This document shows, one piece after another, positions 1-64,000 of a stretch of DNA of 64,000 nucleotides (within the stretch, counting starts at the first letter, position 1; every line of letters starts with the position of its first letter). The notes beneath the pieces are model-generated. The model made no database searches and was not told where the DNA came from. It saw only the letters and a program-made list of their open reading frames with translations. The stretch is from Thermoplasmatota archaeon (GTDB lineage Archaea; Thermoplasmatota; Penumbrarchaeia; Penumbrarchaeales; Penumbrarchaeaceae), in contig CBDDUX010000002.1 of NCBI GenBank assembly GCA_965234725.1, positions 1-64,000 of the forward strand, given 5' to 3'. A program made the translations under genes and the position numbers.

Positions 1-110
1 GGAGGGGGTAAAAACATATAATTGACTGGGTGGTCTTAAATGGATACCCAGTTTATATAATATATAATTACTAGTAGATATTCATCAAGGAGTGATAATG
101 TCAGTTAAGT

Positions 111-143
111 AATCGGGACAAGAATGAGACATAATTGGGACAT
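111..143 (+). promoter_or_regulatory. Array of 3 GGGACA-like boxes at 11-bp spacing (putative wHTH binding sites)
   Basis: gggaca 115-120, gagaca 126-131, gggaca 137-142; follows TATA-like tttatata (52-59). Confidence 0.6.
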
Positions 144-359
144 TCTTATCCTATAGATGTCACATAGAATTAGCTATAATTTGCCGCCAATCCAGGTAGA
201 ATAAATGAATAAAGGTACTAAGAAATCGTGCTATCTGCCTCAAGGACTTAATGACTGTATTCATGATTCGATTTCAGCTTATTTCCATGTCCGCTAGGAC
301 AATACCAATATCAACTAATCCATTTATACATATTTATTGATTGTATCCTAATCGCTAAC

Positions 360-379
360 CGCGCGCGCGCATGCGCGCG
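360..379. repeat. Alternating purine/pyrimidine tract with a perfect 16-bp palindrome
   Basis: cgcgcgcgcgcatgcgcgcg; 364-379 is self-complementary; lies in AT-rich DNA. Confidence 0.9.
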
Positions 380-638
380 GAATCCTTTGATCTATCTTTT
401 TCAGCAATGGTTTTACGATCTCATTATCGTTGACCAGTTTTAGAATGCCAATAATGGTCATTGGTTGAGAGGCATATACAGAATCATGATTTGGTGGAGC
501 TTACAGCATTTTGGAATCTATGCTGGGGAGAAAGCTCTTGATTCATTAAACCCCTGTATGGACGTGAAAATGCAAGTAACATGCATATTATGAATGTAGT
601 TAAGGATCCTAACAAAGACGCTAACCTATTCTCAGAAC

Positions 639-886
639 AATGTCACACCCAATTTTCATATTCTCATATTCAAAAATGTTAAACTCAATTTTCATATTTT
701 CATATTCAAAAATGTTAAACTCAATTTTCATATTTTCATATTCAAAAATTAAACTCAATTTTCATATTTTCATATTCAAAAATGTTAAACTCAATTTTCA
801 TATTTTCATATTCAAAAATTAAACTCAATTTTCATATTTTCATATTCAAGAATGTCACACCCATTCTCATATTCTCATATATCAAG
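639..886. repeat. AT-rich tandem repeat, 7 units of 34-36 bp
   Basis: Consensus aatgttaaactcaattttcatattttcatattcaaa; units start at 639, 675, 711, 747, 781, 817, 851; terminal units begin aatgtcacaccc; no spacers. Confidence 0.95.
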
Positions 887-1132
887 ATCTTACGATAAGA
901 TCATAAAGAAATGTGCGGGAATATTATGCATGATGTATGCTTTTCATCCAAATAGATAAGGAAGGCTGTCCTTGACCTGTTGTTCCCTTTAAGCATGTAC
1001 CATGCCATCTTTTCTTCGCTCCAGACCATGGGGTAAAAACATCATGAAAAATTCATTTTATTAGAGATGAAGGGGCTTCACCTTAAGTTAATCACTATTC
1101 TGGAAGATAAAAGAAATTAAGATTGTGATCAA

Positions 1133-1182
1133 TGTCCCATTTATGTCCTATTTGCGTCCTATTAGTGTCCCAATAATATCCT
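1133..1182 (-). promoter_or_regulatory. Array of 5 GGGACA-like boxes (minus strand) at 11-bp spacing, abutting the wHTH stop codon
   Basis: tgtccc 1133, tgtcct 1144, cgtcct 1155, tgtccc 1166, tatcct 1177. Confidence 0.65.
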
Positions 1183-1669
1183 AATTTTTCTTCACCCTTG
1201 ACAGGATATAATATGTCCCCCTGCCTTTTCCAATTCGTTCGAGGATTTTCATTTCCACCAACTTTTTAAGATCTCTTGAGGCGGTACGTCTGTCACATCC
1301 ATTAACGGATTGATAGAGTGAATTATCAAGCTCATGATTGTGTATGAGGTACCGAAGAGCCGTGATATGCCTGTGATTGAATCCCTCTTTTCGGGCTTGA
1401 TATATTCCAATAAGACGATTTATATGATCCTTCTTATTCACAGCCAATCGCTTTTGCGGTATCTTTCTGTTATTGGATTCTTCCCCTTTCTCGATATTAT
1501 TTATTGTTACGGATTGAGATTCGTTAGGTGAGGTGAAAAACGGATTACCAATTTTCAGTTTTTCAACTGTTGATCTTGACGCTAAGATCTCACCTGGTTT
1601 GGAACTAAACTGTAAGAGAGGACTACGTTTCCGTTTCTTTTCTTTTCCCGTTTTCTTGACCTTAATCAC
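1181..1669 (-). CDS. Basic protein with C-terminal winged helix-turn-helix (DeoR/Fic/RecG-C-terminal-like)
   Basis: LDNSLYQSVNGCDRRTASRDLKKLVEMKILERIGKGRGTYY wHTH signature; GTG start. Confidence 0.75.
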   Translation of the reverse strand: MIKVKKTGKEKKRKRSPLLQFSSKPGEILASRSTVEKLKIGNPFFTSPNESQSVTINNIEKGEESNNRKIPQKRLAVNKKDHINRLIGIYQARKEGFNHRHITALRYLIHNHELDNSLYQSVNGCDRRTASRDLKKLVEMKILERIGKGRGTYYILSRVKKN

Positions 1670-1726
1670 CCAACCTATGATCTCATTATGAAATATAATT
1701 GAAGTATGAAATGTTTTCCCTCCAGG

Positions 1727-2788
1727 GGCTCTGTAGAAACCCTCTCTTCCAGGTACCGAAAGTACTATAGTATCGCCCCCCCATTTCGTTGTGGAGTCTT
1801 CTACAACTCACAACAAAATGGAGGTCTGGCGCTATGGCATGCACCAGAAAGGAAACAAAACTTATCAGGTTTGTGAAGAGAGCTCTGAATATCATCAAGA
1901 AAGCTCGAATTCCATTGAGATCCAGCAAGTTCTCGAACCACATCTACAACAATCACGTACATCTGATCCTGCATATGCTCAGGGTCAACACTGGCATGAG
2001 CTACATCAGGTTCTTCGAATGGATCGAAAACTTTACACACCTTTGGAAAGTGCTGATGGTATCGAACATACCACATTTCACAACCTTGCACAAGTTCGTC
2101 CAAAGGTGTCCAAAGAGATATCTGGATACGTTCATACAGATATCAGGATTGATAGATGAAAAGGGATCACTATCAACAGCGATCGATTCAACCGGATTCT
2201 CACTGACAAATGCCAGTTACTACTACACAATTGTGATCAAGGTCAGAGAGAATGGTAATCGTAAGAGAGGCAGACCTCGAAAACGAAGAGCTATCAAGCG
2301 ATATCTGAAAGTGACATTTGTTGTTGATACTGATACCCAGACAGTCCTTTCGACAAGCATCAGGAGAGGGCCAGATAATGACAACAAAGATTTCGTGAGA
2401 TCATATAAGAGACTTGAACAGAAGATCCCCGTAGATATTGGCCTTATCCTGGCGGACAAGGGTTATGATTCGGAATTGAATCATAAGTATGCTCGTGAAG
2501 TCCTCGGTGCAAACAGTATCATTCCTCCTAGGAGGAATAGATCTGAGGACTTCAAAACAAAAGGTAAATACCGAAAAGAAATGAGATCTGGCTATGATCT
2601 TGATCTGTATCGTCAACGTAACAAGGTCGAGACAGTGAACTCTGTGATCAAGCGTAAGATGGGTGACTGTGTAAGGGCTAGAACGGTATCAAATCAGAAT
2701 CGAGAGATATTGTTCATGGTAATGGTTTACAATATTGATAGAGGTATGAAGATTTCTTTAATCATCGTGATAGGGTTTCTAGAAAGCC
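1727..2788 (+). mobile_element. IS5-family insertion sequence (ISH1-like group), 1062 bp
   Basis: IRL ggctctgtagaaaccct vs reverse-complemented IRR ggctttctagaaaccct (15/17); 8-bp direct repeat cctccagg at 1719-1726 and 2789-2796. Confidence 0.88.
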
Positions 2789-2820
2789 CCTCCAGGGAAA
2801 TAATAGTATGCAAGGTGTAA
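1834..2820 (+). CDS. IS5-family DDE transposase
   Basis: Motifs IPHFTTL, AIDSTG, LADKGYDS, YRQRNKVETVNSVIKR; SD ggaggt before ATG 1834; ORF runs through the IRR. Confidence 0.92.
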   Translation: MACTRKETKLIRFVKRALNIIKKARIPLRSSKFSNHIYNNHVHLILHMLRVNTGMSYIRFFEWIENFTHLWKVLMVSNIPHFTTLHKFVQRCPKRYLDTFIQISGLIDEKGSLSTAIDSTGFSLTNASYYYTIVIKVRENGNRKRGRPRKRRAIKRYLKVTFVVDTDTQTVLSTSIRRGPDNDNKDFVRSYKRLEQKIPVDIGLILADKGYDSELNHKYAREVLGANSIIPPRRNRSEDFKTKGKYRKEMRSGYDLDLYRQRNKVETVNSVIKRKMGDCVRARTVSNQNREILFMVMVYNIDRGMKISLIIVIGFLESPSREIIVCKV

Positions 2821-2980
2821 TGGTCCTTATGCTCCAGATGTCGAAATATATTATATCCAATCCAAGAGACAGAACAGCAATCACATTCTAATTTAAAACC
2901 TGGTTATCGATATCTGTCCATATTCAAAGAACCTCACCCTATGATAGGCAAACGGAAAGTAGAACCATCTGGGTTGTGAT

Positions 2981-3465
2981 TTACTTACCGAGAACCTTCC
3001 GAATCCTTTCTCTCTTATTGCCCAGGATTTTTCTCACTCCTGTCTTGCGGTTGTATCCTTCAGATCCTAACAATTTGAGAAGGTCCGTCATTTCATCCAC
3101 CTTCTTACGGAGTTCGAGAACTTCATCTTCTATTGGCATCTTCGGAATGGTTGCTTGACCCTGAATCTTTGTTTCGATGGCCTGGAACTCATTCCACATC
3201 TTGAGAAGAACAGGAGATAAATTCTGCCCATCTACGATATAATGGTCGCTTGTGGTCCTACCATGACCACCGACATAATGTCGGGTTGTTGTGGGAATAT
3301 TGTTCAATTCCAATTGGCAGGAAGAATCTTCTCAAAACATAGGGCCGTTCCTTATTATCATGAGCTCTCATCAATTTCCGAATTGCCGCAGATATTGAAG
3401 ATGAAGTAACATGCTCCTTCCTTTTCTTGGCAGGTTCTGTTCAGAGATCCTTTAGTGATTTGCAT
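2981..3465 (-). pseudogene. Tyrosine recombinase/integrase remnant (catalytic C-terminal part, frameshifted)
   Basis: One frame gives HVTSSSISAAIRKLMRAHDNKERPYVLRRFF; after a shift near 3320, ORF 2981-3313 continues LELNNIPTTTRHYVGGHGRTTSDHY (YxLR...GH...Y); lies next to the tRNA 3' end. Confidence 0.75.
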
Positions 3466-3516
3466 ATCCAGTTAGATTTGAAATTACTGGAACTATGGCC
3501 CGTGCAAGAAGATGAG

Positions 3517-3590
3517 TGGGCCAAGCCGGATTTGAACCGGCGACCTTCCGGTTATCAGCCGGATGCTCCACCGTACTAAGCTACTGGCCC
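3517..3590 (-). tRNA. tRNA-Ile(GAT)
   Basis: Cloverleaf: acceptor GGGCCAG/TTGGCCC, anticodon arm TCCGG-CTGATAA-CCGGA, T-arm GCCGG-TTCAAAT-CCGGC; no intron, no encoded CCA. Confidence 0.97.
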
Positions 3591-3655
3591 GAAGCGTTGG
3601 GTATCGCCCCAATATTCATTTGCCATTTAAGGTTTTCTTAAATCGCAAATAGGTA

Positions 3656-6037
3656 TCAAGAAGAGGGTTTCTTCTTCTTGAAATACTTGACATATGCGAG
3701 GTATCCTGCAATTCCTACAATGGCAATTATCATCAGGATCCAGAGCCAGGTGAGATTGGTTGGTTCATTGGGATTCCCCTCCTCTTGATGTATCGGAGTG
3801 ATCTGTCCCAGATCGTAAATGTGTTGAGACACATTGATCATGTTTCCCTCTGTAACTGCTGAATCGAATGGTATCCAGGGTTTCCATTTGGCATAGGCCG
3901 CATGTGGATTCTGAAGATCAAGCACATGACTGCCACTTGTCATTGTCATGTTCAATGAGATAGTGAACTCGGCCCTTACCTCCTTGAACTGGGTTTCTCT
4001 GAACCTGTCACCTATATCCCAGTCAATTCCTCTACCTTCAACATTGACGGACCAGTAATTACCCCAATCTCCGGGAGATATCTGGATCTCGGAGGTCCTT
4101 GCATCGGTTATCAGTTCCCCGGTCTGCGTCCAATCAGGGTTCCCATCACCTGTCTGGTCGATGGTAACGAAGAGTGAGGCGATCCTCTTGTCATCAGTAT
4201 TCCAGGGATCGTAGGTGAACCTGATCTCCATCTTCTCAGCACCTTCAGGAATGAGGACCATCTTGGCTGTGTCGTGATTCATGGGAATGATCGAATTTGT
4301 CTGGTTAGAGAACCTTGACCATTCACCGTTCCATGCTGTGTAAAGTCTGTCGGTATTGTAGGTCTTGGACCTTACCATCATAGTATTTTCATACTGAGCA
4401 ACCGCAGCCTTCACACATGCATCCGGGTAATCCGGCTGACCATCCTTGTCGAAATCCCTTGTTCTTAACTCTTTAAGTGCAAGAGCAATGGCGATCGCCT
4501 TGTCGACCTGGACCAGACCGAATCCCTGAGCGAAATCAAAGGGCTCTCCGTTCCATCCTATCGAATAATTCTGAGGGATATAGTTCTCTGCCAGGGGTGT
4601 TCCCTCATCTGAGGGAAGGACATAGTTTGCGGATGCTTCCAGGATCAGTTCCACTTCATGGACCTTGTTCCTGGTATCGTTCAACCAGCCAGCATCGATC
4701 TTCTCCTGCTCGGCCTCCTCGTAGAATTCGGACATACGAAGGTCCGGGTAGGCCTGGAGTATCAGAGCAACCACACCAGCGATATGAGGTGTTGCCATTG
4801 ATGTTCCGGATATTGCAAAGTAATAAGGATCGATGTTGGACAAACCTGCTCCCTGTTTCGTTGACATCGAGATCAAGGTCCTTCTTGCTGCAGTGGACCA
4901 AATTCCTACACCGGGAGCACCAACATCAGGGTAGGTCGTGATTATTCCAAGCTGACCTCTCGAGGAGAAACTGGCAACTCCGGAACCGTCCCTTGTGAAT
5001 GCGGCCACAGCGATGTTGGAGGGAACGTTTCCGTAGGGATTCGTCTGTATATCGCTTCCATCTCCTCCTGAATTGGAAGCAGCAAAGATTATGAGCACAT
5101 TGTTCTCGAATGTTATCTTCTGGGAGATTATGGAAACCGAATCTTCAGCATTATAATCTCCAGGGCCAGGACCCCAGGAGTTGGAAACCACCCTTATAGG
5201 ATCGTCCCATTCATATGTATGACCAGGTTTGGAATGCTCGTAAACCCATTGAAGTCCCCCTAGAGCATTGATTATGGAAACTGCCTCGCCAGTTGAGAGT
5301 CCTATAAGCTTTGCACCGGGTGCAACACCTGCTCTGGCCCCTCCTGATGCATCCCCGTTACCTGCGACGGTCCCGGCACAATGGGTGCCATGCCCGGAGG
5401 AGGTATCCCCATTCTCCACCTCCCTCCAGACAAAATCTGTGTCTGATTTGTAGTTCTTAACCACCTTCTCACCATAATCCAGGTCCGGATGTCCTGCATC
5501 CACCCCTGAATCAAGAACCACGGCTGTGATCCCTTGACCGTCTATTGATGGATATTCCTTCCCGACCGAATCCACAATGATCGTATCCCATGTATTGGTT
5601 GCATTGATGGTGGTGGTCGTCTGATCCATGAGGAATTCCATCTGGGTGTCGAATTCCACCCAGAATGTATCCTTGTACCTGGATATCCTTTCGATTGCAT
5701 CCCTGTTGCCTCTGGCAAATATGGCTGGAAGGGAGGTCATCTTATATCTTATCTCAAAGCCAGCATCAAGTGCTGCCTTAAGATCATCCTTGGAGAGGGG
5801 TGGTTGGAACTGGATCACTACGTCCAGGTTCGCTTCTGGACCCTCTTTGGAAACGGCTTCGCTTACAGATGGGTCGATATCTGTATACGACCCAAGCCCT
5901 TCATACCAGTATTCATCGGTGAATCCGAAGGGGGTTTCGTCAGGTCCATCATCTGCTGAAACCTCTTTCATTATTACGGCTCCGGCTATCAGGACCATCA
6001 TTATCAGACCAGGGGCTAGGAAACGGATCGATCTCAT
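3656..6037 (-). CDS. Membrane-anchored subtilisin-like serine protease (S8)
   Basis: Signal peptide; catalytic VLDSG, HGTH, GTSMATP; C-terminal TM helix with poly-Lys tail. Confidence 0.95.
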   Translation of the reverse strand: MRSIRFLAPGLIMMVLIAGAVIMKEVSADDGPDETPFGFTDEYWYEGLGSYTDIDPSVSEAVSKEGPEANLDVVIQFQPPLSKDDLKAALDAGFEIRYKMTSLPAIFARGNRDAIERISRYKDTFWVEFDTQMEFLMDQTTTTINATNTWDTIIVDSVGKEYPSIDGQGITAVVLDSGVDAGHPDLDYGEKVVKNYKSDTDFVWREVENGDTSSGHGTHCAGTVAGNGDASGGARAGVAPGAKLIGLSTGEAVSIINALGGLQWVYEHSKPGHTYEWDDPIRVVSNSWGPGPGDYNAEDSVSIISQKITFENNVLIIFAASNSGGDGSDIQTNPYGNVPSNIAVAAFTRDGSGVASFSSRGQLGIITTYPDVGAPGVGIWSTAARRTLISMSTKQGAGLSNIDPYYFAISGTSMATPHIAGVVALILQAYPDLRMSEFYEEAEQEKIDAGWLNDTRNKVHEVELILEASANYVLPSDEGTPLAENYIPQNYSIGWNGEPFDFAQGFGLVQVDKAIAIALALKELRTRDFDKDGQPDYPDACVKAAVAQYENTMMVRSKTYNTDRLYTAWNGEWSRFSNQTNSIIPMNHDTAKMVLIPEGAEKMEIRFTYDPWNTDDKRIASLFVTIDQTGDGNPDWTQTGELITDARTSEIQISPGDWGNYWSVNVEGRGIDWDIGDRFRETQFKEVRAEFTISLNMTMTSGSHVLDLQNPHAAYAKWKPWIPFDSAVTEGNMINVSQHIYDLGQITPIHQEEGNPNEPTNLTWLWILMIIAIVGIAGYLAYVKYFKKKKPSS

Positions 6038-6148
6038 TTTAACTCCTCATGGGGGCAAAACTTTACCCAACATTATGAAATTTGCAATAAACCTATCGGT
6101 TGATTAATCAAATGACATTGGGTTGATAAATGAATCCCCTAAAGGAGA

Positions 6149-6628
6149 TCACATTTTTGACCGGACCACACTGATTATCCTTCTGGAGATGGTCGGGTTG
6201 ATCCCTTCCACCATCAAAAGGTCCTCGGGGATCGCCTCCGAGAAATCACCCCAGTGGGAGTAACCCGCATCATAGAGGTTCTGGGCCTTGTCCCTGGAAA
6301 CTCCGAAGCTTTCCATGAACTCACCCACGATATCCGCTTCCTTGAGAAACTCATCACCACCCATCTTCTCAAGTTCCGGATCGTAAGACCTTACCTCGTT
6401 CAGGTCCTGGACAGGTTCATCCTCTTCCTCATTCTCCTCCTGTGGAGCCAGTTCTTTTGCCTGTCGTATATCAACGAACCAGTAGACGAAAGCGAATATC
6501 AGGGCAAACGAGAATACACCTCCGCCCACGAGAGCAGCGGGGGAACCCATGATAAAACCAAAAATACCGGCCAGGATAATCGAGGCTCCCGCGATTGCCA
6601 ATATCCAATGAGGTTTCACTTCTATCAC
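6149..6628 (-). CDS. Two-TM membrane protein with C-terminal helix-hairpin-helix domain
   Basis: Hydrophobic N-terminus, acidic linker, GVSRDKAQNLYDAGY...EDLLMVEGINPTISRRI. Confidence 0.7.
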   Translation of the reverse strand: MIEVKPHWILAIAGASIILAGIFGFIMGSPAALVGGGVFSFALIFAFVYWFVDIRQAKELAPQEENEEEDEPVQDLNEVRSYDPELEKMGGDEFLKEADIVGEFMESFGVSRDKAQNLYDAGYSHWGDFSEAIPEDLLMVEGINPTISRRIISVVRSKM

Positions 6629-6840
6629 CTTGTTTAAAAATGGGCTGTATATATAATTCTGTCGGGTAATTTCTGCTATTTAATATCACTGGCCTTTTCG
6701 AGTATCATCCTGGCAGTGGTGCCACTTCTTTTACAATCTTCATTCTTCAATGTCAAATATGTCAATATCCCGAATGTAATTATATTATGTTAGAATAATG
6801 CTATCCAAATATATTGAAAATTCCAAAAGAGGTATGAAAA

Positions 6841-7941
6841 ATGGTACAATTCAACTGGTTCAAAACACCCATATCCTTCGGTTGGGGACAATTCGATCTG
6901 CTACCTACACTTCTGCCAAAAGGCAGGACGTTCATCGTTCTTGGGAGAGGTTCAGCAAGAGAATTATGTCTCCAGGAGAGATTGGAGAAAATGATCGATG
7001 TTGAAATGGGTGTGTTTTCCGGGGTGGAACCCAATCCCATGTCATTCACTGTCGAACAGGGAGCTTTCGAGATCGCTGATTTCGATCCGGACCTGGTAGT
7101 TGCGGTAGGAGGCGGATCTGTCATGGATGCTGCAAAGTTCATGTCGGTCATCGCTAAACAGGGTGGGGATGTTATGGAATACCTCGGAGGAAGGGACCCA
7201 GTCGATGGAGGATATCCCGTCTATGCAATACCAACCACCCCCGGAACCTCATCCGAGATAACACCATTTTCTGTCGTTTCTGTTGACAGATTAAAGAACA
7301 AGGTGGGTTTGAGACATCCAGCACTCTATCCCGAGGGGGCAATCATAGATCCGGAGTTGACCATCACCCTTCCCCAGGCTCAAACAGCCGCTACAGGTCT
7401 CGATATCCTCTCCCATGCAGTGGAGAGTTACTGGTCATCCCGGTCGGATCCATTCACAAGGGAACTCTCCCTTCGGGCCGTATCACTTGTCAATGAGCAT
7501 CTTCTAGCTGCATTCGACAATGGTTCCATAAGAGAACACAGAGAGGGGATCTCTCTTGCCTCCGTATTCGCGGGTCTTGCTTTCTCAAACACCGGAACCA
7601 CTGTATGTCATGCAATATCATATCCCATCACCTTTGATACAGGACTTCCCCATGGTATGGCTGTGGCAATGACGCTTGGACCTACATACGATATACTCCG
7701 GTCCAGGGGGGTCAAGGGTCTTGACAGATTGGCCGCAGCGATGGGTTTGGACCACAGTTCATTCTCAGACGGATTGAAGGACCTGCTCGATTCCCTTAAG
7801 GTCCCTTCCTCACTTTCCGAGGCAGGTTTCTCCGGGGGATTGGAAAGGGTAATGTCAACTGACCTTACACCACTTATGAAGAACCTCCCAGTGGTACTAT
7901 CCTCCGAGGATGTGGAATGTATCGTAAGATCGGTCCTTTGA
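6841..7941 (+). CDS. Iron-containing alcohol dehydrogenase family protein
   Basis: GGGSVMDAAK, IPTTPGTSSE, DILSHAVE, HAISY, PHG metal ligands. Confidence 0.92.
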   Translation: MVQFNWFKTPISFGWGQFDLLPTLLPKGRTFIVLGRGSARELCLQERLEKMIDVEMGVFSGVEPNPMSFTVEQGAFEIADFDPDLVVAVGGGSVMDAAKFMSVIAKQGGDVMEYLGGRDPVDGGYPVYAIPTTPGTSSEITPFSVVSVDRLKNKVGLRHPALYPEGAIIDPELTITLPQAQTAATGLDILSHAVESYWSSRSDPFTRELSLRAVSLVNEHLLAAFDNGSIREHREGISLASVFAGLAFSNTGTTVCHAISYPITFDTGLPHGMAVAMTLGPTYDILRSRGVKGLDRLAAAMGLDHSSFSDGLKDLLDSLKVPSSLSEAGFSGGLERVMSTDLTPLMKNLPVVLSSEDVECIVRSVL

Positions 7942-7991
7942 ATGGGGAAAAGTCTTACTGTGACTATACGTTTAGAGGTGGAGGTTATCTT

Positions 7992-8585
7992 ATGGAAGGG
8001 ATTGGCACATGCTCGATCTGCGGGGCAAAGGTTGGAGATGATGAAATGGATTCATTCCTTGACCTTCCTATTTGTTCCATATGTATGGAAGAACTCGCTA
8101 TCAATGAACTGCCGATCGTTGAGCCCGATAACTATCTGAGTAGCATTTTAGAGGACAAAGGAAGGATCGTACTTCCCAGAATAACTGGTTTAATGAAGAC
8201 CAGAACGAAGGAGATGGGTTGGAAGCTTGTTGCCATGGCACCTTTTATTGCGGATCAAGTAGAAGAGAAAGCAAGGAAAGCCTTGATGGAATCTGCCCTA
8301 ATCTTGATGGGATCCTCCATCATACGCCTTGGAGAGGATGGATCAGGTGAATTAGCTGATAAGGATGCATCACTGATCCTTCTTCTGGGGCAGTATCTGG
8401 ACCTCTCGGTAATGGGCAGGATCTCCAAAGAGAACGGATTGATCCCTGAACATAAGTTGCATGAGATGATATTGGGAGAAGAGCATGACCATATTCTGTT
8501 CCATATGCTCAAGGGACTGGACCATGGTGGAGATCCGGAGAAGATGACCTATGTGCTTCGGGCCATGGAACTGCTCAGATGTTGA
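7992..8585 (+). CDS. Hypothetical protein with N-terminal CxxC-CxxC zinc finger
   Basis: CSIC...CSIC; SD gaggtggaggt before ATG 7992. Confidence 0.65.
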   Translation: MEGIGTCSICGAKVGDDEMDSFLDLPICSICMEELAINELPIVEPDNYLSSILEDKGRIVLPRITGLMKTRTKEMGWKLVAMAPFIADQVEEKARKALMESALILMGSSIIRLGEDGSGELADKDASLILLLGQYLDLSVMGRISKENGLIPEHKLHEMILGEEHDHILFHMLKGLDHGGDPEKMTYVLRAMELLRC

Positions 8586-9312
8586 ACTCAACGAAGAGCA
8601 TGACCAGGATCACCGAGATGATCCCGAGCGCCACGGTTATGAAATGGAGGAGAAGATCTACCATGGGTCTCTTCCTTTTATTTCCAAGAGCCATGGTATT
8701 GGCAGGGTTGATCTCCTTGGACTTGACTATCGAAAGATATATCCCGAGGAGGGATGAAACGAATATCACCCATGCAAGTAGATATGGATTTACAGTATTT
8801 CCAGAGAACAACGTATAGATCAGGATAAAGGAGACGGACAATGAAACCACTATCCCCCATATGACAAAATATCCGATACTTCCGTGTGCTTTATACCTGG
8901 CCCCACCTCTGGGAAAGGTCTTTTCCATTTCTACAGTTAGTCTGTTCACGAATTCATCCGAACCCTCGACGACAACTCTTGCTGGTCTATCAGGATCGAG
9001 GTAGAGGGAGCACCTGTTTCGGTTTGGTAAGGTAATGGTGTAATAGAAGTATTCGGCGTCCGAGGGAACTGACTTGAGGTCCCTTTCGAAATCATCAAGG
9101 GAATGAAACTGATATGGTTTCGTCCCTGCAGAGAACATAATGAGTTCCTGATGTTTCTCCTTCCCTTTGGAGGATCCGATGAGGGTCTGCTTGAATCTCC
9201 TCATGTCCTCGACCTTAAGGTCTTGGGATCTGAGGTCCAGGGACCTTCTGTTCTTTCCGGTCATCCTGATATAACTATTCTTGATCAGGCTATTTAATGT
9301 TTCTTTCAACAA
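8575..9312 (-). CDS. Hypothetical membrane protein (3 C-terminal TM helices)
   Basis: 245-aa ORF, soluble N-terminal half, three hydrophobic segments. Confidence 0.7.
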   Translation of the reverse strand: MLKETLNSLIKNSYIRMTGKNRRSLDLRSQDLKVEDMRRFKQTLIGSSKGKEKHQELIMFSAGTKPYQFHSLDDFERDLKSVPSDAEYFYYTITLPNRNRCSLYLDPDRPARVVVEGSDEFVNRLTVEMEKTFPRGGARYKAHGSIGYFVIWGIVVSLSVSFILIYTLFSGNTVNPYLLAWVIFVSSLLGIYLSIVKSKEINPANTMALGNKRKRPMVDLLLHFITVALGIISVILVMLFVEFNI

Positions 9313-9357
9313 TGTTCCATTGGAAGAAACAAACCATTCAACCCTAAACCATATGTA

Positions 9358-10083
9358 GTGGATGATATTAACAGTAATATGACCCCCGCATGGGAAGAGA
9401 CCTTCGATGAAGCTCAGAAGAAAACCGAGGACACCCGGAGGAAGATGTTCATTGATTCCGTTAGGGAGAAGGTCCCGGCCATTGATCCGGAGCTATCATT
9501 CCTCACTCCGGTTGAACTCCTTCAGGCAATGAACGAAAACCAGGTCATCCTTGATTACTACAAACGGTTGGAAGGATATGAAACCCCCCAGAAGGAATTG
9601 GCCATACTCTATCCGGATGCGGACAGAAAACCATGGACCCTGGGAAAGACAGATGCCCTGATCTATAGGAATCTGCATACTTCCATCAAGAACCTCAAAT
9701 TGGAGGAAAAAGTCACAATTTTTACGATCTCCCCCCTTCTCGGTATAATACCTATGGAATGGTATGATGAGATGCCAATGTATGATGCATCGGGTGCTCA
9801 ATCCTTCATGGTGAGGAGAAGGGGCCTCTCATGGGATCAAGATAAGTTCAGACAGGTGATCATGAGGTCAGCGGAGATCGTTGATTCCTTCCTTTCAAGG
9901 AATTACGAAAGGATCGGTAAATGGCATATCATTTACCGGGATCCTTCAGTTCATCAACGGATATTCGAATCTGCAATGGATATTCAACCCCGGGCTATCT
10001 GGCCTCACAAGACAAAGAAGTCCCTTGCTGATTCCTACCTTGCGATAAGGAATATCATGAAGGAGATAGTGGAGACACTATGA
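9358..10083 (+). CDS. DUF5591-like protein (resembles a domain of archaeosine synthase/TGT proteins)
   Basis: AILYPDADRKPW and TISPLLGIIPMEWYDEMPMYD motifs; coupled to next gene by ATGA overlap. Confidence 0.5.
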   Translation: MDDINSNMTPAWEETFDEAQKKTEDTRRKMFIDSVREKVPAIDPELSFLTPVELLQAMNENQVILDYYKRLEGYETPQKELAILYPDADRKPWTLGKTDALIYRNLHTSIKNLKLEEKVTIFTISPLLGIIPMEWYDEMPMYDASGAQSFMVRRRGLSWDQDKFRQVIMRSAEIVDSFLSRNYERIGKWHIIYRDPSVHQRIFESAMDIQPRAIWPHKTKKSLADSYLAIRNIMKEIVETL

Positions 10084-11759
10084 CCGAGAAGGGGAAGGAT
10101 AAAAAAGAGAGGCTGGCCGATGCATACTCCGGCCCCAAGGTCCAGGGATTCCTATCATTTCTCACAGGTCCCAATCAGGGACAAAAAGATGATAAGGATA
10201 AACGCCAGAAGGTCTTTGTAAAGGTAAGAGCCCTGGTGAAGAAGCATTATCCGATCATTTCCGGAGACCATGACCAATCCGGCATATTCTTCAAGGTCAT
10301 TGCAGATCCAAAGAAGGATCCCGAAAGTTTTGAAAAACTCCGAATGACCCTGAAGGAGGAAGGTTTCTTTCCCAGATTGATGGATACGGGGACGGAGAAT
10401 ATCATTGCAATATTTCCACTTCCGAAGAGAAAACCTGGGAACATCACCACCAATATCGTCCTTCTTGTCCTAACGGTGATAACGACGGTATGGGCAGGGG
10501 CTATGCTCTGGGAAGAAAGGACAGGAGAACTTTCGGATATTGGTGATCTGATGGGTGTCCTTCTGAACCCGATCGATGTGGGAATGGGGGCCTTGACCTT
10601 TGCCTTTCCACTTCTCTTGATCCTCGGCACTCATGAACTAGGTCATTACTTCACTGCAAGACGTTACAATGTCGATGCTTCTCTACCGTATTTCATCCCG
10701 GTCCCACCTATGTTCTCTCCATTCGGAACCTTTGGCGCTTTGATATCAATGAAGGAGCCGATATCCAACAAGAGAGCACTGGTGGACATCGGTGCAGCAG
10801 GCCCGATAGCCGGCTTCATCGTTGCCATTCCGGTCACCTTTGTGGGGCTTCTTTTAACTGGTGCATTCCCATCCTCCGCGGAGATGATCGAAGGTGCACA
10901 ATATCTGAAGATCAATCCCCCTCTCCTTTTCAGGGCGATCATGGCCTCTCTTGGGATTGGTAGCGGAGAAGATCTCTTTCCGACAGCCCTCGCAGGATGG
11001 ATCGGTCTCTTTGTAACCTCCATCAACCTCTTTCCCGCTGGACAGCTGGATGGAGGTCACATTGCAAGGGGTGTTTTCGGGGATAAGGGAAAGCTGCTTT
11101 CCTTTGCTACAGTGGCTGTGCTTCTCCTTCTTGGATTCCTAACCCCGTTCAAGACCTACCTTCTATTCGCATTCCTGATTCTTCTTATGGGTGCAAGGCA
11201 CCCTCCTCCTTTGGATGATCTTTCTCCAATAAGGAAGAAGCAGTTCATGACAGCCGGGTTGTGCCTGCTGATCATGGTGCTAACCTTTCATCCGCTACCA
11301 CTCGAGGTAGTTACAATGGGAGCTGGTGGAGTGGAAATTGGCGAAGTACCTACGGAACTGAACCTTTCTTCGGAGAACCCTAGGGTATTCTCGGTCTCTG
11401 TGAAGAACACTGGTGGCCTTGACAAGGATGTCCAATTGATGATGTTCATTGATGGAGAAAGAGTGCTTTACGATCCTCTCATCCCGGGACCTGATTGGAA
11501 TGCGTCCACATTCGGTCCGATTGAGCAAGTGGCTGAATCGATATGGATACACAATGGATGGTTCATTTTACTGATGGACCCAGTCGAGATGGAGATCCGG
11601 GGAGGAGAGGGCAATACCCTTTCCTGGAACATGGTTATGGGCTGTTCAAAGAATATGACATTCGGCAATGAATCAGTTCTTGATCTTGGTTTTTCCACCC
11701 GCAATGAGATCACATGGACATCCATCATTCTCAGATGCTCGACCCCCAAGACTCCCTAA
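10080..11759 (+). CDS. Site-2 protease (M50) with C-terminal extracytoplasmic extension
   Basis: HELGH, FGTFGA, IGAAGP, NLFPAGQLDGGH; multiple TM helices. Confidence 0.93.
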   Translation: MTEKGKDKKERLADAYSGPKVQGFLSFLTGPNQGQKDDKDKRQKVFVKVRALVKKHYPIISGDHDQSGIFFKVIADPKKDPESFEKLRMTLKEEGFFPRLMDTGTENIIAIFPLPKRKPGNITTNIVLLVLTVITTVWAGAMLWEERTGELSDIGDLMGVLLNPIDVGMGALTFAFPLLLILGTHELGHYFTARRYNVDASLPYFIPVPPMFSPFGTFGALISMKEPISNKRALVDIGAAGPIAGFIVAIPVTFVGLLLTGAFPSSAEMIEGAQYLKINPPLLFRAIMASLGIGSGEDLFPTALAGWIGLFVTSINLFPAGQLDGGHIARGVFGDKGKLLSFATVAVLLLLGFLTPFKTYLLFAFLILLMGARHPPPLDDLSPIRKKQFMTAGLCLLIMVLTFHPLPLEVVTMGAGGVEIGEVPTELNLSSENPRVFSVSVKNTGGLDKDVQLMMFIDGERVLYDPLIPGPDWNASTFGPIEQVAESIWIHNGWFILLMDPVEMEIRGGEGNTLSWNMVMGCSKNMTFGNESVLDLGFSTRNEITWTSIILRCSTPKTP

Positions 11760-11823
11760 AGTTTAAATCCAAGGTCCTTTATCCGCGCAAAGACCCCGCT
11801 AAAAAGCGTTGGTGGTGCTTCCC

Positions 11824-12720
11824 ATGAAAGAGGGAGATTTCATTAAAATAGAGTTCGATGCCTTTGCAAAGGAGACCGATCAGCTTGTTGATACCACTCA
11901 TGAGGAGGTAGCCAAGGAGCATGATGTATTCAACGACAGGGCAAAATATGTTCCAATGGCCGTCATTGTTGGCGCTGGTAGCGTTGTAAAAGGCCTGGAA
12001 GAGTCGTTGAAGGATGCAGAGATCGGAAAGGACATTGAAGTTGAGGTAAGTGATAAGGACGCCTTCGGAGAAAAGGACCCTAAACTGATAGAGGTCTATC
12101 CGATGAACAAGATCCTCTCCCTTCCCGAGTTCAGGAAGGGTGACCAGTATCCCTCCGAGGGAATGGACATAAGGATCAACAACAGGATCGGTTACATCAA
12201 CAAGATCTTTGCCGGAAGGGTGAGGGTGGATTTCAACAACAGATGGGCCGGTCGCACCATTCTCTACAAGTACAAGATCACTGAGATAGTCGAGGGCAAG
12301 GAAGATAAGATGAAAGCCCTCATCGAGGCCGTATATCCACAATCGGATGAGTTCACTTTTGAATTCAAAGGGGATGAGGAGGTTGATGTTATCCTCCCCG
12401 ACATAGTAAAGCTGGATACAAACTGGGCCATGGCCAAGTTCAGACTGGTTTCCGATCTGAGAAAATACCTGGACATCAAAACAGTAAGGATGATAGAGGT
12501 ATATGTCAGGAAGGAAGAGGAAGCAGCCAAGGAAGAAGAGCATGATCATGAATGTGACGATCCTGACTGCGACCATGACCATTCACATGATAAAGCGGAT
12601 GAGAAGACCCCTGAGGAGAAAGAGGAGAAGCCCGAAAAGGTGAAGGAAACCCCCAAGAAGAGGGCTCCCAGGAAATCATCCAAGAAAAAGGATGAGGCAG
12701 AGGTCGTAAAAGAAGAGTGA
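11824..12720 (+). CDS. slyD: Long-type FKBP peptidyl-prolyl isomerase with His/Cys-rich tail
   Basis: MKEGDFIKIEF, VDTT, GRVRVDFN, archaeal C-terminal domain, HDHECDDPDCDHDHSH. Confidence 0.88.
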   Translation: MKEGDFIKIEFDAFAKETDQLVDTTHEEVAKEHDVFNDRAKYVPMAVIVGAGSVVKGLEESLKDAEIGKDIEVEVSDKDAFGEKDPKLIEVYPMNKILSLPEFRKGDQYPSEGMDIRINNRIGYINKIFAGRVRVDFNNRWAGRTILYKYKITEIVEGKEDKMKALIEAVYPQSDEFTFEFKGDEEVDVILPDIVKLDTNWAMAKFRLVSDLRKYLDIKTVRMIEVYVRKEEEAAKEEEHDHECDDPDCDHDHSHDKADEKTPEEKEEKPEKVKETPKKRAPRKSSKKKDEAEVVKEE

Positions 12721-12823
12721 TGTTGCATCCTTGTTTACATACATATCTGAGCAAAAAGTTAAAGGATTATATATGGAGTTGAACGCCTGGAAGAGGCATC
12801 AAAGCCAGGTCCAGGTGATTCAC

Positions 12824-15800
12824 ATGGGTAAGACCCTGCCATCCAAGAGTTCATTGTATAGAAGAAGTACCGCAATCTCTTTTGTTCTTCTTCTGGTCAC
12901 CGTGGGAATCCTCTCACAACTGGAAATGGGTGAAGCGGCCGTGACAGCAGGAGTTGTCAGGGTACTTACCAACCCTGGCCAGGATACTCACGAGAACTCC
13001 ACCGCAATTCCTGTAATAGGATTCGGGGCGACCTCCTCGACCGGAACGGATACACTCAGCAGTGTCATTTTGACCATCAACAGAAGGTCAACTTCATTTT
13101 CGATATCCGACATCGAGACGGTCTCTTCCAATATGTCTTCTTCCGGACTTGGTCTTTACAGGGATGCCGGGACAACCGATGATGACCTTGATCCCTCTGA
13201 TATACCTCTGTCCGTCTCCTCGGTATCGCTTACGACCGGATCAGGATCATGGACCTACACTTTCACGATCTCATCAGAGATCGTTCCTACCTCGATAACC
13301 GGTTCCTTCGGATGGATCGTGGTCGCAAGGACCTCATCAACCTCGGTAACATCCGATCAATTCAACGTGGCGATCCCATCCGGGGGGGTTTCATACTCTG
13401 ACACGACAACGATGCCCTCTTCGACCGTTACATCTGATACGATCAATGTGATACTGACAAGATCGCTCTACATCGGGACCTCCTCACCTATCATCATCGG
13501 TGAGCTGGGGGCCGAGGTAGATACGCTGCCAACACAGGGATTATCGATATTCTCCGGTATAGCTCAGAGTGAGAAGATAGATTCCATCGAAGTGGTCCTC
13601 AACTCTGTTTCCAATTTCGATCCATCCACAGACCTAAGGACCATGGGAACCTCAGCTAATTCGGGATTGAAGGTGTATCTCGATAATGGACCCGGATCCT
13701 CCGATGTATGGGACCCATCCGGGGATACATTGATGATCCCCCAAAATGTACAAATGACCAACGGCTCGGGTAACTGGAAGGTGTTGCTCGATTATCCGGA
13801 CTCTGGATCAGGTTCGTACAATGTTCCCACCACCTCATCCGGATCCTATGACATCTTCATCTGCGTCTCAACATCTTCGACCATTGGACACGAGGATACG
13901 TTCTTCACCTCCATATCCTCATGGGGGCTCACATATTACGGACTTGATGGGAACTCCCGGAGCGTTCTTCAATCATCCAACAGATCAAGGAACTTTGAAG
14001 CGGATACAAAGGCTCCGGATCTGGAGGATGCCAACCTTCGTGTCTACACGAGTCCAGTATCAGCCTATTTTTACGAGGCGGATACCGATCTTGAAGGAAC
14101 GGATGAGGTATTCTACAATTCTCTTTCCGGCCAGGGTCTTGGAATGGAGATCCGAGTTAACCTTGCTGGATATGACGAGGAGAACCTCTACGTATTCGAG
14201 GGTGAACCAGCATTTGAATATGAGACCTGGAATAGGGACCTGATCTTCTCTGACAGGACCGAGATCTCCTATACCGTGACAACTGTTCCTCCCCTCAACC
14301 CCATGGTCTTCAGGTTGAAGGATGTAGTGGGCCACAATACCACTTTCGAGGTCAACATAACCGAGGATAACCAGGCTCCTCTTGTCAGGAACTTCGCCCT
14401 TACTGACCCTTCAAGGTACATTGAGACCCAGACCGGTGCCAGGAATGTCTATTTCAGGTCCAGCATGATATCTCCGGAACCTTTCCATATAGTTGGGGAA
14501 GGGTACGAACCCGACGGAGAATCCGGGGTTGATGAGATCTATTTCACAGTCGAACCTTCTCTCTATTCTTCACCTTCAAGTGATGATACTCCCCAAAGTT
14601 TCAACGCTTCATATTTCATCGACTCCCTATCGTCAGGGGTATCATCTCCGATCTATGTCGATCTGTATGACAATGTACAGAACAGGAACAGGATCAGGAT
14701 AAATTACTCGGAAATATCCACCTATCCAGTGGTTACAATGATCCAACCGTCAACCTCCGGGACCAATGTTTCCGGTGTTTCAAGGGTCATCGCCAGAGTG
14801 CAATCCACCCCATCAATTCTCAAGGTGGAGTTCGGAGTGGATGGAGACACTTCACTTCAGAGAATGACCTATGGAGGAGGTTCCGGAGATACGGGAATCT
14901 ACTACATCGATTGGGATACTGTTGATTACACCGAAGGTGAACATGTCCTCAAGGTCAAGGCAACGGATATGACCAATGGTGTGGGTTATAATACCCAGAT
15001 AAGGTTAAATGTCAATAACTACCCTCTTTGGGGTTACTTCCAGAGCCCGTTATACGGGAGTTCCAACAGGGATACCATCGGTGTCAGACTGATCACCTCG
15101 AATTACCTGAGATCAGCCAAATTGTATGTGGATGGTGTAAAGGTCGACACATTCGTAGGTTATCCAGTGAACGGGAGGGTGGACCTCTCGATCGATACTA
15201 CACAGTTTGATGACGGCACATATCCTCTTAAAGCTGTTCTTGATGGATTCGGTGGCAGATCGGTTGAGATATTCAACTCCATAGAGATCGATAATTCCGA
15301 TCCTGTATTGTATGATATTATGGTGGATTTCCCGGGGACCCAGCAGGCACTGAAACCTGATGACATGATCAGACTGAAGGCAAGGATCTTCGACAACCAG
15401 TCCGGATTGCAGACAACCTATGTCGTAGCCAATTCCATCGGGGGATCGAGCATGCAGACCCTCTATGACAACGGTTTTACCGATGACGGATCTACCAATG
15501 ACGGATTCTTTTCCACAATAGAATTCGAGGTGGACGGTCCGTGGGCATATCATACCATTCGATTCGTGGCAGTTGACAGAGCAGGGAACACTGTTGAGAG
15601 GAAGTTCATGGTGGCAATGGATGCCCTCGATCCGTTGATCGAGAACATGTGGGTGGATTATCCCGGAAGTCAACAGGGAGCAGCCGAAGGGGATGATATC
15701 CAGGTGAAGGCGGTATTATCCGACAGCACCGCCCCAATCTACATGACCTTAGTTCTTGACAATTCGGGATCCATGTTCGACTCTGGAAGGATGGGTGAAC

Positions 15801-18800
15801 TTCAGAGAGCTGCAAAATCCTTTATCAACCAGACAAGGTCCATCGATTACGTTTCCCTCTATCGGTTCTACTGGATAGGGGAGGAACCATTCGAGGGTTT
15901 TGCTCCGGGCTGGCCAAAGAGGGTATTGAATTTCACCAGGATGAATCAGGAGGGAAAGAAACAGGCCATTGATCTGATCGATAATTTCGATGATGAAGTA
16001 AAAGAAGATGATCTTAGATCACCTGGAACTCCCATTTGGGACACAATTGGCAACGCTACAACCTATACCATCTCCAATTCCCATTCAAATCCAATAGTGA
16101 TCGCTTTTACTGATGGAGCGGATGATTATAACCGTGATTTGGAGTTTGAGGAGGGTTCAGCCCATTTCTGTCCATGGCACAATTGGGGCAATGAAAGATA
16201 TGTAGATTATCATTGGGGAAAATATGCTGATCCCTATTCGGATGGATATTTTTGGGTCAGTAATTTCGTCAATGAATCAAGGAAGGGCCTATTGAACATT
16301 CCCATTCCGGTCTATACAGTTGGGCTTGGTCTTGAACACCACGATCCTCCCAATTTCCCGGTGAAATCCTCACCACCTTCACAGTATGAACACGACAATG
16401 TCTCTGCATACTATTCAGGAGAATCAGGGACTCCCGAGTACAATCTCTGGAGAATAGCTGATACCTCCTCCGGGGGTAAATATTTCTATGCTCCCTCTGC
16501 CACACTCCTGGAACGTGTTTACAAGGATATTGCAAATTCGATCTATTCAACAGAGGACCCTGCAAAGATCATGAGAGCTACAGCAATGCTTCCACTTGAT
16601 ATGACCCTCGAAGTTGAACTCTACGACGATGGGCTGCATAACGATGGTATTGCAGGAGATAATATCTGGGCCTCGGAATACTACACCGTTCCGGAACTGC
16701 CGACCGAGTCAAGGACTGTCATCATTGATGTATGGGATTGGGCGAACCGCACAAATGCGGATTCATTCAAAATGATAAGCGACAATGACGCTCCTTATGT
16801 CGAATGGGTGAAGATGGTATATCCCGAGGGAAGGGCCTCTGTCGGAGACGGGGAGAAATTCCATATAGAGATCAACGTCACAGACAAGATCGCAGGCATA
16901 TGGAAGATAATCGGAGATGGTAGCGATATGGGATTCTTCCCCCCGATCACATTCAACAACACGGGAGAGGGAAATGATCTGAACAAGTCGGATACCATTT
17001 TCACTTCCAAGGATATCATTGCCCAGTCTGGCAATGCTCCATCCATCTACCATTTCTTAGACATGATGGTTACGGATTATGCCGGGAACGCCATAAAAGC
17101 GAGAGGGCAGGTCCTGGTGGTCAATGATTTCGCATCCCCGGTTGTATCAATGATCACACCCAAGGATTTCGGTTTCCTGGGAGGTGATGACCCGATCACT
17201 CTCCTTGCAAGGGATGATGGGGAGATCCAGCGGGTGATCTATGAAATCAAAGATGAGAATGGAACGTTGCTTCAGGAGGGTTTCATCAAGAAGGACCAGG
17301 GTGACCTTTTCTCTTCTCCTGTTGATGTAACCCGTATCAAAGAAGGAAATTATCTGCTTGAGGTAAAAGCAATAGACACAGCTGGAAGAGTGGGATCATC
17401 CGGGGTTCTGAACATAAGTATCGACAATACCCTGCCCCAGTTCTTACTGCATTCGCCATTGAACGGATCCAGTGTAGGAGGGGTTGTGGCTTTCACCTAT
17501 ACTTTCAAAGACCTCTTCCAGGATTTCGTGGGATATTCCATCGATGGAGGACCTTTCCTTGATGCCGGAGATGGGATGGATACCGAATTATACTCCGAGG
17601 GATACCACAAGGTAAAGGTCCGCGGATTCGATGGAAGGGGCAAATCCCAGGGTGTGACACTTGACCTTTACTTCGACAATGGTGTTCCACAAGTGGACCT
17701 ACTCCTACCATCTGGAGGAGTTGTCCTGAACGGTACACGAAAACTTCTTGCAAGGGTTACTGATGGAGGAGGGATCCAGTATACGGAAGCCAGGATCTAC
17801 GAGTGGGGCAACAGATCTCAGCCAACTCCACCAACACCATCTGAAGACCCGGTGGTATCCATAAGGATGGATGGTCCATCCGATGCAGTGGTGATCGCAG
17901 GGTTCTTCCAGGGAGAATTGAATTCATATGGACTTCCCGACGGCAGGTATCTATTGGATATCGCAGCCAGGGACAGGTCCGGGACGGAGGGGCATGCTCT
18001 CCAATATTTACCATTGGACAACAACGCACCTGTTCTGAACGTGCTCTATCCCGTAAATGGAGGGGCGGTTACCGGGTCTTTCACACCTGATGCCCAGGCG
18101 GACGATCCGTTCCTTTCAAAGGCATATTTCACTTTTAACGGGAAAGAGTATCCCTTCGATGCAACCATCGATATGGACGGTGTCTCTGACGGGAAGTACC
18201 TGATGAGGTTCGTGGCCATTGACAGTGCTTTAAGAACCACATCCAAGGAGCTGATAATATACGTTGACAAGACCGCGCCGGAGGTCCAGCTGCAGTCACC
18301 TGTTGATGGTTACGCAGCGGGTGATGAACTAATAGTGATGGCAAGGATCAATGAAGTTGCAGGGATCAGATATGCGTTCCTGAACATCGACGGATCCAAC
18401 ATCATGTTGGGCAATCCAATAGGTGACGGAGGATTGTACAGTTTCATTCTGAACATGACCCCCTTCGACAGGTCAGCTCACAAGATCAAAGTGGTGGTGG
18501 AGAACAATGCAGGTATGACCACCGAATCAAGGACCATAACTATTTACAAAGGTTATCTGGACACCGATGGTGACGGTGTGACGGATCCCTATGATGATGA
18601 TCCTCAGAATCCGCTTATCAACGGGGATGTGGACCATGATGGATTCGGATCTTTCTACGACGACGATGACGACGGTGATGGCATACTGGACCTGTACGAA
18701 CCCCAGTATGACAGCCTTATGCTTTCCGGAGATTCCAAAGGAATACCATTCAGGCTGGACCCCACGGAATGGGCTGATTCGGATGAGGATGGTGTAGGGG

Positions 18801-19330
18801 ATAATATCGATCCTGATGTTGATGGTGATGGTATAATCAATGCACTTGATGCATTCCCCACCGATCCCCTTGAATGGTCTGACATTGACCGGGATGGCAT
18901 TGGAGACAACAGCGATACTGATAGGGATGGGGATGGTGTCGATAACGATGATGACGATCTGCCGAACGACCCTTCCGAGTGGACCGATACCGATGGCGAC
19001 GGTGTAGGGAACAACAAGGATGAGGATGACGATGGTGACGGTCTTCCCGATTCCAGGGATGATTTCCCGACCAACAGGTTCAGAAAATATAGATATCTGG
19101 ACCTTGCAGTCTATGTCCTGCTTGCAGGTATTGCTGTATTTGCTGTGTTCTCGGCATTGGTGTTCAGGGAACGGATCGCAGTTGGTTTGGAATCCTCCTG
19201 GAAGGAAGGCAGGATCAAGAAGGCCAGGGACCGTGTCTCATCAGCATTCAAGGAAAAGGAGATGAGCTGGGACAAGGAAAAGAAAGGCCCCAGGGTCAAG
19301 AAGATGGTACCTCCGCGCAAGAGGAGATGA
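12824..19330 (+). CDS. Giant cell-surface protein: Ser/Thr-rich N-terminus, Ig-like repeats, vWA domain, thrombospondin type-3-like repeats, C-terminal TM anchor
   Basis: Signal peptide; repeated DNxxP-V...P-xG Ig-like units; VLDNSGSM/GTP/FTDG MIDAS; DxDGDGxGDNxD repeats; TM helix and basic tail; SD aggtga before ATG 12824. Confidence 0.88.
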   Translation: MGKTLPSKSSLYRRSTAISFVLLLVTVGILSQLEMGEAAVTAGVVRVLTNPGQDTHENSTAIPVIGFGATSSTGTDTLSSVILTINRRSTSFSISDIETVSSNMSSSGLGLYRDAGTTDDDLDPSDIPLSVSSVSLTTGSGSWTYTFTISSEIVPTSITGSFGWIVVARTSSTSVTSDQFNVAIPSGGVSYSDTTTMPSSTVTSDTINVILTRSLYIGTSSPIIIGELGAEVDTLPTQGLSIFSGIAQSEKIDSIEVVLNSVSNFDPSTDLRTMGTSANSGLKVYLDNGPGSSDVWDPSGDTLMIPQNVQMTNGSGNWKVLLDYPDSGSGSYNVPTTSSGSYDIFICVSTSSTIGHEDTFFTSISSWGLTYYGLDGNSRSVLQSSNRSRNFEADTKAPDLEDANLRVYTSPVSAYFYEADTDLEGTDEVFYNSLSGQGLGMEIRVNLAGYDEENLYVFEGEPAFEYETWNRDLIFSDRTEISYTVTTVPPLNPMVFRLKDVVGHNTTFEVNITEDNQAPLVRNFALTDPSRYIETQTGARNVYFRSSMISPEPFHIVGEGYEPDGESGVDEIYFTVEPSLYSSPSSDDTPQSFNASYFIDSLSSGVSSPIYVDLYDNVQNRNRIRINYSEISTYPVVTMIQPSTSGTNVSGVSRVIARVQSTPSILKVEFGVDGDTSLQRMTYGGGSGDTGIYYIDWDTVDYTEGEHVLKVKATDMTNGVGYNTQIRLNVNNYPLWGYFQSPLYGSSNRDTIGVRLITSNYLRSAKLYVDGVKVDTFVGYPVNGRVDLSIDTTQFDDGTYPLKAVLDGFGGRSVEIFNSIEIDNSDPVLYDIMVDFPGTQQALKPDDMIRLKARIFDNQSGLQTTYVVANSIGGSSMQTLYDNGFTDDGSTNDGFFSTIEFEVDGPWAYHTIRFVAVDRAGNTVERKFMVAMDALDPLIENMWVDYPGSQQGAAEGDDIQVKAVLSDSTAPIYMTLVLDNSGSMFDSGRMGELQRAAKSFINQTRSIDYVSLYRFYWIGEEPFEGFAPGWPKRVLNFTRMNQEGKKQAIDLIDNFDDEVKEDDLRSPGTPIWDTIGNATTYTISNSHSNPIVIAFTDGADDYNRDLEFEEGSAHFCPWHNWGNERYVDYHWGKYADPYSDGYFWVSNFVNESRKGLLNIPIPVYTVGLGLEHHDPPNFPVKSSPPSQYEHDNVSAYYSGESGTPEYNLWRIADTSSGGKYFYAPSATLLERVYKDIANSIYSTEDPAKIMRATAMLPLDMTLEVELYDDGLHNDGIAGDNIWASEYYTVPELPTESRTVIIDVWDWANRTNADSFKMISDNDAPYVEWVKMVYPEGRASVGDGEKFHIEINVTDKIAGIWKIIGDGSDMGFFPPITFNNTGEGNDLNKSDTIFTSKDIIAQSGNAPSIYHFLDMMVTDYAGNAIKARGQVLVVNDFASPVVSMITPKDFGFLGGDDPITLLARDDGEIQRVIYEIKDENGTLLQEGFIKKDQGDLFSSPVDVTRIKEGNYLLEVKAIDTAGRVGSSGVLNISIDNTLPQFLLHSPLNGSSVGGVVAFTYTFKDLFQDFVGYSIDGGPFLDAGDGMDTELYSEGYHKVKVRGFDGRGKSQGVTLDLYFDNGVPQVDLLLPSGGVVLNGTRKLLARVTDGGGIQYTEARIYEWGNRSQPTPPTPSEDPVVSIRMDGPSDAVVIAGFFQGELNSYGLPDGRYLLDIAARDRSGTEGHALQYLPLDNNAPVLNVLYPVNGGAVTGSFTPDAQADDPFLSKAYFTFNGKEYPFDATIDMDGVSDGKYLMRFVAIDSALRTTSKELIIYVDKTAPEVQLQSPVDGYAAGDELIVMARINEVAGIRYAFLNIDGSNIMLGNPIGDGGLYSFILNMTPFDRSAHKIKVVVENNAGMTTESRTITIYKGYLDTDGDGVTDPYDDDPQNPLINGDVDHDGFGSFYDDDDDGDGILDLYEPQYDSLMLSGDSKGIPFRLDPTEWADSDEDGVGDNIDPDVDGDGIINALDAFPTDPLEWSDIDRDGIGDNSDTDRDGDGVDNDDDDLPNDPSEWTDTDGDGVGNNKDEDDDGDGLPDSRDDFPTNRFRKYRYLDLAVYVLLAGIAVFAVFSALVFRERIAVGLESSWKEGRIKKARDRVSSAFKEKEMSWDKEKKGPRVKKMVPPRKRR
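18560..19075 (+). repeat. Coding thrombospondin type-3-like Ca-binding repeats
   Basis: Repeated P.DP.EW.D.D.DG.GDN.D.D.DGDG peptide. Confidence 0.85.
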
Positions 19331-19331
19331 T

Positions 19332-20594
19332 TCAACCGATGAGTTCGAGGCCCCCCATATAGGGCCTCAATGCTTCTGGTATCTCCACACTTCCGTCCTC
19401 TTTCTGAAAGTTCTCCAGGATCGCGACCATTGTCCTTCCCACTGCAAGGCCGGAACCGTTCAACGTATGGACGAATTCGGATGGGAGATGGGGTTCCTCC
19501 CGGTATTTGATCATTGCTCTCCTGGCCTGGAAATCGGTGAAACATGAACAGGAGGAGACCTCCAGCCACCGCTCTTGGAAGGGAGAATAGACCTCCAGAT
19601 CGTAGGTCTTGGCAGAGGAGAATGTCAGGTCCCCCGTACAGAGTAATAATTTTCTATATGGAAGGTCAAGACGTTTGAGGACCTCTTCCGCATCCGATGT
19701 CAACTTCTCCAGTTCCTTGTCGGATCTTTCAGGGTGAGATGTTACCACAAGCTCTACCTTGGAGAATTGGTGGACCCTGATGATACCCTCTTCACCAGCA
19801 TGCTTTCCGGCCTCTCTCCTGAAACATGGAGTGAACGCCTGATATCTGATGGGAAGGTCCTCCTTGGCCAGTATCTCGTCCCTATGGAGGTTTGTTACGG
19901 GGACCTCGCCTGTCGGAACCATGTAAAGGTTATCTTCGGGTAGTTTGTACATATCATCCTCGAATTTTGGGAGTTGACCGGTCCCGGTCATGGAGGCAGA
20001 GTTACAAACAGCCGGAGGCCAGATCTCGGTATAGCCTTGGTCCCTATGAATGTCCATCATGAAATTGATGAGAGCCCTCTCCATTCTGGCGCCTTCTCCC
20101 TTCAATACATAGAACCCGGAACCGGAGATCTTCACACCACGTTCAAGATCGATTATCCCCAGGTCCTTTCCAATAGTTGAATGGTCCCTAGGTTCGAAGG
20201 TGAGTTTTCGAGGTTCTCCCCATGATGATATCAACCTGTTATCTTTCTCATCCTCTCCGATTGGGACATCAGGAAGGGGGAAGTTAGGGATCGTAAGACG
20301 GGCGGAATTCCGCTTCAGGTCCATCTCCTTTGAAAGGGAATCCAGATCCTTCAATCTTGAATTTAGCTCCTGCATCTTTGCTATCTTGACCTTTTTCCTT
20401 TCCGGGTCCTTCTCGTTTGGTATTTCCTTAGAGACCACATTCTTCTCGTGTTTGAGAGAGTTGACCTCGTCAACAGTCCTCCTGAAAACCGCATCGGATT
20501 CTAAAAACAGGTCCAGTTCAGCTTCAACTCTCCTGTCAATGATCATTTTTCTGACAGCTTCCTCGTTTTCTCTGATGAACCTTATATCAAGCAT
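19332..20594 (-). CDS. serS: Seryl-tRNA synthetase
   Basis: MLDIRFIREN, PTGEVP, FRREAG, EVSSCS, HTLNGSGLAVGR. Confidence 0.97.
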   Translation of the reverse strand: MLDIRFIRENEEAVRKMIIDRRVEAELDLFLESDAVFRRTVDEVNSLKHEKNVVSKEIPNEKDPERKKVKIAKMQELNSRLKDLDSLSKEMDLKRNSARLTIPNFPLPDVPIGEDEKDNRLISSWGEPRKLTFEPRDHSTIGKDLGIIDLERGVKISGSGFYVLKGEGARMERALINFMMDIHRDQGYTEIWPPAVCNSASMTGTGQLPKFEDDMYKLPEDNLYMVPTGEVPVTNLHRDEILAKEDLPIRYQAFTPCFRREAGKHAGEEGIIRVHQFSKVELVVTSHPERSDKELEKLTSDAEEVLKRLDLPYRKLLLCTGDLTFSSAKTYDLEVYSPFQERWLEVSSCSCFTDFQARRAMIKYREEPHLPSEFVHTLNGSGLAVGRTMVAILENFQKEDGSVEIPEALRPYMGGLELIG

Positions 20595-20666
20595 CTGCTA
20601 CCACCGGACATGAACTGAATCAGGTGGTACATTTAATAAGTTGTGCGGAAGGTATAATCTCGATCT

Positions 20667-21050
20667 TCATATTATTGATCCGAGTGTTATCAATACTGCA
20701 GATCCGAGGAATATCAGGGGACATAGCTTGAATGGGATGAACTTGATCTTGAATCCTGTGAAGAACGAGATCAGGGACATTGAAACGAGCATCAAGGAAG
20801 AAAGTATATACACAGCAATAGAAGGACCGGAAGAACTATCGATCACAGTCACAACTCCCACAATGACTCCAATGAAGATGAGTGCTGCCCCCTCATTGAT
20901 CCATTCCATCGAGATAATCCTCCTGTTATCGATCGAAATTTCTCCAAAATCCCTCACCACATTCTTTGTTGGGAGGAGATGCGCAATTCCCCAAAAAATC
21001 AATAACAGGGCTCCGATCATTATCAAAATAATTCCAAGGATCCTGATCAC
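20667..21050 (-). CDS. Small 4-TM membrane protein, last gene of the arsM operon
   Basis: Hydrophobic; WGIAH and MEWINEG motifs; start overlaps arsM stop. Confidence 0.7.
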   Translation of the reverse strand: MIRILGIILIMIGALLLIFWGIAHLLPTKNVVRDFGEISIDNRRIISMEWINEGAALIFIGVIVGVVTVIDSSSGPSIAVYILSSLMLVSMSLISFFTGFKIKFIPFKLCPLIFLGSAVLITLGSII

Positions 21051-21898
21051 CTCTCAGGTTTCAAGGCACTTACCTTGATACTTTTTACACCTTCAAGATC
21101 GCCCTCAAGTTCTTTCAAACCGACTCCTGCCTCTCTCCTTAGAGACTCCAGGGTGGATTCATCGGTAAGGCAATCAATGGGAAATGGGATCTCCTCTATG
21201 ACTTTCACTTCCTCGAAACCCACCTTGAGGATCCTTTGGAGATAATCCTCTTTCATATCGGCTCCCGAAACACAACCGACATACGCCGTGACCGAATCCC
21301 GGATCCTTGATGGAATTTCCCTTTCAAGGACAATATCCGAGATCATCAACCTTCCACCTGGTTTAAGGACCCTGAACGCTTCTTTGAAGACCGCATCCTT
21401 ATCGGGAGAGAGATTGATCACACAGTTCGATATCACGACATCCACCTCTGAATCATCGATAGGTAGGTCCTCTATCAATCCCTTTCTGAAATCCACGTTG
21501 GTAAAATCTCCCTTCAACGCGTTCTCCCTCGCCCTTTCTAGCATGTCTTCGGTCATGTCCACGCCGATCACCCTTCCGGTTGGGCCTACTTTTTTAGCAG
21601 CAAGGAAGCAATCGAATCCTGCTCCCGAACCGAGGTCTAATACGACATTTCCAAGAGAGAGTGAGGCGTGGGCAGTCGGGTTTCCGCAGCCAAGACCAAG
21701 ATTTGCTCCATCCGGGACATCTCCCATCTCATTTTCCGAGTATCCGATCTTACCGCTCAGTATCCCGGGGTCAGAGCATCCACAGGAGCAGCCGCTTGTA
21801 TCCTCCGAGCTCTCACCTTTATTGTAGTGAGTCTTCTCTCCTCTGGCAATACTACCATAGTTCTCGCTTACCTTCTTTCTGATATCATCATCTTCCAT
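21047..21898 (-). CDS. arsM: Arsenite S-adenosylmethionine methyltransferase
   Basis: ANLGLGCGNP, LDLGSGAGFDC, ISNCVINLSPDK, YVGCVSGA; SD ggaggtg before ATG 21898. Confidence 0.9.
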   Translation of the reverse strand: MEDDDIRKKVSENYGSIARGEKTHYNKGESSEDTSGCSCGCSDPGILSGKIGYSENEMGDVPDGANLGLGCGNPTAHASLSLGNVVLDLGSGAGFDCFLAAKKVGPTGRVIGVDMTEDMLERARENALKGDFTNVDFRKGLIEDLPIDDSEVDVVISNCVINLSPDKDAVFKEAFRVLKPGGRLMISDIVLEREIPSRIRDSVTAYVGCVSGADMKEDYLQRILKVGFEEVKVIEEIPFPIDCLTDESTLESLRREAGVGLKELEGDLEGVKSIKVSALKPER

Positions 21899-22154
21899 TC
21901 GGTACACCTCCAAGCATCCCCATGAGTACAGGTTCCATCATCTCTCTTACTATGCTGTTAGAATCTTCCACCCTCATCAGCGTGATACAGCATACTTTTC
22001 CATCATCTTCGCATGCAACCACCATCAGTTTATCACCTTTTGTGATGCCTGCTTTGTCCCGAAGATCCTTGGGAAGCACGATCTGTCCCTTAGAATCTAC
22101 GGTCACAACGGCTTCCATTCGACAGCATTTAGGAAAAGGACCTTTTTCTTCCAT
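21888..22154 (-). CDS. AbrB/SpoVT-fold regulator with two Cys-Cys pairs (HgcC-like)
   Basis: CCRMEAVVTVDSKGQIVLPKDLRDKAGITKGDKL...KVCCITL. Confidence 0.8.
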   Translation of the reverse strand: MEEKGPFPKCCRMEAVVTVDSKGQIVLPKDLRDKAGITKGDKLMVVACEDDGKVCCITLMRVEDSNSIVREMMEPVLMGMLGGVPNGR

Positions 22155-22180
22155 GGACCATCAAGAAAGTCATTGTATTT

Positions 22181-22236
22181 AGAATATTCTGATTATTCTG
22201 AAAATTCATAAATATTCTACAGGGCATCAGAATAAT
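22181..22236. promoter_or_regulatory. Repeated TATTCTG-like motifs upstream of the AbrB-arsM operon
   Basis: aatattctg, attattctg, aaaattcat, aatattcta in tandem; inverted tcagaataat at 22227-22236. Confidence 0.5.
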
Positions 22237-22416
22237 AGGCGGAGCTGATACAACCAAACGAAATGGAATAAAGGGTCATTGATGATTGATTTCAATTGCA
22301 ATAATAAGATTCATATCTGTCCAAAAAGGATTATGGAAAGATAGATTAGCCCGGAGAGTGATTTGATCAAATAGCAGGATCGGAGGGATTCTGCAGGAGA
22401 GAAGGAAGGGTTACCC

Positions 22417-22821
22417 ATGATAGAGAAGCTTCACGATCACCTGCTCGATGAGATGAAGACAAACACGAGAACTGACACAATTTTCATTATTGCAGCTATC
22501 TCCCTGAACCTTATCACTCTGGCAGTAAATTCAGCCGTAGCCGCCACCGATGATTCAGCCCAGAAGATAATGATATTTTCGGTATTCACCATGCTTGTTA
22601 TTACCGTCAACCTGATCTCGATCTTCGGTCTGATGAAGGGGAGGCAAACCAGAACCAAGCTTCTGAAAGGACTCATGATGATGTACAAGGATGAAAAGGT
22701 CTCGAAATATTATGACGTATCTATAATGTCCAATTACAGCACCAGATACATATTGTTCACTTCAGTTGTTACATTGACAGGTATAGTTGCTATTTTGGTG
22801 CCTTTGATCCTGATCATCTGA
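22417..22821 (+). CDS. Hypothetical 3-TM membrane protein
   Basis: 134-aa ORF with three hydrophobic segments. Confidence 0.7.
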   Translation: MIEKLHDHLLDEMKTNTRTDTIFIIAAISLNLITLAVNSAVAATDDSAQKIMIFSVFTMLVITVNLISIFGLMKGRQTRTKLLKGLMMMYKDEKVSKYYDVSIMSNYSTRYILFTSVVTLTGIVAILVPLILII

Positions 22822-22853
22822 TATGGAGAGAATTCCATTTTGTTTTTTAAGAT

Positions 22854-23786
22854 CTACATCCGCACCAGGTCGTTCAGGATGGAGGGAACCTGAACAGAGT
22901 CGATCAATCTTATTGCGGTGATCCTGTCGATCATGTTGAAACCAGGTAAAGAATTGATTATTGCTATTTTAACATCATCCGGGATTACATAATCCCTAGG
23001 TTCCACCTTTGCAAGGGATTTTGAATAGAGGATCATACGGTTCAAGTATTCTTTCGCCTTATCATCAGGGAGAATGTTCGTCTCGATCATCCTGTAGAAT
23101 ATCTCTAAGATATAGTATGAGACTGTCATTGATAGCCAGATGCCATCCTTCTTCGGGTCCTCCACTTCTTCCATGATACCCTTTATGAAATCGTTATCTT
23201 CTCCCCTGAAGAAATTCATCAGAATATCAGTAGGAATAGTACCTTGTCTTTCCGGATGTTTTTCCGATGTTGAAAATTGGTCATGGATCGATCTTGATCG
23301 TTCCCCTCTATCCTTCCTGAGTTCCATGGATTCCGGATACCTCAGATCATCATAGTACTCTGATATCATTGGCGGAGGTATGATTATCAGATCTCCGATC
23401 GGCATCTTTTCTTTCCTGATCTCTCCGGATGACCTTTCCAGACTTTTCTCTATGGATCTCAAAGTTCCGATGGCTCTATTCTTATGATCTTCTCCAATTT
23501 TATGATCCGAATATTGAACTTCTTCAAGGATAAGAAGGAATTGGAGAAGCGCCTTATCATCAATACCTTCCAATTGTGATGCCCGGACCAGATATTGTCT
23601 TGATGTCTCCTGGAATCTTGGTTCAATGCCATATCTGTTGAGATGGGCACCTAGTTTTTGAGATGCCTGAAGGATAATGTAGGAATATGGATCCTTCATT
23701 TCAAATCTATACTTATCATGAAATTTCCTTGACCTGATCTTCTTCTCCTTCCTTTTCTTGAAGAAATCAAACATATTGACCCTCAC
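22854..23786 (-). CDS. Hypothetical protein with DUF4129-like N-terminal region
   Basis: GIEPRFQETSRQY...ILEEVQYSDHKIGED pattern. Confidence 0.5.
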   Translation of the reverse strand: MRVNMFDFFKKRKEKKIRSRKFHDKYRFEMKDPYSYIILQASQKLGAHLNRYGIEPRFQETSRQYLVRASQLEGIDDKALLQFLLILEEVQYSDHKIGEDHKNRAIGTLRSIEKSLERSSGEIRKEKMPIGDLIIIPPPMISEYYDDLRYPESMELRKDRGERSRSIHDQFSTSEKHPERQGTIPTDILMNFFRGEDNDFIKGIMEEVEDPKKDGIWLSMTVSYYILEIFYRMIETNILPDDKAKEYLNRMILYSKSLAKVEPRDYVIPDDVKIAIINSLPGFNMIDRITAIRLIDSVQVPSILNDLVRM

Positions 23787-23876
23787 TTCATTACATTTGG
23801 AATATTTAACAGGTGATAGGATGAAAAATCCTTCAAATAACGAAAAATTAATAATCGAAGGGTACCTGCAACGCTC

Positions 23877-24788
23877 ATGGATGGCCTCTCAGCTATTCAG
23901 CAGAAGATACGGGATCTTGCAAAGGAAAAGGATGTTGTTATCCTTGCCCATAATTATCAGATCCCCGAGGTCCAGGATATCGCAGATATCGTGGGGGATT
24001 CTCTTGTCCTTGCAATGAAGGCCGTTGATACACATCAGGCCAACATCCTCTTTTGTGGCGTGGATTTCATGGCTGAAGCGGCAAAGGCCCTTTCACCTGA
24101 GAGAAGGGTCATCCATCCTGTTCCGGATTCCCATTGCCCCATGGCCCATATGGTGGATGTGGAGGGACTTGAAGCGTTCAAGTTGGAGCATCCTGGTGCC
24201 CCGGTTGTTGCTTATGTGAACACAACTGCCGAGGTAAAGGCACATGCTGACATCTGCTGCACCTCTGCAAATGCTGTAAAAGTAGTAAGGTCATTGAAAG
24301 AACCGGATATCATCTTCATACCGGATTCAAATCTTGGAGCATATGTGCAATCCAAGGTCCCTGAGAAGACGGTCCATCTCTGGGCAGGTTACTGTCATGT
24401 TCATAACGATATCACCTTGGATCAGATAAAAGAGGCAAAGGAAGCCCACCCCGATGCAAAGGTCATGGTCCATCCTGAATGCAGGATGGATGTGATCGAA
24501 ATAGCAGATGTGGTCACATCCACTGAGGGAATGCTAAGGTATGCCAGAGATTCCGATGCGAAGGAGTTCATTGTAGGGACAGAAGAAGGCCTGGTCCACC
24601 GGCTTGAAAAGGAGGTCCAGGGGAAGGTCTTTTACAGGCTTGATACCGCGATCTGTCCGAATATGAAGAAGATCACATTGAAAGATGTCCTTAGGGCCCT
24701 TGAGAACATGGGACCGGAAGTGGAGCTTGACCCTGAGATCATCGAGAAGAATAAGCTTCCACTTCAAAGGATGCTTGCATTGAAATGA
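23877..24788 (+). CDS. nadA: Quinolinate synthase
   Basis: ILAHNYQ, GDSL, FCGVDFMAE, CPMA, AYVNT, CHVH, HPEC, CPNMKK. Confidence 0.97.
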   Translation: MDGLSAIQQKIRDLAKEKDVVILAHNYQIPEVQDIADIVGDSLVLAMKAVDTHQANILFCGVDFMAEAAKALSPERRVIHPVPDSHCPMAHMVDVEGLEAFKLEHPGAPVVAYVNTTAEVKAHADICCTSANAVKVVRSLKEPDIIFIPDSNLGAYVQSKVPEKTVHLWAGYCHVHNDITLDQIKEAKEAHPDAKVMVHPECRMDVIEIADVVTSTEGMLRYARDSDAKEFIVGTEEGLVHRLEKEVQGKVFYRLDTAICPNMKKITLKDVLRALENMGPEVELDPEIIEKNKLPLQRMLALK

Positions 24789-24791
24789 TAT

Positions 24792-27161
24792 TCACTGGAT
24801 CCTTCTCATGAGATCAGGTTCATCATCCTGGAATCGATCTTTCTTTTTCATCCTTAAGTTGGCAATTATAAGTATCACTATCAGGACCCCCACAACGGCT
24901 ATGATAAATTTCATTGTATTTTCATCGCCCGTTTCCCCGCCGTCATCGATATCATTTTCTCCCTCATTCGAGGGGATCATGGTAATGTTAGTTACCCGGA
25001 CTTCCTCTCTCTGAAATACCTCCTCAAGGTCCTCCTTGTCGATCCAGTAAAAGCACCTGGTCCCCTCGAAGTAGAATCTCTCCCTGGATTCGTCAAAGCG
25101 AAATCCTCTGATGACCTGACATGGCAGTCCCATTTCCGAATTATATATTACATGACTTCCGTTGTTCACATGCAATGACATGAATCCCTGACCAAATGAA
25201 TCTACAGGCACATAAAGGATATCTTGATCCTCGTCCAGATACATGGAAACCCTTACCATTATCCTTGTCAGGTTCTCGTCATGTTCGAAATCGCTTTTAA
25301 ATAGATCATATGAGGTCAGCAGAATGAGATCATCCGCCTCTTCCGAGTAGACTATCTGTTTTATAGTGAAATCGAACCAATCGAATCCGCTTCCGTCTCC
25401 TTTTGAGTAGTTGTTCAGGTAAGTGTACTTTCCTGTGTCCAGATTCAATTCCAAAAGATCGCTGTATACCTCGGTGAAGAGGTAGACAAGATCCCTTTTC
25501 GGATGTTTATAGACTCCATTTGAAGCTGGTCTTCCAAATGAGGTGAAGTTCCCTTCTCTTGGATTGGTTCTGTTGTTCTTCGGGTTGAAGTACCTCTTCG
25601 TTCCATTGTCAGGATAATAGATATGGATGCCGTAGCTACTGCCCAAATAAACAGGTCCGTTCTCATCCGGTATATCCAGGCTGTAGAAATGGAATGTATC
25701 ATTGATATCTATCCTGAAAAGTGTGTTGTTTTCAAAGTTCAGGATGAAGGTCCCGTTTTCCGCCATAATGTAGAGATCGGCTCCCCGGAATTCCATGTCG
25801 CGGACATGTTCCACTTCGTCTTCGAAATCTCTGATTATATTCATTCCCTCATCCAGGAGATAAAGAGATCGTTCATTTCCAACGATCAATCCGTCATGCA
25901 GCGGTGATGTCCTCATAATGGACGGTATATCATGGTACCGGGGATCATCTGGATTCTTTCTGGTAACGATCACTCTTTCGAAACTATCATCATCTATTCT
26001 GTACCACATCAACCTGGCCACATCATCATAATGTGATCTCCCGGATCCTGATCCAGAATAGTAGTTGCCACTTCCTATCAGAAGGTCCGTCGTGACAGGA
26101 TCGTAGATGATCTTGGAAGAAGTTATCCTGGCAAAGCTTTCTCCTTCATAGTCATCATGGTCATATACTCTCAGTAATTGGGGCTCCGATCCGTCGAATC
26201 TCAGGAGTGTGTAACGTGACGCGATCTGGGAATAGACCTCGTCTCTCAGAGGATCATAGCAAACCCTGAACAATATATCCCAGTGATCGGTATAATTCCC
26301 ATCGAAATCATCAACAGGTTTGTATGTATCATTTTTATGGTCTTCTTCAAGGTATGGATACTGCATCCAATCTCCGGTGTGAATATTGTATCTGACCAGT
26401 CTGTAACCAGCGATATAGAGGTTTCCCGTATTCTCATCCAGGTCCATCTCGTTTGTCTGATAGCCCAAAACATCACAATCAAGGATTATTTCCCCCGTGT
26501 CATTTTCGGGATTGAAGATCAGGAAACCATTCAATGTAGCCAGGTATAACTTTCCAATCTCTTCCACATATTTCATATCCTGGATGGAACCGAATCCTTT
26601 GTAATGATAATTGACCAGTTCGATATGGGATAGATCATGATATTGGTATCTGTGTTCCTTCAGGTCCACCTCAAAAAGGGCACTGGTGTGAGAAATGAAT
26701 AATTTGTCATTTCTTCCATCATATGCAATTTTACCGGTCCCTGTTTTGTAAGGTGTTCCATCTTCATCCGTCAGAACGAATTTATCTATCAGGGTAAAGT
26801 CATTCGTATCTACAATATAGATATTGGGTCTGTATTTTTCTGCAATAATCAACCTGTCTCCCTTCTGGTCCAGTTCAATATCCTGAATGACGGGCTCCTC
26901 GATCCCGAACCATTTTCCAATATGACAGAACTCTCCTGTATCCAGGTCCTTGACGAATACCCCGTTATATGTTGCAAGATATAGGATTCTGTTCTCTGAA
27001 TCCAGCTCCATGTCGTTGAAGTATTCAGGGTCCGTGTAGTAAACATGGAAAGGATTTTCAGGTCCGAGTCTGTCATCCTTATTTTCGAACCCAGATGAGG
27101 TCAGGGAGAATTGAGTGATGACAAGCAGAGATATCAGAAGAAAAACCATTGTTCTTTTCAT
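24792..27161 (-). CDS. Membrane-anchored surface protein, probable beta-propeller (paralog A)
   Basis: Signal peptide, repeated LYLATxxG/DMELD blade-like units, C-terminal TM and basic tail. Confidence 0.75.
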   Translation of the reverse strand: MKRTMVFLLISLLVITQFSLTSSGFENKDDRLGPENPFHVYYTDPEYFNDMELDSENRILYLATYNGVFVKDLDTGEFCHIGKWFGIEEPVIQDIELDQKGDRLIIAEKYRPNIYIVDTNDFTLIDKFVLTDEDGTPYKTGTGKIAYDGRNDKLFISHTSALFEVDLKEHRYQYHDLSHIELVNYHYKGFGSIQDMKYVEEIGKLYLATLNGFLIFNPENDTGEIILDCDVLGYQTNEMDLDENTGNLYIAGYRLVRYNIHTGDWMQYPYLEEDHKNDTYKPVDDFDGNYTDHWDILFRVCYDPLRDEVYSQIASRYTLLRFDGSEPQLLRVYDHDDYEGESFARITSSKIIYDPVTTDLLIGSGNYYSGSGSGRSHYDDVARLMWYRIDDDSFERVIVTRKNPDDPRYHDIPSIMRTSPLHDGLIVGNERSLYLLDEGMNIIRDFEDEVEHVRDMEFRGADLYIMAENGTFILNFENNTLFRIDINDTFHFYSLDIPDENGPVYLGSSYGIHIYYPDNGTKRYFNPKNNRTNPREGNFTSFGRPASNGVYKHPKRDLVYLFTEVYSDLLELNLDTGKYTYLNNYSKGDGSGFDWFDFTIKQIVYSEEADDLILLTSYDLFKSDFEHDENLTRIMVRVSMYLDEDQDILYVPVDSFGQGFMSLHVNNGSHVIYNSEMGLPCQVIRGFRFDESRERFYFEGTRCFYWIDKEDLEEVFQREEVRVTNITMIPSNEGENDIDDGGETGDENTMKFIIAVVGVLIVILIIANLRMKKKDRFQDDEPDLMRRIQ

Positions 27162-27176
27162 TTTACCACGTCCTGC

Positions 27177-29603
27177 TTATCTGTTCATGACCTTGATTTG
27201 AATATTGTCTCTCAGATCAGGTCCTTTCTTCCCCATCCTCACATTGGCAATGATCAATATCAGGATCAATATGGATACGATGATTATCAGAATAACAGAT
27301 GTTCTGGTTTCCTTATCTATTTCCGAATTCTCCTCCTCAATCAAATTCCTACCTTCATCCGAAAGCAGTGTGATGTTAGTATGGGGGACCTCCTCTCTCT
27401 GATATACCTCCTCAAGGTCCTCCATATCGATCCAGTAGAAGCTTCTACCGCCGGCAAAGTACAATCTGTCCCTGACCTCATCATGGTGGAATCCCTTGTT
27501 CCAGATCCAGGGCATACCATCCCTGTTCAGTATATTTTCAAAACTTCCGTTTCTCAGATTTATTATGAAGAATCCCTGTGGTGAACCTGACGGCCAGGAT
27601 GGGCTCGGGCCTGTATCTTCATACATCAGGAATTCTCCCGTGATCGCATAAAGGATATCTTCCTCCTCATCAAGATATATTGAATTGAGACAGGCGGTCT
27701 GGGGTAACCGGGGATCATCTCCGTAGGTTCCGTTCCTGAGTCCGTGATGTGTGAGTATGATAATATCATCCATTTCCTCGGAGTACAGGACCTTGCTCAC
27801 CCTTTCATCATTCCAGATATTGATAGACTCCCCATCTTCCATGACAGTCAGGTTGTTGAGGTATGTGTATTTTCCAGTGTTCAGGTCCAGTTCCAGCAGA
27901 TCACTGTATTGATCTGTATAAAGATACACGACCTCTTCTTTCGGATGAACATAGATCCCACCAGGTGCGAGTCTCCCGAAATTGGTGAAATTACCTTCTT
28001 CGGGATTGGTCCTGTTATTGATTGGGTTGAAGAATCTCAAGGTTTTATTTTCCGGGTAGTAGATATGCACACCGTAAGCGCTTCCTAGATATACAGGCCC
28101 ATTTTCCGAAGGAATTTCAACTCCGTAGAAATTTACCGAATCATTTATCCCGATCCTGGAAAGGGAATTATTATTGAAATTGAGAATGAAGGTTCCGTTC
28201 TTTGCAGATATATATAGGTCAGGCCCCCTGAATTCCATGTCGAATACCTGTTCGATCTGATCCGAATAATCCCTGATGATATCCATCCTGTCATCAAGGA
28301 GAAACAATGAGTAATGATTCCCAACAACAAGTCCATCGTGGAGAGGTGTTGTCCTGAGCCAGTAGAACTCATTCCAATGGTCTGGTTCTCCCGGATTCTT
28401 TCTGAATATCTCGATATTTTCGAAGCTATCCTCATCTACATGGTACCACATTATTCTGGTTTCGGAATCCCAGCTCATCCCGGAAGAACTTCCACCTGTT
28501 TTGAAACGACCGTGGCAGAACAGGATATCATCTGTCACGGGATCGAATATTATCCTGCAGGTTGTGCCCTGTGCAAATGATTCTCCCTGGTAATCCTCAT
28601 AATGATAGGTTCTTAATAACCTCGGTTTACTTCCGTCAAATCTCAACAGATTGAGGTATGTGACCATCTGACAGTATACTTCATCTCTCAGTGGATCGTA
28701 GCAGACCCTGAAAAGTGGATAACCGTCATCCCATTCCTCTTCAGGAAATTCATCTACTGGAATGAAAGTATCATTTCTCCAATCATCGTATACATAGGGA
28801 TACTGCATCCATTCCTCGGTGTAAATATTGAACTTCACGAGCCTGTACCCTGCAATATAGAGATTTCCTGTCCTCTCGTCCAGGTCCATTCCATGAGTTT
28901 GGACTGTTAGCACCTCGCAATCAGGTATCCTTCCGGCCGTTCCATTATCCGGATTGTAGATCAGAAAACCTCTCAGGGTTGCCAGGTAAAGTAAACCTGT
29001 TTCCTTTACATATTTCATTTCCTGAACATGGTACCAATCATCTATTCCGCTACCAGGATCGAAGAACTCACTTGAATCGATCATCTCGCATGTCTTTGAA
29101 TTCAAATTAATAATGAACAAGACCTCGGATGAAGAGGCAAAGATTCTGTCATTATCCCCATCATATGTGAAACGATCTATGTCCGTTTCTACGGGGGCTC
29201 CGTTCTCTTTCTTGATGACGAATTTATAGAGTAACTCTAAACTTTCTGTATCTATTACATATATGAAGGGATTCCTCTCATCGACCGCAAACAATCTACC
29301 GGTGTTCAGATCCAAATGTATCTGGGTAATTCTGGAATCCTCCAATCCGAACCACATGCCCATATTGCAGAATTCGCCGGTTTCCAGGTCCTTTACGAAA
29401 ACTCCATAGTCGGTAGCGAGATACAGGGTTCGATTCAATGCATCCAGCTCCATGTCGTTGAAGTATTCAGGGTCCGTGTAGTAAACATGAAACGGATTCT
29501 CCGGCCCAAGCCTGTCATCTTTCATGTTGCCCATGATCCCGGAAACTCCCGGAAGCACCATGATCAGGACCAATGAAAGGAATACCATTGAATTGATTCT
29601 CAA
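27177..29603 (-). CDS. Membrane-anchored surface protein, probable beta-propeller (paralog B)
   Basis: Colinear with paralog A, e.g. DDRLGPENPFHVYYTDPEYFNDMELD and FRVCYDPLRDEVY. Confidence 0.75.
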   Translation of the reverse strand: MRINSMVFLSLVLIMVLPGVSGIMGNMKDDRLGPENPFHVYYTDPEYFNDMELDALNRTLYLATDYGVFVKDLETGEFCNMGMWFGLEDSRITQIHLDLNTGRLFAVDERNPFIYVIDTESLELLYKFVIKKENGAPVETDIDRFTYDGDNDRIFASSSEVLFIINLNSKTCEMIDSSEFFDPGSGIDDWYHVQEMKYVKETGLLYLATLRGFLIYNPDNGTAGRIPDCEVLTVQTHGMDLDERTGNLYIAGYRLVKFNIYTEEWMQYPYVYDDWRNDTFIPVDEFPEEEWDDGYPLFRVCYDPLRDEVYCQMVTYLNLLRFDGSKPRLLRTYHYEDYQGESFAQGTTCRIIFDPVTDDILFCHGRFKTGGSSSGMSWDSETRIMWYHVDEDSFENIEIFRKNPGEPDHWNEFYWLRTTPLHDGLVVGNHYSLFLLDDRMDIIRDYSDQIEQVFDMEFRGPDLYISAKNGTFILNFNNNSLSRIGINDSVNFYGVEIPSENGPVYLGSAYGVHIYYPENKTLRFFNPINNRTNPEEGNFTNFGRLAPGGIYVHPKEEVVYLYTDQYSDLLELDLNTGKYTYLNNLTVMEDGESINIWNDERVSKVLYSEEMDDIIILTHHGLRNGTYGDDPRLPQTACLNSIYLDEEEDILYAITGEFLMYEDTGPSPSWPSGSPQGFFIINLRNGSFENILNRDGMPWIWNKGFHHDEVRDRLYFAGGRSFYWIDMEDLEEVYQREEVPHTNITLLSDEGRNLIEEENSEIDKETRTSVILIIIVSILILILIIANVRMGKKGPDLRDNIQIKVMNR

Positions 29604-29759
29604 TTCCTACACTTCCCGATCTCCAAATCCGAATGATATTTAAAAAGGTTTTTGGTCCATAAATTGATGACTTATGCTCTATACCATCAATAGTATATTC
29701 TCCCGCATATGTGCAAATTTGAAATATGAGAATTATTAATTATTTTAATATCGTCGTAA

Positions 29760-29972
29760 ATGGCATATGGAAATGAGATTATTATTACTAATAAACATGG
29801 GGGAGATGAGATCCTTCCCCAACTCAATACACGTATACCAGCGTTGAAGAAAGAGAGCGAAACGGGTGATTACACCGTCTACATCATTCTTGCGATACTC
29901 CTTCTGATAATCCTGATAGCTGTCCTGTTCCTTATAACCAGAAAAAAGAAGGACGAAAATTACGAAGAGTGA
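29760..29972 (+). CDS. Small single-TM protein or orphan surface-protein anchor fragment
   Basis: YIILAILLLIILIAVLFLITRKKK resembles the C-terminal anchors of nearby surface proteins. Confidence 0.4.
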   Translation: MAYGNEIIITNKHGGDEILPQLNTRIPALKKESETGDYTVYIILAILLLIILIAVLFLITRKKKDENYEE

Positions 29973-30989
29973 TCATACCTTGGGGGCCAATCCAGTGCCG
30001 AACATGACCCTGTTCATGGCAAGGTAGAAAAGAAATGGCAATATGAATAGGAAGATGGAAGGCAACCATCCGACTGCGGGCATCATCACAATGATCAAAA
30101 ATAGGAATGAAAGGACCTCATGTTTGGCGAAAACCTTCAGCAGGTCCGATCTTTTTGTCTTTAGTTCCATTCTCAGATAGTTCAACGAATGAAGGAAAAC
30201 GGTGATGCCGATAACAGCTGATGCGATCACTATCCAATCTCCCCACCCGGCAATATCAGCAATGACAAGAGATGCGGCAGCACCGAAAAGAACGTATAAC
30301 ATCCTCAAAGCGGTCCCCCATATGATGATCCCCTTTCCGGGTCTCAGAATATTCTGTTCGTATCGAGCCCCTAACGTAACTGCAAGGGTCCTTGTCCCGG
30401 AGGTCCTGTCGTTCCTGACATCCTTCAATCCTCCTTCAACAGAATTGTTGAACAGGATCTGGAGTCCACCCAGGGTAGCTATTGCGATCGCTGGAAATGG
30501 CAGTCCTTCCACTTTCCCGGAGGAGAAAACACCCGCAAGTACAAGAAAGAACATCCAACCTGCCATGAAGATGTCCGATAATGGGAATCTTTTCCCCCAT
30601 AAATCGTAGATGGTACCGCAGACCGTCGCTGATCCGATGAAGATCAGCGGTATGAAGAAAGGATTGGAGAATAGTATGCCAGCAACTGCAAATGAAAGAA
30701 AGGAAAGAATGAGGAATGCGAAGGAGATGATGTATCCTTCCCTTTTTGAGATCCTTCCAGAAACAAGGGGTTTGTCATCAAGGTCAGGATTTCCCCTATC
30801 GACATCAAGGTCAATGATCTCATTTAAAGAAAAACCCCACACATGATGTAGAATGGCACCGATCACCACAAGTCCGACAGCAAAAGGGTCCCCTGAAAGA
30901 GCGATACATGCTGTGGCAGGGATGGCAGCAGTAACCATGGCTGTGTGTACCCTTCCCGACCTGAGGATGTCTAAAAAGGTGGGACTCAT
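29973..30989 (-). CDS. UbiA-family prenyltransferase
   Basis: NEIIDLDVD..KPLVSG and KDVRND..GTRTLA motifs; about 9 TM helices. Confidence 0.88.
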   Translation of the reverse strand: MSPTFLDILRSGRVHTAMVTAAIPATACIALSGDPFAVGLVVIGAILHHVWGFSLNEIIDLDVDRGNPDLDDKPLVSGRISKREGYIISFAFLILSFLSFAVAGILFSNPFFIPLIFIGSATVCGTIYDLWGKRFPLSDIFMAGWMFFLVLAGVFSSGKVEGLPFPAIAIATLGGLQILFNNSVEGGLKDVRNDRTSGTRTLAVTLGARYEQNILRPGKGIIIWGTALRMLYVLFGAAASLVIADIAGWGDWIVIASAVIGITVFLHSLNYLRMELKTKRSDLLKVFAKHEVLSFLFLIIVMMPAVGWLPSIFLFILPFLFYLAMNRVMFGTGLAPKV

Positions 30990-31109
30990 CAGTTGACCAA
31001 TGTCAACTCCATAGAAAAAGGCTTTTTATGAATAGGAAAAAATCAATATCATCCGAATAGAACGGAAATTCGAACTAAGGTCGGAACAAATTCATTAGAA
31101 GATCTGGGA

Positions 31110-32513
31110 TCACTGTCCCAGTTTCGAGGTGATCCTTCTGATCATGAATATGGCCTTGGAGGAGTTCGGGTCCAATTTCAGCAGTTCCTTGAACAGTGTC
31201 AAGGCCTCCTCCATTCTTCCTTCCTTGTAAGCATCCTTGGCCATTTCCATCAATTCATCCGGGGAATGACCGGAAAGGTTCGAAGGCTCCTCATCCGCAA
31301 TTGGAGCTTCTTCCAGTTTCTCCTCTACCTCGGGTTCCTGAACTTCCTCGGCTTCGGGGATCTCTTCTTGCAACTGAGGTTCTTCTTCCGCTACTGGGAT
31401 CTCCTCCTGTTGTGAAGGCACCTCTTCAGCTTCTGGGATGTCCTCCTGTTGGAGTGGCACCTCTTCCGCTTCCGGGATATCTTCCTGTTCTTGGGGTATC
31501 TCTTCAGAAGTCTCCTCCTCGGATCTCTCATCAGTGGATGTGGTATCCAAAGGAAGATCGGTTTCTTCTTGATCCTCATTATCAGGTGGGATCTCCTCAT
31601 CCTGTGGAGGGATCTCTTCTGGAGTTTTCTCGGATACTTCCTCCATGAGGGTGTCAGCTTTTTTCTGAATATCCCTGATCCTCAGAAGCTGGTTTTCAAC
31701 ATCCTGTGAAAGGTGGGGATATTGGAACTTAACTATCATTTCCTGGGCTTCCTGTTGGAATCCTGTGAGGTCCATTTCTTTGAAGAGCTCTTTGACCTTC
31801 TCCATCCTCTTGATGTCGACCTCGAACTGATCGACCTCCCTCTGAGCAACGTCACGGTCTTCAGCGATGGAATTCTTTAGCTTATCCACAAAATAACCCA
31901 TCTCCTCCCAGTTGGATATCCTGGATAGAAGGGGGTCCTCCTCTATTTCCAGGGAAAAAGCGTCACCGATCTCATTAAGGTCGTCCAGGAGATCATCAAG
32001 AGCATTTTCATCTACGGTGATAGGCCCGGATTCCTTCCCACCATTCTTTTTCAGTTTTTTGGATTTTTCCTTCAAAGATTTTGAAAGCTTTCTTCCGGGT
32101 TCACCCCTTTTCCCATGGCCAACATCATGTTCGGTGTGGGCCCTATCTCGAAGTTCTTCCACCCATTTGGTTACCTGATCAGCCTTTGAAGGGTCTTTGA
32201 TATTCTCATTGATCGTCTCGATCTCATTTGTATAACCATACCCCTCCAGGGTTCTCAGAACTGTCTGTGCCGAGTTCAGGTCCTTTACAGATGATCTATA
32301 ATCGGAGATCCCTTTCATGATCTTATCAGGTTTCATCCCCTTCAATTTCTTCAATGGTTCAACGTTCAGACCCTGTGCCTGGTATCTCTCAATATTGACC
32401 AAAAGCTCAGCTTCGGCCTTGTTCTCGTTATCTTCTGGACCTTCTTTCTTTTCAAGACCGAAGTTCTTTGCGATAAGGTCCTTCATTCCCTTTCCTAGTG
32501 CTGCTTTACCCAT
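31110..32513 (-). CDS. ParA-partner protein: Spo0J-like N-terminal peptide, duplicated helical module, acidic repeats, C-terminal TPR
   Basis: MGKAALGKGMKDLI start overlapping parA stop; AKDAYKEGRMEEALTLFKELLKLDPNS TPR; no ParB GxxRxxA motif. Confidence 0.75.
   Translation of the reverse strand: MGKAALGKGMKDLIAKNFGLEKKEGPEDNENKAEAELLVNIERYQAQGLNVEPLKKLKGMKPDKIMKGISDYRSSVKDLNSAQTVLRTLEGYGYTNEIETINENIKDPSKADQVTKWVEELRDRAHTEHDVGHGKRGEPGRKLSKSLKEKSKKLKKNGGKESGPITVDENALDDLLDDLNEIGDAFSLEIEEDPLLSRISNWEEMGYFVDKLKNSIAEDRDVAQREVDQFEVDIKRMEKVKELFKEMDLTGFQQEAQEMIVKFQYPHLSQDVENQLLRIRDIQKKADTLMEEVSEKTPEEIPPQDEEIPPDNEDQEETDLPLDTTSTDERSEEETSEEIPQEQEDIPEAEEVPLQQEDIPEAEEVPSQQEEIPVAEEEPQLQEEIPEAEEVQEPEVEEKLEEAPIADEEPSNLSGHSPDELMEMAKDAYKEGRMEEALTLFKELLKLDPNSSKAIFMIRRITSKLGQ
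31343..31498 (-). repeat. Coding 39-bp (13-aa) tandem repeat, about 4 copies
   Basis: QEDIPEAEEVPLQ / QEDIPEAEEVPSQ / QEEIPVAEEEPQL / QEEIPEAEEVQ. Confidence 0.85.
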
Positions 32514-33267
32514 GAGCAATCACTTCTCTGGCCAGATCCATGTAGGTCTGAGCTCCCGTCGATTCAGGTGCATAGAGAATGGAGGGTTTTCCAAACGACG
32601 GAGCCTCTCCGAGTTTGACATTCCTCGGAATGATCGTTTTATAAACTTTATCACCAAAATAGTTCTTGACCTCTGCAACAACCTGCTTTGAAAGGTTGGT
32701 CCTCCTGTCGAACATGGTCATTACAATACCTTCGATGGTCAGATCAGGATTGAGGTTCTTCTGGACCAGGAAGATGGTATCAAGCAGTTCAGACATACCT
32801 TCCAGGGCGAAGTATTCGCACTGGAGGGGGATCATGACCGATTCGGCGGCGGTGAGGTTGTTCAATGTGATAAGACCCAAAGAAGGTGGAGAGTCGATAA
32901 GGATGAAATCATATTCATCCTCTACTTCCTTCAAGGCATTCTTCAGGATCCTTTCCCTCTCCGGAACATTTACAAGTTCAACAGAGGCTCCTGCAAGATT
33001 GATGTTGGAACCTATAAGGTCCAGGTTCTCCAGATCTGTATGGAGGATGGAATCTCTGATCCCGCACTGGGATGTCAGGACCTCATAGATAGTGTACTCG
33101 AGCTCGTTCTTGTCGAAGCCCAGACCGGAAGTGGTGTTACCCTGAGTATCCGTATCGATGAGGAGGGACCTCTTGCCGAGAAAGGAGAGAGAAGCTGACA
33201 GATTGATGGCTGTGGTGGTCTTTCCCACACCTCCTTTCTGGTTAACGATGGTGATTATTCGTGCCAT
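32506..33267 (-). CDS. parA: Soj/ParA-family ATPase (bacterial chromosomal type)
   Basis: Deviant Walker A NQKGGVGKTTT, DTDTQGN, IDSPPSLG, QCEYFALEG, IPRNVKLGEAPSFG. Confidence 0.95.
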   Translation of the reverse strand: MARIITIVNQKGGVGKTTTAINLSASLSFLGKRSLLIDTDTQGNTTSGLGFDKNELEYTIYEVLTSQCGIRDSILHTDLENLDLIGSNINLAGASVELVNVPERERILKNALKEVEDEYDFILIDSPPSLGLITLNNLTAAESVMIPLQCEYFALEGMSELLDTIFLVQKNLNPDLTIEGIVMTMFDRRTNLSKQVVAEVKNYFGDKVYKTIIPRNVKLGEAPSFGKPSILYAPESTGAQTYMDLAREVIAHG

Positions 33268-33395
33268 TCACATCCCCTGGTTCTTATTAAACAATTATCA
33301 TTTAGTCCCAAGTTATCGAGACTATATTTATGTTTTGGGCAAATTCACACTAATGGAAAAATGACCCTGGAGAGGCATTATTAATTGATTTTCTT

Positions 33396-35020
33396 GGCAC
33401 ACCGGAGAATTCTAGTGATTTGAGTGTTTTCAGATGAACAACGATTGAATAAGACCGAAAATTCATTTGTTGAAAACAATTTTTACAGCCGAATTTCAAT
33501 GACTGATCAATTTCAAATCAAAATTTCATTCAAATCCGAATTGTCAAGGTGGCACAAGCTGGTATAAAGGAAGATGTTGAATACATATCAGGTCAAGTCA
33601 ATAATCGAAACGGTATCAAAGATCCAATTATTTCCATCATGGATGGACCATCATACTTCAACAAACCAGCTCTTTTCATCGCATACAATTTCCATTGCCT
33701 TAGAAGTCCAGTATTCTTTCTATGCTGTTTCTTCTTGACCTGTTTGCAACTGCATGAATAGTAATTCTCAATTGGATTGTTAGTTGCAGGAGCACCATCA
33801 AAATGATAGAATGCAGTTAATCGGTCCCAATCATGCTCGATCATCAATATTCGTTTTCGGACAGATACACTAAACTCATTCAATCGGACTTTCAATCTAT
33901 CCAGGTTTGATATTGCTTCATTCAGGGACCACATCTTCATTCTATCAGGAATTCTCATCCGTTTGCAGTTCTTTCTTCTCTTTTTCTCAATGCTTCTAAC
34001 AAATTCATGGAACTCTTCTCTCTGGTCCAACAACCATCTGTTGTATCCTTTTTCATGTCTGGACAAATATCTCAGTTCCCTTTTCACAGCTAACTTGAGA
34101 TACTCGATCTCTTCTGTTCTGTCGTAGAATATATTCAGAAGTTCATATTTGATCAGTTCGTTCTTAAATGAACAGTTCCTGTGAAAATCCTTGACGATGT
34201 TCTTGTTCAAGTGAAGAAGACAATGCTGGTGAAGTATATACCCAGGTCTGATTTCGTCAAGTATATCGTTGTACATCCTCAGATGGTCTGTGATAATGAA
34301 TATTATTTTATCCTTTGGCAGATGCCTGTCCAGGAAATCTCTCACAATATAACTATTCAATTCGGTAGCCAATTCTTCAACTATCATTTGCCTGGTCTTT
34401 CCATCGAGTAATGAAAGCCGATATTTCTGGGTTCTGCCTTTCTTTGGATGCTGTTCATCATAATGAAATATCTCAAGATCTGATTCTATATCGATCTCTG
34501 CACCATCAACTGCTCTTTGATGAATGTTTCTTACAGTGTCAGGTGATAATTGAATGAATGGTGATAATGTCTCTGATATGTTCTCGAATGATAGGTATCC
34601 AATTCTCATATTGAGTATCATGTGATTTATTGCTTTCATGAATGTTGATATCAATCCTTTGATGATCTCATTTTACATCTCATGGTTGGATTTACATATC
34701 TGACATCTGTATCTTTGAGTATTAATTTTGCCGATTTTATCTTTGCCGTGTTTGTTGAACCCATTCAACACCATTTTCTCATTACATGTGGGACAAAAAA
34801 CACCTATTGTATATTGCAATACATTATTGTGAGATAAAATGAGATCTTCATCATAATCCTTGAGTGAGTTGATAATATTCTCTGCAGCCAAAAAGTTATT
34901 AAGATTTGTTTTAATTACATTCATTGATATACATCCTGTTGATTATTTGTATATTGTTGCTATTATCCAAATACCAACGATGTATATCACTTTTTCATCA
35001 CTAATTAATTAGGGTGTGCC
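33396..35020 (-). mobile_element. Insertion sequence (ISNCY, ISM1-like), 1625 bp
   Basis: Imperfect terminal IRs GGCACACC-N9-TAGTGAT; 9-bp direct repeat gattttctt at 33387-33395 and 35021-35029; AT-richer than flanks. Confidence 0.85.
33593..34924 (-). pseudogene. DDE transposase interrupted by one in-frame TAA
   Basis: ORFs 34673-34924 (CPTC...CQIC) and 33593-34654 (YDEQH, ITDH, QHCLLH, ATNNPIENYYS) are in frame: SNHEM*NEIIKGLIST. Confidence 0.85.
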
Positions 35021-35115
35021 GATTTTCTTCAAAGGATCGAATTTCCTTGGCTGGACCCTTTTCAAGTATCGTTTTTTCATCATTTTCTTTGAAAAGTGAC
35101 CGTTCAAATATTTGC

Positions 35116-36633
35116 TCATCTCTTGCAAAGGGCCTTCTCGCAGTAGCATTTGTAATTTGCCTCATCAAGAACCTGACCCACCGGAGTAGGGTACTGTCTA
35201 TTGAGACATGCCATACAGATCGTGTCCCTGTCGAGGCCAAGAGCGGAGATCAATCCGTCGTGGGACATATAGATCAGAGAATCAGCATTTATCCTTTCGG
35301 CAATCTCATCATTCGACTTTTCGGAAAGGACCCCTCCATGGATATGGTCTTGATATGGGGAGGCTATCAGTTCCTCGAAGGATCTCATGTCTATTCCGTA
35401 ATAGCAGGGTGCAATTATCGGAGGAGTAGCGATCCTGACATGAACTTCCTTGGCCCCTCCGACTTCCCTTAAATGGTATTTAACTAGGGTTTCCATAGTA
35501 GTGGATCTGACGATCGAATCATCGATGACAATTACCTTTTTCCCCCGTATCACCGATGGTATCGGGAGGAATTTCCTCCTGACCTTCATGGACCTGTCTC
35601 CTTCATCAATGAAGGTCCTTCCCTTTCCTACAGCTATCAGTCCCTCCTCGTATATATGAGGGAAACCAATAGCTTTGGCATAGGAATTTGCTATAGGTCT
35701 GGCAGTGTTGGGTACAGGGATGACCACCCATTCGTTATCATTCAAATTCTGGGTCTCTATCTTGGCCAGCTCCTCACCGCATCTTTTCCTTGTTTCATAG
35801 ACCGATCTGCCATTGATATTTGAGGTGACCGCAGCGAAATAGATGTATTCGAAGAAACATTGCGCCCTTCTCCGGGGTTCGCAATATTTCATATGAGTTA
35901 TTTCTCCATCCACAAGGACAGCCATTTCACCTGGTCCAATATGATGGATATTTTCTGTTCCCTGCCTATACAACGCACAGGTCTCGGAAGCCACAAATGC
36001 TCCTCTTTCGGTTTGTATGGACGAAAGCGGCCTTATACCCCATGGATCCCTCATGACCGCCAGATTTCCTTTTGCATCTATGAAGACAATGTTATAGGCC
36101 CCATCGAAATCTTGAGAAAGCCTGGAGAAGACCTCTTTGATATCCCCCTTGGTATCTGAAATGTGCCGGGACATGTAGTGCATCATGACCTCGGTGTCAG
36201 TGTTAAGCATCAGGTGGTATCCCACTCGTTTGATCCTCTCTTCAAGGTCTATCCTATTGGTTATATGACCGTTGAATCCAAATGAGAACCATTTCAATCT
36301 TTCCCCATGTATCCTTTCGAAAGGCTGGACATGTCTGGATGTCAGTTCACCAGATGTTCCATACCTGGTATGCCCTATTCCAATTGATCCAGCGTATTTT
36401 GACATAAGATCGTGGAAAAGCTCCTCGTCCATACCTCCGAAAACATCTTTCACAAGACCAGTAGCCTTGTATGTCCTTAAGAGGATGGATCTTTCCGGAT
36501 TATAAGTGGATATCCCTGCTCCAGCCTGTCCTCTATGCTGAAGGTCGCTCATCATCTGGTAGAGATCATATGCAGCGTTCTCTCCCGGGATGCTTGCTGC
36601 GCAGATACCGCATGAATCGTGTTTATCGTCCAT
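35116..36633 (-). CDS. purF: Amidophosphoribosyltransferase
   Basis: Propeptide then CGI, QHRGQ, GHTRYGT, CFFEYIYF, IDDSIVRSTT, CYYGIDM, CMAC. Confidence 0.96.
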   Translation of the reverse strand: MDDKHDSCGICAASIPGENAAYDLYQMMSDLQHRGQAGAGISTYNPERSILLRTYKATGLVKDVFGGMDEELFHDLMSKYAGSIGIGHTRYGTSGELTSRHVQPFERIHGERLKWFSFGFNGHITNRIDLEERIKRVGYHLMLNTDTEVMMHYMSRHISDTKGDIKEVFSRLSQDFDGAYNIVFIDAKGNLAVMRDPWGIRPLSSIQTERGAFVASETCALYRQGTENIHHIGPGEMAVLVDGEITHMKYCEPRRRAQCFFEYIYFAAVTSNINGRSVYETRKRCGEELAKIETQNLNDNEWVVIPVPNTARPIANSYAKAIGFPHIYEEGLIAVGKGRTFIDEGDRSMKVRRKFLPIPSVIRGKKVIVIDDSIVRSTTMETLVKYHLREVGGAKEVHVRIATPPIIAPCYYGIDMRSFEELIASPYQDHIHGGVLSEKSNDEIAERINADSLIYMSHDGLISALGLDRDTICMACLNRQYPTPVGQVLDEANYKCYCEKALCKR

Positions 36634-36695
36634 ATCGTTTCACCATCCCGGGCGCGGGAAATGAACGGTTCATTATACCAGCTTCACCTATATTT

Positions 36696-37376
36696 CTATC
36701 GCAGAAGACCTTCTGCCAGTGAGAGCAGGACTCCTTCCGGGTCCTTTGATTTTACAACGCCTGAAGCCAGGAGAACACCTTCAGTCCCAAGTTCAAGTGC
36801 CATTCTAACATCCTCTTTTGTTTTAACACCCGCTCCGGTCAGCACACGGACATGAGGATCTATCTTCCTCACTTCTTCTACCGTCACTTTGACAATACCG
36901 GGATCCGCCGATGTAACAGAGATATCCCCTCCAATGAGTTCTGGAGGCTCCATTGCCACGAAATCAGGACCGAGTGCAGCAGCACCCCTGGAAGTATTGA
37001 CATTATTGGAGCATACAACTGTCAGGAGGTCCAGCTCTTTTGATTTGGAGATCAAGGATTCGATGTCTGCTATCAGGCGTCTCGATTCAGAATGGTTTAT
37101 CAGGAGCCCTTTTGCCCCTGCTGCCTTGATCTCGGTCAAGGTGACTCCGCCTGTCTTTACGGAACCGTCCCAGATGTCCACATTCTGCGCAATGACAGGT
37201 ATATCAACTTCGGAAGCGATTCTTGATAATTCTACCTGGGGTGGGCAGATAGCAATAGATGCACCGGTCTCCTTTTCGACCTTTTGACAGATCCTTGCAA
37301 GGTCAAGAGATCCGACGCCATCCACCTGGGAATAAGTCTTGCAGTTCAAAATGATCACAGGAAGGTCCAAGATCAT
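36696..37376 (-). CDS. tpiA: Triosephosphate isomerase (archaeal type)
   Basis: NCKTY, LINHSE, MEPPELIG, LTGAGV, GVLLASG. Confidence 0.95.
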   Translation of the reverse strand: MILDLPVIILNCKTYSQVDGVGSLDLARICQKVEKETGASIAICPPQVELSRIASEVDIPVIAQNVDIWDGSVKTGGVTLTEIKAAGAKGLLINHSESRRLIADIESLISKSKELDLLTVVCSNNVNTSRGAAALGPDFVAMEPPELIGGDISVTSADPGIVKVTVEEVRKIDPHVRVLTGAGVKTKEDVRMALELGTEGVLLASGVVKSKDPEGVLLSLAEGLLR

Positions 37377-38515
37377 CCCTCCTCCCATCTTTCTCTGACC
37401 TTGGAAGCCATTCCCATGGAACTGAATGCTTTTAGGAATAATGTTGTCTCCGCATAAGCTACCGCTTCCAGAGCCCTTAACGTATCCGAACCAAGGTTAT
37501 GGTTCCTCTCCAGGAAAGGTTTGAAGGCTTTCTTTGCGTTCTTGACAAAGATGACTTCTGGTGGTTTTCCAGGATTTTTCGACTCATATTTCTGAATCAC
37601 CCATTCCTTCATGTCCGAATAAAGTTCGGGTTCGAATATCTTGATGACATCATAGAAAACATTCTGCCAATGGGTTCCAACATTACCCTTCAGAATATCC
37701 CCTTTCGGAAAATGCAGGTTAATGGTCTCCCTGGGAGTACCTGTGATTCCATGCTGTGCGATCCTGACATCCAAACCAGCTTTTTTAATAGCATTCACCA
37801 CGGCTATCGTTTGGGGGATGTCCACTGAAACCTGGGGAATGACCTTGCCGTTCTCATCGATCGTATTGCCATGGGCGGATCCATTTGCGATGGCCAGCAG
37901 ATTGGGTTCGATCCCATTCTCCTTGAGAGCGGAAAGGAATGTCACGGCTTCCTCAGGTGATGTTAGGACCCTTCCGGTTGCGTCCGTTTTACCGATCTCA
38001 CCGACCTCCACCTCGAGACCGTAGGTTCTATCGCCCATGTTATCGTGAATGAACCTTGCTATCTCCGTTGTGCATCTTATGTTCTCGGCTAGCTCCTCCC
38101 TTAGGTCCTTCCCCTTGAAATCGAAAAGGTGGGAAGCATCGATCGCGAATGATGTGAAACCAGCATCGATCTGATGTTTGATCAATTTCTTTGTATCTTC
38201 AATGTCCTCTTGATCACCCTTTTTGATCGATATATGGTCTGCATGGATGATATATAGATCATGTCCGACCTCCCTGGCCACATCAGTTATATCCTGGAAA
38301 TATTTCTCTGGTGTCATGCCAGTGTATCCACCTGTTAGGTCCGATTCTGATCTGGCGATCTCGAAGATAATGGGAGAATCCGCATCCTTGGCTGCTTTCA
38401 TGATACCCTTGGCAACACCTCTTGTCATCCTGACATTGCAGGCCATGATTATTGTCCTTTCACTGCTCAAGGCTTTAAAAACAACATTGCCCGGGACGGC
38501 TCCTTTTCCATTCAT
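37373..38515 (-). CDS. fba: Class II fructose-bisphosphate aldolase
   Basis: HADH, AIDASH, EVEVGEIG, ANGSAHG, AQHGITG, KGNVGT. Confidence 0.9.
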   Translation of the reverse strand: MNGKGAVPGNVVFKALSSERTIIMACNVRMTRGVAKGIMKAAKDADSPIIFEIARSESDLTGGYTGMTPEKYFQDITDVAREVGHDLYIIHADHISIKKGDQEDIEDTKKLIKHQIDAGFTSFAIDASHLFDFKGKDLREELAENIRCTTEIARFIHDNMGDRTYGLEVEVGEIGKTDATGRVLTSPEEAVTFLSALKENGIEPNLLAIANGSAHGNTIDENGKVIPQVSVDIPQTIAVVNAIKKAGLDVRIAQHGITGTPRETINLHFPKGDILKGNVGTHWQNVFYDVIKIFEPELYSDMKEWVIQKYESKNPGKPPEVIFVKNAKKAFKPFLERNHNLGSDTLRALEAVAYAETTLFLKAFSSMGMASKVRERWEEG

Positions 38516-39438
38516 TCGACATCCTCCTTTGAGCTTTCTTCATGGATCATTTCTATCTCCTTCCTTCCCCCTATGTAGATCGGAACCCTTTGGTCGAGCC
38601 TTTCCGGGATAATTGAAAGGATATCGGTCCTTCCATCGGACACTGCCCCTCCAGCTTGGGAAACGATATATCCCATAGGTATTGCCTCAAATAGAAGCCT
38701 AAGCTTTCCGCTTTTCCCTCCATTATATGCCGGGTAAGTGAAAACCCCTCCCTTATGGATTATCTGATGGACGTCTGCAACAAATGCTCCACAGAACCTA
38801 AGTTTATAACCCTCCTTTTCCAACCGTTCAATGAACCTAACATGGTATGGAAGCCATTCCTTCCTAAGGGCACCTGGTGAGAAAATCTTCTTGGGCCCTA
38901 TCTTCAAGTCTTCATGCTGTAGAATGAAATCTCCATTCCTGTCCAGAACGAATTCATGCACTCCATTTCCGACCGAATAGGTAAGGGTCGTCAATGGTCC
39001 GTAAAGGATATACATTGCACCGGCGAGGTCGGATCCTTTGACGAAGGGGTGAGATGATCGGAAGATGCCGACGATGGTACCTACAGTAAGGTTGATACCC
39101 ATCAGGGACGACCCGTCAAGGGGGTCGAAGGTGATGGAGAACCTACCATCAGGGTGACAGTCGATCACCTCATCCCTTTCCTCCGAGGAAAGCGAGGCGA
39201 CCGATGGAAGGTCCCTCAATCGGTCCACAAGGATCTTGTCAGCCCATTTATCCATCTCTACCTGTGTCTCACCATACATATTCTTTGTTCCAGCCACACC
39301 CTGGTTCTCGAGGAACCCGTCCCTTATCCTTTTTCCAAGTTCGGATATGCAGAGTATCAGTTCCCTCAGTTCAATGTCCTTTCCGGGTATATGCTCTCCA
39401 AGTAACGTTGAATCGCCCCCTGTCCTATGGACAGTCAC
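38512..39438 (-). CDS. fbp: Class I fructose-1,6-bisphosphatase
   Basis: SEE, FDPLDGSS, VGTIVGI, GGVFTYP, KLRLLFE. Confidence 0.93.
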   Translation of the reverse strand: MTVHRTGGDSTLLGEHIPGKDIELRELILCISELGKRIRDGFLENQGVAGTKNMYGETQVEMDKWADKILVDRLRDLPSVASLSSEERDEVIDCHPDGRFSITFDPLDGSSLMGINLTVGTIVGIFRSSHPFVKGSDLAGAMYILYGPLTTLTYSVGNGVHEFVLDRNGDFILQHEDLKIGPKKIFSPGALRKEWLPYHVRFIERLEKEGYKLRFCGAFVADVHQIIHKGGVFTYPAYNGGKSGKLRLLFEAIPMGYIVSQAGGAVSDGRTDILSIIPERLDQRVPIYIGGRKEIEMIHEESSKEDVE

Positions 39439-39481
39439 AGAAGAGAGGAGGGTTATTTATGGATTTCCGGAGGGATTATGA

Positions 39482-39856
39482 TCATTCCTTGACCTCAATG
39501 AACATCGATTCGGTATCGGACAAACCCTTCTTATCGGTCACGGTCAGAACGATCGTATAATTGCCAGGTCTAGAAAAAGAGAACTCGAAGGAGTGCTGAT
39601 TGGTTTCAAAGGTGTCTATTATTCCCCAAGAAAACTCAAGATCATCATCGGGTCCATCGGGGTCTATGGAACCTGAACCATCGATGGTAACCGGAACGTT
39701 AGCCCTGATCTCTTCTGATGGGATCTCTATCACTGCTTTTGGGGCTTCGTCATTGTCAAGGGATATGAAGATCAGAATTCCTACAGATGCGGTGACTATT
39801 GCTGCTGCCATCAGACCGGGGAGGAACATTTTCAGCTCCTTTACCGGAAATCTCAT
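39482..39856 (-). CDS. Membrane-anchored PKD-domain protein
   Basis: TM helix then DGSGSIDPDG...FSW...PGNYTIVLTVTD. Confidence 0.8.
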   Translation of the reverse strand: MRFPVKELKMFLPGLMAAAIVTASVGILIFISLDNDEAPKAVIEIPSEEIRANVPVTIDGSGSIDPDGPDDDLEFSWGIIDTFETNQHSFEFSFSRPGNYTIVLTVTDKKGLSDTESMFIEVKE

Positions 39857-39983
39857 AGATACTGATCTCGACGGAGATATAATTCCTTTCCCCCCTAAAC
39901 CGCTGACCTGGGAAAGGATCGGATAAGATGGGAAAATGAAAAACATCCCCCTGTTTTAAATCGATCAGAAGATATGACCCTCT

Positions 39984-40625
39984 ATGGAGATCGAGGTGGA
40001 GACCGAGGCAGGGATCATCGGTGTGGCTACAGCAAGCACTATCCTTGACAATGTGAATATAAAAAGGTCCAGAAAGGAGGTTTTCGATATCCTCCAGATC
40101 GAACTTAGAAAGGAACTGAGAGAGCGGATAGGGAACCTAGAACGACTTAAGATGGACCCAACGATAAGAGCTCTCCGTAGTTTTTATTGGAAGATCGGGA
40201 CAGATCCTACAAAGACGCGTCCATCCTCGGAGGCACTTGTCAGAAGGGTCCTGCACAAAGGCCTACCCATGATCAACAATCTTGTGGATGCTGGAAACCT
40301 TGCATCGGCAAAGGATTTCGTACCAATAGGTCTCTACGATCTTTCCAAGATCAAAGGCAGCCCTATGATCAGGTTATCTCGAGGTGGTGAAACCTTCCAT
40401 GGTATCGGGGGGAGAGAGGAGAGATTAGAGTCTGGGATCCCAGTCATGGTTGATGATATTGGGATTATCCATCTCTACCCCCACAGGGACTGCTTTAGAA
40501 CAAGGATAACCGAGGAAACTACAGATGTCCTTATGGTTGCCTGCGGTGTAAAGGAGATGAAGGATCGGGTATTGAAAGAATCCCTTACAGATGTTGAGGA
40601 ATTTTTTTCAGACCTGGAGGTGTGA
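39984..40625 (+). CDS. Stand-alone B3/B4 (PheRS beta editing-like) protein
   Basis: DPTKTRPSSEALVRR, INNLVDAGN, PIGLYD, HRDCFRTRI. Confidence 0.9.
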   Translation: MEIEVETEAGIIGVATASTILDNVNIKRSRKEVFDILQIELRKELRERIGNLERLKMDPTIRALRSFYWKIGTDPTKTRPSSEALVRRVLHKGLPMINNLVDAGNLASAKDFVPIGLYDLSKIKGSPMIRLSRGGETFHGIGGREERLESGIPVMVDDIGIIHLYPHRDCFRTRITEETTDVLMVACGVKEMKDRVLKESLTDVEEFFSDLEV

Positions 40626-40628
40626 ATT

Positions 40629-41057
40629 CTGAGCACTGTTCACATTTATACAGATGGAGGATCAAGGGGAAACCCTGGTCCCGCTGCAACCGCTTTCATG
40701 GCCCTGGTCATTGAAAATGGAAATGATAGGATACTCCGGAAAATGGCTAGAAGGATAGGAAAAGCAACCAATAACCAGGCGGAATACAGGGCAATGATCA
40801 TGGCCATGGAATGGGCATTGTCCAGGGGATTCAAAGATCTGGTACTCCACTCTGATTCGGAACTTCTGGTTAAACAAGTATTGGGAGAATATTCCGTCAG
40901 ATCCTCGAATGTCAAGGACCTCCATTCACGCTTAAAGGACCTGCTGGAGGGAGTTGAATACAGAATATTCCATCACAATAGAGAGGATGCCCATATTCAG
41001 GTCTGTGATGAAATGGTGAACAGGGTCCTTGATCAGGGATTGGCTCGCAGAAAATAG
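40629..41057 (+). CDS. rnhA: Ribonuclease HI, probable CTG start
   Basis: Frame extends upstream of ATG 40698 to LSTVHIYTDGGSRGNPGPAA; TNNQAEY, HSDSELLVKQ; SD ggaggtg at 40616-40622. Confidence 0.88.
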   Translation: MSTVHIYTDGGSRGNPGPAATAFMALVIENGNDRILRKMARRIGKATNNQAEYRAMIMAMEWALSRGFKDLVLHSDSELLVKQVLGEYSVRSSNVKDLHSRLKDLLEGVEYRIFHHNREDAHIQVCDEMVNRVLDQGLARRK

Positions 41058-41062
41058 AGGAG

Positions 41063-41173
41063 AAACGAGGGGTTGTCACACTCGCGAACGAGGACCCCCT
41101 CGTTTGAACAAGGTGGGGCTAAGAAGAGAGGATTGAATGCGTGATGAACAAAAAATTCAACTTCCACCCTGTG
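41063..41173 (-). ncRNA. Candidate structured intergenic RNA or bidirectional terminator
   Basis: Hairpin aaacgagggg...cccctcgttt (41063-41105) with inner ctcg-TTCG-cgag on the minus strand; second stem acagggtgg/ccaccttgt; TATA-like ttaaata near 41200. Confidence 0.35.
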
Positions 41174-41253
41174 TTTTCAAAGATCGAAATTTAGATATTT
41201 AACATTAATTGATGGGAGTCCGCCTGTATCGAAAATAGACCTATGAGTGAGAT

Positions 41254-41691
41254 TCAGCTCAGGATCCTGTTCTTTGCCCTCTGGAATTCGTGGTCTGTGA
41301 GGACCCCATTATTGTGAAGGTTCGTGAGAATCTCCAGTTCCCTAACGATCTCTGGGTCCCTGATCTTGCCAGATTCATGTTCTGGTCCGAGGCATTCTTC
41401 CAATCTATCCATTAGCTCGAAGACCAAACGCTTCACATGGGTATCCTGGTATGGGCCTATGCCCATATTTTCTCCTTCAAGATGAATAATGGATTCGTTT
41501 CCTCTTTCCCTTACCTCGACTCTCATTTCAGCGGGATTGAAGGGATCGAATCTATATTTCTCTTTGAATTGTAAATGGGTTAGGTCTCTGTCCTGGAATA
41601 GAAGACCCATCTCCTCCAGTATGGACTGTCCGATCCTGAGGATCTCTCCTTTTGAAGCGTTAACACGAACATCTTGGGAGAATGTTGACAT
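41254..41691 (-). CDS. SHOCT-domain protein
   Basis: C-terminal ELEILTNLHNNGVLTDHEFQRAKNRIL. Confidence 0.8.
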   Translation of the reverse strand: MSTFSQDVRVNASKGEILRIGQSILEEMGLLFQDRDLTHLQFKEKYRFDPFNPAEMRVEVRERGNESIIHLEGENMGIGPYQDTHVKRLVFELMDRLEECLGPEHESGKIRDPEIVRELEILTNLHNNGVLTDHEFQRAKNRILS

Positions 41692-41778
41692 CGATCCCCT
41701 TCCTTAACGGGGGGTCATTATCGATTACCATTATAATGTTTATACAGAGGAGTATGAAAGTAAGGCAAATAATAGGGA

Positions 41779-42066
41779 TCAGGAGCCCAAAATGAATATG
41801 AATGGTAGTCCGAACAAGAAAATGATGAAAACTATCGATAATATTCCAATGATAAGGAAGGTCACACCTCTGATCACACCTATCCAGAAACCTGCAAGGG
41901 CCAATGTCTCTCCACCATAGGTAAGAGGATCCTCCTTGATCTTGTTCAATTGGATCCTTCCTGTTATGATCGCCAGGACCGACATTGAAAAGGGCATCAT
42001 GACGAAACCAACAAGTGCCGTTATCAATGAGATAATAGCCAGGGTCTGATCCTTTCCTTCTTCCAT
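41779..42066 (-). CDS. DUF4190-like small membrane protein
   Basis: LAIISLI...LAIITGRIQLNKIK...GGETLALAGFWIG. Confidence 0.75.
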   Translation of the reverse strand: MEEGKDQTLAIISLITALVGFVMMPFSMSVLAIITGRIQLNKIKEDPLTYGGETLALAGFWIGVIRGVTFLIIGILSIVFIIFLFGLPFIFILGS

Positions 42067-42117
42067 ACTATCAGTTGTCCATTACGGAGGTCGGAGTATC
42101 TGAAGGTTTCCGCTACT

Positions 42118-45100
42118 TCAGAGAATTTTAATGATCAATGATCCCATGTCCAGCTTCCATTCGGTTCCCTCTACTGATACATCGATCTCCAGTGTATCTG
42201 CAAGGGTCTCATGGATGATATAATCCCTGAAAGCTTCAACTCCTTTGAGGATCTGAGGATCGCCATGGAGGGAGATGGATATTCTGGCATCGTATTCCAG
42301 GTCCATGTCCTTCCTCATTGTCTGGATCCTTCTGACGACCTCCCTGGCTACTCCTTCATTGATCAGGTCGGCGGTCAGTTCCAGGTCCAGGATCACCTCC
42401 AGGTCACCTTCTCCGCCAAGCGACCACCTCTCACCTAAAACCTCGTGGAATCTGAAATCCTCCTCTGTGAGATGATAGCTCTCACCTTCGACCTCAACGT
42501 CGATCCCTGTCTCCTTAACCACTTTTGCCAAATCCCTGGAGTCCATCTCTTTAAGCTGTTCCGTTACTTTTCTGGATGCAGCTTTCAACTTTGGTCCCAC
42601 CTTCTTCGGATCAGGTTCCGCTGTTATCTCGAAATAAGCCGAGAGGTCATTCTCGAAGATGACCTCCTTTACATTGAGCTCGGATCTGATTATCGAGATA
42701 AGCCCTTCGCTGAAAGGTTCGGATCCCTTCACGACCGCTCGAGAGAGAGGCTGTCTGATCTTTGAATTCTTGGAACTTCTGGAAGATCTTCCCAGCTCCA
42801 CTACCTGTTTGAGGAGCTCCATTTTCTCTTCAAGTTCATTATCCCGTAATCTTTCATCAACCAGGGGATAGTCCTCGAAATGGACAGAATCCTTACTATT
42901 GTCAAATCCCAGGTCCTGATAGACCTTCTCCGAGTGGAATGGAACAAAGGGGGCGGCAAGCTTGGAAACGGTAAGCAGGCTTTCGGCCAATGTGTCATAT
43001 GCTGTCCTCTTTTCCATGGAATCCTCACTTCCCCAGAACCGTCTCCTGTTCACCCTGACATACCAGTTCGAGAGGTCCTCTATAACGAAGTATTTGATCG
43101 CCTGGGATGATCCGGTAAGATCAAAGTCCATCATCATCCGATCCACATCTTTGACAAGGGAATTTAGTCTGGAGAGAAGCCATCTATCCACATCTGACCT
43201 CTGGCTAGGATCAGTTCTTTCAATTGGTTTATAACCATCAAGTCCAGCATAGGTCCTGTAGAAGCCGAGAACATTCCTGAGGGTTCCCAGGAAGGACCTG
43301 TTGACCTCGTTAACAGCTTCTTGTGAGAACAGCTTCGGTTTCCACGGCTGGGAGGAAGCCAGCAGATACCATCTGATGGCATCAGCACCGTCCTTGCCGA
43401 TCACATCCCAGGGATCGATGACATTACCCTTGGATTTCGACATCTTCTTTCCTTCTCCATCCAGGACAAGGGCATGGCAGATAACGTTCTTGTAAGAGGG
43501 ACCGTCGAATACTGCGGTTGAAACAGCAAGAAGAGAATAGAACCAGCCTCTTGTCTGGTCGATCCCTTCTGCGATGAAATCGCGGGGGAATTGCCTCTTG
43601 AACTCTTCCACGTTCTCGAAGGGATAGTGAAGTGCGGCAAAGAAAGAGGATCCCGAATCATACCAGCAGTCAATGACGTAATTGACCCTTTTCATTTCCT
43701 CTCCGCATTCTTTGCAGGGGAAGATTATCTGGTCCACATAAGGTCTGTGAAGTTCGGGAATATCGTCAGATCCTGTAAGTTCCTTTATTTCCTCTCTAGA
43801 TCCTATCACATGCTCGTGTCCGTTCGAGCATCTCCACATGGGAAGAGGGGTTCCCCAGTATCTTTCCCTGGAAAGGTTCCAGTCCTTAACCTCCTCTAGG
43901 AAGTTCCCGAACCTGCCGTTCTTGATGTTCGATGGATACCAGTTGATCTGCGCATTATTATCCATCAACTCCTTCCGGAGACGGGACATCCTAACGAAGA
44001 TCGATTTTCTTGCGTAGTATAGAAGGGGAGTATCGCATCTCCAGCAGAATGGATATTGGTGGGCATAGTTATGAATACCTTCCAGAAGCCCCCTCTTGTC
44101 AAGGTCCTTGATTATTTCCGGGTCAGCATCCTTGACGAAGGTCCCCTTCCAAGGAGTCACTTCATCTTTGAAGGTCCCGTTGGGATGGACCGCTTGGATG
44201 AATGGAAGGTCGTACTGTATACCAACCTGGAAGTCGTCCTCTCCAAAAGCGGGGGCAATATGCACGATCCCGGTCCCGTCCTCCATTGTAACGAAATTTG
44301 CTGTCGTGACAAAATATCCTGGTTTATCCGGTTTCATGAAATCGAAGAGGGGATGATATTTCAATCCTTCCAGATCCGACCCCATTATCCTCTGGAGGAC
44401 CTCGTACTGGTCCTCCTTGAGCAGAACCTTTGCCCTTGCCTCTGCAAGGATTATATCCTGGCCCTTGTATTTGATCCTCAGGTAGAACTCGTCGGGATGG
44501 ACCGCTAAAGCGACATTAGAAAGAAGCGTCCATGGAGTTGTGGTCCAGGCAAGGAGGTAGGTGTTCTCCTGTGTGGCCACCTTGAACTTGATAAATATGG
44601 ACGGTTCCTCCACTTCTCTGTAACCTTGAGCGACTTCATGTGAGGAAAGGGATGTTCCACACCTTGGGCAGAAGGGAACGATCTGATGTCCCTCCTCCAG
44701 CAGTCCCTTCTTCCATATCTCCTTTAGTGACCACCATACGGATTCTATGTAAGAGTCCTTCATGGTGATGTAAGGGTCCTCAAGGTCCAGGACATACCCG
44801 ATCCTTTCAGTCATCTTTGACCAGTGGTCGATGTAAGTGAAAACCGAACTCCTGCATTCCTTGATGAAAGGTTCAATTCCGTATTCCTCTATCTGGTCCT
44901 TGTTCTCGATGCCAAGTTTTTTTTCAACCGCCAGTTCCACGGGGAGTCCATGGCAGTCCCAACCCCCCATTCTCGGAACGAAGAAACCTTTCATGTTACG
45001 GTGTCTGTCCACAGCATCCTTGATGGTCCTTGCGAAGATATGGTGGACTCCCGGAGGTGCATTTGCAGTGGGAGGTCCTTCGAGGAATCTGAAATATTCT

Positions 45101-45225
45101 TTCCCTTCATTGTGACGGAGGAGCCTTCTAATTATATCGAGGTCTCTCCAGCGTGCTAGCACCTCCTCTTCGAGGGCGACCGAATCACTGAGCTGGGTCT
45201 GACCTTCACTATCATCTTCGTTCAT
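42118..45225 (-). CDS. ileS: Isoleucyl-tRNA synthetase (archaeal/eukaryote-like type)
   Basis: EGPPTAN, GWDCHGLPVE, WTTTPWTL, SRERYWGTP, EGIDQTRGWF, KMSKS. Confidence 0.97.
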   Translation of the reverse strand: MNEDDSEGQTQLSDSVALEEEVLARWRDLDIIRRLLRHNEGKEYFRFLEGPPTANAPPGVHHIFARTIKDAVDRHRNMKGFFVPRMGGWDCHGLPVELAVEKKLGIENKDQIEEYGIEPFIKECRSSVFTYIDHWSKMTERIGYVLDLEDPYITMKDSYIESVWWSLKEIWKKGLLEEGHQIVPFCPRCGTSLSSHEVAQGYREVEEPSIFIKFKVATQENTYLLAWTTTPWTLLSNVALAVHPDEFYLRIKYKGQDIILAEARAKVLLKEDQYEVLQRIMGSDLEGLKYHPLFDFMKPDKPGYFVTTANFVTMEDGTGIVHIAPAFGEDDFQVGIQYDLPFIQAVHPNGTFKDEVTPWKGTFVKDADPEIIKDLDKRGLLEGIHNYAHQYPFCWRCDTPLLYYARKSIFVRMSRLRKELMDNNAQINWYPSNIKNGRFGNFLEEVKDWNLSRERYWGTPLPMWRCSNGHEHVIGSREEIKELTGSDDIPELHRPYVDQIIFPCKECGEEMKRVNYVIDCWYDSGSSFFAALHYPFENVEEFKRQFPRDFIAEGIDQTRGWFYSLLAVSTAVFDGPSYKNVICHALVLDGEGKKMSKSKGNVIDPWDVIGKDGADAIRWYLLASSQPWKPKLFSQEAVNEVNRSFLGTLRNVLGFYRTYAGLDGYKPIERTDPSQRSDVDRWLLSRLNSLVKDVDRMMMDFDLTGSSQAIKYFVIEDLSNWYVRVNRRRFWGSEDSMEKRTAYDTLAESLLTVSKLAAPFVPFHSEKVYQDLGFDNSKDSVHFEDYPLVDERLRDNELEEKMELLKQVVELGRSSRSSKNSKIRQPLSRAVVKGSEPFSEGLISIIRSELNVKEVIFENDLSAYFEITAEPDPKKVGPKLKAASRKVTEQLKEMDSRDLAKVVKETGIDVEVEGESYHLTEEDFRFHEVLGERWSLGGEGDLEVILDLELTADLINEGVAREVVRRIQTMRKDMDLEYDARISISLHGDPQILKGVEAFRDYIIHETLADTLEIDVSVEGTEWKLDMGSLIIKIL

Positions 45226-45375
45226 GGGCTTTTCCTCCGTTATTGTACAAAGAACACGGGGAGAAAGTAGGTATCATATTTAACTGCTTATCACGCCTGG
45301 TCCTCCTCTGATGTTGGGGATAAAGAATTTAAACGAAAGGAACATCCGAAATTAAATCAGAAGGAGATTGACCAA

Positions 45376-45795
45376 ATGGCTTACAGCAGGGTTGTAGAGG
45401 GTCTTGCACTCGCGGGAATGACGGACAGCGGACACATGGTCCCCATGGATACCAAGAAGGAATCGGGAGGACTTGAATCGGCACCCACTCCCATGGAACT
45501 AGTCCTTCAGGCGCTGATCGGATGTACACAGATGGATGTGGTCTCCATTCTGCAAAAGATGAAGGTTCAATACGACGAGTTCATTGTATCTGAAAGCCAT
45601 GAGAGGTCGGAAGAGCATCCTAAGGTATACACGAAGATACATCTCACTTACAGTTTCAAAGGAGAAGGAATGGATGTCGAGAAGGTTAAGAAGGCAGTAA
45701 AGCTCTCGAAAGAGAGATACTGCGGTGTGTCTGCCATGCTTTCCAAAACCGCCGAAATCACCAATGAAATTATGATAAACGAAATTAAAACCTAA
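45376..45795 (+). CDS. OsmC/YhfA-family protein
   Basis: PMELVLQALIGCT...DVVSILQK...ERYCGVSAML. Confidence 0.9.
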   Translation: MAYSRVVEGLALAGMTDSGHMVPMDTKKESGGLESAPTPMELVLQALIGCTQMDVVSILQKMKVQYDEFIVSESHERSEEHPKVYTKIHLTYSFKGEGMDVEKVKKAVKLSKERYCGVSAMLSKTAEITNEIMINEIKT

Positions 45796-45850
45796 TTTTT
45801 TTCACTTGTGAAGAAAAGCATCTAATATTCGCTTTGGATATGAAAATGGG

Positions 45851-46684
45851 ATGAGAAAGAGTGTTGTTCTAATTGGAACATCAATCTTGTTCCTATTACT
45901 TGTAATATCGATCCTGTCATACACTATAATATCCTTCGAGAAAGAAAACAGTAGTGGGAGTACTGCGCATCTTGAGATCGGGATCGATCTCGCAGAGTAC
46001 ATGGAAGATTATGATATCCAGGTCAATATCACCAATACCGGTAATAGTAGTTTCAAAATTGATGATGAGGATCCAGCAATGATAAACATCAATGTTTCCA
46101 GAATGGATGGTATTGTGATCTGGTCCGATACATCGAAGGTAAGCTTGGTCGGTACTGAATCCATCGAGCCCGAGGGATTTATTACACATCATTTTTATTT
46201 GAATACAGAATGGAATATGATTAATCGAACCACATCCCTCCCATACGGTCATTACCTCCTAAAGGTCGAGGTAATCACTGCCGAAGAGTCATATCGAAAT
46301 TCTACCGGGTTCAATCACACTCCGTTGGTGGATATGGAAATTTCCGGTGAAACTGTGGATGGGAAGGGACTTGCTATTGTATCATACACCAATACTCGGG
46401 ATTATTCTCTCAACTTCTCCATTTCATCTCCCCCATTGACCTTTATTGACATCTATGATGTTGAGGATAGAAGGATCGGTGGTTCTGGTGACGGTTATAT
46501 TCAAGTGGTAGTAGAATACAATATCCACCCTGGAAGAACGATCTATAGTAATATTACATTTATCAATGATTACTGGCATGACAAGTTGACCTCCGGTACC
46601 TACCGGATCGAAGCCAGTTGCATGGCATTCCCCATTCATGTGGAAGAATGGGTTTTCTTCGAAGGATATGAACTCAAGGAATAA
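45851..46684 (+). CDS. Exported protein with two Ig-like (BsuPI-like) domains
   Basis: N-terminal TM/signal; repeated ITNTG/YTNTR...IEPEG/IHPGR...LPYGHY/LTSGTY pattern. Confidence 0.5.
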   Translation: MRKSVVLIGTSILFLLLVISILSYTIISFEKENSSGSTAHLEIGIDLAEYMEDYDIQVNITNTGNSSFKIDDEDPAMININVSRMDGIVIWSDTSKVSLVGTESIEPEGFITHHFYLNTEWNMINRTTSLPYGHYLLKVEVITAEESYRNSTGFNHTPLVDMEISGETVDGKGLAIVSYTNTRDYSLNFSISSPPLTFIDIYDVEDRRIGGSGDGYIQVVVEYNIHPGRTIYSNITFINDYWHDKLTSGTYRIEASCMAFPIHVEEWVFFEGYELKE

Positions 46685-47221
46685 TTAATGAGAATTATTC
46701 TTGATTTTATTTTCAACTCCTTTTTCATCATTGATTTTGAATCTGCTATCAGATTCCATGGAATCGAACCTTTCAAGCTTCCTCCCTACCCAACCGGTCC
46801 TTACCTCCTCCCCCTCCCCGACCATTGGAAAATACGATTTAATATCGAGAACCGGAGTTCCATCGATCATATCCAGGTCCTTGATATGGAGAATATTTCC
46901 TTCTATCTTTTCAAGCCTTACAACATGTAATCCTATGGGATTTGGTCTTCTTGGAGCCCTTGTCGAGAAAACGCCTCTTACCACATCATCAAGGAAAGGG
47001 ACGACCTTCAGATCATATCCACTGCTCCTGTGAAGATGACAAAGAAGGAGGATATGGGAAAAGCCCTCGAGGTCTGAAAGACCCCCAACGAATTCATCAA
47101 GGACCTCCACCTTTCCCTCGATCCCTTTTCCTCCTCTGTTCTGGATAGGCATTCCGGAAGGGTCCTTGAATGGAGACCTGACATATCCGATCGGAGAGTA
47201 TTCGATATCCATCCTAATCAC
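46685..47221 (-). CDS. tsaA: TsaA/TrmO-family SAM-binding tRNA methyltransferase
   Basis: PIGYVRSPF, LEGFSHI, GVFSTRAPRRPNPIG, DGTPVLDIK. Confidence 0.9.
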   Translation of the reverse strand: MIRMDIEYSPIGYVRSPFKDPSGMPIQNRGGKGIEGKVEVLDEFVGGLSDLEGFSHILLLCHLHRSSGYDLKVVPFLDDVVRGVFSTRAPRRPNPIGLHVVRLEKIEGNILHIKDLDMIDGTPVLDIKSYFPMVGEGEEVRTGWVGRKLERFDSMESDSRFKINDEKGVENKIKNNSH

Positions 47222-47577
47222 TCACAATGACAGTTCCTTCCATCCTGGGGATGTTCATGATCTGGGTTGCATCTGCAGGCTTTCTTCATTTCATCAATGT
47301 CGAAGAAAATGGAGAAGAAATTGTCCAGAGACCTATCCAGCTCCTCTTTTCCAGCTTCTGTCAGGGTGTATCTCTTCTCATTATCCACCTTCAGAAGTCC
47401 TCTGAATGTCATCATTTTAAGGACCGGATATATGGTTCCAGGACTGGGCATGTGGCCTTTTCTTTCCTCCAGCTCCCTGGCGATCTCCATCCCCGTTTTA
47501 GGCTCTTTCCTTAGACTCCAAAGAACAATGAAGCTCAGGAAACCCTTCATCATATGGGGATGGTGGTGCCCGTGCAT
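47218..47577 (-). CDS. PadR-family regulator with His-rich N-terminus and Cys/His C-terminal tail
   Basis: PSPGTIYPVLK...YTLTEAG; MHGHHHPH; CRCNPDHEH...CHC. Confidence 0.88.
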   Translation of the reverse strand: MHGHHHPHMMKGFLSFIVLWSLRKEPKTGMEIARELEERKGHMPSPGTIYPVLKMMTFRGLLKVDNEKRYTLTEAGKEELDRSLDNFFSIFFDIDEMKKACRCNPDHEHPQDGRNCHCE

Positions 47578-47584
47578 GTGGAGG

Positions 47585-47697
47585 TATCGGATCATCGATA
47601 TTTAACGGCTGGGAATCAATTACTATCGCAAATCCGATAGATTGAAATAGAAGTATCGCATTTCCGATATTGGAAATACGATATCGTATTCCCGACA
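47585..47697. promoter_or_regulatory. Five TATCG-N6-CGATA palindromic operators in a divergent promoter
   Basis: Exact copies at 47585, 47624, 47654; one-mismatch copies at 47668 and 47682. Confidence 0.8.
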
Positions 47698-47712
47698 ATG
47701 GAGGAAATCAAT

Positions 47713-47937
47713 ATGCACGGACACCACGGATGTAAAGGGTTCCATGGAATGGGACCTCACGAAGATATGATGATGATGGGTATGAGAATGCATGGAATGG
47801 ACCACCACCCGGAACATTGTGGAAGACATTTCTTTTCAAAGGAGGAGAAGATCGATCTACTTGAGAAGTACGGGGAATGGCTCGAAAAGGAGTCAAAGGG
47901 CGTAGGAGAAATGCTAGAAGATCTAAAGAAAAAGTAA
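47713..47937 (+). CDS. Small His/Met/Cys-rich protein with C-terminal coiled coil (DUF5320-like)
   Basis: MHGHHGCKGFHGMGPHEDMMMMGMRMHGMDHHPEHC then SKEEKIDLLEKY; SD ggagg at 47700. Confidence 0.7.
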   Translation: MHGHHGCKGFHGMGPHEDMMMMGMRMHGMDHHPEHCGRHFFSKEEKIDLLEKYGEWLEKESKGVGEMLEDLKKK

Positions 47938-48036
47938 TTGTCAATTTCAATCAAAGTTACCTTACCTTGTAATTGAACTTCTTGTCCTATACATGTATCA
48001 ATATCCTTTATTAACATAGAGTTTCTAGACCTGGTT

Positions 48037-48792
48037 ATGCCTTCTCCTTTCAAGGAATTGAACCTTCCCGAAATTCAGAGGAAGAAATCAACCAGAGAAG
48101 AAATGCCCGATAAGGATGATGTGATATGGGCCAGGGAGCTGATCAAGGTCTATTCCTCTGGAGAACTTGAGGTGACGGCACTTAGAGGAGTGGATATTAC
48201 CATCAAGAGAGGTGAGGTAGTGGCCATCGTAGGGCCCTCTGGATGTGGGAAGACAACTCTCCTCAACATCTTCGGGGCCCTGGACACTCCAACCGCGGGC
48301 AGGATCTATGTCGATGGAAGCGACCTGAAGAAGATGGGAGAGAAGAAGCTTTCAACCTTCAGGAGGGAGAAGATAGGTTTCATTTTCCAGAATTTCAATC
48401 TTATCAACACTTTGACTGCCAGAGAGAATATTGAGCTCCCCATGAGGATCAACGGGATCAACTCTTCGGCCATCAAGGAGAGGGCCGACGATCTTTTGAA
48501 AGCGGTAGGGTTGAAGGATAGGCAGGGACACAGACCCGACCAGCTTTCCGGAGGTGAGCAGCAGAGGGTAGCATTTGCGGTGGCATTGGGAAATGATCCC
48601 GAGATAATCCTCGCAGACGAACCTACCGGTGAACTGGATTCAGAGACCGGAAAGGAGATAATGACAATTTTTCGGGAACTCTCAAAGCAGATGGGAAAGA
48701 CCGAGATAATCGTCACCCACGACAGCCGGATTTCCCAGATGGCAGACAGGACCCTCAGGATCATTGATGGAAGGATAGTATCGGAGGAATGA
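48037..48792 (+). CDS. ABC transporter ATPase (LolD/MacB-like)
   Basis: GPSGCGKTT, LSGGEQQRV, ILADEPTG, VTHD. Confidence 0.95.
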   Translation: MPSPFKELNLPEIQRKKSTREEMPDKDDVIWARELIKVYSSGELEVTALRGVDITIKRGEVVAIVGPSGCGKTTLLNIFGALDTPTAGRIYVDGSDLKKMGEKKLSTFRREKIGFIFQNFNLINTLTARENIELPMRINGINSSAIKERADDLLKAVGLKDRQGHRPDQLSGGEQQRVAFAVALGNDPEIILADEPTGELDSETGKEIMTIFRELSKQMGKTEIIVTHDSRISQMADRTLRIIDGRIVSEE

Positions 48793-48793
48793 A

Positions 48794-51775
48794 ATGGGAT
48801 TCATTCCATTCATCAGGATACTCCTCAGGAACCAGGGTTCCAACAAGGCTGCAGCCTTCGGATCGATGTTCGGTGTTTTAATTTCAATTGCATTCATCAC
48901 TGGGTCCTTCATGACCTCTGATGCTATTGTATCCGATCTTTTCAAGGACCAGCTGGATGAGGTCGATTTCCATTTCAAAGCTTACAGTTGGTACTCCGGA
49001 GAAGAATATGGTCAGGGCAGTTCCGACCTTTCAGAGATGATGGATCAAGTGAGGGACCTCAAGGGGATAGAGGACGCCGGTCTTTTCAAAGAGCTCGAAG
49101 GCCTTGAGCTTGAGGGGACATATTTGGGAATCTACGGACTTGATGAAGGAGCCGCCAGATTCCTCTTTGAGAAAGATGGTATCAGTCTTCCAGATGATGG
49201 GGATTCTTGTATGATCTCATCTTCCATGGCAAAGGACCTTGACATAGCTGTTGGAGACAGCTTCAATTTAACCTATTACCAGTGGGTGGATGTTTGGTTG
49301 GAAGAGGTAAACTCAACTACAAATGGAGTGGTACCAAGAAAGATCATAACCTCCTCTGGTGAGGATGATGTAGTTTATATTCCTCCTCCCGGACTATATT
49401 TAACCGAAAGAATTCCAATAAACATATCGGTCAATGTATCGCAAATAATCGATACTCCTGGTCTGTCATCCCTTTCGAATCATATCTATCCCCAGACATA
49501 CAACATATTCCTGGGTCTGAAAGGATCAATAGTACTGGAACAAAGAGTAAGCTCCAAAATTGACTACTACTACGAATCCTACTCCAAGATCCTGTTCAAG
49601 ATGAACCCGGATTTCTTCTCCAACATTGATGATGTCCAGAAGACACGGAGGGAAGCAAGGGACCTCAAGGAAGATCTCCAATGGATCGTGAGTGGTAATG
49701 GTTTTTACATCGAAGACGATAGAGTGGGTGAGATCTACGAGGATTATATCTTCTGGTCCATAACCATGAGAGTATTTCTCGTCATTCTCTCATTCCCTCT
49801 CTTCCTCCTCTGCTTCTATCTTGTCCTTGTGGGTTCCAGGATAGGAATGGAGAACAAGGTCCAGGAGATCTCTCTGCTCAAGGTCAAAGGAGCGACGAAA
49901 CGCCAGATATTCTGGATGTTGATGCTGGAATCCCTCATTCACGGGTCCGTGGGGACACTGTTTGGAATATTGTTGGGAACAGCCCTGTCAGCAGTTTTCA
50001 TATCTTTCTTCCTCGGAAAGACAGTAGGGATACTATCTCTACTACCCGGAGGGACGATGGTCATAACTCTTCTGATCATCTCATACGTTCTTGTTACACT
50101 TATCAGATTGAGGTCCATGAACAGGCTCTCCAAGATGGACATACTCCAGGCCGTAAGGGGTTCTCCGGAAAGGAAGGAGAAGGAATACAAGCCTGGGAAG
50201 GATATTGTGATAATATCGATCATACTCCTTCTGATCGGAACAATGTCCTTCTTCAATGAGAGGAGACCCGAGGGACTTTTCCAGCTGGCATTGTATTCAA
50301 TTACAGAGGTCTTCAAACCCTTGCTGGTCCTTTTCCTTCCATTTCTACTGATACTCTCCGGGTCCAGACTCCTTGTCCAGGGCATCCCGCAGACCATGGA
50401 CATCGTGGCAAGACCCTTCAGGTCCTTGAACAGGGAACTTCATATGCTCCTTGTATCCGGTCTGAAATATCGGAAGAAAAGTGTTGCAATTATGGCCATA
50501 CTCATTTCGATCACGGTCTCATTCGGCATACTGGTCCTTTCCCAGATGGAGACGAGGGAGAATGGTATTGAGGCCAGCCTAGAGTCCTCTGTCCCAACGG
50601 ATCTCTATGTAGCAGTATCCGGTGCCAATGGGGATATGGGATCGAACATAAGTTCGATCGATGGCGTCAATGAGGTCATAACAGTTCAGAACTTGGATGT
50701 CAGTTATCAGATCGGTAATGACCAATATGGAGACTGGGGTTGGGGTAGTCTGATTGCCTTTGAAACGGACGAATATCGGAAAGTGGTCTCTCCTTCGAGG
50801 GAACTCCTGATCGATGGCGGATGGATAGATAAGCTGGATGGTCCCGTAAATCCTATTCCAGTGATAGTCAACAGGATGGCATCCAGGGAGAATTCACTTG
50901 TCATTGGTGACAGGATAAACATCACCCTTGGTTACCAATGGCAATGGAAAGTAAGTCCCGAAGACGATTTTCAAGAATATACCGAGATATATCTTGAATG
51001 CAGGATCGTTGGAATAGTGGACCACTTATCCGGATTGAGAAGCAGGACCGCATCTGAACTCATTGATGAAGAGAGGTGGGGTGAGGGTGACCACTACTTC
51101 CTTACGGACCTTTACGAGGAACCCGCAATATACATTTCAAAGGATAATATTCCTGAATCATATTTGCCAGGAACCTGGTCCTATCTCGTGGATGTCAAGG
51201 GTGATAATGAACGGGTAGAGGAGAATATTACAGCTCTAAGTTGGGACGAGGGACCAGCAGTGATCGTCGATAGGGATGAGGAATTAGAGAATATCAAGGA
51301 TATACCGGCAAACAAAGGAATGGACCTGATGCTTATCGTCCAATTCTCTTGTGTCCTGATCGCGGTCGTAGTAGGACTTTTCCTGATCCAGGTTGTCCAG
51401 AACACAGCAAGGAGAAGGGAGTTTGCTGAGGTCCTTGCAAGAGGAGCTACCAGGGATAATGTGTTCAGACTACTGCTCTCTGAGGGACTGGTGGTGCTTA
51501 TTGCAGGGTTATTTATCGGAACGATGACAGGTTTCATTGTCAGTTATGCTTTTCAGACAGTATTCACAGGTGACTGGGCAACATCCATTGGAGATTTCGG
51601 ATCAAATATCGATGTAGAGAACAGGATAACAATCGACAACGGAGTTGTCTTCCCCCCGTCCATACTGATCATTCATCTGGTCACAATTTCATCAATGGTG
51701 CTGGCGATCTATCTGGTATCACTATTTTCATCGAAGATCGATATCGCCTCGAACCTGAGGATGAGAAGGAGCTAA
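48794..51775 (+). CDS. FtsX/MacB-like ABC permease (duplicated)
   Basis: EISLLKVKGAT...ES and EFAEVLARGAT...SEG halves with large extracellular loops. Confidence 0.88.
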   Translation: MGFIPFIRILLRNQGSNKAAAFGSMFGVLISIAFITGSFMTSDAIVSDLFKDQLDEVDFHFKAYSWYSGEEYGQGSSDLSEMMDQVRDLKGIEDAGLFKELEGLELEGTYLGIYGLDEGAARFLFEKDGISLPDDGDSCMISSSMAKDLDIAVGDSFNLTYYQWVDVWLEEVNSTTNGVVPRKIITSSGEDDVVYIPPPGLYLTERIPINISVNVSQIIDTPGLSSLSNHIYPQTYNIFLGLKGSIVLEQRVSSKIDYYYESYSKILFKMNPDFFSNIDDVQKTRREARDLKEDLQWIVSGNGFYIEDDRVGEIYEDYIFWSITMRVFLVILSFPLFLLCFYLVLVGSRIGMENKVQEISLLKVKGATKRQIFWMLMLESLIHGSVGTLFGILLGTALSAVFISFFLGKTVGILSLLPGGTMVITLLIISYVLVTLIRLRSMNRLSKMDILQAVRGSPERKEKEYKPGKDIVIISIILLLIGTMSFFNERRPEGLFQLALYSITEVFKPLLVLFLPFLLILSGSRLLVQGIPQTMDIVARPFRSLNRELHMLLVSGLKYRKKSVAIMAILISITVSFGILVLSQMETRENGIEASLESSVPTDLYVAVSGANGDMGSNISSIDGVNEVITVQNLDVSYQIGNDQYGDWGWGSLIAFETDEYRKVVSPSRELLIDGGWIDKLDGPVNPIPVIVNRMASRENSLVIGDRINITLGYQWQWKVSPEDDFQEYTEIYLECRIVGIVDHLSGLRSRTASELIDEERWGEGDHYFLTDLYEEPAIYISKDNIPESYLPGTWSYLVDVKGDNERVEENITALSWDEGPAVIVDRDEELENIKDIPANKGMDLMLIVQFSCVLIAVVVGLFLIQVVQNTARRREFAEVLARGATRDNVFRLLLSEGLVVLIAGLFIGTMTGFIVSYAFQTVFTGDWATSIGDFGSNIDVENRITIDNGVVFPPSILIIHLVTISSMVLAIYLVSLFSSKIDIASNLRMRRS

Positions 51776-52401
51776 TACTTCCCCGAAGGGGTCCTTTCCG
51801 GATATTCGAAAACGGTCAACGATAGCAGTCTTCTAAGAAGTGTCATGGGCATACCGATCACATTATCCTCCTCTCCGAAGACTACTCTCGCACCTATGGG
51901 TCCTCTATCTTGAATGCCGAAGGACCCAGCTTTCCCCTTCCATTGACCGGTTGAGAGGTAATCCTCCACACCTTCTATTCCACCATCCATTTCCACAATG
52001 GATACCTCGTATCCATGGATGGTCTTACCTTTCTTCACATCGTGGACAACCAGCCCGGATATCACTCTGCAGGGATGATCCTGTTGAAGCAGAAGCATCC
52101 TTTTTGAATCTTCCATATCATTTGGTTTTCCAAGTATCTCACCATTACAAACCCCAATGGTATCAGCACCGATGATGATGTCATCCGATCCTTCACTAAC
52201 GGATAGTGCCTTTCTCATTGCGTTCTCCATAACAAGTTCCTCAGGAACACCTGAGAGGACCTCTTCTGCCGTGGGTTCCATAACCCTGAACTCATACCCC
52301 GCTTCCTCCATCAATCTCCTTCTTCTGGGGGATGATGATGCCAGGATCAGCCCCAATCCATCACTCCCACTCAATAGTTCCAGGGGGTTTGGATGTGACA
52401 T
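51772..52401 (-). CDS. maf: Maf-family nucleoside triphosphate pyrophosphatase
   Basis: LILASSSPRRR, IGADT, GKP, KAGSFGIQ, NVIGMP; start uncertain. Confidence 0.92.
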   Translation of the reverse strand: MSHPNPLELLSGSDGLGLILASSSPRRRRLMEEAGYEFRVMEPTAEEVLSGVPEELVMENAMRKALSVSEGSDDIIIGADTIGVCNGEILGKPNDMEDSKRMLLLQQDHPCRVISGLVVHDVKKGKTIHGYEVSIVEMDGGIEGVEDYLSTGQWKGKAGSFGIQDRGPIGARVVFGEEDNVIGMPMTLLRRLLSLTVFEYPERTPSGKY

Positions 52402-54193
52402 CCACAGCCACTCCATCAACTCCATCGAGTCCCATCAATTTCTCAACTATATCATCAAAGAACGCATCCGGAAGTTCGGATACCTCTGCGGTCATGGCCC
52501 TCCTGGACCAGACAGGTCTTATTACGACCATCTCCCCTGAACCATACCCCACAGGGATCAGGACCGTTGGACACTGCCAGATGGAATCGTAAAGACCGTA
52601 TTCCTTTAACCCTTCCATCACTATTGAATCGGCCCTCCTGAGGAGGTCCATCCTATCCTTTGTGATATATCCCTCCACAGGAGATGGCGTCTCAGGGAAA
52701 ACAGGGTCTAACATCAATATGCATCTGTTGATACCTCTGATCCTGTTTACCAGTCTCGTTGAAAACAGTTTCAACTCCTTCCAGTCCAGGTCCTCTCTTT
52801 TCAACCAAAGGGCAACCGGATGTTCGTATGAACGCGCATCACCTTTCACTCCAACAGAAAGGACCGGTAGGACCATGCCTTTCACTTTCCCTCTGGACCA
52901 ATCATCGGCTTCGATTGCCTTATCAACTATAGGTTGGACCTCTGTCACTGCTGTAAGATTATTTTGAATCAGATCACAGTTCTGACAAAGGGCCCTTATA
53001 CCCAGTCCAGGTCCCGGGAACGGATGCCTGTGAACTAGCTCCTTTGGAAGGCCGAGCATCTCTCCTACCTCTCGGACCTCGGCTTTGTACAAGTCCTTGA
53101 CAGGTTCGATCACCCTTCCTTCTGATATCATCTCCATTATGACATCGACCCTGTTGTGGTGTGTCTTGATGACATCTGCGTTCTTGGTCCCACCGCTCTC
53201 GATGGTATCCGGATAGAGGGTTCCCTGTGCAAGGACCCACTCTTCATCCCTTGTAAAGGCTGCCTCATCGTTGATGATATCTATGAAAAGCCTGCCGATT
53301 ATCTTCCTCTTCTCTTCAGGGTCCACCTTTCCTGAGAGCTCCTTCAAATACTTTTCAGACGCATCCACAACTATGAAATCCTTCAAACCCTGATCCCTCA
53401 GGGCTACTTCCACTTTCTTAGATTCATTTTCTCTCATCAGGCCTGTGTCAATATGGACGAACATCAACTTTTCATCTGGGAGGGCCCGATTCAATAAAGC
53501 GGCTACCACTGTTGAATCCACACCTCCAGAGACAAGGCAGAGGACCTTTCTATCCAAGGCTTCATCCCGGATCCCTTTTATGATCCCTTCCAGGTTTGCT
53601 CTTGTTGTCCAATCAGGAGTGGCCTTGCAGATCTTGGTCACGAAGTTATCAAGCATTTCGATACCATGGATCGTATCTTCGACCTCGGGGTGGAATTGGA
53701 AACCCCATCTTTTTCTCATTGGATCCGAAAATGCAGCGATCGGACAGTTCTCCGTAAAACCGATCGTCCTGAAACCAGGTGGGATCTTTGTGACCTTATC
53801 CCCATGGCTCATCCAGATCCTGTCGTCCTGTTCGATCCCATCGAATACCGGATCATCAACGGTGTTAAGAGAAGCGAAACCATATTCTTTGAGATCCGAT
53901 CCCTGAACGATCCCTCCGTAATGGATCGCTATCTGATGCATGCCGTAACAGAGACCTAAAATGGGAATATCAAGCTCCAGGATGCCCGGTTCGATCCTTA
54001 CAGAACCTTCTTCATGTATGGAATCCGGCCCACCTGAGAGGATGATACCTTTCATACCTTCGAGATCGGTCGGCAATGATGAAGGGTCCATGATAACCGT
54101 CTTAACATTCACCCTGTCCCTGATCTTGGTGGCTATCAGGTGTGCGAACTGTCCTCCGTTATCGATCACGGCGATGATATCACGCATCATCAT
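52361..54193 (-). CDS. guaA: GMP synthase, fused glutaminase and synthetase domains
   Basis: [50 protein letters not shown]. Confidence 0.96.
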
Positions 54194-54711
54194 TCACCGA
54201 CCAATTCCCTGCCCGATCTCAAGACCTTCTCTCTCATCTTCTTCAGGTGGCCCTCAAGGGCTTCAAGATATGAGGTATCCGAAGTGGCCAGGATCCTTAC
54301 TGCCAGCAAGGCCGCATTATCACCTCTATCAAGTCCAACAGATCCAACCGGGATCCCGGGAGGCATCTGGACTATGGAGAGGATGGAATCAAGATTGAGC
54401 TTTCCTGAAACTGGGACTCCGATCACCGGCATAAGGGTATGGGCTGCCACCACTCCAGGGAGGGCCGCTGAAAGACCTGCGATCGCGATGAAGACCTTGG
54501 CAATGGAGCCTTTAACGTTTTCTTCGACAAGGGCTGGCGTCCTGTGGGCTGATGCTATCGTGATCGAGTAAGGGACCTTGAGTTCTTCAAGTATGCTTAC
54601 AGCTTTCTTCGCCACAGGTAGGTCGCTTCCGGATCCCATAAAGATATGGACCTTACAATTACCTATACCGACGAGGTTATTCCCTCCTGAGAGGTTCTCT
54701 TCTCCGGACAT
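54190..54711 (-). CDS. purE: N5-CAIR mutase / AIR carboxylase
   Basis: [36 protein letters not shown]. Confidence 0.96.
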
Positions 54712-54843
54712 GTCAGCCCGATCGAGGCCGGGGTAATAAATGGTTTCTCCTTTTCAAGGATGAATTCTTCAATGAAAACGTTGATATACGGACCTTACCT
54801 CTCTCAACAAGGATAAAGGCCATCGGATACTTTTCCGAAGGAG

Positions 54844-55992
54844 ATGTGTGATATGCTCAGACGGGATTTGTACAACAGGCGGGTAGAGGACATAATGTCC
54901 AAAGTCGAATGGACCGTGGAGCCCCTGGACCCTCTGTCAGAGGCACTGGGGAAGATGAAAAAGTATAAGGTAAAAGAATTGCCAGTAGTTGAAAAGGGCA
55001 AGCTAAAGGGTCTTTTGACCTTCAGGACAATTACCAGAAGAAGGAAGATGGCAATATCTGCCCATGTGAAAGGTTTTATGATCAGTCCACCCAAGGTGAA
55101 GTCCACTGACAAGATCCACAAAGTGGCCGAATGGTTGATCAATAGGGATTTCTCCTCTCTACCTGTCACTCATAAGACCGATGTAACGGGAATGATATCT
55201 CGAAAGGACATCATAAAGACCCTAAGGGAGGACGAGGAGTTGAGGAATACTCCTGTTGAGTCCATTATGAACTTCGCTCCAACGACCATAGATACGGGTT
55301 TGGGAATGAGAAAGGCTCTAACCCTGATAGATCTTGCAGGGGATACATCGGCAGCCGTAATCAATGAAGAGAAGAAATTCCTTGGAACGATCAGCACAAG
55401 AGATCTCGTTACTTATCTTGAGGCTCCAAGGAAGAGACCATCGAAAGGGGACTTCCAGGGGGAGAAGATCCATAGGGATAGGTCCATCGACTCTCTCACA
55501 GAAATGCCACAGGCATTACTCAGAACGGACCTATTGAGTAAACTCATGGACATCATGGTCGACCAGGAGGTCGATACGGTCTACATTCTGGATGGAGACG
55601 AACTAGCCGGATCTGTAAACGAAGTTGACCTGCTGGAACTTTTCATGAGAGGTCCCTCCCGAGGGGGTCCACTTATACAGGTAGCTGGTATTGATGACGT
55701 CAAGTTGATGGATGCCTCGGACCTCGATAACTTCATCAAGAAATTCTCCTCAAGGATCGAGAAGTTCACCCCGGTATCAGCGATCACTATCAGGATAAGA
55801 CATCATCACCATGATACAGACGAGGACAAGTACACTGTCAACGTGAAATTGACAACTCCTACTGAGGTCATTGCAAGGGAAGCCTATGATTGGGACCTTC
55901 TGGTTGCCATAGGAAATGCTTTCGTCCACATTGAGCAGCAGCTGAAGAAAGAAAAGTCAAAAGCTCAGAAGGGTTCAAGAAAACATGTTTAG
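54844..55992 (+). CDS. Four-CBS-domain protein with C-terminal HPF/RaiA-like domain (putative hibernation factor)
   Basis: Four CBS repeats; C-terminal IQVAG...KYTVNVKLTTP...AYDWDLLVAIGNAFVHIEQQL. Confidence 0.78.
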   Translation: MCDMLRRDLYNRRVEDIMSKVEWTVEPLDPLSEALGKMKKYKVKELPVVEKGKLKGLLTFRTITRRRKMAISAHVKGFMISPPKVKSTDKIHKVAEWLINRDFSSLPVTHKTDVTGMISRKDIIKTLREDEELRNTPVESIMNFAPTTIDTGLGMRKALTLIDLAGDTSAAVINEEKKFLGTISTRDLVTYLEAPRKRPSKGDFQGEKIHRDRSIDSLTEMPQALLRTDLLSKLMDIMVDQEVDTVYILDGDELAGSVNEVDLLELFMRGPSRGGPLIQVAGIDDVKLMDASDLDNFIKKFSSRIEKFTPVSAITIRIRHHHHDTDEDKYTVNVKLTTPTEVIAREAYDWDLLVAIGNAFVHIEQQLKKEKSKAQKGSRKHV

Positions 55993-55995
55993 GCC

Positions 55996-57039
55996 CTATA
56001 CTTTCCAGTAGGAAGACTGCACATCTCTGAACTGCTTGATCCTAATATTATCAGGCATTACTTCTCTGGTTTCAGCATACCTTTGAGGTGTTTCCATGGG
56101 TTCATCCAGGTGGAGTGCCATTGACCCAACGAAGATCTCGGCGAGGGCTCTTGGGTGATATCCGCCCTCCAGCTCATAGACCACTCTCCCATTTGATACC
56201 CTCTCTCCAATGTCCTTTATCTTTGAGATCAGGTTAAGATATCCGGGGGTGGAAAGTGTCAGGGAGGTTAGAGGGTCCATGATGTGTGAATCACCTCCTA
56301 TTGAGACCATTATCAGGTCGGGAGAGAATTCTTCGGTTATCGGAACTATCAATTCATCCATGCATTCAGCGAATGAAGGGTCTCCTGAGCCACCCATCAG
56401 AGGCATGTTGACGGTCTTCCCCTCCCCAGACCCTCTTCCGATCTCGTTGTGGTGACCGGTACCTGGGAATATCCCCCATTGATGGGTCGATATGTAGAGG
56501 ACATCCGGGTCCCTTGCAAAAATATCGCTTGTTCCATTGCCATGATGAGCATCGATATCTATTATTGCCACTCTTGATATGTTATCATAGGTTTCAAGAG
56601 CTGATCTGGCAGCGAGGGCTACGTTGTTGAAATAACAGAATCCCATATTGTAATTATAGCCTGCGTGGTGACCCGGAGGTCTTGGAATTGAGAATACGGC
56701 TCTTTTTTCCCTGACTGCAAGGTCCATTGCTGAAACCACACCGCCTGCCGCTCGTAGTGACATATCGAAGGTCCTATCATGATGATATGTATCCGGGTCC
56801 ATGAAACCCACACCAAAGTCTCTAATTCTGTTGATATGGTCCTCATCATGGACCTTTAGGAGGGATTTCGGGTCAACTGGTTCTGGGGTCATTATTCTGA
56901 CAGGCAGTTCGATCTCTTTCATAAGATCCAATATTGCCTCGACCCTGTCTGGGGATTCCGGATGGCCCGGAGTCTGTGTGACCTGCGAATAATCCGGGTG
57001 ATAGTATAGAGGTATGGGGACCAAGGGCATGGATATCAT
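55996..57039 (-). CDS. Histone deacetylase-family hydrolase
   Basis: HPESPDR, RPPGHHA, GFCYFNN, DIDAHHGNGT, ELEGGY. Confidence 0.95.
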   Translation of the reverse strand: MISMPLVPIPLYYHPDYSQVTQTPGHPESPDRVEAILDLMKEIELPVRIMTPEPVDPKSLLKVHDEDHINRIRDFGVGFMDPDTYHHDRTFDMSLRAAGGVVSAMDLAVREKRAVFSIPRPPGHHAGYNYNMGFCYFNNVALAARSALETYDNISRVAIIDIDAHHGNGTSDIFARDPDVLYISTHQWGIFPGTGHHNEIGRGSGEGKTVNMPLMGGSGDPSFAECMDELIVPITEEFSPDLIMVSIGGDSHIMDPLTSLTLSTPGYLNLISKIKDIGERVSNGRVVYELEGGYHPRALAEIFVGSMALHLDEPMETPQRYAETREVMPDNIRIKQFRDVQSSYWKV

Positions 57040-57090
57040 TTGCAGGAGCGAAGGATCCCTAAATAAAACTATTGGGATGGGATATTCCGA

Positions 57091-58242
57091 TCACCTGAAA
57101 GGCACCCTTTTACTCCCTTTTAAAATGTAATAGATAAATGCTAGGAATGAGGCCGATCCAGCAAGTATCATTGGACCTTCATAAGGTATTTCTGGAAGAA
57201 GCTCCACAAGGACCAAAGCTAAGATGGGTCCGATCAGTGCTGAAAGGCTGATGGATGAATTAAGCAGCCCCACTGCAGATGCCCTCTCCTTGTTCTTGAT
57301 GAGCATGGACCTCAGAGAGCCGACATAGAGGTTTGCCCAGGATAGACCAAGCAGGACCTGTGTGATAAGGAAGAAAGGGAAGGACTTCACAACTATGAAG
57401 GATAACACGGCAAGTGAAGTTAGGATCAACCCCAGACCAACAGATTTTCTTGGACTGATCCTGTCTCCCAGAAGGAACATAGATCCAAACTGAGTGAAAG
57501 CATTGACCGCCTGGACCAGACCGATCTGAATTAGGCTAAGACCTATCTCATCCTTTAGGAAAAGAGGCCACAAGACCCATATTGACGATGCAGATGCATG
57601 TCTTAGAATGAATGGGATTATGATTTCCCTGTTCCTGTTAATCAGTTTAATTGGTATGAGGGGAGATCGGATCCGGATCTCAGGAATCGGTTTGAGCCCC
57701 ATTGCGATCAGGAATGAGATCATGACCATAGCAGAGGCCATGTAGAAAACTCCCCTTACTCCAAATATATCAGCTATTGGTCCAGCTATAAGCAGGGCTG
57801 AGCCCCAACCCAGGGAATTGAAGGCTGAGAACCTGCCCATGCTCGCTCTTGCTTCGAATGCGTATGCAGCCAATGCGGCCGGATACATTCCGAATCCTAT
57901 TCCTGTAAGGAACCTGAAGCCCATCAGTGTGGATGTCGAGTTCCCAAGAGCCTGGATGAGAACGAGGAAGGTTAGAGAGACCAGGCCTATGAGAAGGATC
58001 TTTCTCTTTCCAAACCTGTCAGCAAGTCTGCCGAAGATATAGGATGAAAAGAATTGTGCAAAGGAATAGATCATTGCCATTATGACGATCTCGGTCCTGG
58101 AAAGACCAATCTCGTTTGCCAAAATGGCTATGTATGTAAAGGAAGAGAGGAAGGCCCCTCCCGCCAGTATCTGAATGAGAGCTATCCTCTTGAACACATA
58201 ACTTGTAAAGAAAGGACCGATATAATCTTTGACATAGATCAA
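57091..58242 (-). CDS. MFS transporter
   Basis: GRLADRFGKRK motif A; about 12 TM helices. Confidence 0.92.
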   Translation of the reverse strand: MIYVKDYIGPFFTSYVFKRIALIQILAGGAFLSSFTYIAILANEIGLSRTEIVIMAMIYSFAQFFSSYIFGRLADRFGKRKILLIGLVSLTFLVLIQALGNSTSTLMGFRFLTGIGFGMYPAALAAYAFEARASMGRFSAFNSLGWGSALLIAGPIADIFGVRGVFYMASAMVMISFLIAMGLKPIPEIRIRSPLIPIKLINRNREIIIPFILRHASASSIWVLWPLFLKDEIGLSLIQIGLVQAVNAFTQFGSMFLLGDRISPRKSVGLGLILTSLAVLSFIVVKSFPFFLITQVLLGLSWANLYVGSLRSMLIKNKERASAVGLLNSSISLSALIGPILALVLVELLPEIPYEGPMILAGSASFLAFIYYILKGSKRVPFR

Positions 58243-59447
58243 TTATTCAGAACGTTTCCAGCTTTATCAAGAAATCCAGAGGCCATATCATATGCGGACT
58301 GGTCCATCAATATCTTTGCTTTGTCCAGGAACTCCCTTGCTTCCAGATATCCTTCCTGGCCTACCTTTTCTTTCAATAGATTATCAAGATATGTCAACTT
58401 GGTTGAAAGTTCGGTGACCATTAGATGGGTCTTAGAATCCTTCATTATAGATGATAGTTTGTTGGCGATCTTCCGGGCTCTGATATATTCACCCTTCCAG
58501 AAGGTCTCCTCCACCTGTTTTAAGAGGTATTCTTCATAGGAAACATCAACATCATTTGTTTTCAGCTCGTCTATGGAACCTCTGAGTTCGATAATCATCT
58601 TTGGGATATCTCCCTTGATGGACTCTGTTTCAAGCCTTTCAAGGATCTCTTTGGCCTTTCTGGAAGAGTTAATGGCTTCCACGGGTTTATCCTCGGACAT
58701 CTTTTCATTAGCCTGTGATATCAGTTCCTCTATCTGGTTCTTGAAGAATCTCTCTTTGGGGGATCTTGGCTCTTCGGGGAATAGGGCCCTGAGAGTCCTT
58801 GAGATATCATCGATGGTCTCCTCCACTTCCTCCTTTAACCGATCCTGAGGTGAGAGGATAACATCTGTGATCTCCTCGCAGAGCTCAAGAACGTGGTCAT
58901 AACGACCCTTGGAAAGGCTGCTCTTTGCCTCATTCACGATCTTCTTGGCTTTGGACATATCCTTGCCCCTGGACTCCTCGTGTTTCATTTTTAGCCAGAC
59001 CCTTTGCAAGGAATCGAGGGCATTTGAATACTTCTCAGCGGTGGCATCATCATTACATTTCGGTTCGTTCTCTTCGAATCTGCATTCGGTTTCTTCCTTG
59101 GGTTCCAAGGTGGAGATCATAAGGTCATAGGCTTCCTTTAGGTTCCCTTTGGAGAATCTCTCCCTTGCTTCTTTGATGGTTCGGTCCAATTTCATCCTTG
59201 ATACAGCATCGCTTCCCTCTTTCTGATCCTGTATCACCTTTTCAACAAGGTCGTTGAACATGGTTTCCCTTGCTTTGGTCAGAAGGCCTATCGATAGTTT
59301 CCGATTTGAGTATTCAAGGGCTTCCTTGGAAAGATTGATGAAGTTCATTGCCCTCGTAATGGATAGGTCTCTCCTCTTGGACTCTTCAACCTGCCAGAGT
59401 GCCTCATCAAGAAGTATTTTCAACTGGTTATCTTCAAGGGCAGCCAT
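58239..59447 (-). CDS. Hypothetical alpha-helical repeat protein
   Basis: Repeated helix-pair units such as GKDMSKAKKIVNEAKSSLSKGRY. Confidence 0.7.
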   Translation of the reverse strand: MAALEDNQLKILLDEALWQVEESKRRDLSITRAMNFINLSKEALEYSNRKLSIGLLTKARETMFNDLVEKVIQDQKEGSDAVSRMKLDRTIKEARERFSKGNLKEAYDLMISTLEPKEETECRFEENEPKCNDDATAEKYSNALDSLQRVWLKMKHEESRGKDMSKAKKIVNEAKSSLSKGRYDHVLELCEEITDVILSPQDRLKEEVEETIDDISRTLRALFPEEPRSPKERFFKNQIEELISQANEKMSEDKPVEAINSSRKAKEILERLETESIKGDIPKMIIELRGSIDELKTNDVDVSYEEYLLKQVEETFWKGEYIRARKIANKLSSIMKDSKTHLMVTELSTKLTYLDNLLKEKVGQEGYLEAREFLDKAKILMDQSAYDMASGFLDKAGNVLNN

Positions 59448-59635
59448 TGACCATTCTCCTAAAGGGGTGTTTTATATAAACATACAGATTCGTTTATTAT
59501 CGTTTCCCTCATTTTTCGAACAAGTGAAAATCTGCTTCTTAAAAATATAATGTCTCTCTTCTCTAATCGTTTATACTTGTCTTGATTATAAACTGTTTTC
59601 CCCTTTGATATCCATTGGAACCAGCTGTCCTCGAG

Positions 59636-59648
59636 AAACCTTTTATAC
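59636..59648 (+). promoter_or_regulatory. BRE/TATA-like promoter of the KH-protein gene
   Basis: gaaaccttttata about 35 bp before ATG 59681. Confidence 0.5.
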
Positions 59649-59680
59649 CCAACCTCAATCTACACGTGCGGGGACCATAA

Positions 59681-60223
59681 ATGGTATACAGATTCAAGGT
59701 CCCACTGGACAGGGTGGGAGTCCTTATAGGAAAGAAGGGTGAGACCCTTAAGGACCTTAAAGAAAAGGGAAAGACCGATATCGAGGTCGATTCCGAGACA
59801 GGAGAGGTCACTCTATTGGATGATATGTCGGACGATCCATATCTTTCTTTCAGGATGAGGGATGTTCTCAGGGCCATTGGTAGAGGATTTTCTCCCGAGG
59901 CAGCATTGAAGCTCCTTGATGATGATATGTATTATGAGGAGTTCGATATAAGGGATTTTTCCGGAAAATCCAGAAAGAGGATCCTTCAGGTCAGATCAAG
60001 ATTAATAGGATCTGGTGGGAAAACCAGACATCTCATCGAGGAGCTCACCGATTGCCAGGTCTCGATCAAGGGGAATACAGCTGCAATAATTGGTGATATC
60101 GAGGGAATGAAGGTTGCCTCCAAGGCGATAATGATGATCCTGAACGGATCAGAGCATTCATCGGTCTATACCTTCATGGAGAGGAAGAGGAAGGACCTGA
60201 AGGTTGCAAGGTGGGGATTCTGA
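59681..60223 (+). CDS. KH-domain ribosome biogenesis protein (Dim2/Pno1)
   Basis: RVGVLIGKKG, AIGRGFSPE, RLIGSGGKT, GSEHSSVY. Confidence 0.93.
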   Translation: MVYRFKVPLDRVGVLIGKKGETLKDLKEKGKTDIEVDSETGEVTLLDDMSDDPYLSFRMRDVLRAIGRGFSPEAALKLLDDDMYYEEFDIRDFSGKSRKRILQVRSRLIGSGGKTRHLIEELTDCQVSIKGNTAAIIGDIEGMKVASKAIMMILNGSEHSSVYTFMERKRKDLKVARWGF

Positions 60224-61261
60224 CCTTCTACATCTATTTGCCTCATTGTGTGATGCTTTGATGGGATCCGGAAGACGGCCTTTCTTCATTCCTATCAGGA
60301 CCTTTGTTACCTCTTTCAGGTCTGTCCTGTTGCCTCTTGAAATGAAGATCGGTCTTCCTCCTCCATGCCTGGAAGCATAACCAATGACCTCTCCTTTGTC
60401 CTGGACCTCTGCTATCTCTTCTTTGTGGTTGACATTAATCCAAATACCCATCTTTCCAGTGATCAGTTTCTTTGCTACACCACAGGTCATCAAACCTGTA
60501 ACGGCTCCGATCTGACAGGCTATCCCCATCCTTTCAGGATGAAGATATCCATTCCCATCCATGACCACCAGCGTCCTTTCATCGATCAAACCATTTTTCC
60601 ACGCCTTATTTAAAGTAGGGAGAATGACAGGTGCTTCCCTGAAGAAAAGGAATCCGCTGACATATGGTATCCCCGTCATACCCCTATGGCATATCTTTCC
60701 ATTCTCTTTCCCCTGGAGGTCCCTTGCACAAACTGCACAAACATGATCATTTCCCTTAGATGAGATATCTATTCCAGCGACCTGGTTAAAGGGGCTATTG
60801 GTATCCGATAAAAAAGAGGCTGACTTCTTCTGAAGATCTCTAAGGGAGTTGAAGGGAGGTTCCTCCAAGACTATCTCCTCGATCATGTACCTTTCCGGAA
60901 CGTAGAGATCCTTACCTCTGAGTTCGAGGTCAATTTCCGAAGATAGTTCGATGATGGAAGAGACCGGCACTCTTCCATCTGAATATACCATTCTATGTGA
61001 AAGATTATCAGGATCAGATGACCAGCTTCCAACAGATCTTGAGGCTTTTATGGTTCCTAAAGCTGATGCCACCGATCCAAAGTTAACAGCATTGCCTTCT
61101 GGCACATGTGACATTATATATGATACCCAACTGTTGAAATCCAGTAATGGGAATATCTCTCTTACAAGGTGCTCCTGTAAATCGTTTTGAGATCCAGGTA
61201 CCTCCAAGACCGATCTGAAAAGACGTTCGATCCCATCATTGGGTTCTATGAATAGTCTCAA
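60158..61261 (-). CDS. nfi: Endonuclease V fused to an N-terminal alkyltransferase (MGMT/ATL)-like domain
   Basis: AGIDIS, PYVSGFLFFRE, MDGNGYLHP..GIAC, GVAK; N-terminal VPEG..NFGSVASALG..ASRSVG..LSHRMV. Confidence 0.85.
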   Translation of the reverse strand: MRLFIEPNDGIERLFRSVLEVPGSQNDLQEHLVREIFPLLDFNSWVSYIMSHVPEGNAVNFGSVASALGTIKASRSVGSWSSDPDNLSHRMVYSDGRVPVSSIIELSSEIDLELRGKDLYVPERYMIEEIVLEEPPFNSLRDLQKKSASFLSDTNSPFNQVAGIDISSKGNDHVCAVCARDLQGKENGKICHRGMTGIPYVSGFLFFREAPVILPTLNKAWKNGLIDERTLVVMDGNGYLHPERMGIACQIGAVTGLMTCGVAKKLITGKMGIWINVNHKEEIAEVQDKGEVIGYASRHGGGRPIFISRGNRTDLKEVTKVLIGMKKGRLPDPIKASHNEANRCRRSESPPCNLQVLPLPLHEGIDR

Positions 61262-61405
61262 TGGTCCATAAATGGATCCCCTGGAATATATAGACCGATG
61301 GTATCACATTTTAATCAAGGGTCGCCCGTCTCCCGACAAAGTTTAATATAGCAACCCGTTATCGAAGGTGAACCCCGATCTCGGGGACTATTTCGAGGTG
61401 TGAAA

Positions 61406-61576
61406 ATGGCTGTTAAGATAGACAAGGATACTTGCATCGGATGCGGAGCTTGCGTCGGGACCTGTCCGGTCCAGGCACTTTCGATGGTAGACGGTAAAGC
61501 GGATGTGGACGAGGGAACCTGCGTAGATTGCGGAGCCTGCGTCGGTGTCTGCCCTGTCCAGGCCCTATCGCTTTAA
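61406..61576 (+). CDS. 2[4Fe-4S] ferredoxin (56 aa, below the ORF-track cutoff)
   Basis: MAVKIDKDTCIGCGACVGTCPVQAL...CVDCGACVGVCPVQALSL; SD gaggtg. Confidence 0.96.
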   Translation: MAVKIDKDTCIGCGACVGTCPVQALSMVDGKADVDEGTCVDCGACVGVCPVQALSL

Positions 61577-61591
61577 GATCCCAATATGGTT

Positions 61592-61633
61592 GCCAGGGTG
61601 GTTCATACCTCCCTGGCTTTCATATCTTTCTTC
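61592..61633 (+). terminator. Hairpin plus pyrimidine tract after the ferredoxin gene
   Basis: gccaggg...ccctggc followed by tttcatatctttcttc. Confidence 0.55.
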
Positions 61634-61660
61634 TTCCCCGGTTCCCGGATGTATATCTTC

Positions 61661-63091
61661 TCATATTTTCATCTTATAGAATGACATATAGGCTTTGTAT
61701 GTGGCCCATACATCGGCCTTTGAGGAAATTTCCATGGGTGAATGCATGGATATCAAAGCGGGTCCTGCATCCACAACATCCATATTATGTTCAGCAAGGA
61801 ATTTAGCTATCGTTCCCCCACCTCCTTCGTCAACCTTCCCGAGTTCTCCCGTCTGCCAGGGGACATTTGCTGTGTTCAAGGTTTTTCTTATCATGCCCAT
61901 GAACTCTGCACTCGCATCATTGGATGAATATTTCCCCCCGGATCCCGTATATTTGGTCACACATATTCCGAGTCCTATCCTTGCGGCGTTTTGAAGCTCA
62001 TGTACCTGTTTGAAGGAAGGGTTGACCGCACCATTCACATCTGAAGAGATCGCTTTGGTATTGGAGAGGGCCTGCCTCAGTTTCCTGTCAGGATAATCAG
62101 GTTCAGAATATTCTAGGATGGATGAGTAGACCTCCTCCAGGAACCTTGACTTGATGGAGGTCGGGCCATCAGAACCTATCTCTTCCTTATCGATCACAAG
62201 GGCCATTGCGGTCCTCTGAGGGTTCTTGATGTCCATCAATGCCTTTATTGAGGTGTAAGCACAGATCCTGTCATCCTGTCCGTAAGCCCCTATCATCGAC
62301 CTGTCAAAACCAACTTCCCTTGCCGGGCCGGCGGGAACCACCTCAAACTCGGCTGATACGAAATCCTCCTCCACCATTCCATATTCCTTGTTTAGATGGT
62401 CGAGGACCCAAAGCTTGACCTTCTTCTTGGATTTCTTATCCGAGAATGGCAAAGATGCAAGGAGAACATTCAACTCCTCCCCTGTGATCCCTTCCATGAG
62501 CTTCCTCTCCCCCTGTTTCTTTCTGTATAAATGGGGAAGGAGGTCACATATGGTAAAGATCGGATCATCCAGGGATTCACCAATGTGTATGTCTACTTCC
62601 TTTCCGGAATCCAGGATCACCTTTCCGTGAATGGCAAGAGGGATGTTCACCCAATGGTATTTCTTGATCCCACCGTAATAATGGGTTTTCAGGAGGGCCA
62701 ATTTCGTATCCATGTCCTCGTAAAGAGGATTTTGTTTAAGATCGAGTCTGGGTGCGTCCGAATGAGAGGAAACGAGGTTTGCACCCTTGGTTATGCTGTC
62801 CTTTCCAATGATGAATGCCGCCACGTTCTTGTTACGATTGACCATGAAAGCCTTCGATCCAGGGACCAATTCCTTATATTCCTTGATATTTTTGAATCCT
62901 GCACTTACCAACATCTCCACAAGAATATCTGTTGATAATCTCTCGGTCTTTGCCCTGGAAATGAAATCCATGTAATCCTTCGAGAGCTTCTCTATCTCCA
63001 GAAGTTGTTTATCCGTCGCTGTCTCCCATATCATCTTCCTCTCCATGGACAACTCGGACTCTCTGGACGATACTTCATTTTTCCCTGTCAT
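61661..63091 (-). CDS. M18-family aminopeptidase
   Basis: SHSDAPRLDLK, THYYGGIKKY, YGQDDR, DKEEIGS, SMHSP. Confidence 0.93.
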   Translation of the reverse strand: MTGKNEVSSRESELSMERKMIWETATDKQLLEIEKLSKDYMDFISRAKTERLSTDILVEMLVSAGFKNIKEYKELVPGSKAFMVNRNKNVAAFIIGKDSITKGANLVSSHSDAPRLDLKQNPLYEDMDTKLALLKTHYYGGIKKYHWVNIPLAIHGKVILDSGKEVDIHIGESLDDPIFTICDLLPHLYRKKQGERKLMEGITGEELNVLLASLPFSDKKSKKKVKLWVLDHLNKEYGMVEEDFVSAEFEVVPAGPAREVGFDRSMIGAYGQDDRICAYTSIKALMDIKNPQRTAMALVIDKEEIGSDGPTSIKSRFLEEVYSSILEYSEPDYPDRKLRQALSNTKAISSDVNGAVNPSFKQVHELQNAARIGLGICVTKYTGSGGKYSSNDASAEFMGMIRKTLNTANVPWQTGELGKVDEGGGGTIAKFLAEHNMDVVDAGPALISMHSPMEISSKADVWATYKAYMSFYKMKI

Positions 63092-63184
63092 CAACACAGC
63101 TCCAGTTCTGTGAGGGAGATGGATTGGTATTGCTTATGGTTTTTCCCCCGAAGGGTCTAAAAACGATCAATGAGGTCCACCCCC

Positions 63185-63760
63185 ATGGCCGTAAATGAGG
63201 TGGAGGTGAAGATCTGGTTATCAACCAGCCTTCTCCCGGCAGAACAGGAAGAGGCTGCCCATGATATGATCCAGATCCTTTTGGACTCCGGCTGGGATGA
63301 AGATTCAACTGTAATCATGAGCGATACATACCTCTCTCACCCAAGCAGGGATTTCTCCGAGACCGATGAGGCATTGAGGATCAGGACTGTCAAGGACCTT
63401 GAAGATGGTCGAGTTCAGGTATATTTGACCTACAAAGGTCCAAAACTATCCAAAAGGTCCAAAGCAAGATATGAAATGGAGCTTAAGATCCCTGGGGGAG
63501 ATGGGATGAGGGAGATCCTGGAAAGACTGGGATTTCGCAAGGTATTGAAAGTGATCAAGGAGAGGAGAACATTCACCATGGATGATATGGAAGCTTGTAT
63601 CGATCTTGTACCCGACCTTGGCTGCTTCCTTGAGGTGGAGGTCATGGATGATGACATCAAGAGAGGAGAGGCCCGGGTCCTGAAGTTCCTTGAAGATTGG
63701 GAGCTTGAAAAAACAGAAAGAAGATCATATCTTGAGCTCTTGATGGAGAAATTGGTTTAA
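63185..63760 (+). CDS. cyaB: CYTH-domain protein (class IV adenylate cyclase-like)
   Basis: EVEVK, DTY..HP.RDF..TDEALRIR, TYKGPK, FLEVE, RRSYLELL. Confidence 0.9.
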   Translation: MAVNEVEVKIWLSTSLLPAEQEEAAHDMIQILLDSGWDEDSTVIMSDTYLSHPSRDFSETDEALRIRTVKDLEDGRVQVYLTYKGPKLSKRSKARYEMELKIPGGDGMREILERLGFRKVLKVIKERRTFTMDDMEACIDLVPDLGCFLEVEVMDDDIKRGEARVLKFLEDWELEKTERRSYLELLMEKLV

Positions 63761-63794
63761 ATGTGAGGCGATATGCAGACCGACGGGTGATCCC

Positions 63795-64000
63795 TTGGCA
63801 GATGAAATGGATAGGATCAAGGATGAACTGAGTCTAAATGAAAAAAGACTTCTTCTCGCGCTGAAAGATGAGAGATCATTGAGGCCTGATAAAGCGGTCA
63901 GGAAGGGTGGTTTTGCCAAGGAGGTCGAGGTAATGAGCGCAGCCTCATGGCTCAGAACAAAAGGTCTTCTGATCATCCATGAAGAGTTCCTCCATAAGGT
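63795..64000 (+). CDS. pheS: Phenylalanyl-tRNA synthetase alpha subunit, N-terminus (truncated by the window end)
   Basis: LSLNEKRLLLAL...EVEVMSAASWLRTKGLL matches the archaeal PheRS-alpha N-terminal winged helices; TTG start after gggtga. Confidence 0.65.
   Translation, partial: MADEMDRIKDELSLNEKRLLLALKDERSLRPDKAVRKGGFAKEVEVMSAASWLRTKGLLIIHEEFLHK

Follow-up and report, generated by a model that had tools for sequence, protein, structure and literature searches.

To our knowledge, chromosome segregation and the organization of the cytoplasm in archaea are largely open subjects, with studies limited to SegAB, the pNOB8 system and, in recent work, HpaAB. ParA/MinD ATPases position protein cargo as well, through adaptors: McdAB acts on carboxysomes and PomXYZ at the division site, and PpfA–TlpT and ParC–ParP belong to the same group. 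For bacterial ParA, the available part of the published work states that the ParB peptide alone suffices for stimulation in vitro.

Among the archaeal systems, SegA is given as only ~34% identical to bacterial ParA, and SegB as a small (mostly 105–120 aa) site-specific DNA-binding protein, in the accessible parts of the SegAB literature; in the accessible text of the SegAB preprint survey, Thermoplasmatota are absent and the word occurs 0 times. In the available part of the report on Haloferax volcanii, HpaA clusters with MipZ, and HpaB, a small centromere-binding protein with a ribbon-helix-helix fold on a secondary chromosome, needs its N-terminal ~12 residues for ordered positioning (PMC13722703).

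Here we describe a gene pair from an uncultured Thermoplasmatota archaeon (Penumbrarchaeaceae; genome completeness 97.65%), located in a window of 64,000 nucleotides, which is the whole stretch of DNA that was analysed. Every genome compared was a metagenome bin. The pair points to a ParB-less archaeal positioning system for which we found no description in print: in the main texts of openly accessible papers, no Thermoplasmatota ParA with a non-ParB partner carrying a ParB peptide was described.

A Soj-type ParA and its overlapping partner gene

The parA gene (32,506–33,267) encodes 253 aa ending in YMDLAREVIAHG, and the partner gene (31,110–32,513), read from its ATG, encodes a protein of 467 aa with a pI of 4.4; both lie on the minus strand, as does every feature located below. 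They overlap by 8 nt, reading ATGGGTAA, and are translationally coupled. A TTG at 32,519, two codons upstream of the ATG, is a possible alternative start of the partner. A preliminary description of the window had recognized a 253-aa Soj-type ATPase, the 8-nt overlap and the partner N-terminus; all three are found at these positions in the ORFs, and the Pfam AAA_31 match covers the whole of ParA (E = 6.2e-68). In an alignment of 11 loci, the region upstream of parA (33,265–33,337) is conserved and contains a BRE/TATA-like box, CAAAACATA(A/C)ATATAG (33,322–33,337), together with a GGGGA ribosome-binding site immediately before the parA ATG. Going by the archaeal BRE/TATA consensus, this box would be the parA promoter.

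Its sequence marks ParA as an intact Soj-type ATPase of the chromosomal kind, preceded by a conserved promoter-like box of its own. Among solved structures, chromosomal ParA/Soj proteins match it best: 8ray_B from M. xanthus (E = 1.5e-82), H. pylori Soj 6iub_A (E = 3.1e-67) and T. thermophilus Soj 1wcv (E = 1.6e-64). The deviant Walker A motif reads NQKGGVGKTT, Walker A′ contributes D38/D40 and Walker B D125, and the catalytic motifs align with D58/D60/N64 of M. xanthus and do not vary among 17 archaeal ParAs. The same invariance holds for the arginines of MFDRRTNL and IPRNV (R189 and R215), which we take to be equivalent to R189/R218 of B. subtilis Soj, putative non-specific DNA-binding residues. 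The Soj-type ParA is a single copy; no second one was found in the genome.

The pocket that holds the ParB peptide in bacteria is also present. According to the accessible part of the M. xanthus study, ParA requires Y81/E82 and L150/L152 to bind the peptide, and in H. pylori ParA F52 stacks on Arg9 of ParB. With an offset of 20 between M. xanthus and archaeal numbering, set by D58/D60/N64 = D38/D40/N44, the former residues become Y61, E62, L130 and L132 of the archaeal protein, and F51 takes the place of H. pylori F52; all five are identical in the PDB alignments and invariant in the 17 archaeal ParAs. A complex prediction of the ParA dimer with ATP, Mg and partner residues 1–40 (score 0.01, mark 0.32) speaks neither way on binding.

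Within the family, the gene order aldolase–TIM–purF–parA–partner–UbiA is kept, with purF upstream and a UbiA prenyltransferase gene, whose subtype NCBIfam does not settle, downstream. At order level UbiA is absent next to the partner, so that purF and UbiA look like inherited synteny; we rejected these neighbours as a clue to cargo, as none points to one.

The partner begins with a ParB-type peptide

At the level of sequence, the partner's first 14 residues (MGKAALGKGMKDLI; 32,472–32,513) copy the ParA-binding motif of chromosomal ParB. The peptide is near-invariant in 28 relatives: M10, D12 and L13 do not vary in the 28-row alignment, in which identity falls to 36%, and at least 90% of the rows share M1, K3, A5, L6, G7, K8 and G9. 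It persists in partners whose ParA has only 70% identity. The ALGKGMKDLI core fits the ParB motif of aliphatic residues around a central Arg/Lys, and the central residue is Lys in about half of chromosomal ParBs according to the available part of the source. When a profile of 30 positions, made from seven such N-termini, was searched against the PDB, only three sequences appeared at E ≤ 10, and two of these three matched at the very N-terminus of a chromosomal ParB/Spo0J (6t1f_A, residues 1–16, and 1vz0_A, from residue 7), with E values of 0.5–0.9 that are individually not significant. By analogy with its bacterial counterpart, the peptide would stimulate the archaeal ParA.

An all-helical partner body without a detected ParB domain

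Behind the peptide, the partner consists of two helical modules, an acidic linker and a C-terminal cap. Module 1 (residues ~26–130; 32,124–32,438) is predicted to be an antiparallel helical bundle (pLDDT >90), and module 2 (residues ~190–295; 31,629–31,946) carries a W-E-x-x-G-Y-F-V-D signature. The duplication of helical modules noted in the first reading is real: residues 22–132 can be aligned with residues 186–296 over 85 columns without a shift in register (hhalign probability 74.7%, E = 2.6e-5). Between the modules lies a basic segment (residues 141–160; 32,034–32,093) with 10 K/R in 20 residues, predicted as a low-confidence helix (pLDDT 59–68), in which K142, L143 and L147 are invariant or nearly so in the 28-row alignment. 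The long acidic stretch noticed earlier corresponds to a Pro/Glu linker (residues ~296–410; 31,284–31,628) with 0–1 K/R versus 7–9 D/E per 20 residues; it is predicted to be disordered (pLDDT 30–42), varies in length, is gap-rich in the alignment and is partly built of 39-nt (13-aa) direct repeats.

The C-terminal cap (residues 414–467; 31,113–31,274) is TPR-like and ends in a conserved DP-x-NSKA-x-FMIRR tail with invariant columns. A TPR had been noted in the partner, and the TPR character of the cap is upheld by a match of the partner family profile to PDB consensus TPR proteins (8.2e-16) and by superposition of the cap model on the TPRs of MamA (Z 8.7, rmsd 1.1 Å, 52 residues). Its extent, however, is just about 1.5 repeats (one repeat plus a capping helix), and the match to Pfam TPR_2 (24.0 bits, 3.7e-5) falls under the 27-bit cut-off. 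As modelled, the cap has a TPR shape, yet TPRs are 34-residue helix-turn-helix repeats that normally come in threes or more, and the cap alone falls short of the length that a classical TPR groove requires.

Both AlphaFold2 models of the partner are all-helical with zero β-strands. Foldseek searches with the whole model and with a module-only model returned nothing at E ≤ 0.001, and VIA-align with the whole partner and the modules returned only TPR matches for the C-terminus, generic bundles for the modules and no ParB, Srx, HTH or RHH chain, which by itself does not prove that such a fold is missing. The nearest structural neighbours of the module, EbhA (Z 7.8), Embp (7.5) and EzrA (6.1), are generic bundles in the noise range, and the ESM Atlas look-alikes of residues 1–295 (best score 0.78) fall into unnamed clusters and are uninformative. 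As no structural match of the modules is informative (best Z 7.8), the term 'protein-interaction scaffold' rests on architecture. The partner family comprises 31 clusters; 56 representatives are reached at E ≤ 1e-30, among them giant proteins in which the same helical module is repeated and which occur in the same genomes as the pair. The source genome encodes a module-repeat protein of 875 aa (G000:C19).

No ParB family matched the partner at E ≤ 0.1 in Pfam or NCBIfam, and these libraries gave no HTH, RHH or other DNA-binding family either. Motifs of the GxxRxxA or ENLQRE-like type occur in 0 of 30 partner family members. The preliminary description had seen neither a GxxRxxA motif nor a recognizable HTH, and both observations hold; it had also listed a hidden ParB domain among the outcomes that would overturn its reading, and profiles, motifs, models and fold searches found no cryptic ParB domain. 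ParB_N (PF02195) was likewise missing from the genomes, with 0 of 24 in family f1, including the source genome at 97.65% completeness, and 0 of 2 in f2. The sequence TGTTNCACGTGAAACA, which we take to be the parS consensus, has 0 genome matches at 0–1 mismatch, and the nine scattered genome matches at two mismatches all lie outside the window. Archaeal centromere-binding partners of the SegB/HpaB type act at sites close to their own genes; no centromere-like repeated or palindromic sites surround the present operon, in agreement with the first reading, which had seen no parS palindrome.

Because the pI is 4.3–5.2 in 30 of 30 family members, the models are all-helical and no DNA-binding family matches, the partner is predicted to be unlikely to bind DNA by itself; the conserved basic segment (141–160) could be a DNA or membrane binder.

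The gene pair and the peptide in relatives

The pair extends beyond the one genome in which it was noticed. parA lies directly upstream of the partner in 20 of 20 family loci, with a start offset of 7–13 nt, and the pair recurs with the same kind of overlap in order- and class-level relatives (f2 and f9), whose ParA is 70–76% identical. Within the family, ParA is far more conserved (86–99% identity) than the partner (34–87%). Given this recurrence and the near-invariance of the peptide across the family, the observation goes beyond chance. Four f1 genomes show neither ParA nor partner and keep a tagged TPR protein; at their completeness of 62–90%, assembly gaps are the likely cause, with real loss a possible one.

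ParA and the modules are also joined directly. In three genomes (L048–L050), ParA, an acidic linker and 2–3 modules form one ORF of 623–931 aa, and these natural fusions lack the ParB-type peptide. The fusions are an independent functional link between ParA and the helical modules. Another lineage (L059) joins the modules to a DnaA-type AAA+ domain.

Conversely, the peptide occurs apart from the modules. A 545-aa multi-TPR protein encoded elsewhere in the genome (G000:C8:49266-50903) starts MARNNNSGALGKGLRALI; it is present in 23 of the 26 genomes of the order, and the motif is seen in 20 of the 23. The neighbours of its gene (SHMT, an OB-fold protein and a weak MCM winged-helix match) offer no clear lead. 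Across the phylum, we examined 41 Soj-type ParA loci, that of the window being one. The next ORF carries [LM]G[KR][GS][LMI] in its first 20 residues at 29 of them; the others comprise six with a K[KR]RGLD variant, three fusions and three with neither. The tagged proteins behind ParA elsewhere in the phylum include an EamA transporter, a double-zinc-ribbon protein, TPR proteins and tandem tagged proteins. The preliminary reading of a non-ParB partner with a ParA peptide stands: no cryptic ParB domain was detected, the peptide is conserved and the pair is not confined to one genome. It was too narrow, as the peptide is also found on the unlinked TPR protein and on other protein types.

A proposed positioning system without ParB

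On balance, we favour the reading that parA and its partner form a ParB-less ParA-adaptor positioning system. ATP-bound ParA dimers would coat the nucleoid, and the partner's N-terminal peptide would dock at the dimer edge, with L6, M10, L13 and I14 as hydrophobic contacts and K8 at the centre. The docked peptide, together with DNA, would trigger ATP hydrolysis by ParA. The spectrin-like modules, the acidic spacer and the TPR cap would couple the ParA cycle to a protein cargo or to a self-assembled scaffold, and a diffusion-ratchet would space or segregate this cargo over the nucleoid. The modules are likely the cargo or assembly interface, because they are fused to ParA elsewhere and build giant repeat proteins. 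The ParB body of a par operon may have been replaced by a scaffold, and what is carried would be a protein, not DNA.

As the ParB-type peptide also heads the unlinked TPR protein, a single ParA may well have two or more tagged clients. A broader reading, plausible but short of probable, is that in Thermoplasmatota the ParB motif acts as a portable address tag, with one nucleoid-bound Soj-type ParA serving several tagged clients and some lineages fusing ParA to the modules instead of using the tag. The clients would be the module scaffold and the unlinked multi-TPR protein here, and the EamA transporter, the double-zinc-ribbon protein and the tandem tagged proteins elsewhere.

The strongest alternative, though a rather unlikely one, is chromosome segregation. 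The partner would be a new centromere-binding adaptor that contacts DNA directly, through its basic segment, or via a DNA-binding protein held by the TPR or the modules, and ParA would segregate origins as in ParABS. A single-copy ParA close to chromosomal Soj in a stable core-gene neighbourhood would suit such a role; no repeats or palindromes surround the operon, however, and parS-like sites are missing. Other archaeal ParA systems have swapped ParB for unrelated DNA binders, SegB and the ribbon-helix-helix protein HpaB in the available descriptions, but neither HTH, RHH nor any other DNA-binding family was detected in this partner. The conserved basic stretch (10 K/R in 20 residues) sits in a protein that is strongly acidic as a whole, at pI 4.3–5.2 in 30 of 30 members. 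The module–DnaA-type AAA+ fusion (L059) hints at a link to replication, whereas the same peptide on proteins unable to bind centromeres, such as the EamA transporter, argues against a centromere-specific purpose.

Further alternatives fare worse. In B. subtilis, Soj controls DnaA and the Spo0J peptide switches Soj. By this precedent, the partner would be mainly a ParA regulator, a soluble donor of the ParB peptide that sets the ATP/ADP state of an ATPase engaged in, for example, replication-initiation control or FtsZ nucleoid occlusion. We consider this improbable. The genome does contain FtsZ (three matches), with no Snf7 match and no second Soj-type ParA, and the ParB peptide can stimulate bacterial ParA by itself in vitro, as the accessible text has it. 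For M. xanthus, however, the available part of the study states that efficient stimulation requires paired peptides on an assembled complex, and a mere regulator would not need the two modules, spacer and TPR cap that are kept family-wide. The ParA–module fusions also speak against it: they lack the peptide, which implies a separate function of the modules with ParA.

That the partner is a highly diverged ParB, with Srx/CTPase and HTH domains beyond sequence recognition, is scarcely credible: it has ParB's operon position, N-terminal motif and typical overlap, but there is no ParB_N match at E ≤ 0.1, GxxRxxA and ENLQRE-like motifs are found in 0 of 30 members, β-strands are missing from both confident AlphaFold2 models although the ParB/Srx fold is α/β, and the body consists of two copies of a module from which giant repeat proteins are also built.

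For the favoured positioning system, the wider meaning is that a bacterial-grade ParA persists without a detected ParB across a lineage of sediment and soil archaea, and that the ParB docking peptide appears to have been transferred to unrelated proteins. Should this peptide act as it does in bacteria, the motif that activates ParA is a module that can pass between proteins, with consequences for how ParA/MinD systems gain new cargo; the scaffold proteins would be a defined archaeal family, to be considered, with the giant repeat proteins built from its module, as a possible cytoskeletal element of archaea; and ParA, DNA and a 20-residue peptide would make a simple in vitro system. If the address-tag reading is true as well, there would be a general archaeal ParA-based intracellular addressing system, one that may organize a cytoskeleton-like network of giant module-repeat proteins as opposed to serving dedicated DNA partition.

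Comparison with known systems

The ParA/MinD systems with protein cargo are among the nearest parallels to the proposed system. McdAB, PomXYZ, PpfA–TlpT and ParC–ParP likewise combine a ParA-type ATPase with a non-ParB partner, and there an N-terminal peptide makes the contact and the cargo is protein; coiled-coil or scaffold partners also occur, as with PomX and PomY. Their ATPases, however, are diverged paralogues that exist beside canonical ParABS and use peptides of their own, whereas the archaeal ATPase is Soj-type and its peptide is the ParB motif itself. We found no counterpart among them for the adaptor family, the modules or the archaeal setting.

Three archaeal systems share parts of this arrangement. 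According to the available texts, SegAB(C) of Sulfolobales and some Euryarchaeota likewise pairs, in one chromosomal operon, a ParA-like ATPase with a partner that is not a ParB and that engages the ATPase through its N-terminal region; by its description, SegB is set apart from the present partner, which is acidic, 467 aa long and gave no match to a DNA-binding fold. In the accessible part of the report, HpaAB (Haloferax volcanii, Nat Commun 2026) resembles our pair in having an archaeal ParA of bacterial origin and an overlapping downstream gene of unknown family, but HpaB, compared by description, lacks a ParB-type LG(K/R)G motif as well as helical modules and a TPR (PMC13722703). The AspA–ParB–ParA system of the Sulfolobus plasmid pNOB8 is, in the available account, another archaeal system for partition whose ParA is bacterial-like; it keeps a true ParB homologue and the DNA-binding adaptor AspA, whereas no ParB was found here.

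Bacterial ParABS (Soj–Spo0J; M. xanthus 8RAY; H. pylori) resembles the pair in its closely related ATPase, with the same catalytic and pocket residues, in a partner gene that lies directly downstream with an overlapping start, and in a partner N-terminus that bears the aliphatic/Lys-Arg motif of chromosomal ParB. By contrast, the archaeal partner has no detected Srx CTPase domain, CTP motifs or HTH, the locus no parS-like sites, and the host is an archaeon in which the place of the ParB body is taken by an acidic protein of helical modules and a TPR.

An intact Soj-type ATPase with a ParB pocket

Pfam AAA_31 covered the full length of the 253-aa ParA product (window 32506-33267, minus strand; end YMDLAREVIAHG) at 6.2e-68. 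The closest solved structures were chromosomal ParA/Soj proteins: the top structural-database relative was 8ray_B (1.5e-82), which the preprint holding that PDB code describes as M. xanthus ParA, and H. pylori Soj (6iub) and T. thermophilus Soj (1wcv) matched at 3.1e-67 and 1.6e-64, respectively. According to the M. xanthus study, the ParB motif (residues 11-19) contacts ParA with four hydrophobic residues plus a central Arg, a position occupied by Lys in roughly half of chromosomal ParBs, and L150/L152 and Y81/E82 of ParA are critical. The M. xanthus catalytic residues D58/D60/N64 correspond to D38/D40/N44 in the window's ParA; this offset of 20 places the critical residues at L130/L132 and Y61/E62, which are identical to M. 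xanthus in the printed alignment and invariant in 17 archaeal ParAs. In H. pylori, ParA F52 is reported to stack on ParB Arg9, and ParB Leu7 and Arg9 to be the conserved contacts; F52 corresponds to F51 in the window's ParA, also invariant. Judged by sequence, this Soj-type ParA is intact and its ParB pocket retained.

The partner is an acidic helical protein with a ParB-like start

The partner gene (31110-32513, minus strand) is an ORF from ATG that encodes 467 aa and starts MGKAALGKGMKDLI. The 8-nt overlap with parA noted in the preliminary description was confirmed (overlap sequence ATGGGTAA). A TTG two codons 5' of the ATG is a possible alternative start, and relatives begin at the ATG position.

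No ParB family matched the partner in Pfam or NCBIfam at E ≤ 0.1, and the only matches there were sub-threshold TPR hits over residues 419-450. The lack of a CTP-binding motif was borne out across the family, with a GxxRxxA or ENLQRE-like motif in 0/30 members; all 30 examined have a pI of 4.3-5.2. Two AlphaFold2 models, both built on family alignments, were helical throughout (mean pLDDT 72.3 for the whole partner and 82.9 for residues 22-296), with confident blocks (pLDDT >90) at residues ~31-130, ~200-290 and ~415-465. The proposed duplication of the helical modules also held, the two aligning with an hhalign probability of 74.7% (E 2.6e-5, 85 columns in register), and a conserved basic stretch lies between them (residues 141-160, 10 K/R). 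The acidic stretch spans residues 296-410, is disordered as modelled, contains 7-9 D/E versus 0-1 K/R per 20 residues and is partly encoded by 39-nt repeats. As for the TPR, its shape stood but its extent shrank to just one TPR plus a capping helix: this C-terminal cap superposes on MamA (Z 8.7, rmsd 1.1 Å, 52 residues), and the partner family profile matched consensus TPR proteins at 8.2e-16. Structural neighbours of the modules were generic helical bundles alone (EbhA, Z 7.8; Embp, 7.5; EzrA, 6.1), and Foldseek with the partner models returned zero matches at E ≤ 0.001. From its gene and predicted fold, the partner thus reads as an acidic helical protein that bears the ParB motif and is translationally coupled to ParA.

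The peptide and the gene pair are conserved

A word-indexed search with partner residues 1-300 recovered 31 clusters, all of them Thermoplasmatota bins or metagenome proteins, of which 28 were aligned (fragments P0021, P0029 and P0031 were left out). Within the N-terminal peptide (residues 1-14), M10, D12 and L13 are invariant and M1, K3, A5, L6, G7, K8 and G9 occur in at least 90% of the 28 rows, at an overall identity down to 36%. One row, P0006, begins at M10, where the gene was probably called too short. Searching the PDB with a 30-position profile built from the N-termini of seven archaeal partners yielded just three sequences at E ≤ 10; two are extreme ParB/Spo0J N-termini, from C. crescentus ParB (residues 1-16 of 6t1f_A) and T. 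thermophilus Spo0J (1vz0_A, starting at residue 7). The E-values of 0.5-0.9 are individually not significant, and the weight of these matches lies in their position.

Among 401 genomes sampled from the phylum, full-length matches to the partner profile were confined to the window's own family (20 loci, L001-L020). The pairing is not unique to the window's genome: parA lies directly upstream of the partner in all 20, and the partner start falls 7-13 nt before the parA end in each. Across these loci ParA is 86-99% identical, versus 34-87% for the partner. In pairs from another family of the order (f2), ParA is 71-76% identical and the partner begins MKKGKLALGRGLKELL or MGKSKLALGKGLKELL; a pair from another family of the class (f9) has a ParA 70% identical and a partner start of MAKRALGKGLKEL. 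Partners of both families share the helical modules and C-terminal cap.

Searched exhaustively with a profile, 1.84 billion representatives yielded 1276 matches at E ≤ 0.001, of which 235 reached 1e-10 and 56 reached 1e-30. We inspected 19 of 150 listed matches: 17 were partner-like (69-609 aa, partly fragments) and began with the peptide, or inside it where the gene call was short, and two (687 and 863 aa) were larger module-plus-TPR proteins without it. Many others among the matches listed were giant proteins, the longest 3345 aa, in which as many as 22 stretches matched.

Gene order in the window's family runs aldolase, triose-phosphate isomerase, purF, parA, partner, UbiA-type prenyltransferase, with purF immediately 5' of parA in 11/12 long loci and UbiA 3' of the partner in all 11 loci reaching far enough. 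The parA-partner region is stable chromosomal core, not a mobile element. The window itself has ~1.85 kb between purF and parA that looks like an insertion element, because relatives have just ~100 nt there; it holds (33593-34924) two ORFs, one of 353 aa faintly resembling an IS66-type DDE transposase (E 0.042), the other of 83 aa and of InsA-like zinc-ribbon type. It leaves intact an upstream box of parA, CAAAACATA(A/C)ATATAG; this box and a GGGGA preceding the ATG are conserved across 11 loci, and we read them as a putative archaeal BRE/TATA promoter and ribosome-binding site. Separately, window 24792-29603 holds two tandem paralogous ORFs (789 and 808 aa), each with a signal-like segment at the N terminus and a transmembrane helix at the C terminus; in the closest relative (L033) they are fragmented or partly absent.

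No ParB was found where the pair occurs

ParB_N (PF02195) had zero matches in the window's genome (97.65% complete), in all 24 genomes of its family (the window's included), in both genomes of the second family of its order, and in families f8 and f9. Within the class, 4 of 37 genomes had it, each belonging to f3 or f6; as a positive control, 10 of 14 named genomes gave a match. Families f3 and f6 had no Soj-type ParA at E ≤ 1e-60. The ParB_N proteins there (~320-380 aa; L067-L070) come from G186, G142, G071 and G170, with six copies in G186 (contamination 7%). A parS consensus had no match at 0-1 mismatch in the window's genome, and no palindrome or iterated site was found around the operon.

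Tagged proteins follow ParA across the phylum

Soj-type ParA (E ≤ 1e-60) occurs in 36/401 sampled genomes, at 42 places. We read the next ORF at 41 ParA-bearing loci, the window among them. At 29 it starts at -13 to +4 nt and carries [LM]G[KR][GS][LMI] within its first 20 residues. Such ORFs encode the helical/TPR family, EamA transporters, a double-zinc-ribbon protein (L051:2910-3212, 100 aa, carrying KKKGLGKSLNELI), a 239-aa acidic protein or a 106-aa protein without known family. The acidic protein is the first of two consecutive peptide-bearing ORFs (L053:1289-4312), the second having 763 aa and at least five TPRs. The transporters (L056:2557-3522, L060:1125-2111 and L061:2502-3461; ~320 aa; Pfam EamA 1.9e-24 and 5.6e-19) are two-domain EamA/DMT membrane proteins starting GLGRGL or GLGRSL; their ParAs are N-terminally extended, come from one small-genome Thermoplasmatota family and follow a large ORF without a Pfam match.

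At six loci the next ORF encodes ~90 aa and starts with a K[KR]RGLD variant. These proteins (L055, L062-L066) begin K(K/R)RGLD..LISQ beside ParAs 44-47% identical. The two genes lie in what looks like an integrated element, where a serine recombinase, an Orc1/Cdc6-like gene and a large ATPase are also found; a single genome has at most two copies of it.

At three loci, a single ORF of 623-931 aa joins ParA to two or three helical modules through an acidic Pro/Glu linker (L048:2264-5059, L049:2182-4053 and L050:2041-4056, in G015, G003 and G026; ParA 56-58% identical), without the LGKG peptide or the TPR cap. The remaining three are second ParA copies with a basic N-terminal extension and no tagged neighbour. 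In G003 and G026, a gene for an ~865-aa protein (L059:1265-3868; L058:6173-8767) with an N-terminal domain and two helical modules lies a few kb from such a copy, next to a 510-aa coiled-coil protein, an Hjc-like resolvase ORF (read by eye) and a possible primase subunit. In G003 a bacterial DnaA-type AAA+ domain (Bac_DnaA 5.3e-59; TIGR00362 6.7e-91, below cut-off) and DUF835 come after the modules. Bacterial DnaA-type ATPase domains also occur in the window's genome (G000), at C3:102199-102672 (441-aa ORF, Bac_DnaA 2.4e-58) and C21:22034-22504 (within a 1252-aa frame, 9.7e-46).

A six-frame scan of G000 for the 8-residue peptide motif near ORF starts gave three matches. One was the partner; an internal match was discounted as an N-terminal tag because 228 residues of open frame precede it. 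The third, G000:C8:49266-50903, is a 545-aa protein starting MARNNNSGALGKGLRALIRDK with C-terminal TPRs (TPR_1/TPR_2 ~1e-23). Orthologues occur in 23/26 genomes of the order (22/23 of the family plus the window's genome; 0/2 of the second family), and 20 of these 23 show ALG[KR]GL..LI at the N terminus; the other three comprise two truncated at contig ends and one unclear case. Four genomes of the family (completeness 62-90%) keep this protein with neither parA nor partner found, about the number that assembly gaps would give.

G000 also encodes an 875-aa protein (C19; L031:3367-5994) with ~five helical modules, a single TPR-like cap as in the partner and a DnaJ-type CxxCxGxG zinc-finger tail, and a 548-aa zinc-ribbon/KaiC-like ATPase (C4; L032:2080-3726) with the partner's cap.

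A candidate ParA-adaptor system

ParA and partner are co-inherited, ParA is naturally fused to the partner's modules in other genomes, and the window's genome holds a second tagged protein. Together with the retained pocket, the lack of ParB and the coupled, tagged partner, this leads us to propose that the peptide docks on ParA and activates it as in bacteria, and that the modules and TPR cap would link a protein assembly to a nucleoid-bound ParA cycle. The main rival has the partner marking a chromosomal site, directly or via a bound protein, so that the system segregates DNA; against this, though not decisively, the partner is acidic, a DNA-binding fold was not found in it, and no sites near the operon were found. 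The literature searched yielded no published description of a ParA with a ParB-peptide, non-ParB partner in Thermoplasmatota, and the organisms carrying the system are uncultured.

Under the proposed docking reading, the system would work like known ParA-adaptor systems. The partner falls outside ParB for want of the Srx/CTPase domain. SegAB pairs its ATPase (SegA, ~34% identical to bacterial ParA) with a small site-specific DNA binder, HpaAB (PMC13722703) joins a MipZ-like ParA to a ribbon-helix-helix partner, and the system of pNOB8 retains a genuine ParB; the window's system differs from all three.
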